Assembly: GCF_035084215.1 (NCBI RefSeq)
Contig: NC_090335.1
Span: 48,050,001 to 48,114,000 of the forward strand
Direction: 5' to 3'
From: Heptranchias perlo
Lineage: Eukaryota
DNA: 64,000 nt
Positions 1-64,000 of this stretch are shown in pieces. Positions within the stretch are counted from its first letter, which is position 1, and the number at the start of each line of letters is the position of its first letter. Under the pieces are notes generated by a model that ran no database searches, was not told the origin of the DNA, and saw nothing but the letters and a program-made list of their open reading frames with translations. Position numbers and translations under genes: made by a program.

Positions 1-719
1 CTCTGACTGTTTGGGGGTCTATAGTACACTCCCAGTAGTGGTGATTTTTCTAACATATCATCCCTCCTCACAGCTGTAATTGTTTCTTTAACCAATATTG
101 CCACCCCCTCTTTTTTTATCCCCCCCTCTATCTTGTCTGAAAACCCTGTAACCAGGAATGTTGAGCTGCCATTCCTGCCCCTCTTTAAGCCATGTTTCAG
201 TAATAGCTAAGATATCAAACTTCCACATGTCTATCTGTGCCCTTAGCTCATCTGCCTTATTCACTATACTCCTTGCATTGAAGTATATACCAATAATCAC
301 GGCCAAACTCTTTTGTTGTCTATTTTCTAACCTTTGTTTCCTCTGCTTTCCAAACTTAATTTTTTCTCTTCCATTTCCAGCTCTGCTCATCTCCCTTCTG
401 AATCTACGCTCAGGTTCCCATCCCCCTGCCAAGCTAGTTAAACCCTCCCCAATAGCACTAGCAAATCTCCCTGAGAGGATATTGGTCCCGGCCCTGTTGA
501 GGTGCAACCCATCTGGCCTGTACAGGTCCCATGTACCCCAGAACTGGTCCCAAGGCACCAGGAATCTAAAGCCCTCCCTCCCGCACCATCTCTCCAGCCA
601 CGCATTCATCTGCTCTATCCTCCTATTTCTATACACACTAGTACATGGCACTGGGAGTAATCCGGAGATTACTACCTTTGAGGTCCTGCTTGTTAATTTC
701 TTTCCTAACTCCTTAAAAT

Positions 720-1104
720 TGTGCTACACTAATGTCACGCTACACGTAACCCCACCAGCGAAAAAAAGTTATCTGTTTTTAATACAATGGGTCATTCTCT
801 GTCTTTCTCTTCCTTTCGGATGTTTCTCTCTATCTCTCGGTCTGTCTTTTGTTCTGGCCGTTTGTGTATTCGGTGGTCCTGTAGGTAACATCTCTCTGTC
901 TGAACACTTTGATTGCCTTGACAACGGGCAGTTGGAAAGATTATCTGTAATCACCAGGTATTGTTCTCTGACTATAAATGCGGTAACCTTCCATGGAATC
1001 CGAATCCCACACTCACCTGACGAAGGAGAAAGCCTCCGAAAGCTTGTGATTTTCAAATAAAACAGTTGGACTATAATCTGGCGTTGTAAGATTCCTTACA
1101 TTAA
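720..1104 (+). mobile_element. Penelope-like pLTR / retrozyme-like insertion with hammerhead ribozyme
   Basis: Splits CR1 ORF1; 10-bp direct repeat TCCTTAAAAT at 710-719 and 1105-1114; TATAAAT 973-979, hammerhead 1013-1049, AATAAA 1056-1061. Confidence 0.75.
1013..1049 (+). ncRNA. Minimal type I hammerhead ribozyme motif
   Basis: Stem I TCAC/GTGA, core CTGACGA, stem II GGAG/CTCC, GAA, palindromic stem III AG/CT, CUU triplet with predicted cut after 1045. Confidence 0.75.
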
Positions 1105-1904
1105 TCCTTAAAATCGGCCTGCAGGACCTCATTCCTCTTTCTACCTATGTCGTTGGTACTGATATGGACCACAACCTCTGGCTGCTCACCCTCCCCCTTC
1201 AGCATGTTCTGCAGCCGCTCAGTGACATCCTTGACCCTGGCACCAGGGAGGCAAAATACCATCCTGGAATCACGTCTGCGGCCGCAGAAACGCCTGTCTG
1301 TTCCCCTAACTATAGAATCCCTTATCACTATTGCTCTCCTGAGCTTTCTCCTCCCCCCGTACAGCCGAGCCACCCAAGGTGCTGTGGACTTGGCTCTGGC
1401 TGCACCCCTTGGAGCAACCATCGCCCTCTAACCAGTATTCAGAACTGAATACTGGTTAGAGAGCGAGGTGCCCTCAGGGGACTCCTGCACTACCTGCCTG
1501 CTCCTCCTTGCTTGTCTGGCGGTCACCCAGTCCCTCTCGACCAGCACGCTCTTAAGCTGTGGGTTAATCACCTTCTGAAATGTGCTATCCACGAAACTCT
1601 CAGCCTCGTGGATGCACTGCAGTGACGCCAGCTGTTGCTCAAGCTCCAAAACCATGAGCTCCTCCAGCTGACGACACTTCCTGCACCTGTGGCCGTCCAG
1701 GACATGGGAAGCATCCTGGAGTTCCCACATGGCACAGGATGTGCACTCGACGAGACGGAGGTGCCCTGCCACGCCTCGATTTATTAGATTAACTAACTTA
1801 CCAGAAATAAACTAACTACTTAGAAAAAACCATTCACCAGCTACTCACCAATCAGCTCCTTCCCTTGTGCTGACATCAGTTTAGGTGTTTTCTTTGTTTT
1901 TGTT

Positions 1905-2199
1905 TTGTATGCCTCTCACCGCTGCCCTCCAATCTCCGCTCTGCGCTCTATGCTCTCTGCTGCTCTCTGCTCTCCACTCTTGCCGCCGTCTTCCGTTCTC
2001 CGCTCTCCGCTCTCGCCGCCACTCTCTACTCTCCGTTCTCTGCTCTCCGCTCTCGCCGCCACTCTCTACTCACCGCTCTCTGCTCTTGCCGCCGCTCTCC
2101 GCTCTCTGCTCTCGCCGCCGCTCTCCGCTCTCTGCTATTGCCGCCGCTCTCTGCTCTCCGCTCTCGCCGCCGCTCTCTACTCTCCGCTCTCTGCTCTCT

Positions 2200-2261
<62 letters not shown>

Positions 2262-4475
2262 TACTCTCGCCGCCGCTCTCTGCTCTCTGCTCTCCGCTCT
2301 CCGCTCTCGCCGCCGCTCTCTACTCGCCGCTCTCTACTCTCCGCTCTCCACTCTCCGCTCTCCACTCTCCGCTCTCCACTCTCCGCTCTCCACTCTCCGC
2401 TCTCCACTCTCCGCTCTCCACTCTCCACTCTCCACTCTCCACTCTCTCCGCCGCTCTCTACTCTCCGCCGCTCTCTGCTCTCCGCTCTCTGCTCTCCGCT
2501 CTCACCGCCGCTCTCTACTCTCCGCTCTCTGCTCTCCGCTCTCCCCGCCACTCTCTACTCGCCGCTCTCCACTCTCCGCTCTCCACTCTCCGCTCTCCAC
2601 TCTCCACTCTCGCCGCCGCTCTCTACTCTCCGCTCTCGCCGCCGCTCTCTACTCGCCGCTCTCTACTCTCCGCTCTCCACTCTCCACTCTCCACTCTCCA
2701 CTCTCTCCGCCGCTCTCTACTCTCCGCTCTCTCCGCCGCTCTCTGCTCTCCGCTCTCTGCTCTCCGCTCTCACCGCCGCTCTCTACTCTCCGCTCTCTCC
2801 GCCGCTCTCTGCTCTCCGCTCTCTGCTCTCCGCTCTCACCGCCGCTCTCTGCTCTCCGCTCTCTGCTCTCCGCTCTCACCGCCGCTCTCTACTCGCCGCT
2901 CTCTACTCTCCGCTCTCCACTCTCCGCTCTCCACTCTCCGCTCTCCACTCTCCGCTCTCCACTCTCCACTCTCCACTCTCTCCGCCGCTCTCTACTCTCC
3001 GCTCTCTCCGCCGCTCTCTGCTCTCCGCTCTCTGCTCTCCGCTCTCACCGCCGCTCTCTACTCTCCGCTCTCTGCTCTCCGCTCTCCCCGCCACTCTCTA
3101 CTCTCCGCTCTCTACTCTCCGCTCTCTCCGCCGCTCTCTACTCTCCGTTCTCTGCTCTCCGCTCTCTACTCTCCGCTCTCTACTCTCCGCTCTCTCCGCC
3201 GCTCTCTACTCTCCGCTCTCTACTCTCCGCTCTCTACTCTCCGCTCTCTACTCTCGCCGCCGCTCTCTGCTCGCCGCTCTCTGCTCGCCGCTCTCCGCTC
3301 TCTACTCTCTACTCTCGCCGCCGCTCTCTACTCTCCGCTCTCTCCGCCACTCTCTGCTCTCCGCTCTCTGCTCTCCGCTCTCACCGCCGCTCTCTACTCT
3401 CCGCTCTCTGCTCCGCTCTCTGCTCTCCGCTCTCTGCTCTCCGCTCTCTGCTCTCCGCTCTCTACTCTCCGCTCTCTACTCTCCGCTCTCTACTCTCCGC
3501 TCTCTACTCTCCGCTCTCGCCTCTCCGCTCTCGCCTCTCCGCTCTCGCCTCTCCGCTCTCGCCTCTCCGCTCTCTGCTCTCCGCTCTCCGCTCTCTACTC
3601 TCCGCTCTCTACTCTCCGCTCTCCGCTCTCGCCGCCGCTCTCTGCTCTCGCCGCCGCTCTCCGCTCTCTGCTATTGCCGCCGCTCTCTGCTCTCCGCTCT
3701 CGGCTCTCTGCTCTCGCCGCCGCTCTCTGCTCTCCGCTCTCTGCTCTCCGCTATTGCCGCCGCTCTCTGCTCTCCGCTCTCGCCGCCGCTCTCTGCTCTC
3801 CGCTCTCTGCTCTCCGCTCTCTGCTCTCCCCGCCGCTCTCTGCTCTCCGCTCTCGCCGCCGCTCTCTGCTCTCCGCTCTCTGCTCTCCGCTCTCTGCTCT
3901 CCGCTCTCTGCTCTCCGCTCTCTGCTCTCCCCGCCGCTCTCTACTCTCCGCTCTCGCCGCCGCTCTCTGCTCTCTGCTATTGCCGCCGCTCTCTGCTCTC
4001 CGCTCTCTGCTCTCCGCTCTCCCCGCCGCTCTCTACTCTCCGCTCTCTGCTCTCGCTGCCGCTCTCTGCTATTGCCGCCGCTCTCTGCTCTCCGCTCTCT
4101 GCTCTCCCCGCCGCTCTCTACTCTCCGCTCTCTGCTCTCGCCGCCGCTCTCTGCTCTCCGCTCTCTGCTCTCCGCTATTGCCGCCGCTCTCTGCTCTCCG
4201 CTCTCTGCTCTCCCCGCCACTCTCTACTCTCCGCTCTCTGCTCTCGCCACCACTCTCTACTCTCCGCTCTCTGCTCTCTGCTCTCGCCGCCACTCTCTAC
4301 TCTCCGCTCTCGCCGCCACTCTCTACTCTCCGTTCTCTGGTCTTCGCTCTCGGCGCCACTCTCTACTCTCCGCGACTCTACTCTCCGCTCTCTGCTCTCA
4401 CCGCTCTCTGCTTTCGCCGCCGCTCTCTGCTCTCGCTGCCACTCTCTGCTCTCCGCTCTCTGCTCTCGCCTCTCT
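1905..4475. repeat. ~2.6-kb pyrimidine-rich compound tandem array (CTCTCCG/CTCTCTG/CTCTCTA/CTCTCCA/CTCTCGCCGCCG units)
   Basis: Directly visible; + strand almost purine-free apart from single G/A spacers. Confidence 0.97.
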
Positions 4476-4623
4476 TCATTGCCTGACAGATCATCTGTTA
4501 CATCATTTCACCAATGCCCCTCTGTTGTCTTTCCCCCCTCCATCTGCCCTGCTTTCTGATTCTTTTAAAATGCTTGTGCATCTTTCATTTTTCAGTTCTG
4601 AAGAAAGGCCTGGCCTGAAATAA

Positions 4624-5068
4624 TGAACTTGCATTTATGTAGCGCTTTTCATTACCGCAAGACATCCCAAAGCACTACACAGCTAACAAAGTACTTTTTT
4701 AAATATAGGCACTGTTGTAATTTAGGGAAACACAGCAGCTAATTTCCACACAGTAAGATCCCACAAACAGAAATGAGATAATGACCTAATAATCTGTTTT
4801 AGTGATGTTGATTGATGGGTAAATATTGGTCAGAGCTTCCCTGCTCTTCTTCAAATAGTGCTGTGGAGTCTTTTACATCCACTTGAGAGTAGACAAAGCC
4901 TTGATTTACCATCTCATCTGAAAGATGGCACCTCCGACAGCGCAGCACTCCCTCAATACTGCATTGAAGTGGCAGCCTGATGTTATGTGCTCAAGTTTCT
5001 GGAGTGGGGTTTGAATTCATGACCTTCTGGCTCAGAGATGAGAGTGCTACCACTGAGCCAAGACTGAC
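4624..5068 (-). mobile_element. tRNA-derived Deu-domain SINE (SacSINE1/DeuSINE-like)
   Basis: Minus strand has an A box (TGGCTCAGTGG), a B-box-like ATTCAAACC, then Deu-like GAGGGAGTGCTGCGCTGTCGGAGGTGCCATCTTTCAGATGAGA; inserted into a Penelope-type fragment (about 4590-4620 and 5077-5190). Confidence 0.75.
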
Positions 5069-5199
5069 ACCTAATCAAATGTTGACTTGTCTGCTCTCTC
5101 CACAGATGTTGATTGACTTGCTACGCATTTCCAGCACTTTCTGCTTTTGTTCCAGATTTCCAACATTTGCGGTGTTTTGCTTTTATGCAAACTTGACGG

Positions 5200-5620
5200 G
5201 TCCAATTGACTTTTGCGAACACGCACGAAGGACATTACTTGGACGGAGTGGGCTCCACGACACTGGTCCTCCAAACCTGCACTGGCAGCAACGCCCAGCC
5301 GCCGCGGCTTGAAACTTGGAGGAACCTCTCTGCTCAGGGCAAATGCTTGAGCATTAGTTAATCCCGCTTCTCTGCTTCCGATTGGTGTATTGACCTGGGC
5401 GTGCAAGCTGCCGGTTGGTCTGCCTGGTTGTCAATCACAAGAGAAGTTTGAGTGTGGATCAAAGTGACGAGTTTGGGCGAAAGGTTTGGGAGTTTTTTAT
5501 GTGGAAACTTCTCGGATTTGGAAACCGAAATTTAGACTAACAGTGTTCGGTGTTGCATAACTTTAGGATAGTTCGACTTTATATCATGAGAATTTAAACA
5601 ATATTCAGTGGGTAAAACCT
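5200..5620 (+). promoter_or_regulatory. Probable TRIM45 promoter / CpG-enriched 5' region
   Basis: Non-repetitive CpG-enriched stretch 0.6-1 kb upstream of the ATG, CCAAT-type motifs (ATTGG 5381-5385), ISRE-like GAAACCGAAA 5521-5530. TSS not determinable. Confidence 0.5.
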
Positions 5621-6196
5621 GAAGAAAAAAAGTTACGGGAAGTTGTCGGGTTTGATGGTTGTGGTTGAGTGAAATGTGTTAGGACTAGAGACCAGGGAAA
5701 GTTTGATCATATCTCGTATTAGGAGAAATGCTGTATGGTGGCCTACATTATAAAATCAGACAGTGCCTGTGAATTTAAAGATTAATTACAAAGTAATTGG
5801 AAACTTAACACTTTTTGATCATTTGACAATAACTACCTGCACCAGAATTTACAAATAAAAGCGAATTAACATTCTGTGGCTGAACACATTTCTTGAATTC
5901 TTAATAACCTTCATTAGCAATTCGAATTGGATGTTGTATTCGAAAACAGGCGAGGAGTTTTAAAGTATGAAAGAAATATTTTAGTGCCAGTAGAGCAATG
6001 GGCAGCATTGGACTAAACCAAATGAAGAACTAAAGTATTTAAGGATTCAGATTTAAGATCTTACTTAACTATTGATATCAATCAATTAGAATGCTTGAGG
6101 AATTTCTTTTGGATGTTGAGATTTTTTTCTGTACCTGGGGTTTAGGAAATTGAATTAAATTTAGGTTTTTGTACATTTTTGTGTAAATTTCCAAAA

Positions 6197-6675
6197 ATGT
6201 CAGAGAGTCAGGAAAAGTTGGAAAATAATTCTGCTAGGACTTGTGCACCATCCTTGACAAGTTCAGAATCTCCAAGGAGCTGCAGGACAAAGTGTTTAGT
6301 TTGTAAAAACTTTTACACCGATCCGAAGATCTTGCCTTGCCTGCATACATTCTGCCTAGGCTGTGTGAGCAGCTTGGAGCAGTTCTCTGTTCCTAGGATT
6401 CAGAGGGAGGTTGAGTCTGGATCTGGGGGATCATTAGACTCCTCTGAGCCTGGGACCTGTATCCTGTGTCCGGTCTGTGACTGTGAGGTGGATGTATCCC
6501 CTGCTGCAGTGCGAGGACTGACCAGTAATCATCTGATTCTGAATGAGGTTTTACTGGAGAGTCTGAAGAGACCCGACTACAGGTTAGTCTGTGATCTTTG
6601 TAACGATGGCGCTGCTGAAAGAAGGTGTGACATCTGCTCAGCAAATCTCTGTGACTTCTGCTCCAAAGCACACAG
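6197..6675 (+). CDS. TRIM45: TRIM45 coding exon 1 (RING, B-box 1)
   Basis: ATG 6197; CLVC...PCLHTFCLGC...CPVC RING and CDLC...CDIC...CDFC...H B-box; donor AG|GTAAG, phase 2. Confidence 0.95.
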
Positions 6676-7005
6676 GTAAGACTCTGTTGGACTGGTCATT
6701 GGATTTTATTGGCTCCCCTTTTATGCATTTTCAAAGCTTTGTTTATTGTGCACAGAGCAATGATTCTAGTGAAATATACCATTGTAGGAAAGATATCTCA
6801 TTTATTACAATAGATGTCACTTCATTATACAATTCTCTGTCCTGATGTAATGTAATTAAATAAGGGTAAGATTAATAAGTAAGCTACACTTTTCAAACAG
6901 ATATGAGGCACAGCCACTTTACAATGAAAATAATCTTGTTAAAACTGAACATAACCATGCGTGGTCATTTATTTTTAAGCTGTAAAACTATAATCCTTCC
7001 TGCAG

Positions 7006-7742
7006 GAGGCAGAGGATGACTGCTTCTCACAACACAGTGGCTCTGAAGGACCTACAAGGTGGAAATGAGAGAATCGTTAAGCCCATCATATGCTCTGTTC
7101 ATCCTGCAGAGGAACTGAGGCTATTTTGTGAGACATGTGATTGTCTGGTCTGTAGGGATTGTTGTATGGTGGATCATCGTGACCATAACTATGACTTTAT
7201 TGCTAGTGTCATTAACAAACATGGCAGTTTCATCAGGGAACTTCTGAAGCAAACACAGCCACACATCGGTGCATTGCAGGAGACTTTGCAAAAGATTGGC
7301 AATGCCAAGCAGCTAGTACAAGAGCGGATGGAAGTGATAACTGAAGAAATTAATAGTTTTACAGAGGATTATATCAGGGCTTTAGAGAAACATCGGGACA
7401 GACTTTTGAAAGAGCTGGAAGAGCTGAGAGTCCAGAAGGAGAACTCCCTGTATCTGCAGCAGATCCAGGTGGAACAGATCCTAGCAGATATGAAGACTGG
7501 AGTGGATTTCACAGAGCACTTGCTAACCAGTGGCTCTCATGTGGAAATCTTACTAACCAAATGTGTGGTGGTCAACCGGTTGAAACAGCTGAATAAGATT
7601 AGTTACAGCACTCACCCCGGAGAGGATGATGGGATACGGTTCCAGCCACAGGAGAGAGCAGGACAATGCGATGGGTTTGAGGTGTTCGGAATCATTGTCA
7701 CAAAGACAGTTGATCCCACCAAGTGTGTCCTTCAGGGGGAAG
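7006..7742 (+). CDS. TRIM45: TRIM45 coding exon 2 (B-box 2, coiled coil, start of filamin repeat)
   Basis: Acceptor tcctgcag|; CSVH...LFCETCDCLVCRDC...H..H; ends VDPTKCVLQGE; donor G|GTAAG, phase 1. Confidence 0.95.
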
Positions 7743-8474
7743 GTAAGAGAGAAAGACAAACATAACTTTTCAAGTGTTGAATTTCTTTAAAGTTTTTGAA
7801 TTAATAGTGCATCCCCTGTGAATTTGGTTGTGCTGTGAGGATTGGAGGCCTTAGTGCAAGTGGCAGAGTGGGATTGAGGCAGGGTGGAAAGGGAGTGCCA
7901 AGAATGTGGTGAGGGCCATCAATTGGGAGGTCCAGCAAACTAGCAGTGGGGAAGCCTGTAATTGAGAACAGCAGGCAATGCTGGTGGTCACAAGGTGGTA
8001 ACATGCTAGAGGCGTTATGAAAGTAAGTTATGACCACCTCTATTTTCCATGTTTGGTGGTTATCTGTGCAATGTCAAGCAACAAACTGTAATGACAGGAG
8101 GGAAAAGGAGTATCATGTTTTTAGAAACGGCAAATCAACACGAGGTTCACTCAGAAAATCTGGAAATGAGCCAACGTTGAACCAATCAGAAAGCTCATGC
8201 CTTAGGCTTCAGACACAACAATTTATTTCAATAGATAAATATGTAGGATCTGAGGGCCTGACTGAAATCTTGTGTGGCAGCCACTTTGCTGTTTATAGAG
8301 TATCGTGCATATTTTATAGTTGAGTTTATGTAAAGTCATGAGACAATAGGAGGCATAATGAGAGAAAAATAGATATATGAAACACAGAGTATATGAATAG
8401 TCAAAGGGGTAGGGGTTAGGCAGGTGGAAAGGGAAACATGAAAAACTGGCAAAGTGGAGCAGGCTCCAGTAGCA

Positions 8475-8652
8475 CAGGAAAAAAATACTACAGATGCTGG
8501 AAATCTGAATTTAAAAACCTAAAATGCTGGAAACACTCAGCAGGTCAAGCGGCATCAGTGGAGAGAGGAAGGTAGGGTTCACGTTTCAGGTCGATGACCT
8601 ATCATCAGAACCAGGTTCTGCTGAGTGTTTCCAGCCTTTTCTGTTTTTATTC
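8475..8652 (-). mobile_element. Penelope-type pLTR fragment with hammerhead motif (8576-8612, minus)
   Basis: Minus: GGTT CTGATGA T AGGTC ATC GACCT GAA AC GT G AACC; same repeat family as 16792-17025 and 5077-5190. Confidence 0.65.
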
Positions 8653-9399
8653 CATTGGCACAGGAGCCTGGTGCAAAAACAAGTCAACACCAAGGTGTTG
8701 ATCATTCTTTGTGTGTAAATAAACTTCCCCTGATATCTGTCTTAAATTTATCTTTTGCCAGCTTGAACCTGTGTCCCCTTGTCCTACTCACATTAATTTA
8801 AAGTAATATTACAGATATACCTTTTCCATTCCTTTAACTATCTCTGCAAGATTGCCTCCCAGACACCTGCTTTCCAAGATGAAAAGCCAAGGTTTCTCCC
8901 TCATAATTCCTCATAATTCAGACCCTGATGCTACAGATCAGCCTTATGGCTCTGCTGAAGCTTACAGAAAGCGGACTTTCTCTGCACTGCTTGAATGTTT
9001 CTCTTGTAACTAAAACTGAACAAAGTAATTGAGGTGCGGCCTGACCAAAGTACTGTATAGCTTCAGAATGCCGTCCTCTGACTTTGTACTGACTTAGCAA
9101 TGTAGTTCAGCAGTTTATTTAGCTTGTTGATTGTTCCAGAATGACTGGACATGTTGAGTCTACTATCTTTGACTGTTCAACACCATTCGTAGGGTAGATG
9201 AATTACCACGTTTTATCTGCAATCAACAGTACCGAACATTTGCCCATAACAAATTTCATCTGTCACTATTTGCCCATCTAGCCCATTTTTGTAGAGTGCC
9301 TCAGCAGACCTTCAGTGTCTCTTTTCCATTCTTCAGCTCCACATGACTGCCCCACATGGTTCCATTCTTACTTTTGTGAATATAGTCAGAGCTTCTCCA

Positions 9400-11450
9400 G
9401 CAATATGTTCTCTTCCTCACCCCTCACCATCATCTCTGGAGTTCTTCAAGAATCTATCCTTAGTCCTTCTCTTCCTCTTCCTGTGTAGCAATATGCCAAT
9501 AAGGAAGTCAGCTTCTATATGTACAACAATAATACTCAACTGTATTTCTCAACCACTTCTATTGACCCTTAACTGCCTCTGTGTTGTCAGACTGCCTGTC
9601 TGACATCCAGTCTTGAATGAGTCATAGCTTCCCCAATTTAATGTTGGAAAGACTGGAGTCTTCTTTAGCTGTCGTCTTTCGCCCTTACCAAAAATGTTCG
9701 TTTGATATTGATTCCATACCCCTCCCTGGCCACTGTCTTGGGTTAATCCAAACTAATTATAACTTTGGCATCCTGTTTCATAGATTATGGAACAGTTCTT
9801 GCAGATTGGAGGGTGGCAAATGTAACCCCACTATTTAAAAAAGGAGGGAGAAAGAAAACAGGGAACTACAGACCGGTTAGCCTAACATCAGTAGTAGAGA
9901 AAATGCTAGAGTATATTATTAAGGATGTGATAACAGGACACTTAGAAAATATCAACGGGATTAGACAAAGTCAACATGGATTTATGAAAGGGAAATCATG
10001 TATGACAAATCTACTGGAGTTTTTTGAGGATGTAACTGGTAGAATAGATCAGGGAGAACCAGTGGATGTGGTTTATTTGGATTTTCAGAAGGCCTTTGAT
10101 AAAATCCCATATAAGAGGTTAGTGTGCAAAATTAAAGCACATGGGATTGGTGGTAATATACTGGCATGGATTGAAAATTGGTTAACAAACAGGGAACAGA
10201 GAGTAGGAATAAATGGGTCTTTTTTGGGGTGGCAGGCAGTGACTAGTGGGGTACCGCAGGGATCAGTGCTTGGGCCCCAGCTATTCACAATATATATCAA
10301 TGATTTGGATGAGGGAACCAAATGTAATATTTCTATGTTTGCTGACGATACAAAACTAGGTGGGATCGTGAGTCATGAGGAGGATGCAAAGATGCTTCAA
10401 GGCGATTTAGACAAGTTGAGTGAGTGGGCAAATACATGGCAGATGCAGTATAATGTGGATAAATGTGAAGTTATCCACTTTGGAAGGAAAAACAGAAAGG
10501 CAGAGTATTATTTAAATGGTGATAGATTGGGAAATGTTGATGTACAAAGGGAACCTGGGTGTCCTTGTACACCGGTCACTGAAAGCAAACATGCAGGTGC
10601 AGCAAGAAGTTAGGAAGGCAAATGGTACGTTGGCCTTCATTGCAAGAGGATTTGAGTACAGGAGCAAGGACGTCTTACTGCAGTTATACGGGGCCTTGGT
10701 GAGACCACACCTGGAGTATTGTGTGCAGTTTTGGTCTCCTTACCTAAGAAAGGATATAGTCGCCATAGAAGGAGTGCAGCGAAGGTTCGCCAGACTGATT
10801 CCTGGGATGGCAAGGACTGTCTTATGAGGAGAGATTGGGTCGACTCGGCCTGTATTCACTTGAGTTTAGAAGAACGAGAGGGGATCTCATTGAAACATAT
10901 AACATTCTGACAGGGCTCGACAGACTGGATGCAGGGAGGATGTTTCCCCTGGCTTGGGGGTCCAGAACAAGGGGTCACAGTCTCAGGATACGGGGTAGGA
11001 CATTTAGGACTGAGATGAGGAGAAATTTCTTCACTCAGAGGGTGGTGAACCTGTGGAATTCTCTACCACAGAAGGCTGTGGAGGCCAAGTCACTGAATAT
11101 ATTTAAGAAGGAGCTAGATAGATTTCTGGACACAAAAGGCATCGAGGGGTATGGGGAGAGAGCAGGAATGTGGTATTGAGATAGAGGATCAGCCATGATC
11201 ATATTGAAGGGCCGAATGGCCTACTCCTGCACCTATTTTCTATGTCTCTATGTAACCGAGCTGAATTTCTGACCCTATTTCCTCTGCATCACGAAGACTG
11301 CCTACTTCCACCTCTTATGACATTGATGATCTCCATCCTACCTCAGTCCCTGTAGTCTTCGCACAAATATATGTTACCTCCATACTCAACTACTCCAGTG
11401 GTCTTGATGGCATTGCGTCCTGCATTCTCCATAACTCCAATTTTTCTGTT
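9400..11450 (+). mobile_element. Old L2-like LINE fragment (about 9400-9780, 11254-11450) split by a CR1
   Basis: Degenerate RT-like segments similar to 39850-40440 flank the CR1 on both sides. Confidence 0.5.
9781..11253 (+). mobile_element. 5'-truncated CR1 LINE (RT + 3'UTR) in TRIM45 intron 2
   Basis: [40 protein letters not shown]; frameshifts; (TCTATG)-type tail. Confidence 0.95.
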
Positions 11451-11619
11451 CTCAGTGTATTGTCCAAAAGAAGGTATTTAGTTTGGGTGCAGAATTAGAG
11501 TTGGGGCTTACCCTGAATTAATTTATGTAAAGCTGGTAAATTATTAGCTTAATGCACGTACTAATTTTTTTCTTATAGCTAAATCAACAAAAATTTATAT
11601 GGTTCAGATACAAATTTTC

Positions 11620-12940
11620 AACATTACAACTCTAGATAGATAAAGAGGAGGTACTTAAAAGATTGTCAGTACTCAAAGTAGAAAAGTCACGTGGTCTAGA
11701 TGGGATGTATCCTAGGTTACTGAGGGAAGTAAGGGTGGAAATTGCGGAGGCTCTGCCACAATCTACCAATGCTCCTTAGATATGGGGACGGTGCCAGAGA
11801 ACTGGAGGATTGCAACTGTTACACCTCTGTTCAAAAAAGAAGAGAGGGATAAACCTGGCAATTACAGGCCAGTCAGCCTAACGTCGGTGGTGGGGAAACT
11901 TTTAGAGACAATAATCCGGGACAAAATTAATTGACACTTGGAAAAGTATGGGCTAATAAATAAAAGTCAACATAGATTTGTTAAATGGAAAATCGGGTTT
12001 GACTAACTTGATTGAGTTCTTTGATGAAGTAACGGAGAGGGTTGATGAGGATGGTGCAGTTGACGTTGTGTATATGGACTTTCAAAAGGCATTTGATAAA
12101 GTACCACATAATAGATTTGTTAGAAAAATTAAAGCCCATGGGATTAAAGGGACAGTGGCAGAGTGGATACAAAATTGGCTAAGGGACAGAAAGCAGAGAA
12201 TAATGGTGAACAGTTGTTTTTCATACTGGAGGGAAGTATACAGTGGTGTTCCCAGGGGTCAGTATTAGGACCACTGCTCTTTTTGAGATTATATATATAT
12301 ATATCTCCTAAAATAGCATATGGGATCCTGGACTTTATTAATAGAGGCATAGAGTATAAAAGCAAGGAAGTTCTGCTAAACCTTTATAAAACACTGGTTA
12401 GGCCTCAGCTGGAGTATTGTGTTCAATTCTGGGCACCACACTTTAGGAAGGATGTCAAGGCCGTAGAGAGGGTGCGGAAGAGATTTACTAGAATGTTACC
12501 AGGGATGAGGGACTTCAGTTATGTGGAGAAACTGGGGTTGTTCTCCTTTGAACAGAGAAGGTTAAGGGGAGATTTGATAGCGGTGTTCAAAATCATAACA
12601 GTTTTGATAGAGTAAATAAGGAGAAACTGCTTCCTGTGGCAGAAGGGTCACCAGAGGACACAGGTTTAAGGTGATCGGCAAAACAGCAAGAGGCAACATG
12701 GGGAAACATTTTTTTACGCAGCAAGTTGTAATGATCTGGAACATGCTGCCTGAAAGGGTGGTAAATGCAGATTCAATAGTAACTTTAAAAAGGGAATCGG
12801 ATAAATACTTGAAGGGAAAAAATTTACAGGACTATGGGGAAAGAGAAGGGGAATGGGACTAATTGGATAGCTCTTTCAAAGAGCTGGCACAGGCAGGATG
12901 TGCCAAAAGGACTTCTCTTGTGCTGTACCTACTATGATAA
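11620..12940 (+). mobile_element. Degenerate CR1 LINE 3' part with internal deletion
   Basis: RT fragments (DFQKAFDKVPH, RPQLEYCVQFW); the FADD segment is missing at the (TA)n run near 12290. Confidence 0.9.
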
Positions 12941-13150
12941 CTAGCAGTGCAGAGTATTTTTAGTTACAGACTTGCTAATATGAATTTGCACCCATGGTAT
13001 TAAGTGGGGAGGGAAGCCGGAAATTTGCATGCTTCAGTTAGAGATAGTAATATAAGATAGTGAACGAGACGTCTGGTTGTCATAGTTACTTTACAAGATT
13101 ATTACAGCTTACACGTTGTGTGCATTCCATCCCCTGTCTGTAAATTGCTT

Positions 13151-13858
13151 TGTTAGATCTGAGGGGCTTGTGGAAAACCATAAAGACCACGTTAATGTAG
13201 AAATACGTGAACAGTTACTTGACCATAAAAAGAGAAAAGCATGATGGGTATTTGACCAATGTTAACTCCTTGACTCCCATACATAGGGTAGTTACAATTT
13301 CTCACACACACACACACACACACACACACAAAGACACAATTGTCCTTGGTACGTTGATAATTAAGTTGGCTGTCCAGGTGCTTGGTACTGTCTGGCCCCC
13401 CCCCCCTCCCCCCATGCAGATAAGGGTATTGCTGGCTTATAATATAATGAGAATACAGTTTCTTGAGAGGCCATGTGGCCTTGATTCTGACTTCAACCCT
13501 ACTGATTAACCAGCTTTGGAATTTAGGGAGGTGGTGTTCTCGGGCCTGCGAGGCCTATGTGCCAAAACAGGAATGAGCTATGGATGTCCAGAGGAGGCAG
13601 GCTCCCTACTTGATTGACTAACCACTTGAACTAATGGGGAATGTACATGTACGCCCATATTCTATGATAGTCAGATATTGCTGATTGAACTGTATAAATG
13701 TGAACTGTGTCCTTTGTCCAGAGAAGTGGTAGTTCTGACCATTGTCAGAGCAGATCTTCCCTTGAGCTCAAGTTTCTTTTAATTAAAATTCTTACTTGTC
13801 TGGAAATAAGTGTTTGGAGTTAATGCATTGTGTATAATAGGTAATTAAGTTTTCGACA
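13151..13858 (+). mobile_element. Possible solo LTR containing (CA)n
   Basis: TG...CA ends, TATAAA near 13693, ATTAAA near 13782, flanks TGCTT/GGCTT. Confidence 0.35.
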
Positions 13859-14570
13859 GGCTTGGGAAACATTTTAATTGCTGAATTGAAATGTTGCATG
13901 TTGTATACTGTCATTTTGCTTTCACTGTTTACTGCGACTGAGTTAGGTACTTGTCCACAAGAAAAGTGATGGGCCATTCGTCCTCTTTAATTCTTGTTTC
14001 CCTCATAGTGGCCAGTCAGTGGCATGGGTAGAATTCTAGGAGCTATTTGTGCTGCCTTTTCAGTGGGATATTGGCATATTGGGGAGAGGGCAATTGGGGA
14101 AGGGAGTAAAGTAAGTAATGCTGTTTGTGAATATGAGCTGGCTATGGGATGGTGGGAATAGAATTGCACTTTTTTGGTTCGAATCCCTGTCTTCCTAGGC
14201 CAAGTAGCCAACTGTAGCTAAGAGAGTTGGTCGACAACTTTCTGTTAATGCTCCTGTCAGCCAGCCAGCCAGTCAGCCACTCGAGGGCAAAATGATTTGC
14301 TTCTGATTTTTCTGACCTGTGTATAGACACTATACACAACACCTCACAGCGAGAGCTGAGATCAGGAGTGGGAATCAAACCTGCTTCTCACTGTGCATGG
14401 AGCCACACTAGTGTCTTCATGTTTTCTATGTGTTGTTTTTGTTGAAGGGGAGTGTGGGGGCAGTGGGAATAAATCGTTTGTAAGTTTTGTATCTCCTGTG
14501 TCAGATATTCCTGTAAAGACATAAGGCAAGTGTATTCTGCATAATACAGTTCCAATTTGCTCATATTCAG

Positions 14571-14700
14571 GCCTCCAAGTGGCTCAACAAGACCAACCAA
14601 GTGCATTCGTACTGGTCTGTAATGACCATTCGGGGCATCAGTTGGGGAGAGGAGGAGAATCCATTCGAGTTAGCATCTTCAACAAGAAGAACAAAGAATG
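14571..14700 (+). CDS. TRIM45: TRIM45 coding exon 3 (filamin)
   Basis: tattcag| GLQVAQQDQPSAFVLVCNDHSGHQLGRGGESIRVSIFNKKNKE |gtgggt; phases 1 to 2 fit. Confidence 0.92.
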
Positions 14701-15842
14701 GTGGGTAATTTGTGCAAGAGATAATAGCACCACAAATTACAGTCTGATAAAATGTAGCTGCCTTGTTTTGAAAAGTAGGTTAAAACTGGGTTATCAAGCA
14801 ACTAATTACTGTAGCCTTCACCCCTTGCACCCAATCTAAGTTAATTATTGGAGACCTGAAATTATACACTCTACAAGTTAAGTTTTAAACTTTTTGTTTT
14901 TTAATTACTGTCCAGAAAGTGCATTTCATGTACAGATTATTTTGAAATTCATCTTTCAAATGTTTCATAGAATTAAATATCTAATTAGAAAATATTTTCT
15001 ATGGGGAGGGGGAATTTCTGCTCCTTTGAACTTAAATGCATCCTATCGGACTTTATAATGGAATTATAGACATTTCAGCATAGAAGGCTGCCATTTGGCC
15101 CATCATTATACCAGTAAAATATTTGTGATTTTTATGTGTTTGATTGCTATCTATTTCTGGTATGAAGAACGATTTTATGGAAATTAATGACTGTTCATAA
15201 ATACAGTACAAAAATAGATATCCTTAAGTTCTTCTATCTGACTTTTGGAGCTCCAGAGTGCATCAATTGGATATTTAAATTGTGACACACTGTCTCATCC
15301 TGCAGCAATTAAAACTCCATTACATCGTTGAATTCAAGGCTCACTTTAAGATTTCTCTCCATTATGGGCGCATTCTTACTGAAATGTTTTTCCATATCCA
15401 GACCCAACAGAACCAGACGTGAAGCGAAGAAACTCTCAGTAGGGGAAAGCTTTGGAAATCATTGGTCCAAAGTCACCTGCTCCTCCCAAGCATGCTACAC
15501 CTATCATATGTCATGTTTCAAATAACTTATATTACATCGGAGTTGCACAACTGAACAGACTATTGTATTTAATTTATCTGACCCTATATTTTATGATGGG
15601 GTCAGTGCTGGCTATATTGAACTAAACACCAGAATACTTTAGGAACCTTCCATCTTGCATATTACATACCAGATTGGTTGCTTTCTTTTCCTATTTATCT
15701 ATCTGCCTATCTATCTTATCTAATATATGTGTATGTATGCACTATATAATCCTCAATCCTGAAAGACCTTGACAATAATTCATTGTTTAACTGAATGAAA
15801 GTATTTACAGTGAACATTTTGGTCTTTTCTTATTTCATGCAG

Positions 15843-15957
15843 CAGTCTCAGGGCAACGCTGCAGGACAATCATGATGGAACTTATCGAGTTACATACACT
15901 CCCCGGGTATCAGGCTCGTATGTGGCATGGGTCTGTGTAAAGGGACAGCATGTACAG
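15843..15957 (+). CDS. TRIM45: TRIM45 coding exon 4 (filamin)
   Basis: CSLRATLQDNHDGTYRVTYTPRVSGSYVAWVCVKGQHVQ |gtgagt; not in the ORF track, read manually. Confidence 0.93.
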
Positions 15958-16791
15958 GTGAGTTGACAGAGGATGAAGATCACTAAAATTATGACTCAAA
16001 AGAGTGTCGATTCTAGAGGCGTATTGCATTAGATCACTTGCCTTATGCCTTTGGCATCTGGGTTTGAATACATCCCTGATAGGATAGTTAAAAATATTTT
16101 CTCTAGGTCTTGAAATGAGATGTCTAGTTGCATCTGACCATCGAAGTATGTATATGCCCAGAATGCATGCGCGTGATCACTGATTATAAAATGTACGTTT
16201 CCCATATACTCTTTGCTCACAAAGTGCACCAGGGTCATTGAATCTGAAGCAGTGTTGTTATGGGATTGATCCTATGAGTACTGGAAGTGAGGTATGTGCT
16301 ATTTTTCCATTCTCAGCTGGATTACTTCAGCGAGCTGTTTCACAACATTACAACCTTTGCAGCCAGAGAGGGAGAAGCAGCTGGTGTTATTGCTCCTCCC
16401 CCCATAAGAAGAAAGCAAGCAGAAGTGTAAATGTTTTTGTATCTGTATGACTCAATAACTTGGAGTGCCATGGAACCTTCTAATAATGTCCTGCTTTTGT
16501 TCTTTCCAAGCATTAATCTTCTGAACTGTTGTTGATTGATTCAAAAATTGGTGAGTAAGTATAAATCTCCTTGAGGCTGAAATTTCCATCTTTGTTAATT
16601 TAATGAAAAAGTAGATAAGAATAAAAAAATGCTGATCCTGCACTTTTTACTCTCTAAAATTGATGAAGGTGGGAATTTCAGCCCTCCCCCCACCCCCCAC
16701 CCCCCCATATAAATAGTGCATAGGGTAATTAAACCCCTGCTTTCTAACAAGTCTTCACCCATAAAATACAAGACAATGTATTTCATCAGAT

Positions 16792-17025
16792 ATAAAAATA
16801 GAAAATGCTGGAAAATACTCAGCAGGTCAGGCAGCATCTGTGAAGAGAGAAACAGTGTTAACGTTTCAGGTCAATAACTTGATGAACGTTGAGTTCTGAT
16901 GACAGTTCATCGACCTGAAACGTTAACGCTGTTTCTCTCTCCACAAATGCTGCCTGACCTGCTGAGTATTTTCCAGCATTTTCTGTTTTTATTTCAGATT
17001 TCTAATATCTGCAGTATTTTGCATT
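16792..17025. repeat. Palindromic Penelope-type pLTR pair (about 81-bp arms) with degenerate hammerhead
   Basis: Arms 16792-16872 and 16912-16992 are near-perfect reverse complements; GAGTT CTGATGA...GACCT GAAACGTT AAC at 16891-16929. Confidence 0.8.
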
Positions 17026-18779
17026 TATATTTGATCAGATATCTGGCTTTCAAGATGTCAACAACTTTAAGTGAAAGTCTTGTTAATCAATGATTGATGC
17101 CCCAATCCTATCAGCCACACCTATTTCTGCTTCCTTCACCGTTGCCTCTGCCACTGCTACAGGTTAACCCTGCTGGTGCTCTTGCTGAAAGTTCCAAAAT
17201 TATGCAGGATACAGCAGATGCAGACACAGCAAAATGTCTATTTCAACATGCCAGTTTTATGCTCCACCAGAGTTTGGGTGGAAGCATGAACTTTGTTATA
17301 TTTCCTTTGTACCCCTGTTCGGGGGTTTCTCATTGGGGTCTTTAGCCAGGGCTCCAGTAGGTAGCCTTGATCCCCAGCAGCCAATTGTCCAGTCTGCCTG
17401 CTGCTTCAAATAGTGCTGGCAAAAGGACTGCTGCAAAATGAAGGCACCATCTGTACGTTAATGGAATGAAAACTTTTCCTATTCATAAATGCTATGGAGT
17501 GTTTTTTTGGGGTATTAATGGCTATGTGTGTGCCATCAATGAGGCCCTATATTCTTGCCAACAAAATGACAGTGAATGGACTTCAAAAAAGTAATTCCTT
17601 CAATGTGAAGCACTTTAGCAAATCCTGAGGATGTGAAAGGCACTGCATAAATACAGGTTGTCTCTTGCGAAGCCTTACACTTGGTAAAAATGCTGTGCCC
17701 CCTCGTGCTGTTGCCTCCTTTCCATGGGCAAAACGATCAAGATATTTCTCAAGGCAGCTGAGCCTTCTGGGATTTGCTTAAGCTCCCTCCTCCTTCTCTG
17801 TTGGTAGAGGGAGGGGGCTAGTGTCCTAGATTACGGGGTGCGGGGGGGGGGGGGGCGGGAAGGGGCTGCTGGGGAACTAGTCGAGAGTGCCAGTCCCATT
17901 CTTGGATCACAACTGCCTCTCTCCCTCTTGATCCCATATCCTGTTAACATACTTCGGGTTTGGCTAAACATGCCTCTGAACTCTCTCACTTCCATTCCCA
18001 ATTCCTCAAGACAATGTTTAAGCTCCCCACATTCTTTCTCTAGCTGTTCGCTATTAAGGTTTCTCTACAATTTACACTCTGTGCCCTCAGTTTCAAAATT
18101 ATCCCTTTCTACAACCTTGACCTTAAGTTCCTGTATTTCACTTTTCTGCAGCTGTTTTACTTTCCATTTATGCTGCCTACACTGAGATTTAAGTTGACTA
18201 TTTTCTTTACTTAGACGCTATTTTTCTAGGTACAACTCCTACAATGCTAAGAATAGATCCTGAACCAGAACAGACTTGATTTTGTTCTTGCTTTTTGAGT
18301 CACTGAGTGCTCTGAACAGACACTCAGTGATGGCATCAACCAATTTCCTTGATCCCTGTAGTTCCTCTACTTTTTGGACAGATACCCCATGTCGACCCAA
18401 ATACCAATCGACTAGTCAATACCAGCTATAATTACGAATGATTAATCTTTCATCTACCAGGCAGATCCTTCCCAAGACAGGTGCAAAGCACTTAATAAGT
18501 CATTTTTGGGCTCCTGGCTTCGCTCGCCATTTTTTGCCAGATTTTAGCCTCTCGTCTAATCTTATTAATTAATAGGGCTGAGAGTCTAGTTGCAGCAACT
18601 TTAATACGTTACTAAGAAATACAAGATTTAGCTTCTGCCTTACCTCATATTAATATATCAATCATAGTAAACGTGCAAGTCCCACGTGTCCACAGTAACC
18701 TACATTAGGCCAGCTCACTGGATGAAACCTTAGATGCCCTGAGGTTGATCTCTAGTGTTCTAAGTCTAAGCTGCACCCT

Positions 18780-19130
18780 TGTATACTTCCAAAAGGCATT
18801 TGATAAAGTACCACATAATAGGCTTGTCAGCAAAATTGAAGCCCATGGAATGGGGGCAGTAGCAGAATGGATACGAAATTGGCTAAGTGACAGGAAACGG
18901 AGAGTAGTGGTGAACGGTTGTTTTTTTGGACTAGAGGGAGGTGTACATGTGGTGTTCCCCAGGGGTTCGTACTAGGACCACTGCTTTTCTTGATATATAT
19001 TAATGACTTGGACTTAGGTGTACAAGGCACAATTTCAAAATTTGCAGATGACACAAAACTTGGAAGTGGAGTGAACAGTGAGGAGGATGGTGATAATCTT
19101 CAAGAGGACATAGATAGGCTGGTGGAATTA
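18780..19130 (+). mobile_element. CR1 RT fragment
   Basis: FQKAFDKVPH, GVPQG, FADD. Confidence 0.88.
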
Positions 19131-19243
19131 TTTGCTTTGTTATCGTGCTTTTGCATTTAATTTTTAAAAATTAATTTGTAATTTGCTTTTTAATATGGTC
19201 ATTATGTGTGATGTAACTTTAATAACCTGCTGTTGTCTTCCAG

Positions 19244-19370
19244 GGATCGCCATTCACTATAACAGTAACAAGTAAATTCCATAAGCACACTGGTATATTC
19301 CACTGCTGCACATTCTGTTCCAGTGGTGGACAAAAAGATGTCCGTTGTGGCTGTAGGGGCACGATGCCTG
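19244..19370 (+). CDS. TRIM45: TRIM45 coding exon 5
   Basis: ttccag| GSPFTITVTSKFHKHTGIFHCCTFCSSGGQKDVRCGCRGTMP |gtgagt; HCCTFCSSGGQK is the TRIM45 C-terminal signature. Confidence 0.95.
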
Positions 19371-20064
19371 GTGAGTTTAATAGAAGATCTCTATCATTTT
19401 ATGGCCCAATAGATGTTAGAATATGTATTTTTTGTATATATCATATTATGATTTACATTTGCACTTGTCAAATTGATTTTTAAATGTATTATTGAAAGCC
19501 TTTATAATAGTGAGTAACCAAGCTCAACGATCAGAATGTAACACTTAATGGACTGTAAATAAATTATTTATTTTCAAGTTTACAAAGAACAGCAGCATTG
19601 GCAAACTTCTTCAGCCAGTCTATATAAATAACTTGTAGAAACAGAAATGGAAAATTTGAAATCAGCTGAAATAATTTTTGAAACAGAATAGGCTTTTTTC
19701 TTTCCCCACCCCATTTATTTTCCTTTAGCGTGGCCATTTGGTACCATGTAGCCAATGGGAGGTACCTTTTATATATCTTGAAGTTATCTATGACCATTTT
19801 AAGTGGTACAACATGGACACAGAGATGGGATGACTTATTTCGGCATAGTGCTCCATCCAGAACGCTGAGGAACACCTGGTGGAGACAGTACTGTTCACAT
19901 CGTAGGACTTGACTATCTTGGGTGTAAGTGTTTGCCTTTAAAGAAGGTAAAAATGCCTGTTGTGCGACAAAGGGTATAGTTTCTGACATGGCATTACATG
20001 AAACTTACTGGCATTACTGTGTCTACCGTATTGTGAAATTTTGCTCTTTGTCTTCAATTGACAG

Positions 20065-20213
20065 GTGGGTACCAAGGCTGTGGACATGGACACAAAAGTC
20101 ACCCTGGGCAGCCACACTGGTCCTGTTGTGGAAAGTTGACTGAAAATTCAGAATGCTCTGGATCAATAAATGGCAACTCGTATCGGAGCCTGGTTAAGAC
20201 TGTTGCTCTGTAA
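20065..20213 (+). CDS. TRIM45: TRIM45 coding exon 6 (last)
   Basis: gacag| GGYQGCGHGHKSHPGQPHWSCCGKLTENSEC...SLVKTVAL* (TAA 20211-20213); spliced CDS is 1737 nt = 578 aa with no frame break. Confidence 0.95.
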
Positions 20214-21484
20214 CAATGCAAAGCTAGGGAACAGCAAACTTAAGATTGATCATAGAAAAGTTAGCAGTGAAGTAATGGCTGTTCAGCTGGCTTAGAAAGA
20301 CTTTGATGTTCAGGGTTAATTAAAGCTTATCTAATTTGATGCCTGGTATTGTCTATCTCATTATAAAATAGTGGCATAAATGGAGATGTTCCGAGCTGGT
20401 CAGTATTGATTACTTTGGGGACCTTGTCAAAATTACTAATTTATCAGTTTAAAAAATCAAAGAAAGGGAACTTAAGAATTCATTTCGAGCAAACACTTAC
20501 CCAATTAATAAGCAAAGGACTAAAATGGAGGAATAATATAAAGGAAATAGGAATGTATTTTTGTTGCAGTTTGCACTAATGAATACTCTATATAGCACAG
20601 ACTGTAATAACAAAGTGAAGAAAAAAAGATCTAGTTTAATGGCATTAAATTGTACCAGAGGCAATTCATTTTAGTGCAATTATGCATAAAAAAATACTTT
20701 CAAGATTAATGGAGGTGGGATAATTAAGATAAAATATATTGTAGAATAAGAGAGATTTATATGAACTGCCATGTGGGAATTGAGCTACAGTGTTCTATCT
20801 TGGTGATAACCAACAGCTGATTCAGTTGAACTAAGGGAATTATTGCTTCATTCAGACCGTATCCCCTTAAAATTGTGCTTGTCCCTTTTAAAATAGAGAT
20901 ATGGGAAAGGATAATGCAAAATGGAACTGACGTTGCATTTGCCATTTGTGGAATATATACAAAATGCTTGGCTTGTGTCTTGTATGTGAATATGTTTTAG
21001 ATTTGCCTAAAGTATATATTCACAAGTTTGACCCAAATGCTTCTCTATACTAATATGGACCCTTATTGAATGGCTGCTTAGACTGTCCTTAGTGACCTCA
21101 CTACTGAAGTCAGAATTAAAACTAAATCAATTTATAAATTTCTAATAATCATGTGCAACCATATAGTATCTTTTTGTAATATTAGTTTTGTGCTAATTTC
21201 AAATATTTATCAAAACTAATTTTGCTACATTGCATTCTGAACAGCATATTTTAAGTTGAGTATGTCAATGCATTTTGCATTTTTACAATGACTTATGTAA
21301 TTAGACATTTATTTGTACGTAAACTTTGTTGAATTTCAAATTTGCTCAATTTAAAATCTAATTTACTGTAACTTACCCCGGTCCAGATCGGGCGCTTGAT
21401 TTTTGCTAAAATTAGCAAAGCCTGGAACTTCAGCCCTTCTGTACCCTTCTTACTTTCTTCCTGTGTGGATTTTCTCTCACTAAG

Positions 21485-21490
21485 AATAAA
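21485..21490 (+). terminator. Candidate TRIM45 polyadenylation signal
   Basis: AATAAA about 1.3 kb after the stop in AT-rich 3'UTR-like sequence; usage unverified. Confidence 0.35.
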
Positions 21491-23251
21491 TACAATTTAA
21501 GAGTAAATGTTACTAGTCTGAATGAGTCTCCTTATGTGACGAGGGATACTATGTGGATTAACCAACTTTTTCTTATTCTACCAAAAATGTTGCTTGTGTG
21601 TGGTTTACACTACAAATTGGCTAAATTGTTTTATTTAATCAACTTTTTTCATACTAATACAACATTCTGCTTATGTATACATTTGTTTTTATGATTTATC
21701 TTCTAAATCTGCAGAGTATTTTCATCACGGCTACTGACATAAAATATATGAAAAATTCTTTTCAAAGCTTTAAAATAATCAATTGGCTCTTTCAGCCTCA
21801 AAGCAATTTTATATGTTGTATTGAACCACTGGACTTTTTTCACCTATTGGGCCTCCTGTATCCACCCTTTTTGTGATTCTTTCATTTGCCTATGATGTTC
21901 ATCAGACATTTAAAAGGCTGGATTTTTAAATAGCATGTAATGCACAAATTCAATGTTTAACCTATTTGATAAAACTTATTTCAAAGTATTAATAACTTTT
22001 ACCCTTCTGATTTCTGCTTGCATCCAACAGACATCATCCACACATAGAAAATGTGCACAAAAAAGTCACAATTTAGCAGAAAGAGTTCACATGAAATGTT
22101 CAAAACCATAATGACCACTTGTGAAAGGACTTGGTTTGGACTGATTGAAATCAGCTACATTCACGGTTCTGACTCAGAGACAAGCTACCACTGAGGTGGG
22201 GGACTATATAGAAAACTTTTAAAACAAAACTCAATTTCAGTATCAGCAGAAACTGCAGGGTATCAATCTAACATTGCCATCCTCGTTACTGAGCCATGAC
22301 TGGTTGTGTTCTACTTCCCTCAGCAACCTAGGATGGGATGCATCCTAGGTTGCTGAGGGAAGTAAGGGTGGAAATTGAAGAGGTGCTGGCCATAATCTTC
22401 CAATCCTCCTTAGAAACGGGGGTGGTGCCAGAGGACTGGAGAATTGCAAATGTTACACCCTTGTTCAAAAAAGGGTGTAAGGATAAACCCAGCAACTACA
22501 GGCCAGTCAGTTTAACCTCGGTGGTGGGGAAACTTTTAGAAACAATAATCTGGGACAAAATTAATAGTCACTGGGACAAGTGTGAATTAATAAAGGAAAG
22601 CCGGTATGGATTTGTTAAAGACAAATCATGTTTAACTTGATGAGTTTTTTAATGAGGTAACAGAAAGGGTTGATGAGGGCAATGCGGTTGATGACTCTCA
22701 AAAGGCCATAAAGTGCCACATAACAGACTTGTCAGCAAAAGTAATGCACATTGAATAAAAGGGGCAGTAGCAGCATAGATATGAAATTGGCTAAGTGACA
22801 GGAAACAGATAGTAATAGTGAACTGTTGTTTTTCGGACTGGAGGAAGGTATACTGTGGTGGTCCCCAGGGGTCGGTACTAGGACCACTGCTTTTATTGAT
22901 ATATATTAATGACTTAGACTTGGGTGTATAGGGCATAATTTCAAAATTTGCAGATGCCACAAAACTTGGTAGTGTAGTAAACAGTGCGGAGGATAGTGTT
23001 AGACTTCAAGAGGACATAGACAGGCTGGTGGAATGGGCGGACACTTGGCAGATGAAATTTAATGCAGGGAAGTGCGAAGTGATACATTTTGGCAGGAAGA
23101 ATGAGGAGAGGCAATATAAACTAAATGTTACAATTCTAAAGTGGATGCAGGGACAGAGAGACCTGGGGGTATATGTGCATAAATCTTTGAAGGTGGCAGG
23201 ACAGGTTGAGAAAGTGGTTATAAAAACATGGGATCCTGGGCTTTATAGGCA

Positions 23252-23802
23252 GCTGAGAGGAGCCGAGCCGAGCGGAGGGAGCGTCCGATAAAAGGCGGGA
23301 TTTCAGAGCGCTGAGAGGAGCCGAGCCGAGCGGAGGGAGCGTCCGATAAAAGGCGGGATTTCAGAGCGCTGAGAACAGCTGAGAGGAGCCGAGCCGAGCG
23401 GAGGGAGCGTCCGATAAAAGGCGGGATTTCAGAGCGCTGAGAACAGCTGAGAGGAGCCGAGCCGAGCGGAGGGAGCGTCCGATAAAAGGCGGGATTTCAG
23501 AGCGCTGAGAGGAGCCGAGCCGAGCGGAGGGAGCGTCCGATAAAAGGCGGGATTTCAGAGCGCTGAGAACAGCTGAGAGGAGCCGAGCCGAGCGGAGGGA
23601 GCGTCCGATAAAAGGCGGGATTTCAGAGCGCTGAGAGGAGCCGAGCCGAGCGGAGGGAGCGTCCGATAAAAGGCGGGATTTCAGAGCGCTGAGAACAGCT
23701 GAGAGGAGCCGAGCCGAGCGGAGGGAGCGTCCCATAAAAGGCGGGATTTCAGAGCGCTGAGAACAGCTGAGAGGAGCCGAGCCGAGCGGAGGGAGCGTCC
23801 GA
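23252..23802 (+). repeat. CR1 5' tandem array: 8 full and 1 partial 58-bp monomers with optional 10-bp spacer
   Basis: Unit GCTGAGAGGAGCCGAGCCGAGCGGAGGGAGCGTCCGATAAAAGGCGGGATTTCAGAGC, with or without GCTGAGAACA; periods 58,68,68,58,68,58,68,68. Confidence 0.97.
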
Positions 23803-24110
23803 GTTCGAAGTGACGTCAGGAATCAGATCGGGACGCGACACAGGGGAGGCACCTGATTGGTGAGTTGGTTCAGGTGAGTATTTCTCCTTATCTACAGTAA
23901 CTGAAGTAAAAGGAAAGGGAAGGTCTGCAGGTCTTATAGGAAGTAGCGTTTATTTTTTAGTGAATCAAGGTCCCTAGTGTAGTTAACATTCTCTAAATTG
24001 AGAACAATTTAAAGGAGTAAACTCCTTAAAGGGAGTGGTAAGTAGTTTTTCTTTCCTTTTTTTTTCTCTTGACATTGTAGTTGTTCTTAAGCTAATTTAA
24101 GGGTTAAGTC

Positions 24111-25058
24111 ATGGCAGGAGATCCCAGCGCCGTGTCATGTTCCTCTTGTGGGATGTGGGAATTCAGGGCTCCTTCCTGTATCCCTGATTCCTTCACCTGC
24201 GGGAAGTGTGTCCAGCTGCAGCTATTGTTTGACCGCTTGACGGCTCTGGAGCTGCGGATGGACTCACTTTGGAGCATCCGCGATGCTGAGAAAGTCGTGG
24301 ATAGCACGTTCAGTGAGTTGGTCACACCGCAGATAAAAATTACTGAGGGAGATAGTGAATGGGTGACCAACAGACAGAGGAAGAGTAGGAAGGCAGTGCA
24401 GGGGTCCCCTGCGGTCATCTCCCTCCAAAACAGGTATACCGTTTTGGATACTGTTGGCGGAGATGGCTCACCAGGGGAAGGTGGCAGTGGCCAGGTTCAT
24501 GGCACCGTGGCTGGCTCTGCTGCACAGGAGGGCAGGAAAAAGAGTGGCAGAGCTATAGTGATAGGGGACTCGATTGTAAGGGGAATAGACAGGCGTTTCT
24601 GCGGACGCAACCGAGACTCCAGGATGGTATGTTGCCTCCCTGGTGCAAGGGTCAAGGATGTCTCGGAGCGGCTGCAGCACATTCTGGAGGGGGAGGGTGA
24701 ACAGCCAGTTGTCGTGGTGCATATAGGTACCAACGATATAGGTAAAAAACAGGATGAGGTCCTACAAGCTGAATTTAGGGAGTTAGGAGTTAAACTAAAG
24801 AGTAGGACCTCAAAGGTAGTAATCTCAGGATTGCTACCAGTGCCACGGGTTAGTCAGAGTAGGAATGACAGGATAGCTAAGATGAATACGTGGCTTGAGA
24901 GATGGTGCAAGCTGGAGGGATTCAAATTCCTGGGCCATTCGAACCGGTTCTGGGGGAGGTGGGACCAGTACAAATTGGACGGTCTGCATCTGGGCAGGAC
25001 TGGAACCAATGTCCTAGGGGGAGTGTTTGCCAGTGCTGTTGGGGAGGGTTTAAACTAA
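24111..25058 (+). CDS. CR1 ORF1p: zinc finger/leucine zipper + SGNH esterase, 315 aa
   Basis: CSSC...CGKC, heptad leucines, VIGDS, PGA, GTND and DGLH blocks. Confidence 0.95.
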   Translation: MAGDPSAVSCSSCGMWEFRAPSCIPDSFTCGKCVQLQLLFDRLTALELRMDSLWSIRDAEKVVDSTFSELVTPQIKITEGDSEWVTNRQRKSRKAVQGSPAVISLQNRYTVLDTVGGDGSPGEGGSGQVHGTVAGSAAQEGRKKSGRAIVIGDSIVRGIDRRFCGRNRDSRMVCCLPGARVKDVSERLQHILEGEGEQPVVVVHIGTNDIGKKQDEVLQAEFRELGVKLKSRTSKVVISGLLPVPRVSQSRNDRIAKMNTWLERWCKLEGFKFLGHSNRFWGRWDQYKLDGLHLGRTGTNVLGGVFASAVGEGLN

Positions 25059-28006
25059 TGTGGCAGGGGGATGGGAACCGATGCAGGAAGTCAGTGGGAA
25101 ATAAAGTGGTGACAGAAACAAAAGGCAGTAAGGGAGAGTGTACAGAACATGACCGGACAGATGGTCTGAGAAAGCAGGGCAAAGACCAAGGGAAGTCTAG
25201 ATTAAACTGCATTTATTTCAATGCAAGAAGTCTGATGGGCAAGGCAGATGAACTCAGGGCATGGATGGGTACATGGGACTGGGATGTTATAGCTATTACT
25301 GAAACATGGCTAAGGGAGGGGCAGGACTGGCAGCTCAATGTTCCAGGGTACAGATGCTATAGGAAAGATAGAGCAGGAGGTAAGAGAGGAGGGGGAGTTG
25401 CGTTCTTGATTAGGGAGAACATCACGGCAGTAGTGAGAGGGGATATATCCGAGGGTTCGCCCACTGAGTCCATATGGGTAGAACTGAAAAATAAGAAGGG
25501 AGAGATCACTTTGATAGGATTGTACTACAGACCCCCAAATAGTCAACGGGAAATTGAGGAGCAAATATGTAAGGAGATTACAGACAGCTGCAAGAAAAAT
25601 AGGGTGGTAATAGTAGGGGACTTTAACTTTCCCAACATTGACTGGGACAGCCATAGCATTAGGGGCTTGGATGGAGAGAAATTTGTTGAGTGTATTCAGG
25701 AGGAATTTCTCATTCAGTATGTGGCTGGCCCGACTAGAGAGGGGGCAAAACTTGACCTCCTCTTGGGAAATAAGGAAGGGCAGGTGACAGAAGTGTTAGT
25801 GAGGGATCACTTTGGGACCAGTGATCATAATTCCATTAGTTTTAAGATAGCTATGGAGAAGGATAGGTCTGGCCCAAAAGTTAAAATTCTAAATTGGGGA
25901 AAGGCCAATTTTGATGGTATTAGACAGGAACTTTCAGAAGTTGATTGGGAGAGTCTGTTGGCAGGCAAAGGGACGTCTGGTAAGTGGGAGGCTTTCAAAA
26001 GTGTGTTAACCAGGGTTCAGGGTAAGCACATTCCTTATAAAGTGAAGGGCAAGGCTGGTAGAAGTAGGGAACCTTGGATGACTCGGGAGATTGAGGCACT
26101 AGTCAAAAATAAGAAGGAGGCATATGACATGCATAGGCAGCTGGGATCAAGTGGATCCCTTGAAGAGTATAGAGATTGCCGGAGTAGAGTTAAGAGAGAA
26201 ATCAGGAGGGCAAAAAGGGGATATGAGATTGCTTTGGCAGATCAGGCAAAGGTGAATCCAAAGAGCTTCTACAAATACATAAAGGGCAAAAGGGTAACTA
26301 GGGAGAGAGTAGGGCCTCTTAAGGATCAACAAGGTCATCTATGTGCGGAACCACAAGAAATGGGTGAGATCCTGAATGAATATTTCACATCGGTATTTAC
26401 GGTTGAGAAAGGCATGGATGTTAGGGAACTTGGGGAAATAAATAGTGATGTCTTGAGGAGTGTACATATTACAGAGAGGGAGGTGCTGGAAGTCTTAACG
26501 CGCATCAAGGTAGATAAATCTCCGGGACCTGATGAAATGTATCCCAGGACGTTATGGGAGGTTAGGGAGGAAATTGCGGGTCCCCTAGCAGAGATATTTG
26601 AATCATCCACCGCTACAGGTGAGGTGCCTGAAGATTGGAGGGTAGCAAATGTTGTGCCTTTGTTTAAGAAGGGCGGCAGGGAAAAGCCTGGGAACTATAG
26701 ACCAGTGAGCCTGACATCTGTAGTGGGTAAGTTTTTAGAGGGTATTCTGAGGGACAGAATCTACAGGCATTTGGAGAGGCAGGGACTAATTAGGAACAGT
26801 CAGCATGGTTTTGTGAGAGGAAAATCATGTCTCACGAATTTGATTGAGTTTTTTGAAGGGGTAACCAAGAAGATAGATGAGGGCTGTGCAGTAGACGTGG
26901 TCTACATGGACTTCAGCAAAGCATTTGACAAGGTACCGCATGGTAGGTTGTTACATAAGGTTAAATCTCATGGGATCCAAGGTGAGGTAGCCAATTGGAT
27001 ACAAAATTGGCTTGACGACAGAAGACAGAGGGTGGTTGTCGAGGGTTGTTTTTCAAACTGGATGCCTGTGTCCAGCGGTGTGCCTCAGGGATCGGTGCTG
27101 GGTCCGCTGTTATTTGTTATTTATATTAATGATTTGGATGAGAATTTAGGAGGCATGGTTAGTAAGTTTGCAGATGACACCAAGATTGGTGGCATTGTGG
27201 ACAGTGAAGAAGGTTATCTAGGATTGCAACTGGATCTTGATAAATTGGGCCAGTGGGCCGATGAATGGCAGATGGAGTTTAATTTAGATAAATGTGAGGT
27301 GATGCATTTTGGTAGATCGAATCGGGCCAGGACCTACTCCGTTAATGGTAGGGCGTTGGGGAGAGTTATAGAACAAAGAGATCTAGGAGTACAGATTCAT
27401 AGCTCCTTGAAAGTGGAGTCACAGGTGGATAGGGTGGTGAAGAAGGCATTCAGCATGCTTGGTTTCATTGGTCAGAACATTGAATGCAGGAGTTGGGATG
27501 TCTTGTTGAAGTTGTACAGGGCATTGGTGAGGCCACACTTGGAGTACTGTGTACAGTTCTGGTCACCCTATTATAGAAAGGATATTATTAAACTAGAAAG
27601 AGTGCAGAAAAGATTTACTAGGATGCTACCGGGACTTGATGGTTTGACTTACAGGGAGAGGTTAGACAGACTGGGACTTTATTCCCTGGAGAGTAGGAGA
27701 TTAAGGGGTGATCTTATAGAAGTCTATAAAATAATGAGGGGCATAGATAAGGTCGATAGTCAAAATCTTTTCCCAAAGGTAGGGGAGTCTATAACGAGGG
27801 GGCACAGATTTAAGGTGAGAGGGGAGAGATACAAAAGGATCCAGAGGGGCAATTTTTTCACTCAAAGGGTGGTGAGTGTCTGGAACGAGCTGCCAGAGGC
27901 AGTAGTAGAGGCGGGTACAATTTTGTCTTTTAAAAAGCATTTGGACAGTTACATGGGGAAGATGGGTATCGAGGGATATGGGCCAAGTGCAGGCAATTGG
28001 GACTAG
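25058..28006 (+). CDS. CR1 ORF2p: AP endonuclease + reverse transcriptase (start uncertain)
   Basis: YFNARS, ITETWL, YRPP, GDFN, SDH; [23 protein letters not shown]; open to TAG 28004-28006; -1 frame relative to ORF1. Confidence 0.95.
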   Translation: MWQGDGNRCRKSVGNKVVTETKGSKGECTEHDRTDGLRKQGKDQGKSRLNCIYFNARSLMGKADELRAWMGTWDWDVIAITETWLREGQDWQLNVPGYRCYRKDRAGGKRGGGVAFLIRENITAVVRGDISEGSPTESIWVELKNKKGEITLIGLYYRPPNSQREIEEQICKEITDSCKKNRVVIVGDFNFPNIDWDSHSIRGLDGEKFVECIQEEFLIQYVAGPTREGAKLDLLLGNKEGQVTEVLVRDHFGTSDHNSISFKIAMEKDRSGPKVKILNWGKANFDGIRQELSEVDWESLLAGKGTSGKWEAFKSVLTRVQGKHIPYKVKGKAGRSREPWMTREIEALVKNKKEAYDMHRQLGSSGSLEEYRDCRSRVKREIRRAKRGYEIALADQAKVNPKSFYKYIKGKRVTRERVGPLKDQQGHLCAEPQEMGEILNEYFTSVFTVEKGMDVRELGEINSDVLRSVHITEREVLEVLTRIKVDKSPGPDEMYPRTLWEVREEIAGPLAEIFESSTATGEVPEDWRVANVVPLFKKGGREKPGNYRPVSLTSVVGKFLEGILRDRIYRHLERQGLIRNSQHGFVRGKSCLTNLIEFFEGVTKKIDEGCAVDVVYMDFSKAFDKVPHGRLLHKVKSHGIQGEVANWIQNWLDDRRQRVVVEGCFSNWMPVSSGVPQGSVLGPLLFVIYINDLDENLGGMVSKFADDTKIGGIVDSEEGYLGLQLDLDKLGQWADEWQMEFNLDKCEVMHFGRSNRARTYSVNGRALGRVIEQRDLGVQIHSSLKVESQVDRVVKKAFSMLGFIGQNIECRSWDVLLKLYRALVRPHLEYCVQFWSPYYRKDIIKLERVQKRFTRMLPGLDGLTYRERLDRLGLYSLESRRLRGDLIEVYKIMRGIDKVDSQNLFPKVGESITRGHRFKVRGERYKRIQRGNFFTQRVVSVWNELPEAVVEAGTILSFKKHLDSYMGKMGIEGYGPSAGNWD

Positions 28007-29740
28007 CTTAGTGGTATAAACTGGGCGACATGGACATGTTGGGCCGAAGGGCCTGTTTCCATGTTGTAACTTCTATGATTCTATACTTCTATGATTTATA
28101 AATAGAGGCATGGAGTACAAAAGCAAGGAAGTTATGTTGAACCTTTATAAAACACTGGTTTGACCACAGCTGGAGTATTGTGTCCAATTCTGGGATGTGA
28201 AGGCCTCCGAGAGGGTGCAGGAAGGATTTACTAGAAAGTTTCTTGGGATGAGGGACTTCAGTTACATGGAGAAACTGGGGTTGTTCTCCTTTGAGCAGAG
28301 AAGGTTGAGAGGAGATTTGATAGTGTTCAAAATCATGAGGAGTTTAAATAAAGTAAATAAAGATAAACTGTTCCCATTGGCGGAAGGGTCGAGAACCAGA
28401 GGATACAGATTTAAGGTGATTGGCAAAAGGACCAAAGGTGACGTGAGGAAAAACTTTTTTATGCAGCGAGTAGTTATGATCTGGAATGCACTGTCTGAAA
28501 GGGTGGTGGAAGTAGATTCAATCATGGTTTTCAAAAACGAATTGGATAGATACTTGAAGGAAAAAAGTTTGCAGGGCTACGGGGAAAGAATGGGGGATTG
28601 GGACTAACTGGATTGCTCTTACTAAGAGCCGTTACGGGCTTGATGGGCCGAATGGCCTCCTTCTGTGCTGTAACCATTCTATGATCATGATGACATTTCC
28701 ATGGTCCTGGAGAGCACACGCATTTTCATATTCAATGAAGTATTTGAATATCGATAACAGTCATATCCAATTTCATCCAGCTTTTTAAAGGACTTATCTT
28801 GCATAGTATGAGCTACTTTTGATTGGGGGAAAGACATTCTTGCAGAGGAGTCCTACGTGGCAGAGGCCCTAAAGCTAGTCGGTGCTTCTCCTTCGAATCT
28901 TAGAGGCCTAGGATGAATCCTTTCCAGCCTTGGGATTGTCTGGAGAGAACCATGAGGCAGGTCTTCACTGATATCATTGGAGTGGCAGCCAATCTAATGG
29001 TACCTAACAATAGCCACATTAGACAGTGCCCAACTGAAGGGGCATAGCTAAAATGAGCATAACTGATCGTGCTGTTTCTCAGGATGGCAACACCTCTGGC
29101 CCCTCCTGCCAAGTCCCTTCAATGCTTGAACAAGTAGCAGAAAGTGCATTGGGCTAGGCCTAGACAAACTGAAGTGAAAGTGACAGAGCCTGCCTCCGTG
29201 ACATTTCAAAAGTCAGCTGCCGAGGCCACCTCAAGCCACAAAACTCTTGTGTACACATAGCAGCCAGCCTGCTCTTCTTCGAAATAATGCCATGGGATCT
29301 TTTACATCCACCTGAGAGGCCTTGGTTTAATGTCTCATCAGAAAGACAATACCTCCGAAAGACCATGCCAGTGGAACGTGGGAGGCGCGATCAGGCTGCC
29401 CAGGAGAAAGCACCAGAAATGCAGCCAGTAGAGCTTCCTTGAGAGACGAGGGTCATCTTAGTCCCAATGACCTTTTTGTAGAGCATAAGCAGCTAACCAC
29501 CACCTGTGCATCAGGTCCTCAGGTTGCACCTGAAGAAGCACAAGAATAGGTTAAATAAAAAGGCACCTATAGACACCCAGGGGAAGGATGGTGTTAAGAA
29601 AGAGTAGGTTGATGGTGGGCACTTTGGAATTCACTGTAATAAAATTGAACGTGCACTGACGTGGCATTTTGTTATTGATGAAGATTAAAGTCTTACAGAA
29701 AAATCTGCCATTGGTCTGACCCTGTGAGAAGCAAGTCTAG

Positions 29741-31780
29741 GGGTCCGATTTTAGCACCCGCTACCGGGTGCGTTCTCGGCGGGGGGGGGCCCCGAAAATC
29801 CCGAAATCCAGGTGCGGGACCGGATCGCGCCTCGATCCCGCCCACTTCCGGGTTCCCCGATGACGCGCCGGCGTGCGCACGCAGCCCCCGCTGGTGGGAA
29901 TCCCACAGGCAATTAAAGCCAGCGGGATGCCACTTGAGAGTATTTACTTTGCTTGTTCAGGTCATTAACTGACCTGATTAAGGGACTGTGTGTGATTTTT
30001 GATAAACATGGGACTGTTTCACACACTGGGGGAAACACTCCCAGTTGAAATGGACGTGTTGCAGCTGTCAGCCTGTGGCAGCTGCAAAGGTCCATTTGAC
30101 AGGTGGGGGGGGTGGGGAGACCCTCAGCCATTGCAGGAGGCCGCTCTGTCACTTGGGACAAAGTTTGGCCTCCACCACCCTCCTCCTGATGGTCGAAGTC
30201 ACCAACCTGCACACTTACCCCGGGGTCCGGAGACATGTACCTACCTTGCGGACCCCCTCAGATGTACATCTTGTGGATGGGGACCGCCGTAGCTGCAGTC
30301 ATGACCTCCTCGGAGGGCGAACAGCATCACCAGCCTCGCCATCCACGCCATCCACCTCTGACACGTGGAGCTCCACAACAGAATGCTGTGACACATCCAC
30401 CTGTACAGCAGGAGGGAGGGCTACCGCAGAGAGAGATGCGTCGCAGAGGGCACTACCCTCGCCACACGTTCCACAGACCGAGGCTCAGCCTCCTGGACCT
30501 CTCCGAGCAGCAGTGCACACGGAGGCTCAGAGTCAGTCGATGTGTAGCCGTGGACTTCTGCAGCCTCTTTCATGCCGAGCTGCTCCTGGCTGGCCCGTGC
30601 ATCATCTTCCTATCTGTCGCTGTCAAAGTCACCACTGCCCTCCCGAACTTCTGCTCCACAGCCTTCCAGGCTGCAACCGGGGACATCCCCGATGTCTCTC
30701 AGTCGTCTGCGCAGAAGAGCCCTGCAACTACACCTACACCCATTCTGCAGTTACACAATGGGTGGCATCAGTGGTGGGTCCTCATAGTGATACCCAGGAG
30801 CGGGCATTATTGCACAAACCGGACAGGATTCGCGAAGACATGGCAGTAGTGGTGCCAATATAATGTGTGATGTGAGTTGTTCTTTAATTCAATAGAAGTA
30901 AGAACCATGACAAACCCTCAAACACCCTTGTGAATCCCCTTCATGCTCACGACACGTTTGCCTTACGCTGCCTACTGCACATATGTGATGCATGCCCTGT
31001 GGCTGCAGCACAGGTGGTGGCAGGTTGAGTGAGGTTGGCCATGAGAGAGATGCATGAGAGGGTGAGTATGGGATAGAGCCATGAGATTGTATGAGGATTG
31101 GGTTGCGTGGTAGTGGCGGGGTGAGTACTCGCGAGGTGAGTAAGTCCAGGTAAGATGAGGATGAGGTTTGAGTGGGTATGAGGGGTGATGTGACAGAGTA
31201 GTGTTGGTAGTGCCGAAGGAGATGTGGGGTGGGGGCAGTGTTGTGGCAGACGGAGTGTAGGGGAAAGACTATGTGTTCTCACTGTGGCTGACCTACTGAG
31301 GTCATTGGAGCGCCTCCTGCACTGTATGCAGGTGGGCGATATGTTGGTGGCGCTGGTGACCTCCTCTGCCACCTCGAGCCAGGCCTTGGTGGCGGTGGCA
31401 GAGGCAGGCCGCTTCCTCCCGCCCGCCAGGTGGAAGATCTCTGTCCTCCCCCTCCTCCTCACCCCATCTAATGATACCTGGGGTGAGGCATCATTAAACT
31501 GGGAGCAGCCTTCCCCCTGGGCTGCTCCATGCTGTAATTTTTGCTGTTTGTGGCAGCATCTGTCAGTGGAGGACTGCCCCTTTAAATAGAGCGCCTCCAG
31601 CTGACAGATCTTACTGCGCATGCGCAGCCCGCCCGACGCGCAGATCAGCAGCGGGGAACCCGGAGGAGCAGGTAAGTGGATCCAATTAGTGTGTTGCCTG
31701 CTACGATCGCGCGGGCAACCCACTAAATGCGCCCGCTGGCCCACCCGCCGAGAACCCGCACCCCTGGTAAAATTGGGCCC
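29741..31780. mobile_element. Internally deleted PIF/Harbinger DNA transposon
   Basis: Imperfect TIRs GGG(T/C)CC(G/A)ATTTTA...GTTCTCGGCGGG; + strand HARBI1-like remnant near 30435-30720 (LDLSEQQCTRRLR...VAVKVTTAL...FQAATGD...VSQS); - strand Myb/SANT remnant 31283-31530 (KAWLEVAEEV...QCRRRSNDL). Confidence 0.85.
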
Positions 31781-32169
31781 CAGGTGTCTACAAGCAGAAT
31801 GGGAAAAAAATTGTTTCAAAAAGCATTTCCTAGCTGCAGAAATCTGTAATCAAAATCTCCAGTTTCTTCTGTGAACTCCTTACTTCCCCCTGTAGTAGCT
31901 GATTCTGACAACTGCTGCACCTCATAATTTGCAGTCTAAGTTACCAAGAGTACACTAGCAGGAAGCTCATGGCTGCTTTGTCACTGGCTCTTACTTTGAC
32001 ATGTGCAAACGAGGCCAATGGGGACTCAGCAGGAGATTGTGGTGTTGGCCAGGAGCTGCAGTAACCTGAGATGTCAGCTACTGATACACAGGAACGACTT
32101 TTGAACTAAAGTAACCTGAGTTCAGTCCTGGTCTTGGCTGGCTGGAACCAGTTTGAATTAACCAAGTTT

Positions 32170-32740
32170 TGTGAAAGACAAAGGAGATGTGATAAGACAC
32201 AAGTCCTTATTTAGAAAAAGAGTAATGAGGTAATGCTACCTAAGTCCTTGGGACAGAGCCAATGAGGAGAAGTTCCAGGCAAGAGCGAGCAAGCCTAAAC
32301 CAAAGGGAGAGAGACAGCACAGCTTGAAGAGATAAGATTCGGAATAAGAATGAAGGATCTGAGGCGTGGAGCCAGAGCGAAGACTCCGGAGACCAACCAT
32401 CGCAGAAGTGGAAAACCCTACGTCAGGGACGTAGAGACGATGTCGAGAGAGAGAGAACGGAACGCCTGGCCAGCGTCAGCTCTCCTTTTCGGGTATTATC
32501 CTTTATATTCTGTGACCACTCGGAGTGTCTGAGAAACCTAGTGGGCGTGTGTTTAGATCCTAGTTTGGGGAAAAAACTGTATAACCTGGTGTAAACTGCA
32601 TGTCTATATCTAACCAGACATATAAGCTATATGTATATGATCTAACGGCGTGAATAAAGTGAATTGAGAGTTAAGAGAGAATTGACTCTTCTCCTCTGTG
32701 TACTAAGCCAGTAACCATAACCGGTGACCTCCGGTCAACA
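32170..32740 (+). mobile_element. Probable solo LTR
   Basis: CCAAT near 32259, AATAAA near 32654, ends TCAACA; 5' boundary and TSD uncertain. Confidence 0.45.
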
Positions 32741-33338
32741 GTAGGAAAGTTCAAAAATAGCGAGAAAACTCAGGAGACCCGTTCGTTTTGAAGGTGCACA
32801 AGCATCAGAAATGAATTACACCTGAATTACCTCACTAAAAATTTGCCACATGGTTTATACACCATTAATGCATGGAAAATAGAGAGAAAATTCACTTAGA
32901 CTTTATTTTCTCCCTTCCAAGTAATCATGTGTTGTCTTCCTTCTGCTTTTGTCTTGCTCAAGTACATGTCTTTTCAGTTGTATTTATTAATGGAAGTTTG
33001 GGTTGGAACCTGACCTCAACCTCCTGATGTGTCTTGACTGCACTGTTTCTTTTTTCACACTACTTTGGGCTTGCTTTATGGAGCTTGTCCCTTCAAGCAT
33101 AATTTTTCAATTAAATAATAGTTCAGAATGTCTGCGTGTTGTTGCTTCAGAATTGTCTTCAAGTGGTGTTTTCAGGAAATGACCATGTATTTTGTTCTCA
33201 GTGGCCCTGAATATATATTGTTATACTTTTGTTACAATAACAAAACTGAAGCAAAAGGTTAAGTTGTTACCTTTGGGAAAAATTTGCTTTGCAATCTCTA
33301 AGATCAATTTCCCTTCATAGAACCTAGAGAACCATAGA

Positions 33339-34572
33339 TGTAGGGGGTGGTGGTGTGTGTCAGCTTCACCTCTGACCTCTGAGCGGTCCGAATCGCTCCC
33401 ACTCCCTGGGTTCTAGACCTTGGACTTATTTGGGGGTTGTGACAAAGTGCAGCAGACAACTGGTTTTGGTGCAAGAAATTTTGACCTTTATTCAAAAGAG
33501 GAAATACAACACAACAATCTTAACACTCAAATAAAATGGGGAACACTTCAGTACACGCGAGGGAAATTACAGTAGAAAGATACCTCACCCCTCCCAATCC
33601 CACTGTACTAGCTAGGTTGGACTCTAAAGGGCTAGAGATAATGCTCACCAAACGAATCCTTGACAATAATTCACCCAGAGGTAAGTCAGAAATAGATTGT
33701 AGAGTGGAAACTTTGCGGATCTTCGGTTTTCTCCCGAGTTGGTTTTCTTTGGTCGCGTTGGCCCAATATTACCCAGTTGGTTGGTGATAATATTCGGTTG
33801 GTTGTTTCGTAAGGCCCTTGTTGCCGTGAGGTGTCTGATGGTCACTGAGGCTGTTGCTCTGGTTTCTTGTGTGTCGGCCTGCTTCTACAGCTGCTGACCT
33901 TCCCTGTCGAATGGCTTTCCTGTTGCTCCCTCGCCTTGTTGTTAGCTGGAAACTGCTTTCCTCCCAGACACAGGCAGAACCAAGACAAGCAGCCCACCAG
34001 AGCCAGCAAGCCAGAGAGAGAGCGAGCGGTTTCGAGTTTCCACTTGTGGATGTCTCTCTTACAATTGGTCTTCGTCACTTTAAAAAAACACTTCATGTCT
34101 GTTTAAACAGTTCTTACAAAGTCCTTAAGAATCTTTGATGGCCTTGTTGATGGTCCCTCATCATGTTGCCATTGCTCCTCCCGATGGGTCATTGTTAATT
34201 CCGAATTGCTGATCACCTGGTATACAGGCTTCCTTTTGTATCCAACGTCCTACGTGTTGATAGGTTTTGCATTAAAACAAAAGCATGGCCCCACCATGTC
34301 TGGAGCAGTTGCCTCTTTCAATGGCTGACTGCTTTTCGAATTCGTGCTGAGTGTCGACCACCTGCTGTCGGTTTTGCATTAAAACAGAGACATGTCTAAA
34401 GCATTAATTCTCCGAAGTTCCACGGTGTGTGTGTTGTTGGTTTCGTCTGGTGACCTCTCACCTATTCTTCCATTTTAGGATTATAGTCAATGGCCAAAGT
34501 TTTCCCATACTCAGGGTTGTTTAGGGTTTTTCTCCGAGTTTTGGGGGATCTGTGAATTTTGAGAATCTTACA
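33339..34572 (-). mobile_element. Probable long solo LTR (about 1.23 kb)
   Basis: TGTA...TACA termini, minus-strand AATAAA near 33487, internal repeat GGTTTTGCATTAAAACA twice, CpG retained. Confidence 0.6.
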
Positions 34573-34579
34573 AGAAGTT

Positions 34580-35660
34580 CTTTTTTATTTGTTCATGGGA
34601 TGTGGGCGTCGCTGGCAAGGCCAGCATTTATTGCCCATCCCTAATTGCCCTTGAGAAGGTGATGTTGAGCTGCCGCCTTGAATCGCTGCAATCCGTGTGG
34701 TGAAGGTTCTCCCACAGTGCTGTTAGGTAGGGAGTGCCAGGATTTTGACCCAGCCATGATGAAGGAATGGCGATATATTTTCAAGTCGGGATGGTGTGTG
34801 ACTTGGAGGGCAACGTGCAGGTGGTGTTCTTCCATGTGCCTGCTGCCCTTGTCCTTTTAGGTGGTAGAGGTCGTGGGTTTGGGAGGTGCTGTTGAAGAAG
34901 CCTTGGTGAGCTGCTGCAATGCATCCTGTAGATGGTACACACTGCAGCCACGGTGCGCCGATGGTGGAGGGAGTGAATGTTCAAGGTGGTGGATGGGGTG
35001 CCAATCAAGCAGGCTGCTTTGTCCTGGATGGTGTTGAGCTTCTTGAGTGTTGTTGGAGCTGCACTCATCCAGGCAAGTGAAGAGTATTCCATCACACTCT
35101 TGACTTGTGCCTTGTAGATGGTGGAAAGGCTTTGTGGAGTCAGGAGGTGAGTCACTCGCTGCAGAATACCCAGCCTCTGACCTGCTCTTGTAGCCACGAT
35201 ATTTATGTGGCTGGTCCAGTTAAGTTTCTGGTCAATGGTGACCCCCAGGATGTTGATGGTGGGGGATTCAGTGATGGTAATGCCGTTGAATGACAAGGGG
35301 AGATGGTTAGACTCTTGTTGGAGATGGTCATTGCCTGGCACTTGTCTGGCGTGAATGTTACTTGCCACTTATCAGCCCAAGCCTGGATGTTGTCCAGGTC
35401 TTGCTGCATGCGGGCACGGATTGCTTCATTATCTGAGGGGTTGCGAATGGAACTGAACACTGTGCAATCATCAGCGAACATCCCCATTTCTGACCTTATG
35501 ATGGAGGGAAGGTCATTGATGAAGCAGCTGAAGATGGTTGGGCCTAGGACACTGCCCTGAGGAACTCCTGCAGCAATGTCCTGGGGCTGAGATGACCGGC
35601 CTCCAACAACCACTACCATCTTCCTTTGTGCTAGGTATGATTCCAGCCACTGGAGAGTTT
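34580..35660 (-). mobile_element. Second CR1-clade LINE family (family B), 3' fragment
   Basis: [24 protein letters not shown]; same 3' end as the copies at 45105, 50730 and 60951. Confidence 0.9.
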
Positions 35661-36348
35661 ATTAGTGCAGAAAGAGGCTATTCGGTCCATAGTGTCCGTG
35701 CTGCCTCTTAGCAAGAGTCGTACGCTGCCCCGCTCTGTCCTTATAACCTGTTTCTTCCTCTGCTTCAAATATTTATCCAACTTTTCCTTGAAAGATGCAA
35801 TCACTCCCTGTGGCAAAGCATTCCATGCTCCAACAGCCCCTTGTATAAAGAAATTTCTCCTACTCTCTGTCCTCATTCTCTTAGTGGCCATTTTAAATTG
35901 ATTACCCCTCATCACTGACTCTCCTATTCACTTTATTAAAACCCAAATCATTTTAAAAACCTCTATTAAATCTCCTCATAGCCTTTTCTGCTCCAGTGGA
36001 AATAGTCCCATTATCATTCCTTTGATCAAGTCAAATAGAGAACTCCTTGCCAATAATTATCCCGTTCGTATTATGTCAAGGATAAGAATGGCAATTTTGT
36101 CAAGGTCGGTCAATGCCTTGGTCCTCCATTGTCAGCAGATTTCAGGATATAGTTGGAAATGCTCTTCCAACACTCAGAAAGTCATAGAAAGTTCAAAAAA
36201 GAAACTGACTTCACAAAGAGTAAACTACGTTTCTGAGGGCAACTTTAACAAAAGGAAATGACTTCTAATATCAAACAGGAACTGAAGCAACTGCTTTGGT
36301 GCAGCAAGAAGGTCTGTTCCTTAACATCAGCGTTACCGATGAAGCACG

Positions 36349-36379
36349 ATGATTGCTACATTGCTCCTGTTTTCAGTCT
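36349..36379 (+). CDS. Leader exon of V-J Ig-superfamily gene
   Basis: MIATLLLFSV then T|GTAAGT, phase 1; in-frame TGA upstream; GGAA (ETS-like) motifs near 36254 and 36278. Confidence 0.75.
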
Positions 36380-36516
36380 GTAAGTATATCGATTCTATAT
36401 ATAAGTAATGTATAATTAATCTTATTTTAATATTATGACAGGTTTAATATAGCATGGCACTTGTGTTAAAACATTTTGAATATCTTTAAAACTTTAATGA
36501 GTCTGTATTATAATAG

Positions 36517-36864
36517 GTGTTGCCACCAGATTGGAGCTGCTACAATATCCCATCTCGCTCCGGCTGCAGGAAAGCCAGTCTGCCCATTTCCACTGCATTC
36601 TACAATACGAAGGCAAGGTAGTAAACGGCAATTTTTATTGGCATTATGTTAAAGTGAACTTTGGTGAAATCCAAATGAGCAATATCAGTATCAAGCCAGA
36701 AGATGATCGTATCAATATGTCCAGTGCAACTGATTGCAACAACTCGTTGATAATTAAGGATCTTCACATAACTGACACGGGTGTGTATTATTGCAACATC
36801 ATTATTCACGAAGCTTCACTTTCGAGGAAGATCACGGGCACTGGGACTCATCTAATTGTTCAAG
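36517..36864 (+). CDS. Ig V-set exon with J-like G strand (germline-joined VJ)
   Basis: taatag| ...QYP...AHFHC...FYW...SLIIKDLHITDTGVYYC...ITGTGTHLIVQ G|gtaagg; phase 1-1. Confidence 0.92.
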
Positions 36865-37814
36865 GTAAGGGAGATTTGCCTTCATGGGATTCCATGTAGT
36901 TTTAGTTAGGCATTAGATAAGGGGGCATGTGTTGTCGGACCCCGTTTGCAACTTTCAAGTACAAATGGCATGGTGTGCGCTCTGCCTCTTAGTACCAGAC
37001 AGTGAGTGGCTTAACCATTGGTCCTTAAAGGGCTCACTGGAGGCTGCTCCAAAAATGACCTGGAACATTTTTGGGGGCGAATCTTTGCAGGCCAGGAGTA
37101 GTAGGAATGCTCCTCCTGATCCCACAACAATACTACAACCTGCTGACGGCTTCCAGGTTCCCGTCACCCCCTCCCCCCACACCTTTTAGTATCAATTTGA
37201 CTATTCCATTCTGCAGTAGTACTTCCTCCCATCCTGACATAACTCCTCGAGCAAGGTCTTGTTATTTTGTACCCTTCAGTCATTTTTTATCCATTCCTAG
37301 AGTTTATCCTGAATCTCTATAGCTTTGAATCTTAACTAATAGACTTTTGTATGGAACTGCCAAATAGGTAACTATGTAACCAAATATAAACAGCTATGGT
37401 AATGGTGAGAGCATTAAGATCTGTGAAATGTATATAACTATCAAGGCATGTTAGTACTTTTATGAAATTATTTTATTGTTGTGTATTCACTGATTTGTTA
37501 CTTTTGGGAATGTCTACAACATTAAAACATAATGAAACAATGACAGCAGGTCATTTGGGTCAAGTGACCTATTCCTTTAACTGAACTGTAAGCGATCACA
37601 AGATAGTTGCAGATACGGAAGGCCATTTGGCCCATCTTAGTTCGTCCATACAGAATGATCCTAACATCACCCCATTGCAGCATCTAATTGTTTCTTCAAA
37701 GATTCTACGGTTCTTGCCTCCAATACTTTTCTGGAATTCCATTCCATACGTTGATCATTCTGTGTAAAGAAGAATTTCCTGACCAGTTATAAATTTACTT
37801 TTTAGTGTTTGAAT

Positions 37815-38578
37815 CTATGTGCCCTTAAATCTGTGTCCTCTGGTTCCGACCCTTCTGCCACCAGAAATAGTTTCTCCTTATTTACTCTATCAAAACTGTT
37901 CATGATCTTGGACACCTCTATCAAATTTCCTCCTAACCTTCTCTGCTCTAAGGAGAACAACCCCAGCTTCTCCAGACTCTCTACATAACTGAAGTCCCTC
38001 ATCCTTGGTACCATTCTAGTGAATCTCTTTTGCACCCCCTCTAAAGCTTTGACATCCTTCCTAAAGTGTGGTGCCCAAAATTGAACACAATACTCCAGCT
38101 GGTGCCTAACCAGTGTTTTATAAAAGTTTAGCATAACTTCCTTGCTTTTGTACTCTATGCCTCTGATAATAAACCACAGGGTCCTATATGCTTTTTTATC
38201 AGCCTTGTCAACCTGTCCTGCCACCTTCAAAGATTTGTGTACTTACACCCCCAGGTCTCTCTGTTCCTGTACCCATTTTAAAATTGTACCATTTAGTTTA
38301 TATTGCCTCTCCTCATTCTTCTTACCAAAATGTATCACTTCACACTTCTCTGCGTTAATTTTTTTCTGCCACGAGTCTGCCCATATCACCAGTCCGCCTG
38401 TATCCTCCTGAAGTGTGTTACTATCCTTCACGTCATTTAATACATGCCCCGAGTTTTGTGTCATCTGCAAACTTTGAGATTGTTCCCTGTACACCCAAGT
38501 CCAGATCATTAATATATGTCAAAAAGAGCAATGGTCCTAATACCGACCCCTGGGGAACACCACTGTATACTTCCCTCT
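37815..38578 (-). mobile_element. CR1 RT fragment in VJ gene intron
   Basis: Minus ORFs with LEYCVQFW and KCEVIHFG. Confidence 0.9.
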
Positions 38579-39080
38579 ATCATCTACAAGTTTGACCACT
38601 TTGCATTGAGTATCCAAATTCAAGTATTTTATGTAAATTAGAAACAGTAGTGTTCGCACCGCTGAACCCTGGGACACCCCATTCAGTGTTCCCCCCCAAC
38701 CTGACATCACTCCTCTAACAGGATATTGTTTTCTACCCTAAATCCAATTTTTTCATCCATTTCTAGGGTTTACTCTAAATGTCACAAAACTTGGCAAAGC
38801 CCCTCTCCCTAAGCTGCACTGTGATCCAGCTGAAACTTATTTTTTACCATTCCTGTAAAATCAATACTTCGGTCTTATGTTGAGTATTTGTTGAATGAAT
38901 AAATTGCTTTATTTTTTAGATGTAACATTATCAGGTCACATTTTTTTCTGTATATATTATTTATATACTGGTGATTACCACAACAATGAAGTTGAAATCC
39001 TGGCAATTATCAAACTTGTCAAATATTTGTTGCTGAAAGTTTGTTTCTGAATAATTAACTTTCTTAAATCTTTCTTACAG

Positions 39081-39110
39081 ATATTTTTCGCAAGTATGCT
39101 TTGCTTGAAA
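39081..39110 (+). CDS. Candidate 30-nt stalk exon of the VJ gene
   Basis: Strong acceptor tctttcttacag|, DIFRKYALLE, donor |gtaggt, phase 1-1. Confidence 0.45.
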
Positions 39111-39599
39111 GTAGGTGCATTATATTTTTTATTTAGTTTGCATTTCCCCTTAGCAGTTAACTCTGTAGATTTCTATTATCTATAAGTCTCATAATAAATA
39201 ATGCGGTGGATGGAAATTTCAGAACTGAGATTGGGCAGGAATATTAGAGATGGGAAGGGACAAGGAGCACGCGCAGATTTGGAAATGAAGGATCACAGAT
39301 GCAAAACAGACAGCAGTGGGGAAAATGGCCTCACCGACAGATTACACATAATTTGAAAATTGTAGTTAAATTGTCAACAACGATTAATTGTTTTTTCGTG
39401 TTTACTTAGTGAGATATCACTCCTAGAAAAAATAACGTATGAAGACCTGTAATCTTGTGGTGGACCTATAAACCCCTCCCATTTCACATAGAGCAAATTA
39501 CTGCAGTCTGAACTAACTACAGATTGTCATTCTTCTCAAGTTTGTTCCAAATTATTACACCAGCAGACTTATATTTTATCCAATGTGGTTATATTGCAG

Positions 39600-39697
39600 A
39601 TTACAGGGCCATTCTGAATAAGCTCATGTCAATCATCCGCTATGTTTTGTTTGTTCTGCTCATGAGTTACTTCATATACGTTGAGAAATTCTACTGA
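39600..39697 (+). CDS. Transmembrane/terminal exon of the VJ gene
   Basis: attgcag| xYRAILNKLMSIIRYVLFVLLMSYFIYVEKFY* in phase 1; donor AAG|GTATGT at 39711 after the stop. Confidence 0.65.
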
Positions 39698-39849
39698 TCC
39701 TGAAATAAAGGTATGTAAATGCATCATATTCAAAATGATGCCTCACACATTCAGGGGTTTTCACTCCTTTGTGCTAATTCATTTTAGTAACAAGTTATAG
39801 AACCTCTTTTCCCTATTTGAGGAAAAGACTGAAACAGGTCCTTTTTAAT

Positions 39850-40440
39850 TTCTTCTGACACTCCATGGCATTTGACACCATACGCCATCCTCCATTGCCT
39901 TTCCTCTGTTATCTAGCTCTGCGAAACTGCCCTTCCGTGATTCCACTCCTACCAGCCAGCATATCTCCAGCAATGGCCACTCTTCCTCCTACTGCAGTTC
40001 CCCAAGGATCTATTTTGTTCCCTTCCTCTTCCTCATCTACATAGTTCATCCATGGGTATGGGTCAGCTTTCACATGTATGCTGACAACATCAAGGTCTAC
40101 CACTTCCCTCAACCTCATCACCACCTCTATGCGGTCAGACTGCCTGTCTGACATTAAGCCGTGGATGGGTCACAATTTCCGCCAACTGAGTCTCAAATGA
40201 AAGACTGAAGCCATCATTTTGGTTCCTGCTATAAATTCCATTCTCCTTGTTTGACTTCATCCCCCTCCTCAACCACTCATTCAGGCTAAATCAGGCCATG
40301 CTAAATGTTGAAGTATTATTCACCCCAGGGCTGAACTTCAAACCTCAAATCCTATCCAACATCAAGACTGTTTACTGTACAGCATTGTTTCTCTCTGCCC
40401 TATCTCACTCCTAATGCCAAAAAACCCCTATCATGCTTTT
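39850..40440 (+). mobile_element. Old L2-like LINE fragment (continues near 43040-43210)
   Basis: Degenerate AFDTI, VPQGS and YAD-like segments; similar to 9400-9780. Confidence 0.5.
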
Positions 40441-40441
40441 G

Positions 40442-43040
40442 TAGAATCATAGAATAGAATCATAGAATGGTTACAGCACAGAAAGAGGCCATTCGGCCCA
40501 TTGAGCCCGTGCTGGCTCTTTGTAAGAGCAATCCAGTTGGTCCCATTCCCCCACTCTTTCCCTGTAGCCCTGCAAATTTTTTCCCTTCGAGTATTTATCC
40601 AATTCCATTTTGAAAGCCATGATTGAATCTACTTCCACCATCCTTTCAGGCAGTGCATTCCAGATCATAACTACTCGCTGCGTAAAAAAGTTTTTCCTCA
40701 CGTCACCTTTGGTTCTTTTGTCAATCACCTTAAATCTGTGTCCTCTGGTTCTTGACCCTTCTGCCAATGGGAAAAGTTTCTGTTTTTTTTTATCTAAACC
40801 CTTCATGATTCTGAACACTTCTATCAAATCTCCTCTCAACCTTCTCTGCTCTAAGGAGAACAGCCCCAGCTTCTCCAGTCTGTCCACATAACTGAAGTCC
40901 CTCATCCTTGGAACCTTTCTAGTAAATCTTTCCTGCACCCTCTCTAAGGCCTTCACATCCTTCCTAAATTGCGGTGCCCAGAATTGGACACAATACTCCA
41001 GTTGTGGCCGAACCAGTGTTTTATAAAGGTTCAACATAACTTCCTTGCTTTTGTACTCTATGCCTCTATTTATAAAGCCGAGGATCCCATATGCTTTTTT
41101 AACTGCTTTCTCAACATGTCCTTCCACCTTCAAAGATTTGTGCATATATACTCCCAGGTCTCTCTGTTCCTGCACCCCCCCTTAGAATTGTACCATTTAG
41201 TTTATATTGCTTCTCCTCATTCTTCCTGCCAAAATGTATCACATCGCACTAACCTGCATTAAATTTCATCTGTCATGTGGTCCGCCCATTCCACCAGCCT
41301 GTTTATGTCCTCTTGAAGTCTATTACTATCCTCCTCACTGTTTGCTACACTTCCAAGTTTTGTGCCATCTGCAAATTTTGAAATTATGCCCGGTACACCC
41401 AAGTCCAAGTCATTAATATATATCAAAAAAATCAGTGGTCCTAGTACCGACCCCTGAGGAACACCACTATATACCTTCCTCCAGTCCGAAAAACAACAGT
41501 TCACCACTACTCTCTGTTTCCTGTCACTTAGCTAATTTCGTATCAATGCTGCCACTGCCCCTTTTATTCCATGGGCTTCAACTTTGCTGACAAGCCTATT
41601 ATATGGCACTTTCTCAAACACCTTTTGAAAGTCCATATACACAACATCAACCGCATTGCCCTCATCAACCCCCTCTGCTACCTCATCAAAAAACTCAATC
41701 AAGTTAGTTAAACACGATTTGCCTTTAACAAATCCTTGCTGGCTTTCCTTTATTAATTGCGCACTTGTCCAAGTGACTATTAATTTTGTCCCGGATTATC
41801 GTTTCTAAAAGCTTCCCCATCATCGAGGTTAAACTGACTGGTCTGTGGTTGCCGGGTTTATCCTTACACCCTTTTTTAAACAAGGGTTTAACATTTGCAA
41901 TTCTCCAGTTCTCTGTCACCACCCTGTATCCAAGGAGGATTGGAAGATTATGGCCAGCACCTCTGCAATTTCCACCCTTACTTCCCTCAGCAACCTAGGA
42001 TGCATCCCATCCTGACCGGGTGATTTATCTATTTTAAGTACAGCCAGCCTTTCTGTTTATCAATTTTTAGCCCATCCAGTACCTCAACCACCTCCCCTTT
42101 TACTGTGACTTTGGCAGCATCTTCTTCCTTTGTAAAGACAGATGCAAGTACTCATTTAGTACCTCAGCCACGCCCTCTGCCTCCATGCATAGATCTCCTT
42201 TTTTGGTTCTTAATCAGCCCCATCCCTCCTCTTACTACCCATTTACTATTTATATATATATATATAGAAGACTTTTGCCTTTCTTTTTTCCCTTTTCACT
42301 TCTCTTTTGTACTTTCTATATTCAGCCTGGTTCTCACTTGTATTATCAACCTGACTTCTGTCATAGCCCCCCCCCCCCTTTTCTGCTTCATCATAATCTC
42401 TATCTCTTTCATCATCCAGGGAGTTCTGACTTTAGTTGCTCTACCTTTCTCCCTCATGGGAATGTACCTAGACTGTACCCAATCCATCTCCTCTTTAAAG
42501 GCTGCCCATTGTTCGATTACAGTTTTGTCTGCCAATCTTTGATTCCAATTTATCCGTTCTCAACACACTGAAATTGGCCCTTCTCTAATTAAGTATTTTT
42601 ACTCTAGATTGCTCCTTGTCCTTTTCCATAACTGATCTAAACTTTATGATACTATGATCACTGTTCCCTAAATGTTCGCCCACTGATACTTGCTCCACTT
42701 GACCCACCTCATTCCCCGGAACCAGATCCAGCAATGCCTCCTTCCTTGTTGGGCCGGAAACATACTGATCAAGAAAGTTCTCCTGAACACACTTAAGAAA
42801 TTCCTCCCCCTCTTTGCCCTTTACACTATTTCTATCCCGGTCTATATTAGGATAGTTGAAGTCCCCCATTATCACTACTCTATAGTTCCTGCACCTCTCT
42901 GTAATTTCCCTGCAAATTTGCTGCTCTATATCCTTCCCACTAATTGGTGGCTTATAGAATACACCCAGTAGTGTAATGGCACCTCTATTTTTTCTTATCT
43001 TAACCAAATAGATTCTGTCCTTGACCCCCTCAAGGACATC
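40442..43040 (-). mobile_element. Degenerate CR1 ORF2 (endonuclease to 3' tail)
   Basis: Minus ORFs 42585-43007 (GDFN, SDH), 41259-41507 (FAD) and 40471-41175; (ATTCT/ATGATTCT) tail at 40442-40470. Confidence 0.93.
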
Positions 43041-45104
43041 TTTGTATTTGATTTCTTCAATGTCCTTCTTACTAGCTTCCTATTCTTCACCCTCTATAAA
43101 CTCAGCTGTCTGTATCCTATCCTGAAGTAAGTCCTGCTCACCCACCTCCCCCCTTCCTCACAGGCCCACATTGGTTCCCTGGCCCCAAAACACTTACCTA
43201 TTGTATATTAAAAATGATGCATGTTGGCAACATTCATCTGACGTTGTGTCTGTACGTGGCGCTGTGAGTGTAACCTTATTCTGCTTAACATTATGTGACC
43301 GTGAATCGACTGAACAAAAACCCTTTATGCCTAAGCAAACTGCAGTAACTAAAAATCACCATTTGGTGACACAGCAGTGCATTTACAGACAAATGGCAAA
43401 CATCTCAGCAAAAGCACGTAAAGAAAAGGTAAATATAACTCAATGTCCAGCCCACAGTGTAGAAAGTAAGGCTAAAGGAGAAATAATGAAGGTGAATATT
43501 GAATACAGGGGCATTGTCACCTGAAGCAGGTCTCCAGAAACAGAGAACTGGGGTAATGCGAAGAAATGGAATTGCATGGCAAAAGTAGAGATGGAACAGC
43601 AAAGTAATGGATCAAAAACTGTGCACAGATGCTCACCGGTAAGCAATAGCACCATATGCAGAAAAACCCGAAATCGCGTTCAAACAAAGAACGACACCCA
43701 CCCATCACTGAGCAGCTTTGTGACAACTAGAACCCCCACTTCCCCTCGCTGAGCAGATTTTGGATAATTGGCTCCCACCATGAACCGTCTTTCAATAACT
43801 GGAACCCCTTCCTCCACACTAAGCAGATTTTACCCCTGCCCTCTCTGATCCTTTTCCTCCTCGCTCTCTTCTTTGCTCCTTCCTCTCCTTTCCTCCACTC
43901 CACCTCCTCACTCCTCGTTCTTCTCATCTCTTCTCTCCTCACTCTCTCCCTGTTCTTCCTCTGCCCTGCCATCTGCCACATCCTCCCTTGCCATTCTTGG
44001 TCCAATTCAATTATCCCTTGCCCTCTAACACTGCTTGACCTGAATAGTGCCCTTGGTCTTGACTGCCCATGTGCAACGTCACTGGAGATTGATTAGTTAT
44101 GTATTAAAAATGGGAGCTAGATCACAGAATTCTGTGCAAAGAAAGAAAAAAGGACTTGCATGCATATAACGCCTTTCAGGATGTTGCATTTCGCAGCCAA
44201 TGAAGCACTTTTGAAGCGTGTGCAGTGCCTATTATATCTGTAGATGGTGCTATGATAGTTCTTAATAGGTCATATAGCTTAAATACCAATGAGCACTATC
44301 TGCTTATCCACACTGTGTATTTGCTTGTGGATGTGCAATACTGCACTCTCACCACTAGAAGGCGCTGCAACAACAATGTTTTCTTAGAGCAAAAGCTGAG
44401 TAAAAGTCAGATCTGTAAATTTGTTTGTAAGATGCACACTATATTTCTTTATACAACAGTGAGATTTAGCTTCCATTAAGGTCAAATCTCCTGAGGCATG
44501 TTCCTCCCAACCTGCTCAGTATTTTTTGCCCCACCCCCTCCACTGAGAAAAAAATCGGACCTCACCAGAACCCCCCCCCCCCCCGCCACTGTGAGATCAA
44601 AATCAAGCCTCACAACCCCTACTACCGAGAGCAAAATCGAGCCTCATCAGCAACTCCCCCCCAAACTGACAGCAAAAATCATCTTCCCTCTTCTCCTCCT
44701 CTCCATATCCCATCCTCTCCCTTCCTCTTCCTCGCTCCCCAACATGGGCCCAATTATTCCCCCAATCATTAACTCTATTTGACCTAAATATTACCCTTGA
44801 TCTTGATTCCCCATGTACAATGCCATAGGAAATCAACTGGTTGAATTTAAAATCCTCATCCTCACCTTCCAATCCCTGCACAGTCTTGCCCAGCCTACCT
44901 CTGCAACCTCCTCTAGCCTTACATCCTCTCCTGCACTCTTTGGCCTTCTGTGCTTCCCTTCATCCACCATTGGCGGCAGAGCCTTCAGCTGCCTTGGCCT
45001 TACTCTCTGGAATTTTCCCACTAATCCCTTTCATTTCTCTATTTCTCTTTCCACCTTTAAAAGCCTTCATGTAAACCTATATTTTTGATGAAGCTTTTGG
45101 CCAT

Positions 45105-45833
45105 TTTTTTTATTCATTCATGGGATGTGGGCATTGATGGCAAGGCCAGCATTTATTGCCCATTCCTAATTGCCCTTGAGAAGGTGGTGGTGAGCCGCCT
45201 TCTTGAACTGCTGCAGTCCGTGTGGTGAAGGTTCTCCCACAGTGCTGTTAGGCAGGGAGTTCCAGGATTTTGACCCAGTGACGATGAAGGAACGGCAATA
45301 TATTTCCAAGTCGGGATGGTGTGTGACTTGGAGGAGAACATGCAGGTGATGGTGTTCCCATGCGTCTGCTGTCCTTGTCCTTCTAGGTGGTAGAAGTTGC
45401 AGGTTTGGGAGGTGCTGTTGAAGATGCCTTGGCGAGTTTAGAAGAATGAGAGGTGATCTCATTGAAATGTATAAAATTCTTAGAGGGCTTGACAGGGTAG
45501 ATGCAGAGAGAATGTTTCCCCTGGCTGGAGGGTCTAGAACTAAGGGCCATAATCTCAAGATAACAGGTAGGCCATTTAGGACTGAGATGGGGAAAAAATT
45601 CTTCATGCAGAGGGTTGTGAATCTTTGGCATTCTCTACCTCAGAGGGCTGTGGATGCTCAGTCATTGAGTATATTCAAGACTGAGATTGATAGATTTTTG
45701 GACACCAAGGGAATCAAGGGATATGGCGGGAAAGTGGAGTTCAGGTAGAAGATCAGACATGATCTTATTGAATGGCAGAGCAGGCTCAAGGGGCCGTATG
45801 GCCTACTCCTGCTCCTATTTTTTATGTTCTTAT
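45105..45833. mobile_element. Family-B LINE 3' end (-, 45105-45435) fused to CR1 3' end (+, 45436-45833)
   Basis: Identity to the 34580 and 10860-11250 copies respectively. Confidence 0.85.
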
Positions 45834-46989
45834 GGCACCCGTCCAAAGCTGGCAGGATCCTTTTTAATATATGCATTTCAGGTCTCCATGACATCATCGC
45901 GACCCGACTGCAATATTTACTTGGTATCCCCTGCCCAATCCCTCCTGGCTGTCAAATTGGGAGCCAGCGACTTCCAAGGGTCAAGGGCGCCCGTCTGAAA
46001 TAGGCGTTAGGCCACTTGAATATGCTAATCAGGGGCCTGCTCCCAAATTCGGCAGGAAGTGGTTGTGCTTGCAGGTCTACTGTGGCCTAACCAGCAGTTC
46101 TTAAAGGGATTTGCTGGAGGCCGCCGACAAAAGGGTAAGTAATTTTTTTTTGACTGATCTTAATTTGGAGATAGGAGAAGCAGGAGTGCTGCCAGAGCAG
46201 CATTGATGGAGGTAGTAGAGTACATAAATAAAGTCTCACCCATGGCCCAAAACTGGGAGTAGGAGAGGGAATTTCTGGATTGAGCAAGCTTGTAAGTGTG
46301 CAAATATGTGGCAACATCTTAATAGGCTGTCTTGTTAATCATCTTCATTTCTATTCACTATAAACTTGGTGCAACATCACAGAGGCAGAATTCAGTGGAC
46401 TTTTCCAACTGTTCACCTTTGTAAATGTACAAGCGTGCTTGTGTTGTTCCATGGCATTATGTAATGTTATCATATCAACAGGCTGACCACGAACCCATTA
46501 AATATGGCAGATAATAAGCACCAGGTGCTATGCCAGCAGAAGATTCCTTAATGCTGCATGTCCACACACTCACATAAGGTGATTACTGCCCTGGGCACTT
46601 AGGTCGCCCACATCTTCTTATGCTGAATCTTAAATTGCAAGAGGCCAGTGGAGTGTGAAAGGCCAGAAGAGTGTGAAGTTTAGCCTCATCGGGGGTTTAG
46701 CCTCGTAGGGAGTTTACCCTCAGAGATATGAGCCTTAGAGAAAATTAAGACTCATCAGGAATTTAACCTTAAGAGAGTTTAGATTTGAGGTTCAGTTGCA
46801 TGGGATTTTTTTCTATAACCCATGCTTGTGTGAAGTGAGTAAATGGAATTTGATTCTTACAAGAGTTTGACGCTAATGAAAGTTCAAGCTAATACTATTT
46901 ACATTTTTAAGTTAGACACAAAAGGATGGCAATGCAGGGAACCATTATGACGTGCGTGGAGTGCAATATGATACACCGAGACGCATCTC

Positions 46990-47497
46990 AGTGTATCCGG
47001 AGGCAGCGCATTTATCCTTTTTTCAGCATTGAAGCCATGTCCTGGGAGCTTCTCGCATTAACCTCCTCAGCTACCACTTGCCACTGGCTGTGGAGGTGTG
47101 GCCTTGAGGGCTTTCTCCCCCCACCCAAGGGAAACAGGGCCTCCCTCCTCCTGTCCACCATCTGGACCAGAGCTTCCAGTGTTGTATCAGAGAACCTGGG
47201 TGCCCTCTGTAGACCTCTTGTAGCCTTTTCTCTCCTTACAGCCAGAGTGTACCTCCCCTTTCAGAGGTGCTGGCTGCCTTTAAGTGGCGTTAGTCAAGCC
47301 CGATTCCCCCACCCACCCACCCAAACAGGCATGCAACCAATTAATAGTATGGGTAGCATTGACTGCTCACCTGGCTCATGATAATGAGCTGCCAGCACCA
47401 ATTTAATGTGGTCCCTGTGACCATAGGAACAGGCACAAGCAGCTCACATCCCGCCTCCTGCACACCCATTTCCGGGTGCAATTGAATTTCTAGGCCC
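46990..47497 (-). mobile_element. Second Harbinger fragment (Myb/SANT gene remnant plus terminus)
   Basis: Minus translation near 47010-47206: RAPRFSDTTLEALVQMVDRRREALFPLGGGRKP...QWQVVAEEVNARS; terminus GGGCCTAGAAATTC. Confidence 0.75.
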
Positions 47498-50387
47498 TTG
47501 TGTTTAGAGAACACAAACCGTGCCCAAAGGTACATCTTATACCCAAGATTGTACAGTAGGTAGAAGTAGAGTAAATAATTTATTGTGATTGAATAAGTCA
47601 AATTCTGTTTCTATTGCATGGAATAGAAACAGAAGCATAGGTTGCTCTGGAATTTTTAACAATGTTTTTGAGATCATATTCTGTAATCCCGTTAACTTTT
47701 CTGTGAAAACTGCAAATCAGTGACCGAAGTTACAAGTGACCAAAAAGTGCTAGTTTTAAGATGGTTCCTGCTCAAATCTGATTTCATTAGAAATTAAAAC
47801 TGCAGTGCTTTCTTTTTAAGGGCCCCGGCTCGAGGCAAATGGCATCATCTCTGGAGCATTCACAAGAGGAAGGCTGTTTCTAAGCTGTTTTATGTCTACA
47901 TTATTGCTCTTGCTTACAGCAGACTGTTCTTTATTAACCATCTAAGGAAATCAGTACTCTTGATTTTATATACAATGAAAATTAAAATGTTTTTAAAATG
48001 TTGGTGACAAGTTCCAAACTTGGGGAAACGAGTCTGGTAAACATGTTAATGAAAGATGATGTCTATCAGTATATCTAATAGTATAATTACATTACACATT
48101 AATATTGTGGGCACAACTTATATAAAAACTCATTTGATTTGGATTGGTATTGCTAATTAAATTTGGTGCTTTGTACTTATACTAATTGTGAATAATTGTT
48201 TGTGAAGTCTGAGAGAACTTTTTCATTATGTTTGTTAATTAAACCATATTTATCCATTATAATTTTACCAAACAAACCTACAGCCAAATTAAAACATTTG
48301 CCATATTTTTTTGTTACCCGTGCAAAATTATTGATAAAACATTAAATGGAGATTTTACTACGATTTACAACCCAAGGACTCAATACCCTAATAATTAATG
48401 AGTGAACTGTGGGCAGTATTGTGAGTGGGAAATGCATCAAATCGCATGGATCCTCATAATGTTTATACCCTGGTATTGCTTTCAATCAGGACACAGGTAG
48501 AAGTACTATACTTGGGTCAGCACTCCTCGAGAGGAGAATGTTAACCAATATTCCCACTCCTGATTGCTACCTATTCACCCCTGCTGAAAATGTGTAAGGA
48601 CAGGATCAGGCTCGGTTCTGGTCTCTTTCCTCCACAATCGAATAGCCTACAACTAACAGTCACAAAGGAAACAACAGACAAAAGGGAAGAAAAGCTTCAA
48701 CAAAGGGAAACAGAATACAAGGAAATTTATCAGAAAGTAGCACAAGGCCAAAAGGAACTAATACAAAGTGAAGAAGAATTAGTACAGATAGAGAAACAGT
48801 ATGCCAATCTGACCCAAAGACTTTAACAGAAAGAGAAAAGGGGCAAAGATCCCTCTTCAGCACTCAGCAATAAGAGCTTGGCAGGGCAGAAGCACTTATT
48901 GCAAATTTGGACACAAGCTGCTCATAATTTTCAGTCTGTTAATTTTAAGAGATAGAAAATTCTGGATAACTTGTGCCCAGATTTGCAATATGCACTTCTA
49001 TTCTACCGAGCTTTGAAGAGGAAACTCTGCCCCTCAGTGTGCAAGTTTGACTAATGCAGTTCCATATACAGAGAGAACTGAAACTTGTTAATATCACGCA
49101 GAACTTATGGCAAATAGATGTAGAATCCAGTGAAACACTGGAAGAAATTGAGAGTCTGAGATGTCAACTGAGACAAAGGCGAATGCAGTTCTGGATTTAT
49201 GGAGACCGGAAGTAAGTTTACAGTTGACAAAAAGAAAAGAAAGCTAGAAACAGTTACTAGATGACTATAACACCTATAAGTGTAGAACCAAGGTATCTGA
49301 TTCCAGAATAAAGAGTGTAATACACGAGGAAAGATGATTAGCAATCTGAACCAGGAACTGGCAGTCACTAAGTACAGCTAATTGTCGCCATCAGAGGGAA
49401 CAAGTGTATAAAGAGCTAGAAATCAAAAATGCCCAAGTAGAATAGGCACTGAAACAGGCTGAGAGTGTATCTAATGAAGGGGGGAAAGGAGAGTATCCAA
49501 TGGAGTTAGTGCTTGGCAAATGTATCTTGCTGTAGGGAGACCTAGATTAGTGGAGAGAGATCTGTCCCAGTTCAAAAGGGATGAATTTGAATCTGCTGTA
49601 CCCACTACTTATAGTGAGCCAGGACATTGGAATAAACGAGTACAGATCTGAAAAGGCTTATATTAAACACCCTTCCAAAGGGAAATTAACACCTCCTAGA
49701 GGTAGGAGTTACTGAACCTACAGGACAGAATTAAAGGTGCTGGCTCCTGCCAGATGGAGAGCTACAATGCCAGCAGCACAGAACCAAGGAACTCTATTTT
49801 TGCGTGTTTAATGGTTTTTAACTTCCATCTAGATCATCTAAGTCTTGTGTCTACAGAAAATCAGGCTTTGTTGCTATTCTTCACAGTGCTGCAGTTTTAC
49901 ATATGGATAGAAAAGAATCATGGTAAGGGAAGATCATTGGAGTGCAGCATGAGTTATTTAAAAAGAGAATATAGGATAGGTGAGGCCACTAGGAGATGTG
50001 TTCAAATTATGAAGGATTTTGATAGAATAAATAAGAAGAAACTCTTTCCAATGGCAGGAGGGTGGGTAACCAAAGGAGACAGATATAAGACAATTGGCAA
50101 AAGAAAAATAGAGGGGATATGAGGAGAATTTTTCGTATGAAATAAGTTGCTATAATCTAGAATACACTGCCTGAAAGAGTGATGGAAGCAGGTTAAATAG
50201 TAACTTTCAAAGGGGAATTGGATAAATGCTTGAAGTTAGTGGAAATAGAAATGGGGAGAGATGTAAAACGGGCTGCCGCCTCCCTATCACCCGTTTTACA
50301 TTATCGCATCTTCCCCACTAAGCGGGGAATTGCTAAACCTGGTAAAATTTCAACTCCGATCCACTTGAATTAGGCCATAACCATATT

Positions 50388-52957
50388 GGGGCAGAATTTG
50401 CACAGAGCAGCATGGCAACGATCGCTACAGCTCCTGTGAAATAAATTTACGGATGTACTTATTGCGGGCTCTGTGGCGTCAAATTGCGTGATTTTGAACT
50501 TTTAAAGAATTGTGTGCAATCAACCTAGCCTCTGAACAGCGTAAGTTGATTCGAATGGAAATATCTGTGAGAATACAAGACACGCCCACAAGATCTGTCA
50601 GGAAGAGATGTCACGCCTACAAACAGGCAAGCAGACTTCATTCACATAAAGTTAGCATTCTGGAAGTCAATTTTGTAAACAAAACTTTTACTTTTTAAAA
50701 AAAAAGACAAAGAAATAATTTTTTAAAAAATTCGTTCATGGGATGTGGGCATCACTGGCAAGGCCAGCATTTATTGCCCATCCCTAATTGTCCTTGAGAA
50801 GGTGGTGGTGAGCCGTCTTCTTGAACCGCTGCAGTCCATTTGGTGAAGGTTCTCCCACAGTGCTGTTAGGAAGGGAGTTCCAGGATTTTGACCCAGAGAC
50901 GGTGAAGGAACGGTGATATATTTCCAAGTCGGGATGGTGTGTGACTTGGAGGGCAACGTGCAGGTGGTGTTGTTCCCATGTGCCTGCTGCTCTTGTCCTT
51001 CTGGGTGGTAAAGGTCACGTGTTTGGGAGGTGCTCTCGAAGAAGCCTTGGCGAGTTGCTACAGTGCATCCTGTGGATGGTACACTCTGCAGCCATGGTGC
51101 GCCGGTGGTAAACGGAGTGAATGTTTAGGGTGGTCGATGGGGTGCCAATCAAATGGGCTGCTTTGTCCTGGATGGTGTCAAGCTTCTTGAGTGTTGTTGG
51201 AGCTGCACTCATCCAGGCAAGTGGAGAGTATTCCATCAAACTCCTGACTTGTGCCTTGTAGGTGGTGGAAAGGCTTTGGGGAGTCAGGAGATGAGTCTCT
51301 AGCCGCAAAATGCCCAGCCTCTGACCTGCTCTTGTAGCCACAGTATTTATGTGGCTGATCTAGTTAAGTTTCTGGTCAATGGTAACCCCCCAGGATGTTG
51401 ATGGTGGGGGATTCGGCGATGGTAATGCCGTTGAATGTCAAAGGGAGGTGGTTAGACTCTCTCTTGTTGGAGATGGTCATTGCCTGGCACTTGTCTGACG
51501 TGAATGTTACTTGCCACTTATCAGCCCAAGCCTGGATGTTGTCCAGGTCTTGCTGCATGCGGGCACGGACTGCTTCATTATCTGAGGGGTTGCGAATGGA
51601 ACTGAACACTGTGCAATCATCAGCGAACATCCCCATTTCTGACCTTATGATGGAGGGAAGGTCATTGATGAAGCAGCTGAAGATGGTTGGGCCTAGGACA
51701 CTGCCCTGAGGAACTCCTGCAGCAATGTCCTGGGGCTGAGATGACCGGCCACCAACAACCACTACCATCTTCCTTTGTGCTAGGTATGACTCCAGCCACT
51801 GGAGAGTTTTCCCCCTGATTCCCATTGACTTCAATTTTACTAGGGCTCCTTGGTGCCACATTCAGTCAAATGCTGCCTTGATGTCAAGGGCAGTCACTCT
51901 CACCTCACCTTTGGAATTCAGCTCTTTTGTCCATGTTTGGACCAAGGCTGTAATGAGGTGTGGAGCCGAGTGATCCTGGCGGAACCCAAACTGAGCATCG
52001 GTGAGCAGGTTATTGGTGAGTAAGTGCCGTTTGATAGCACTGTCGACGGCACCTTCCATCATTTTGCTGATGATTGACAATAGACTGATGGGGCGGTAAT
52101 TAGCTGGATTGGATTTATCCTGCTTTTTGTGGACAGGACATACCTGGGCAATTTTCCACATTGTCGGGTAGATGCCAGTGTTGTAACTGTACTGGAACAG
52201 TTTGGCTAGAGGTGCGGCTAGTTCTGGAGCACAAGTCTTCAGCACTACAGCCGGGATGTTGTCGGGGCCCATAGCCTTTGTTGTATCCAGTGCACTCAGC
52301 TGTTTCTTGATATCACATGGAGTGAATCAAATTGGCTGAAGACTGGCTTCTATGATGGTGGGGATATCGGGCGGAGGCCGAGATGGATCATCCACTTGGC
52401 ACTTCTGGCTGAAGATGGTTGCAAACGCTTCAGCCTTGTCTTTTGCACTCATGTGCTGGACTCTGCCATCATTGAGGATGGGCATTGTAACAGAGCCTTC
52501 TCCTCCCATTGAATCCAATTGAATTAAATTAAAAAGACAGAAGGGAAATGTAAAAAATATATAATTTTTAAATTAAAAAAAAAATTATGACCAAAAACTA
52601 CTAAACTAAGGAGTAATATGAGACACTTTTAACATTTAATTTTTAGTTGTTTGGCAGTCATATAGCGTTATCTCATTTTAAAACTTAGTTTAGAACTGGC
52701 ATTTTCAAGCGTACCTTTTGGTGGCATAATTAGTTACATTCCAACTGGGTAGATGAGCAAGTTTGCGATTTTTCAATGATTTCAATGATTGTAGCGTGCG
52801 ATGGCCCTTTAATTCGCTACTGTCAAATTGCCAGCAAACCAATGACTTCCGCATTTTACTTTGCATGTGCAAGTGTGGTGTCTTGCTCCTTCGATTTGCC
52901 ATAAAAAATGGAGAGCGCTGTTGAGCTCTCAGTTATTTCAGGAGCAAATTCTACCCC
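50388..52957. mobile_element. Non-autonomous Harbinger-type MITE interrupted by a LINE
   Basis: TIR GGGG(C/T)AGAATTTGC at both ends; 3-bp TSD ATT (50385-50387, 52958-52960). Confidence 0.8.
50730..52510 (-). mobile_element. Family-B CR1-clade LINE, 5' truncated
   Basis: [33 protein letters not shown]. Confidence 0.92.
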
Positions 52958-52997
52958 ATTGTGTTGTATTTTTACATATCGCTGGAGTACATACGTT

Positions 52998-53708
52998 ATC
53001 ATAGAATCATAAAAAGGTTACAGCATGGAAGGAGGCCATTCGGCCCATCGAGTCTGTGCCAGCTCTATGCAAGAGCAATCCAGCTAGTCCCACTCCTCCG
53101 CCCTATCCCTGTAGCCCTGCAATTTTTTTCCTTTCAAGTATTTATCCAGTTCCCTTTTGAAGGCTACAATTGAATCTGCCTCCACCACCCCCTTGGGTAG
53201 TGCATTCCAGATCCCAGCCACTCGCTGTGTAAAAAAGTTTTTCCTCATGTCACCTTTGGTTCTATTGCCTATCACCTTAAATCTATGTCCTCTGGTTCTT
53301 GATCTTTCTCTCAATTGGAACAGTTTCTCTCTATCTACTTTGTCTAGACCCTTCATGATTTTGAATACCTCTATTAAATCTCCTCTCAACCTTCTCTGTT
53401 CCGAGGAGAACAACCCCAGCTTCTCCAGTCTATCCACATAACTAAAATTCCTCATCCCAGGAATCATTCCAGTAAATCTCTTCTGCACCCTCTCTAAGGC
53501 CTTCACATCTTTCTTAAAGTGCAGTGCCCAGAACTGGATGCAATACTCCAGCCGTGACCGAACCAGTGTTTTATAAAGGTTTATCATGACTCCTTTGCTT
53601 TTGTACTCTATGCCTCTATTTATAAAGCCCAGGATCCGGTATGCTTTTTTAACTGCTTTCTCATCCTGCCCTGCCACCTGCAACGATTTGTGTACATATA
53701 CCCCCCAG
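52998..53708 (-). mobile_element. CR1 3' fragment (continues at 57072-57152)
   Basis: Minus ORF 53084-53708 (LEYCIQFW, RGHRFK); resumes TCTCTCTGTTCCTG at 57072. Confidence 0.9.
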
Positions 53709-56700
53709 GGCATTCTCAAGGGGGAGGGTGAGCAGGCAGAGGTCGTGGTCCACATTGGGACCAACGACATAGGTAGGAAGGGAGATGAGGTCCTGCATCA
53801 AGAATTTAGGGAGCTAGGTAGCAGATTAAAGAGCAGGACCTCAAAGGTTGTAATCTCTGGATTACTCCCAATGCCACGGGCTAGTGAGTATAGAAATAGG
53901 AGGATAGAACAGATGAATGCGTGGCTAAAGAGTTGGTGCAGGAGGGAGGGTTTCAGTTTCCTGGATCACTGGGCCTGCTTCTGGGGAAGGTGGGACTTGT
54001 ACAAGTCGGACGGGTTGCACCTGAACCAGAGAGGGACAAATATCCTTGCGGGGAGGTTTGCTAGCACTGTTGGGGGGGTTTAAACTAACTTGGCAGGGGG
54101 ATGGGATACAGAGTGGAGCTACAATAGGGGGTGATGTGCAGCCAAATATAGAGAAAAAAACAAGTCAGCTTGGAAGACAGGGCAAATATGTGAGGGCAAG
54201 GCTGGATGGCATCTATTTTAATGCAAGGAGTCTTGCGAATAAGGTGGATGAACTGAAGGTGTTGATAAACACATGGGAGTATGATATTGTTGCTGTCACA
54301 GAGACATGGTTGAGGGAGGGTCAAGACTGGCAGCTCAATATTCCGGGTTACAGAATCTTCAGGCGAGACAGAGGGGGAGGTATAAGAGGAGGGGGGGTCG
54401 CAATATTAATTAAAGAATCAATTACTGCCATAAGGAGGGATGATATATTAGCAGGTTCCTCTAATGAGGCCATATGGGTGGAGCTTAAAAACAAAAAGGG
54501 GGCAAGCACTTTGATGGGAGTGTACTATAGGCCCCCAAACAGTCAGGGGGAGATCGAGGAACAGATATGTAGGCAAATCTCAGAAAATTGTGCAAATAAT
54601 AGGGTAATAATCGTGGGGGATTTCAACTTCCCCAATATTAACTGGGATACTCAGAGTGTAAAAGGCTTAGAGGGTACAAAATTCTTAACGTGCATCCAGG
54701 AGAGCTTTTTGAGCCAGCATGTAGAAAGTCCTACAAGAGAGGGGGCGGTACTGGACCTAATTCTAGGGAATGTGGCCGGCCAAGTGGAAGAAGTGCTAGT
54801 AGGTGAGCACTTTGGTGAGAGTGACCATAATTCGGTGAGATTTAAGGTGGTCATGGAAAAGGACAGGGAGGGGCCGGAAATAAAGGTTCTAAATTGGGGG
54901 AAGGCCGATTTTAATAGGATAAGACAGGATCTGGCCAAAATGGACTGGGATCAGCTGCTTGTAGGAAAATCAGCATCGGAGCAATGGGAGTCTTTCAGAA
55001 GGGAGATTGAGACCATACAATGGCAACATGTTCCCGTAAAGGTCAAGGGTGGTTCCAAGAACTCCAGGGAACCTTGGATGTCAGGGGATATACGAGAATG
55101 GATTAGGAAAAAAAGGAGGGCTTTTGGCAGATACAAAAGGCTAAAGACGGAGGAAGCCCTAGAGGAGTACAAAAAGTGCAGGGGGATACTTAAAAAAGAA
55201 ATTAGGAGATCAAGGAGGGGCCATGAAATAACACTGGCGAGCAAAATAAAGGAAAATCCTAAGATGTTTTATAAGTATATTAAGGGTAAGAGGATGACTA
55301 GGGAAAAAATAGGGCCCATTAGGGACAAAAATGGCAATCTGTGTGTGGAGCCGGCAGATGTAGGAGGGGTTCTAAATGAATTTTTTGCATCTGTTTTCAC
55401 TATGGAGAAGGACGATGTAGACATAGAAATACGGCAGGGGGACTGTGATATACTCGAACATATTAACATCGAGCGGGAGGAGGTATTGGCGGTTTTAGCA
55501 GGCCTAAAAATGGATAAATCCCCAGGCCCGGACGAAATGTATCCCAGGCTACTGCGTGAGGCAAAGGAGGAGATTGCGGGGGCTCTTACACATATATTCA
55601 GAACCTCTCTGGCCACAGGGGATGTGCCAGAGGACTGGAGAACCGCTAATGTAATACCATTATTCAAGAAGGGGAGTAGGGAAAAACCGGGGAACTACAG
55701 GCCAGTGAGCCTAACATCAGTGGTAGGAAAATTATTGGAAAAAATTCTGAAGGACAAAATTAGTCTCCACTTGGAGAAGCAAGGATTAATCAGGGATAGT
55801 CAACATGGCTTTGTCAAGGGAAGATCATGTCTGACTAATTTGATTGAATTTTTTGAGGGGGTGACTAGGTGTGTGGATGAGGGTAACGCAGTGGATGTGG
55901 TATACATGGATTTCAGTAAGGCCTTCGATAAAGTCCCCCACAGGAGACTGGTCAAGAAGGTACGAGCCCATGGAATCCAGGGTGCCTTGGCACTTTGGAT
56001 ACAAAACTGGCTTAGTGGCAGAAGGCAGAGGGTGATGGTCGAAGGTTGTTTTTGTGACTGGAAGCCTGTGGCCAGTGGGGTACCACAGGGATCGGTGCTG
56101 GGTCCCTTGCTGTTTGTGGTCTACATTAATGACTTGGATATGAATGTAAAAGGTATGATCAGTAAGTTCGCTGATGATACAAAAATTGGTAGGGTGGTAA
56201 ATAGCGAGGAGGATAGCCTCAGTCTGCAGGACGATATAGATGGGTTGGTCAGATGGGCGGAACAGTGGCAAATGGAATTTAACCCGGAAAAGTGCGAGGT
56301 GATGCACTTTGGAGGGACTAACAAGGCAAGGGAATACACAATGAATGGGAGGACCCTAGGCAAGACAGAGGGTCAGAGGGATCTTGGTGTGCAAGTTCAC
56401 AGATCCCTGAAGGCGGCGGAACAGGTAGATAAGGTGGTAACGAAGGCATATGGGATACTTGCCTTTATTAGCCGAGGCATAGAATATAAGAGCAAGGAGG
56501 TTATGATGGAGCTGTATAAAACACTGGTTAGGCCACAGCTGGAGTACTGTGTGCAGTTCTGGTCGCCACACTACAGGAAGGATGTGATCGCTTTGGAGAG
56601 GGTGCAGAGGAGATTCACCAGGATGTTACCAGGGCTGGAGCGCTTCAGCTATGAAGAGAGACTGGGAAGATTGGAGCAGAGGAGGCTGAGGGGGGACATG

Positions 56701-57071
56701 ATTGAGGTGTACAAAATTATGAGGGGCACAGATAGGATGGATACTAAGGAGCTTTTTCCCTTCGTTGAGGGTTCTATAACAAGGGGACATAGATTGAAGG
56801 TAAAAGGCGGGAGGTTTAGAGGGGATTTGAGAAAGAACTTTTTCACCCAGAGGGTGGTTGGAGTCTGGAACTCACTGCCTGAAAGGGTTGTGGAGGCAGG
56901 AACCCTCACAACATTCAAGAAGCATTTGGATGAGCACTTGAAATGTCATAGCATACAAGGCTACGGACCAAATGCTGGAATATGGGATTAGAGTAGACAG
57001 GGCTGATGGCCGGCGTGGACACGATGGGCCGAAGGGCCTCTATCCGTGCTGTATAAAAAGAAAAGAAAGAA
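53709..57071 (+). mobile_element. Young CR1, truncated within ORF1, with open ORF2 (about 54079-56991)
   Basis: ORF1 esterase half (GTND, DGLH), full EN and RT motifs; 15-nt in-frame deletion (GLFSL-type segment missing) near 56670. Confidence 0.95.
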
Positions 57072-58681
57072 TCTCTCTGTTCCTGTACCCCTTTTAGAGT
57101 TGTACCCCTTTTAGAATTGTGCCTTCTAGTTTATATTGCCTTTCCTCGTTCTATATACATTTAAACCGGCCCTGTAAAAATTTCCAGTTTGCCAGTTTCA
57201 GAAAGCTCAATTGTCCAGTACCTCGCCTGAGCGTTGGTCCACACTTGTACTCTGATCTCCGAGTACTGTTTGTTGCTTATATTTCAGTGTTTTGATTGTA
57301 CTGAAATGAGCGTCACTTTACCTTCTATTTGTGCAGGAACGCATTTTGTCTTCAATATTAATGGCGAGCTCACATTAAAATATTGGCGAGGCAGCGAAGA
57401 GTGGAGATGAGGCTGCCCTTTAGCTGGACTGCAGGACAGAAATATTTCAGGCAGACAGGTTCGCTGATAAAGGAATGCAAGAAATACAGCCGCCAATTTA
57501 ACCAGTTTAAACAACTCTGTATATAGAGAAAATCCTTGAACCGCTATCTTGATTAAATAAAAGTCACGTTTGATTAAGTAAGAAATGCGTAATATTACAG
57601 TAACACTGAGCAACGAGGTGTCAATATCAATTAGTATTAACATAAACTAGACGAACTCACTGAATGGCACAGTAAGATCAGGTCACTCTGCTTCCAGTTG
57701 CATTAATTTAAAATCATCTGCCATCAGTTGCTAAAAGTAAAACTGTGTTTACAGTGTAGATTATCTCAAGATAAATCAGTCTCCCCAATGCCTCAAGTAA
57801 TCGTTCCTGGAAACTTTAACAACAATAATAATATTGGTAATAGTGTACATAGAGAATCCAAGTCTTTTGAAGGTAGCCGCCGGGATGTACCCACGAATGA
57901 AACATCTCCACTAAAGAATGGAAAGAAAGTCGACAAGAAAATGCAACTTTGTAACAGGAACAAATTCTGTCGATCTGATCATTCTCAGACACCCACATCA
58001 ACTCTTACAGATGAAAGAAAAGGACAAAATGATGGACAAAGTGACACATTTACATACGGAGTGGGAATGGAAGAAGGTGGCAGAACGGAGTTCTAAAATC
58101 TAACAAATTCTAGGCATCTATACAGTAGAAATGAAATCTTACTCCCACAAATCCGTCCCAGTAAATGGGATTATCTCCCAGAATTTTAATTATTTTGTTT
58201 CTTAACCAAGACAGTCCTTCTGGGGTCAGATAAAGGTATCTTTCCTACACAGGCGCAGCCACGTATTAAGAGTTGGGTGGAGGGACCAGGGCCAATTGCT
58301 CTCCCATGTGCCAAGTGATCCCGGTAATTTGGCGCCGGCGGACGCTAATCCGGTGCAGTAGGAACGGTGGGCGATTCCATCCGTTATTTTGTATGGGCGG
58401 GCATAACCCTTGCTAAAAATGGAAGACAAGTCCCCTCCTGGTCTAGTCTACATTCCTATACTGCACACGGTGAGCGCCCTTTATCGGATTTGATGTAAAA
58501 AGGTTAAATCCATGTATTAAAACGGGAAATAGCAAATGTGTCTATAGAGCGGAGAGAGACCGCAAGGACGCTGGCATCAGTTGGTAGGGTCACACAGATT
58601 AAAACATTTTATAGTTTAACTGCAAAAAGACAACGGCTGACAAAAGGATTTCTAAATATAGTGATACTGTTGTGTAATCTC

Positions 58682-58891
58682 ATTTCCGAGCCTTTTTCCA
58701 TTGCCATGAACGCCTAGATCCAGAATGGTCACAATACAGCTGCCTTAACAATCCGGCATTGGCCGCTGTGTCGAGAAATTACCGGCCGTGCTCCGCCGTG
58801 TTTGTACACCTGTAGATTGTGTGGTCAAAACTTCAGATGAAATGTTATGCATCGAGATACAGTGATACACAAGGTCACATAAACTGAAGAT
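58682..58891 (-). pseudogene. Possible decayed NCR3/NKp30-like V-J exon
   Basis: Acceptor ttatttcag|; frame-broken pieces NISSEV, YR(W)YKHGG, RIVKA and CIVTILDLGVHGNGKRL; shorter than a full V exon. Confidence 0.35.
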
Positions 58892-59677
58892 CTGAAATAA
58901 CGGATTTCAATTTACGCAATAGTACATTAATCCCTAGCACTAATGAGCCAATTTTGCAATGTTTAACCTCCTTATGCAAAGATTCTACACGTGGACAGAT
59001 TACTTTAACCGTCAGCTCTTTTCAACATGCAGGGAATATTTTGCAATTGAGGATGAATTAATTTCTACTTAATAAACAAGTTAGATTGTAGCCCGCTGTG
59101 TCTAAGTGACCTGTGCTTATTCCAGCAATTTAATTTCAATATAAAGCGTCAAAAACGATGGAACCCAGTAAATATAAATGTGTTTAAATCGTTGGGGGTG
59201 TCCAGGTAAGGGCCGGAATAGTTCCCTAAAATAATGCATTTTAGCGGAGGTCTTAATAGATTTGTTCAAAAGAAATCCCCGAGTGAGGCATTTCACCTGA
59301 GTAGAAAAATGCGCCGCTTCAAGTGGTTTACATCGCAGCGATTGACGGGTTTAAAGTGGGACAAGAAAAGTATTCACCCTGGGTGGGGGGAAACATTTTA
59401 TAAATAAGGATATATATGGGAATGAGGAGGGTAACGAAGATTTTCCACCTGTCTTGATCAGACCCGAGGCTTCGACGAACCTGCTTTAATTTGTTATTGC
59501 AGCAATTCACGTTTTGTTTCGTTTCGTGTATTAATCCTACGACCCAGCATCAAATTTCACCAGAGATTATGATTTTATACAAACAATAAGAAATTATTGT
59601 CGAATAAAATGTAGTTTCATTTCCATGCAGTAACTGGGAGCAGCGAGCTGTGAGATTTATTTCCTTTGTAAACTTAC

Positions 59678-59956
59678 CTGCGCTGTGATTGATCCTTTTC
59701 CTCATTGACCCCATGACTATAACGTATTGTACCTGACAGGTTCCCTGGTCGCAGTGAGTGTCTCTAACCCGCAGGTTGTAGGTGCCGTCACTGTTTACTG
59801 TCGGGGAGCCCTGTTCTGTTCGATAGGAGACAGCTCCCGCCACAATCCAAGAAATGTTCAGATCTCCAGGGTAAAATCCCACAGCCACACAAATCAGATC
59901 CTGAATCCCAACAACTTCATTCTCTGGATCCGCAGAGAGCGCAATTTCAGAGTCAA
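59678..59956 (-). CDS. Ig C1-set domain exon (5' exons probably beyond the window; possibly pseudogene)
   Basis: tttttatcctctag| ...LICVAVGFYPGDLNISW...PTVNSDGTYNL...TCQV... CAG|GTAAGT; 279 nt, phase 1-1, open. Confidence 0.85.
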
Positions 59957-60037
59957 CTAGAGGATAAAAACAATAATTTAGGTAAGAATTAGAAAACTCA
60001 GTACTAAATACAACAAACAGCGAGAGTGACAACTTAC

Positions 60038-60070
60038 GGTTTCTAATTTTCAGGCTGTTTGTACCAGAAA
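60038..60070 (-). CDS. Candidate 33-nt linker exon upstream of the C1 exon
   Basis: ctttacacgcag| xSGTNSLKIRN |gtaagt, phase 1-1, 81-nt intron to the C1 exon. Confidence 0.5.
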
Positions 60071-60637
60071 CTGCGTGTAAAGATAGGGACGTGTATTTTC
60101 GGTAATTCAACACCTATCGAGCTAAGCAGTTGTGAAGATACCTGAAACCTGAACACCCATTGTGGGGCACTTGAGAGCAACTAATAGTCCACAGCAACAA
60201 TACCATGATTTGAAAACATGTGTGTTTGTACTATGTCATTGGCACCTGTTGGCCCCCATCTATTGAACCCCTGAAATTTAGAACAATTACTTGATATAAG
60301 GCCAGAATAATGGAAAATGTTTTTCAGAATCATCTTTTAATGTTACTTTTCGGTAATGGTTCAACTCTTTTTTTTGTAACTATTGCATTGTTTTGGTCTT
60401 CTTAAGGAGTACTGGCTACCAGACACTCAGCATAAGATCACAAGGTAAATACTAATAAGGAAAGCAATTGTAGCCATCCTAGTTGATTCATCCAGAAAGG
60501 TCATAAAGTTTCCCCATTGCAGCATCCAATTTTTTCTTTAAGTAATTCCAAGGTTTTCACCTCCCTACTCTCTCTCGAAGACCATTCTTTGTGTGAAGAA
60601 GTATATTTGCCTTTTATGAGTTTGAACCCACCCTCTT

Positions 60638-63090
60638 GCCTTTGATGTGGCACCTTGTCAAAGCCTTCTGGAAATCCAAGTACACCACATCCACAGGGTC
60701 CCCTTTATCCACGTTGCTTGTTACTTCCTCAAAGAACTCTAATAAATTAGTCAAACACGATTTTCCTTTCACAAAGCCGTGTTGACTCTGCCTGATTTCA
60801 TTGAGATTTTCTGAGTGCCCTGCTATAAACTCCTTAATAATAGATTCTAGCATTTTCCCTATAACTGATGTTAAGCTAACTGGCCTGTAGTTTCCTGCTT
60901 TCTGTCTCCCTCCTTTCTTGATTAGAGGAGTTACATTTGCTATTTTCCAATTTTTTCTTTATTCATTCATGGGATGTGGGCAAGGCCAGCATTTATTGCC
61001 CATCTCTAATTGCCCTTGAGAAGGTGGTGGTGAGCCGCCTTCTTGAACCGCTGCAGTCTGTGTGGTGACGGTTCTCCCACAGTGCTGTTAGGAAGGAAGT
61101 TCCAGGATTTTGAACCAGTGACGATGAAGGAACGGCGATATATTTCCAAGTCGAGATGGTGTGTGACTTGGAGGGGAACGTGCAGGTGGTGTTGTTTCCA
61201 CGTGCCTGCTGCCCTTGTCCTTCTAGGTGGTAGAGGTCGCGGATTTGGGAGGTGCTGTTGAAGAAGCCTTGGCGAGTTGCTGCAGTGCATCCTGTGGATG
61301 GTACACACTGCAGCAATGGTGCGCCGGTGGTGGAAGGAGTGAATGTTTAGGGTGGTGGATGGGGTGCCAATCAAGCGGGCTGCTTTGTCCTGGATGGTGT
61401 CGAGCTTCTTGAATGTTGTTGGAGCTGCACTCATCCAGGCAAGTGGAGAGTGTTCCATCACACTCCTGACTTGTGCCTTGTAGATGGTGGAAAGGCTTTG
61501 GGGAGTCAGAATACCCAGCCTCTGACCTGCTCTTTTAGCCACAGTATTTATGTGGCTGGTCCAGTTAAGTTTCTGGTCAATGGTGACCCCCAGGATGTTG
61601 ATGGTGGGGTTTCAGCGATGGTAATACCGTTGAATGTCAAGGGGAGGTGGTTAGATTCTCTCTTGTTGGAGGTGGTCATTACCTGGCACTTGTCTGGCAT
61701 GAATGTTACTTGCCACTTATCAGCCCAAACCTGGATGTTATCCAGGTCTTGCCGCATACGGGCACGGACTGCTTCATTATCTGAGGGGTTGCGAATGGAG
61801 CTGAACACTGTACAATCATCAGCGAACATTCCCATTTCTGACCTTGTAATGGAGGGAAGGTCATTGATGAAGCAGCTAACGATGGTTGGGCTTAGGATAC
61901 TGCCCTGAGGAACTCCTGCAGCAATGTCCTGGGGCTGAGATGATTGGCCTCCAATAACCACTACCATCTTCCTTTGTGCTAGGTATGACTCCAGCCGCTG
62001 GAGAGTTTTCTCCCTGATCCCTGGTGCCATCCTCGGTCAAATGCTGCCTTGATGTCAAGGGCAGTTACTCTCACCTCACCTCTGGAATTCAGCTCTTTTG
62101 TCCATGTTTGGACCAAGGCTGCAATGAGGTCTGGAGTCGAGTGGACCTGGCAGAGCCCAAACTGAGCATCAGTGAGCAGGTTATTGGTGAGTAAGTGCCG
62201 CTTGATAGCACTGTCGACGACACCTTCCATCACTTTGCTGATGATTGAGAGTAGACTGATGGGGCGGTAATTGGCCGGATTGGATTTGTCCTTTTTGTGG
62301 ACAGATCATACCTGGGCAATTTTCCACATTGCCGGGTAGATGCCAGAGTTGTAGCTGTACTGGAACAGTTTGGCTAGAGGTGCAGCTAGTTCTAATGGGA
62401 CCCTTCCAGAATCTAGGGAATTTTGGAAAATTAATACCAATGCATCTATTATCTCTGCAGCCACTTCTTTTAAGACCCTAGGATAAAGTCCGTCAGGACC
62501 TGGGGACTTGTCAGCTTTTAGTTCTAATATTTTTTTCAGAACCCTTTCCCTGGTGATTGTAAATATTTTAAGTTCCTCCCTCCCTTTCACCTCTTGATTC
62601 ACAATTATTTGTGGCATGATATTTTTATCCTCTGCAGTGGAAATGGATGCAAAATATCTGTTCAATTCATCCGCCTTTTCCTTATTCTCCATTATTAATT
62701 CCCCAGACTCTCTCTAGAGGACCAACGCTTACTTTAGTTACTCTTTTCCTTTTTAAATACCTGTAGAAACTCTTACTATCTGTTTTTATATTTCTAGCTA
62801 GCTTTCTCTCGTACTCTAATTTCTCCCTCCTTATTATTCTTTTAGTCATTCTTTGCTGTTTTTGATATTCTGTCCAATCTTCTGACCTGCCACTAATCTT
62901 TACGGAATTGTATGCTTTTTCTTTCAATTTGATGCTATCTTTAACTTTCTTAGTTAGCCACGGATAGTACGTCATTCCATTAGAGTCTTTCTTTCTCACT
63001 GGAATGTGTCTTTGCTGAGTGTTATGAAATATCTCATTAAATGTCTGCCACTGCATCTCTACTGACCTATCCCTTAACCTACGTTCCCAG
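60638..63090 (-). mobile_element. CR1 ORF2 fragment (60638-60950, 62391-63090) split by family-B LINE (60951-62390, -)
   Basis: SGRVP...|WKIANV continuity across the inserted element. Confidence 0.88.
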
Positions 63091-63097
63091 TTCCCAG

Positions 63098-63548
63098 TCC
63101 TATGAGGAAAGATTGAGTAGAATGGACCCATACTCTCTGGAGTTTAGAAGAATGTGAGGTGATCTTATTGAAACATATAAGATTGTAAGAGGACTTGACA
63201 GAGTAAATGCCGAGAGGATGTTTCCCCTGGCTGGAGAGTCTTGAACTAGGGGACATAATCTCAGGATAAGGGGTCGGACATTTAGGACTGAGATGAGGAG
63301 GAATTTCTTCACTCAGAGGGTCGTGAATATTTGGAATTCTCTACCCCAGAGGGCTGTGGATGCTCAGTCATTGAATATATTCAAGACTGAGATAGATAGA
63401 TTTTTGGACTCTAAGGGAATCAAGGACTATGGAGATCGGGTGGGAAAGTGGAGTTGAGGTCAAAGATCAGCAATGATCTTATTGAATGGCGGAGCAGACT
63501 TGAGGGGCCGTATGGCCTACTCCTGCTCTTATTTCTTATGTTCTTATG
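63098..63548 (+). mobile_element. CR1 3' end
   Basis: Similar to 10820-11250; TTCTTATG tail. Confidence 0.9.
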
Positions 63549-64000
63549 TTCATTAAAGGGGAAGTTGTCATCAGTCATCAGCCAGGTTTCCGCCAAGGCC
63601 ATGATGTCGATGCATTCATCCACAATAAGCTCATGGATGGCAAGGGCCTTATTCACAAGTGAACGGACATTCTGGAGGGAGATGCGGAGAGGGGCGGTGC
63701 TAGCTGATCTGCTGACAAAGTACACAGGGTCCGCGCTGGGAGGGGTGAGTGGGACGGGAAGGAGATTGGCAAGATTAGCCTCCAGCGGGCCCACTGGGCG
63801 GGAATGTCAATAAGAGAAGGATGGGGCAGTTGGGGTTGCTGCAATTAAGGGGGCAGTGACAAATGCCTTGATGGGCCCTTTGGAGGATGCCAAGAGAGGT
63901 ACAGGTTGAAGCTGTAGGTTTATCTAAGAGGGAGTAAAGCCTGGGATGGCAGCAGGAAAGTAGGAAGATTAAGGAGTGCTGAAGGGTTGGAGTAAGGATT
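63549..64000 (-). mobile_element. L2-type LINE ORF2 N-terminus (endonuclease)
   Basis: LQNVRSLVNK...IDIMALAETWL. Confidence 0.75.

Follow-up and report, generated by a model that had tools for sequence, protein, structure and literature searches.

A spliced, single-copy VJ gene encoding a putative activating receptor in the shark Heptranchias perlo

To our knowledge, few activating receptors of the NK type are known in sharks. In a stretch of 64,000 nucleotides of Heptranchias perlo DNA, here called the window, the initial annotation described a non-rearranging VJ receptor of about 160–170 amino acids with a charged transmembrane (TM) segment and almost no tail, next to TRIM45, that it could not assign to a named gene. 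This raises the question of whether such a gene exists and, if so, where its V domain belongs and what the protein might do. Our literature search returned no description of the gene; Fu 2019 (on PRARP), Ohta 2019 and Flajnik 2023 (J Immunol) may already cover the locus. The supplement of PMC10751288 had no match for TRIM45, VTCN1, IGSF3 or PRARP, and the consulted part of PMC12227049, which deals with UrIg2, does not mention the locus. The same part of that paper presents non-rearranging VJ genes as the sought relatives of the gene that was split by the RAG transposon (PMC12227049), and the consulted text of PMC11599192 counts CD79, NITR, SIRP, CD8, NKp30 and PRARP among the joined-VJ genes.

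Exons and transcripts

The gene is real and is spliced, in four exons on the plus strand whose boundaries agree with those proposed in the initial annotation. Exon 1 (36314–36379 (+)) comprises the 5' UTR and, from the ATG at 36349, the leader, and ends in a phase-1 donor; its 5' end is the start of the longest contig. Exon 2 (36517–36864 (+)) encodes the end of the leader and a germline-joined VJ domain, as judged by a V-set match, the contigs and the predicted structure. Exon 3 (39081–39110 (+)) has 30 nt and supplies a stalk of 10 residues, and exon 4 (39600–39710 (+), 111 nt) encodes the TM helix and a four-residue tail, with the stop codon at 39695–39697. All four exons have GT..AG ends and share one open frame, 507 nt long with the stop counted, giving a protein of 168 amino acids, within the proposed size range. 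Another ATG, 10 nt 5' of the start codon, is weak and out of frame.

Transcript support came from Logan contigs of four public runs, all from one sample, whose status as RNA is the tool's guess, none being recorded as RNA. The three joints, each GT..AG, were 36379>36517 (three of the four runs; the short side is 66 letters in run X1), 36864>39081 (all four runs) and 39110>39600 (three runs), and the V exon matched the contigs with 0 mismatches. The first two of these junctions and a departure after 39710 had been predicted, and all were seen. The stalk had been called optional. Its existence was confirmed, the exon being entered in four of four runs, left in three of four, and present wherever a listed joint spans it, and 39600 was reached from 39110. 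Skipping was not borne out: no V-to-TM joint was found among the joints listed, which leave out 20 others and come from contigs that drop rare forms.

The contigs depart from the genome at 39710/39711, where the donor sits 13 nt after the stop, and extend by another 291 (X1) and 392 (X2) letters, so that a further untranslated exon must lie beyond 40450, the end of the compared stretch, as the proposed donor after the stop had implied. The candidate for this exon (43164–43555 (+)), a predicted exon only, begins at the strongest non-repeat acceptor downstream (pyrimidine fraction 0.95, top of six candidates), and its end was set from the longest contig overhang. By the usual 50-nt rule, a stop near the last junction escapes decay; with its stop 13 nt before the junction, this transcript would escape if just one exon follows.

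The gene is single-copy. Its own genome contains a single match for the TM exon and no other V match above 34% identity, and an intronless copy is therefore an unlikely origin of the joined contigs. Splicing of the V exon to a C1 exon at 59.7–59.96 kb was also considered and was ruled out, that exon being on the minus strand and broken.

The VJ domain, its orthologues and its predicted fold

Exon 2 matches the Pfam V-set domain with an E value of 3.4e-8, and both cysteines, the tryptophan, the DxGxYYC motif and a G-x-G-T J-like end all lie within this one exon. In the J-like motif a Thr takes the place of the Phe or Trp of antigen receptors, and 13 residues separate the motif from the second cysteine. 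A tolerant scan (at most one heptamer and two nonamer mismatches) found no RSS-like sites in the 64 kb window, and the VJ exon is spliced as encoded, without rearrangement, just as the description of a non-rearranging VJ gene required. The exon also encodes three N-glycosylation sequons and one extra cysteine without counterpart in the two orthologues.

The TM arginine, residue 150, is encoded at 39638–39640 (+) and is the sixth residue of a 20-residue hydrophobic stretch, in which 14 hydrophobic residues follow it before an acidic residue. The most hydrophobic 19-residue windows have modest values of 1.92–1.94, leaving the limits of the helix uncertain. The TM exon had no match in the PDB. 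A register match with the shark NKp30 TM segment, made by eye, failed against shuffled sequences.

The gene is conserved in three sharks, and its TM segment and tail in two. The Mustelus asterias orthologue (LOC144506486, labelled "uncharacterized") has 171 amino acids and is 62% identical over the V domain; the build is the same, the stalk is of similar length, and the TM arginine and the position of the stop are kept. The TM exon is 69% identical over 29 amino acids, above the 62% of the V domain. Neither species with a full model has a C domain or a stalk cysteine. The initial annotation was thus right about a charged TM segment with a four-residue tail, and its arginine is kept in Mustelus; the lysine before the TM core, which it had read as another functional charge, is replaced by Asn in Mustelus, leaving the arginine as the only conserved one. 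The Chiloscyllium plagiosum model is 55% identical over V, and its C-terminus looks mis-predicted, with no TM segment visible; the arginine is therefore seen in two species only. Its automatic name, "CD8 beta chain-like", was rejected as an identity: CD8 beta has a long stalk with Cys, an uncharged TM segment and a cytoplasmic tail, whereas this protein has a 10-residue, Cys-free stalk, a TM arginine and a four-residue tail (the trees described below held no named CD8 sequence).

A HMMER scan of 1.84 billion representatives gave 71 matches overall, with the two orthologues at 137 and 123 bits. Among the other single-stretch matches, nurse shark NKp30 came first with 38.5 bits; the remaining strong rows were multi-domain Ig proteins. 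No orthologue from a ray, chimaera or bony fish was found in the searches, which covered predicted proteins and are not proof of absence, and a search of the ESM Atlas gave generic V-set clusters only. The two shark orthologues bear automatic names only, and by sequence the gene matches no named gene found, consistent with the lack of an assignment in the initial annotation.

An AlphaFold2 model of the V domain reached a pLDDT of 91.7 from a 26-row alignment, compared with only 40.5 from a 3-row alignment. In the model a C' strand is present, and at the C'' position no strand is assigned. The top match in a fold search was a single-domain shark/skate VNAR (Z 16.0, rmsd 1.6, 102 residues aligned), effectively tied with the next matches at Z 15.3 and 15.0, within one Z unit, and the closest folds were VNAR, TCR V and CD79b. 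NKp30 was absent among the fold-search matches listed, which does not exclude it. The Phe/Trp of the J strand and the Gln of the C strand serve V–V pairing in other V domains, and the alignment shows neither in this one. Together with the fold matches, this suggests that the modelled V domain may work alone rather than as half of a V–V pair.

Predicted coupling to a signalling adaptor

Since no signalling motif was found in the 168-residue protein, any signal must go via a partner. The reading we favour, and consider fairly probable by analogy, is that of an activating immune receptor of the NKp30 type, in which the TM arginine would bind a dimer of zeta or FcR-gamma. Only 14 hydrophobic residues follow the arginine, too few to span the membrane, a count that probably places it within the membrane, close to the top of the TM segment. 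There it would pair with both Asp residues of the dimeric adaptor, a pairing that would also be required for surface display; ligand binding would then lead to ITAM phosphorylation on the adaptor, and the expressing cells would be NK-like or T lymphocytes. A TM exon of the zeta/FcR-gamma family (PF11628), with Cys and Asp, lies on the same contig as the gene, C11, 4.2 Mb away. According to the consulted part of PMC13107469, the binding of TCR-alpha and CD89 to dimers of zeta or FcR-gamma depends on an Arg close to the top of the TM segment and on two Asp, and NKp30 and NKp46 are assumed there to use the same Arg-type binding.

Nurse shark NKp30 (QTT61904.1, 170 amino acids) and human NKp30 (NCR3) resemble the protein: each has a single germline VJ domain on a short stalk, a basic residue close to the top of the TM segment, little or no tail and a length of about 170 amino acids. 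The present protein differs from them in sequence (32–34% identity), in its longer CDR3-like loop, in its separate stalk exon and untranslated last exon, and in its locus, which is between TRIM45- and VTCN1-like genes on C11 rather than in the NKp30-like cluster of the same genome on C42 (three V exons, along with two TM exons that carry Lys). Among the points against the favoured reading are that shark NKp30 has Lys at the place corresponding to the arginine and that the likeness of the TM segments is marginal: two of eight pairs reached p ≈ 0.03 against full shuffles, none of them with Mustelus, and unrelated TM segments scored equally well.

A B7-family protein is the likeliest class of ligand by analogy, given that human NKp30 binds a B7-family member, B7-H6, as the consulted part of PMC3135353 describes. 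The receptor of another member, B7-H4, is termed poorly understood in a 2026 abstract (PMC13588502, consulted in part).

Locus, descent and alternative readings

Along 464 kb of C11, the genes come in this order: a multi-V Ig gene, presumably IGSF3-like; two partial leader-VJ-C1 copies, which are on the minus strand; a TRIM45-type gene; the gene described here; a broken copy of C1; a V exon of the B7 family; and a VJ-C1-TM gene that is complete (P0077). The TRIM45-type gene has RING, B-box, coiled-coil and filamin domains and fits the neighbour named in the initial annotation, its name resting on this domain set and on that annotation. The B7-family V exon, ≈40 kb downstream, has VTCN1/B7-H4 as its best single-domain PDB match (75.6 bits). 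VJ-C1 genes stand on both sides, outside the 64 kb window; the complete one, 53 kb away, has several ITIM/ITSM-like Tyr motifs, and its family we take to be PRARP-type, the PRARP family of Fu et al. 2019 reportedly having a C1 domain and an ITIM/ITSM tail. Of the two genes, only this neighbour has the C1 domain and the ITIM/ITSM tail, the contigs of our gene running from VJ to stalk to TM and then into untranslated sequence; our gene differs from it also in its charged TM segment. The locus presumably matches human 1p13, part of an MHC paralogon. A paper on a 1p12-p13.3 deletion mentions IGSF3, TRIM45 and VTCN1, all three, in the part consulted (PMC9394163).

Two trees were made to place the V domain, one of 45 V domains (98 columns) and one of 34 non-rearranging V domains that extended through the J strand and dropped 11 rows as rearranging or distant (116 columns). 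The H. perlo rows are a sample, 24 picked by hand from the loci of 150 V-set matches; the labels TCR-alpha, IgL and VH were recognised from sequence and RSS and are not database names, and the trees contained no named PRARP, UrIg, CD8, CD79, SIRP or NITR. The three orthologues formed one clade (99/99 and 100/97), which grouped with the VJ-C1 family, the frog protein P0012 and a CD28H-like domain (95/91 and 94/90). P0012, the row nearest to the orthologues, is itself a member of the VJ-C1 family (E 7e-27 to P0077). The NKp30 domains formed a group of their own (98/95 in the first tree) that excluded the orthologues in both trees; in the first tree it was sister only at 83/75.

The AU test rejected a clade of the orthologues with TCR-like V (p 0.004) or Ig V domains (p 0.006), and on this sequence evidence the gene is not a stray TCR or Ig segment. 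Not rejected were a clade with NKp30 (p 0.30), nesting inside NKp30 (p 0.13), a clade with VJ-C1 (p 0.22–0.23) and a clade of VJ-C1 and frog without our gene (p 0.40). In pairwise scores against 42 V domains from outside the family, shark NKp30 took the top three places (115, 106 and 104), with TCR-like domains at 43–58 and Ig domains at 35–58, whereas a profile comparison gave a slight edge to VJ-C1 (100.9 versus 91.3 for NKp30). PDB sequence searches mostly placed TCR-alpha chains first, with low scores, and human NKp30 was absent among the 33 and 60 PDB matches listed. Taken together, the trees, AU tests and mixed scores suggest a lineage of its own in the neighbourhood of NKp30, VJ-C1 and CD28H. 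The comparison with profiles and trees that the initial annotation had called for thus sets the domain apart from TCR V, and it neither backs nor rejects a kinship with NCR3; judged by sequence, the gene is not to be filed as NCR3 or PRARP, and the data cannot choose between NKp30 and VJ-C1 kinship.

A kinship with VJ-C1 would suit the idea that the gene supplies the activating side of a paired-receptor system, as a sibling of the ITIM-like VJ-C1-TM neighbour that has neither C1 domain nor tail and recognises the same or a related ligand. Such a pairing, which would add to the zeta/gamma-coupled activating reading and not replace it, is conceivable, if on balance not likely. In addition to the grouping in the trees, with frog P0012 as the nearest row, it draws on the complete VJ-C1 gene and the two partial copies at the same locus, on the Mustelus orthologues of both genes (each on a contig of 91,901,885 bases), on the equal distance of 13 residues from the second Cys to the J motif in two non-rearranging VJ exons, and on the TM exons, both of phase 1-1 and similar in size (111 and 108 nt). 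The V domains, however, are just 27% identical, whereas classical paired receptors have near-identical ectodomains; moreover, the TM segments align no better than shuffles (p 0.4–0.9), and the AU test does not reject the tree of VJ-C1 and frog without our gene.

Alternatively, the gene might be a diverged duplicate of NKp30, or its paralogue from a whole-genome duplication, that binds B7-H6 or a relative, which we hold to be rather unlikely. The top pairwise scores, the same build, a common sequon position and shared residues around the tryptophan fit such an origin, and the AU test rejects neither a clade of the gene with NKp30 nor its nesting within NKp30. Against this, the genome already holds three NKp30-like V exons on C42, the identity is low, and the well-supported NKp30 group leaves the gene out. 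UrIg and UrIg2, whose sequences were outside the trees, are also shark genes with a non-rearranging VJ exon and a split leader; unlike our gene, they have 3–11 C1 domains, are dimers joined by disulfide bonds and are located in the MHC or the antigen-receptor complex, as described in the consulted part of PMC12227049. The CD28 family, with CD28H and its paralogues, likewise has one V domain whose G strand contains GxG, and a CD28H-like domain groups with our gene in the trees; the family differs in its Pro-rich CDR3 motif and cytoplasmic Tyr motif, both missing here (PMC11599192, consulted in part).

If the favoured reading of a zeta/gamma-coupled activating receptor is true, the gene would represent a second NKp30-like activating lineage outside the NKp30 cluster, beside a VJ-C1 gene of inhibitory type and a B7-H4-like gene. 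It would offer a marker to seek in single-cell data from sharks, and a few receptor–adaptor and receptor–ligand pairs open to testing; it overturns nothing, the build being known from NKp30 and the family having been found in three sharks only.

The protein is unlikely to be a decoy, ligand or adhesion molecule that does not signal and whose arginine just sits at the outer limit of the membrane segment. The missing tail, the modest hydrophobicity and the uncertain helix limits would all suit it, as would the expression of UrIg and UrIg2 in liver and gill, not in lymphocytes (PMC12227049, consulted in part), but the hydrophobic run after the arginine is too short to span the membrane and the TM exon is better conserved than the V domain.

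Improbable, too, is a chain of a non-rearranging heterodimer, or a pre-TCR-like surrogate chain, whose arginine would recruit zeta while a partner gave the constant domain or tail. TCR-alpha, with which the initial annotation had compared the gene, does recruit zeta through an Arg, has a VJ-type domain and a short tail, heads the PDB sequence searches, and has a last exon that is untranslated, as here. Our gene, in contrast, has no rearrangement, RSS, C domain, stalk Cys, conserved central Lys or V–V pairing residues, and the comparison is weakened by the AU test, which rejects TCR-like V as a clade partner; Ig V fares no better.

It is very doubtful that our gene and the VJ-C1 ITIM gene form an intact activating/inhibitory VJ pair of the pre-RAG type that flanks its own ligand gene, B7-H4, on the chromosome-1 MHC paralogue. 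A predicted complex between our V domain and the VTCN1-like one (score 0.01, mark 0.34) bears neither way. Coupling to DAP12 or DAP10 rather than to zeta or gamma has very little probability: NKG2D uses an Arg for DAP10 and the H. perlo protein does have a lysine, but DAP12-type assembly relies on a central Lys (PMC13107469, consulted in part), whereas the lysine here lies at the outer edge and is replaced in Mustelus.

Elsewhere in the window, open reading frames at 48.5–49.4 kb and 57.3–58.1 kb matched no Pfam family above the cut-off. Those at 33.5–34.1 kb were set aside as a dispersed repeat, all 40 of the 40 scored copies being at 91–93% identity or the sequence itself.

NKp30-like exons and the candidate last exon

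Read in the phase set by the TM-exon donor, the candidate last exon of the NKp30-like VJ receptor gene gives a frame of 34 codons that includes an ITIM-like motif (window 43164–43265, + strand). The motif arises in 1.6% of shuffles. Because two stops come ahead of this frame, and because the exon itself is only a candidate, the frame may be a chance occurrence or the relic of a tail. On another contig of the H. perlo genome (G000), C42, three NKp30-like V exons form a cluster at 5835700–5868200 (loci L099–L104), and two of the three have TM exons carrying a Lys and a tail of ≈20 residues.

Complete and partial VJ-C1 genes

A complete non-rearranging VJ-C1-TM gene, encoding protein P0077, lies on the + strand of C11, the contig that includes the window, at 48142719–48152288 (loci L006, L009 and L010). 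The gene has several ITIM/ITSM-like motifs, and the P0077 tail gave a weak match to Pfam DUF4578 (E = 2e-4, below cut-off), the human C1orf162 family. An annotated isoform, P0076, is without the TM exon. Relatives of the gene are kept in sharks, one sawfish and one frog, under automatic names that are Ig kappa-like or SIRP-like.

Two leader-VJ-C1 copies, 95–98% identical, were located on the minus strand of C11 at 48033377–48035040 and 48042651–48044308 (loci L005, L027 and L028). No TM or tail exon was found for them in 464 kb of C11, and they are partial duplicates, secreted forms or pseudogenes. A broken C1 exon with internal deletions (window 59676–59954, − strand) matches the C1 of the VJ-C1 genes at 83% identity; no V exon was found beside it.

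Other V-exon groups and window features

On C11 at 54159594–54369106 (loci L004, L080 and L128), a CD28H-like VJ exon carrying an EIPPP loop lies 48 kb from a B7-like V exon. Together with one more V exon there, the two possibly constitute another receptor–ligand neighbourhood on the same contig as the target gene. Contig C8 holds an array of germline-joined VJ exons at 1245978–1945355 (loci L048, L050, L055, L056, L060, L063, L074 and L076), in paired arrangement and with very short CDR3-like loops.

Within the window, coiled-coil-like frames at 48545–49200 (+ strand), with no Pfam match above cut-off, are broken up by a 150-bp dispersed element whose flanks there are nearly single-copy. Two near-complete LINE copies, recognised from sequence as CR1-type, both lie on the + strand, with ORF2 open for 1035 codons (24108–28006) and 988 codons (53577–56991). 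A long C/T-rich tandem repeat at 1824–4623 (GC skew −0.6) contains low-complexity frames of 870–912 codons.
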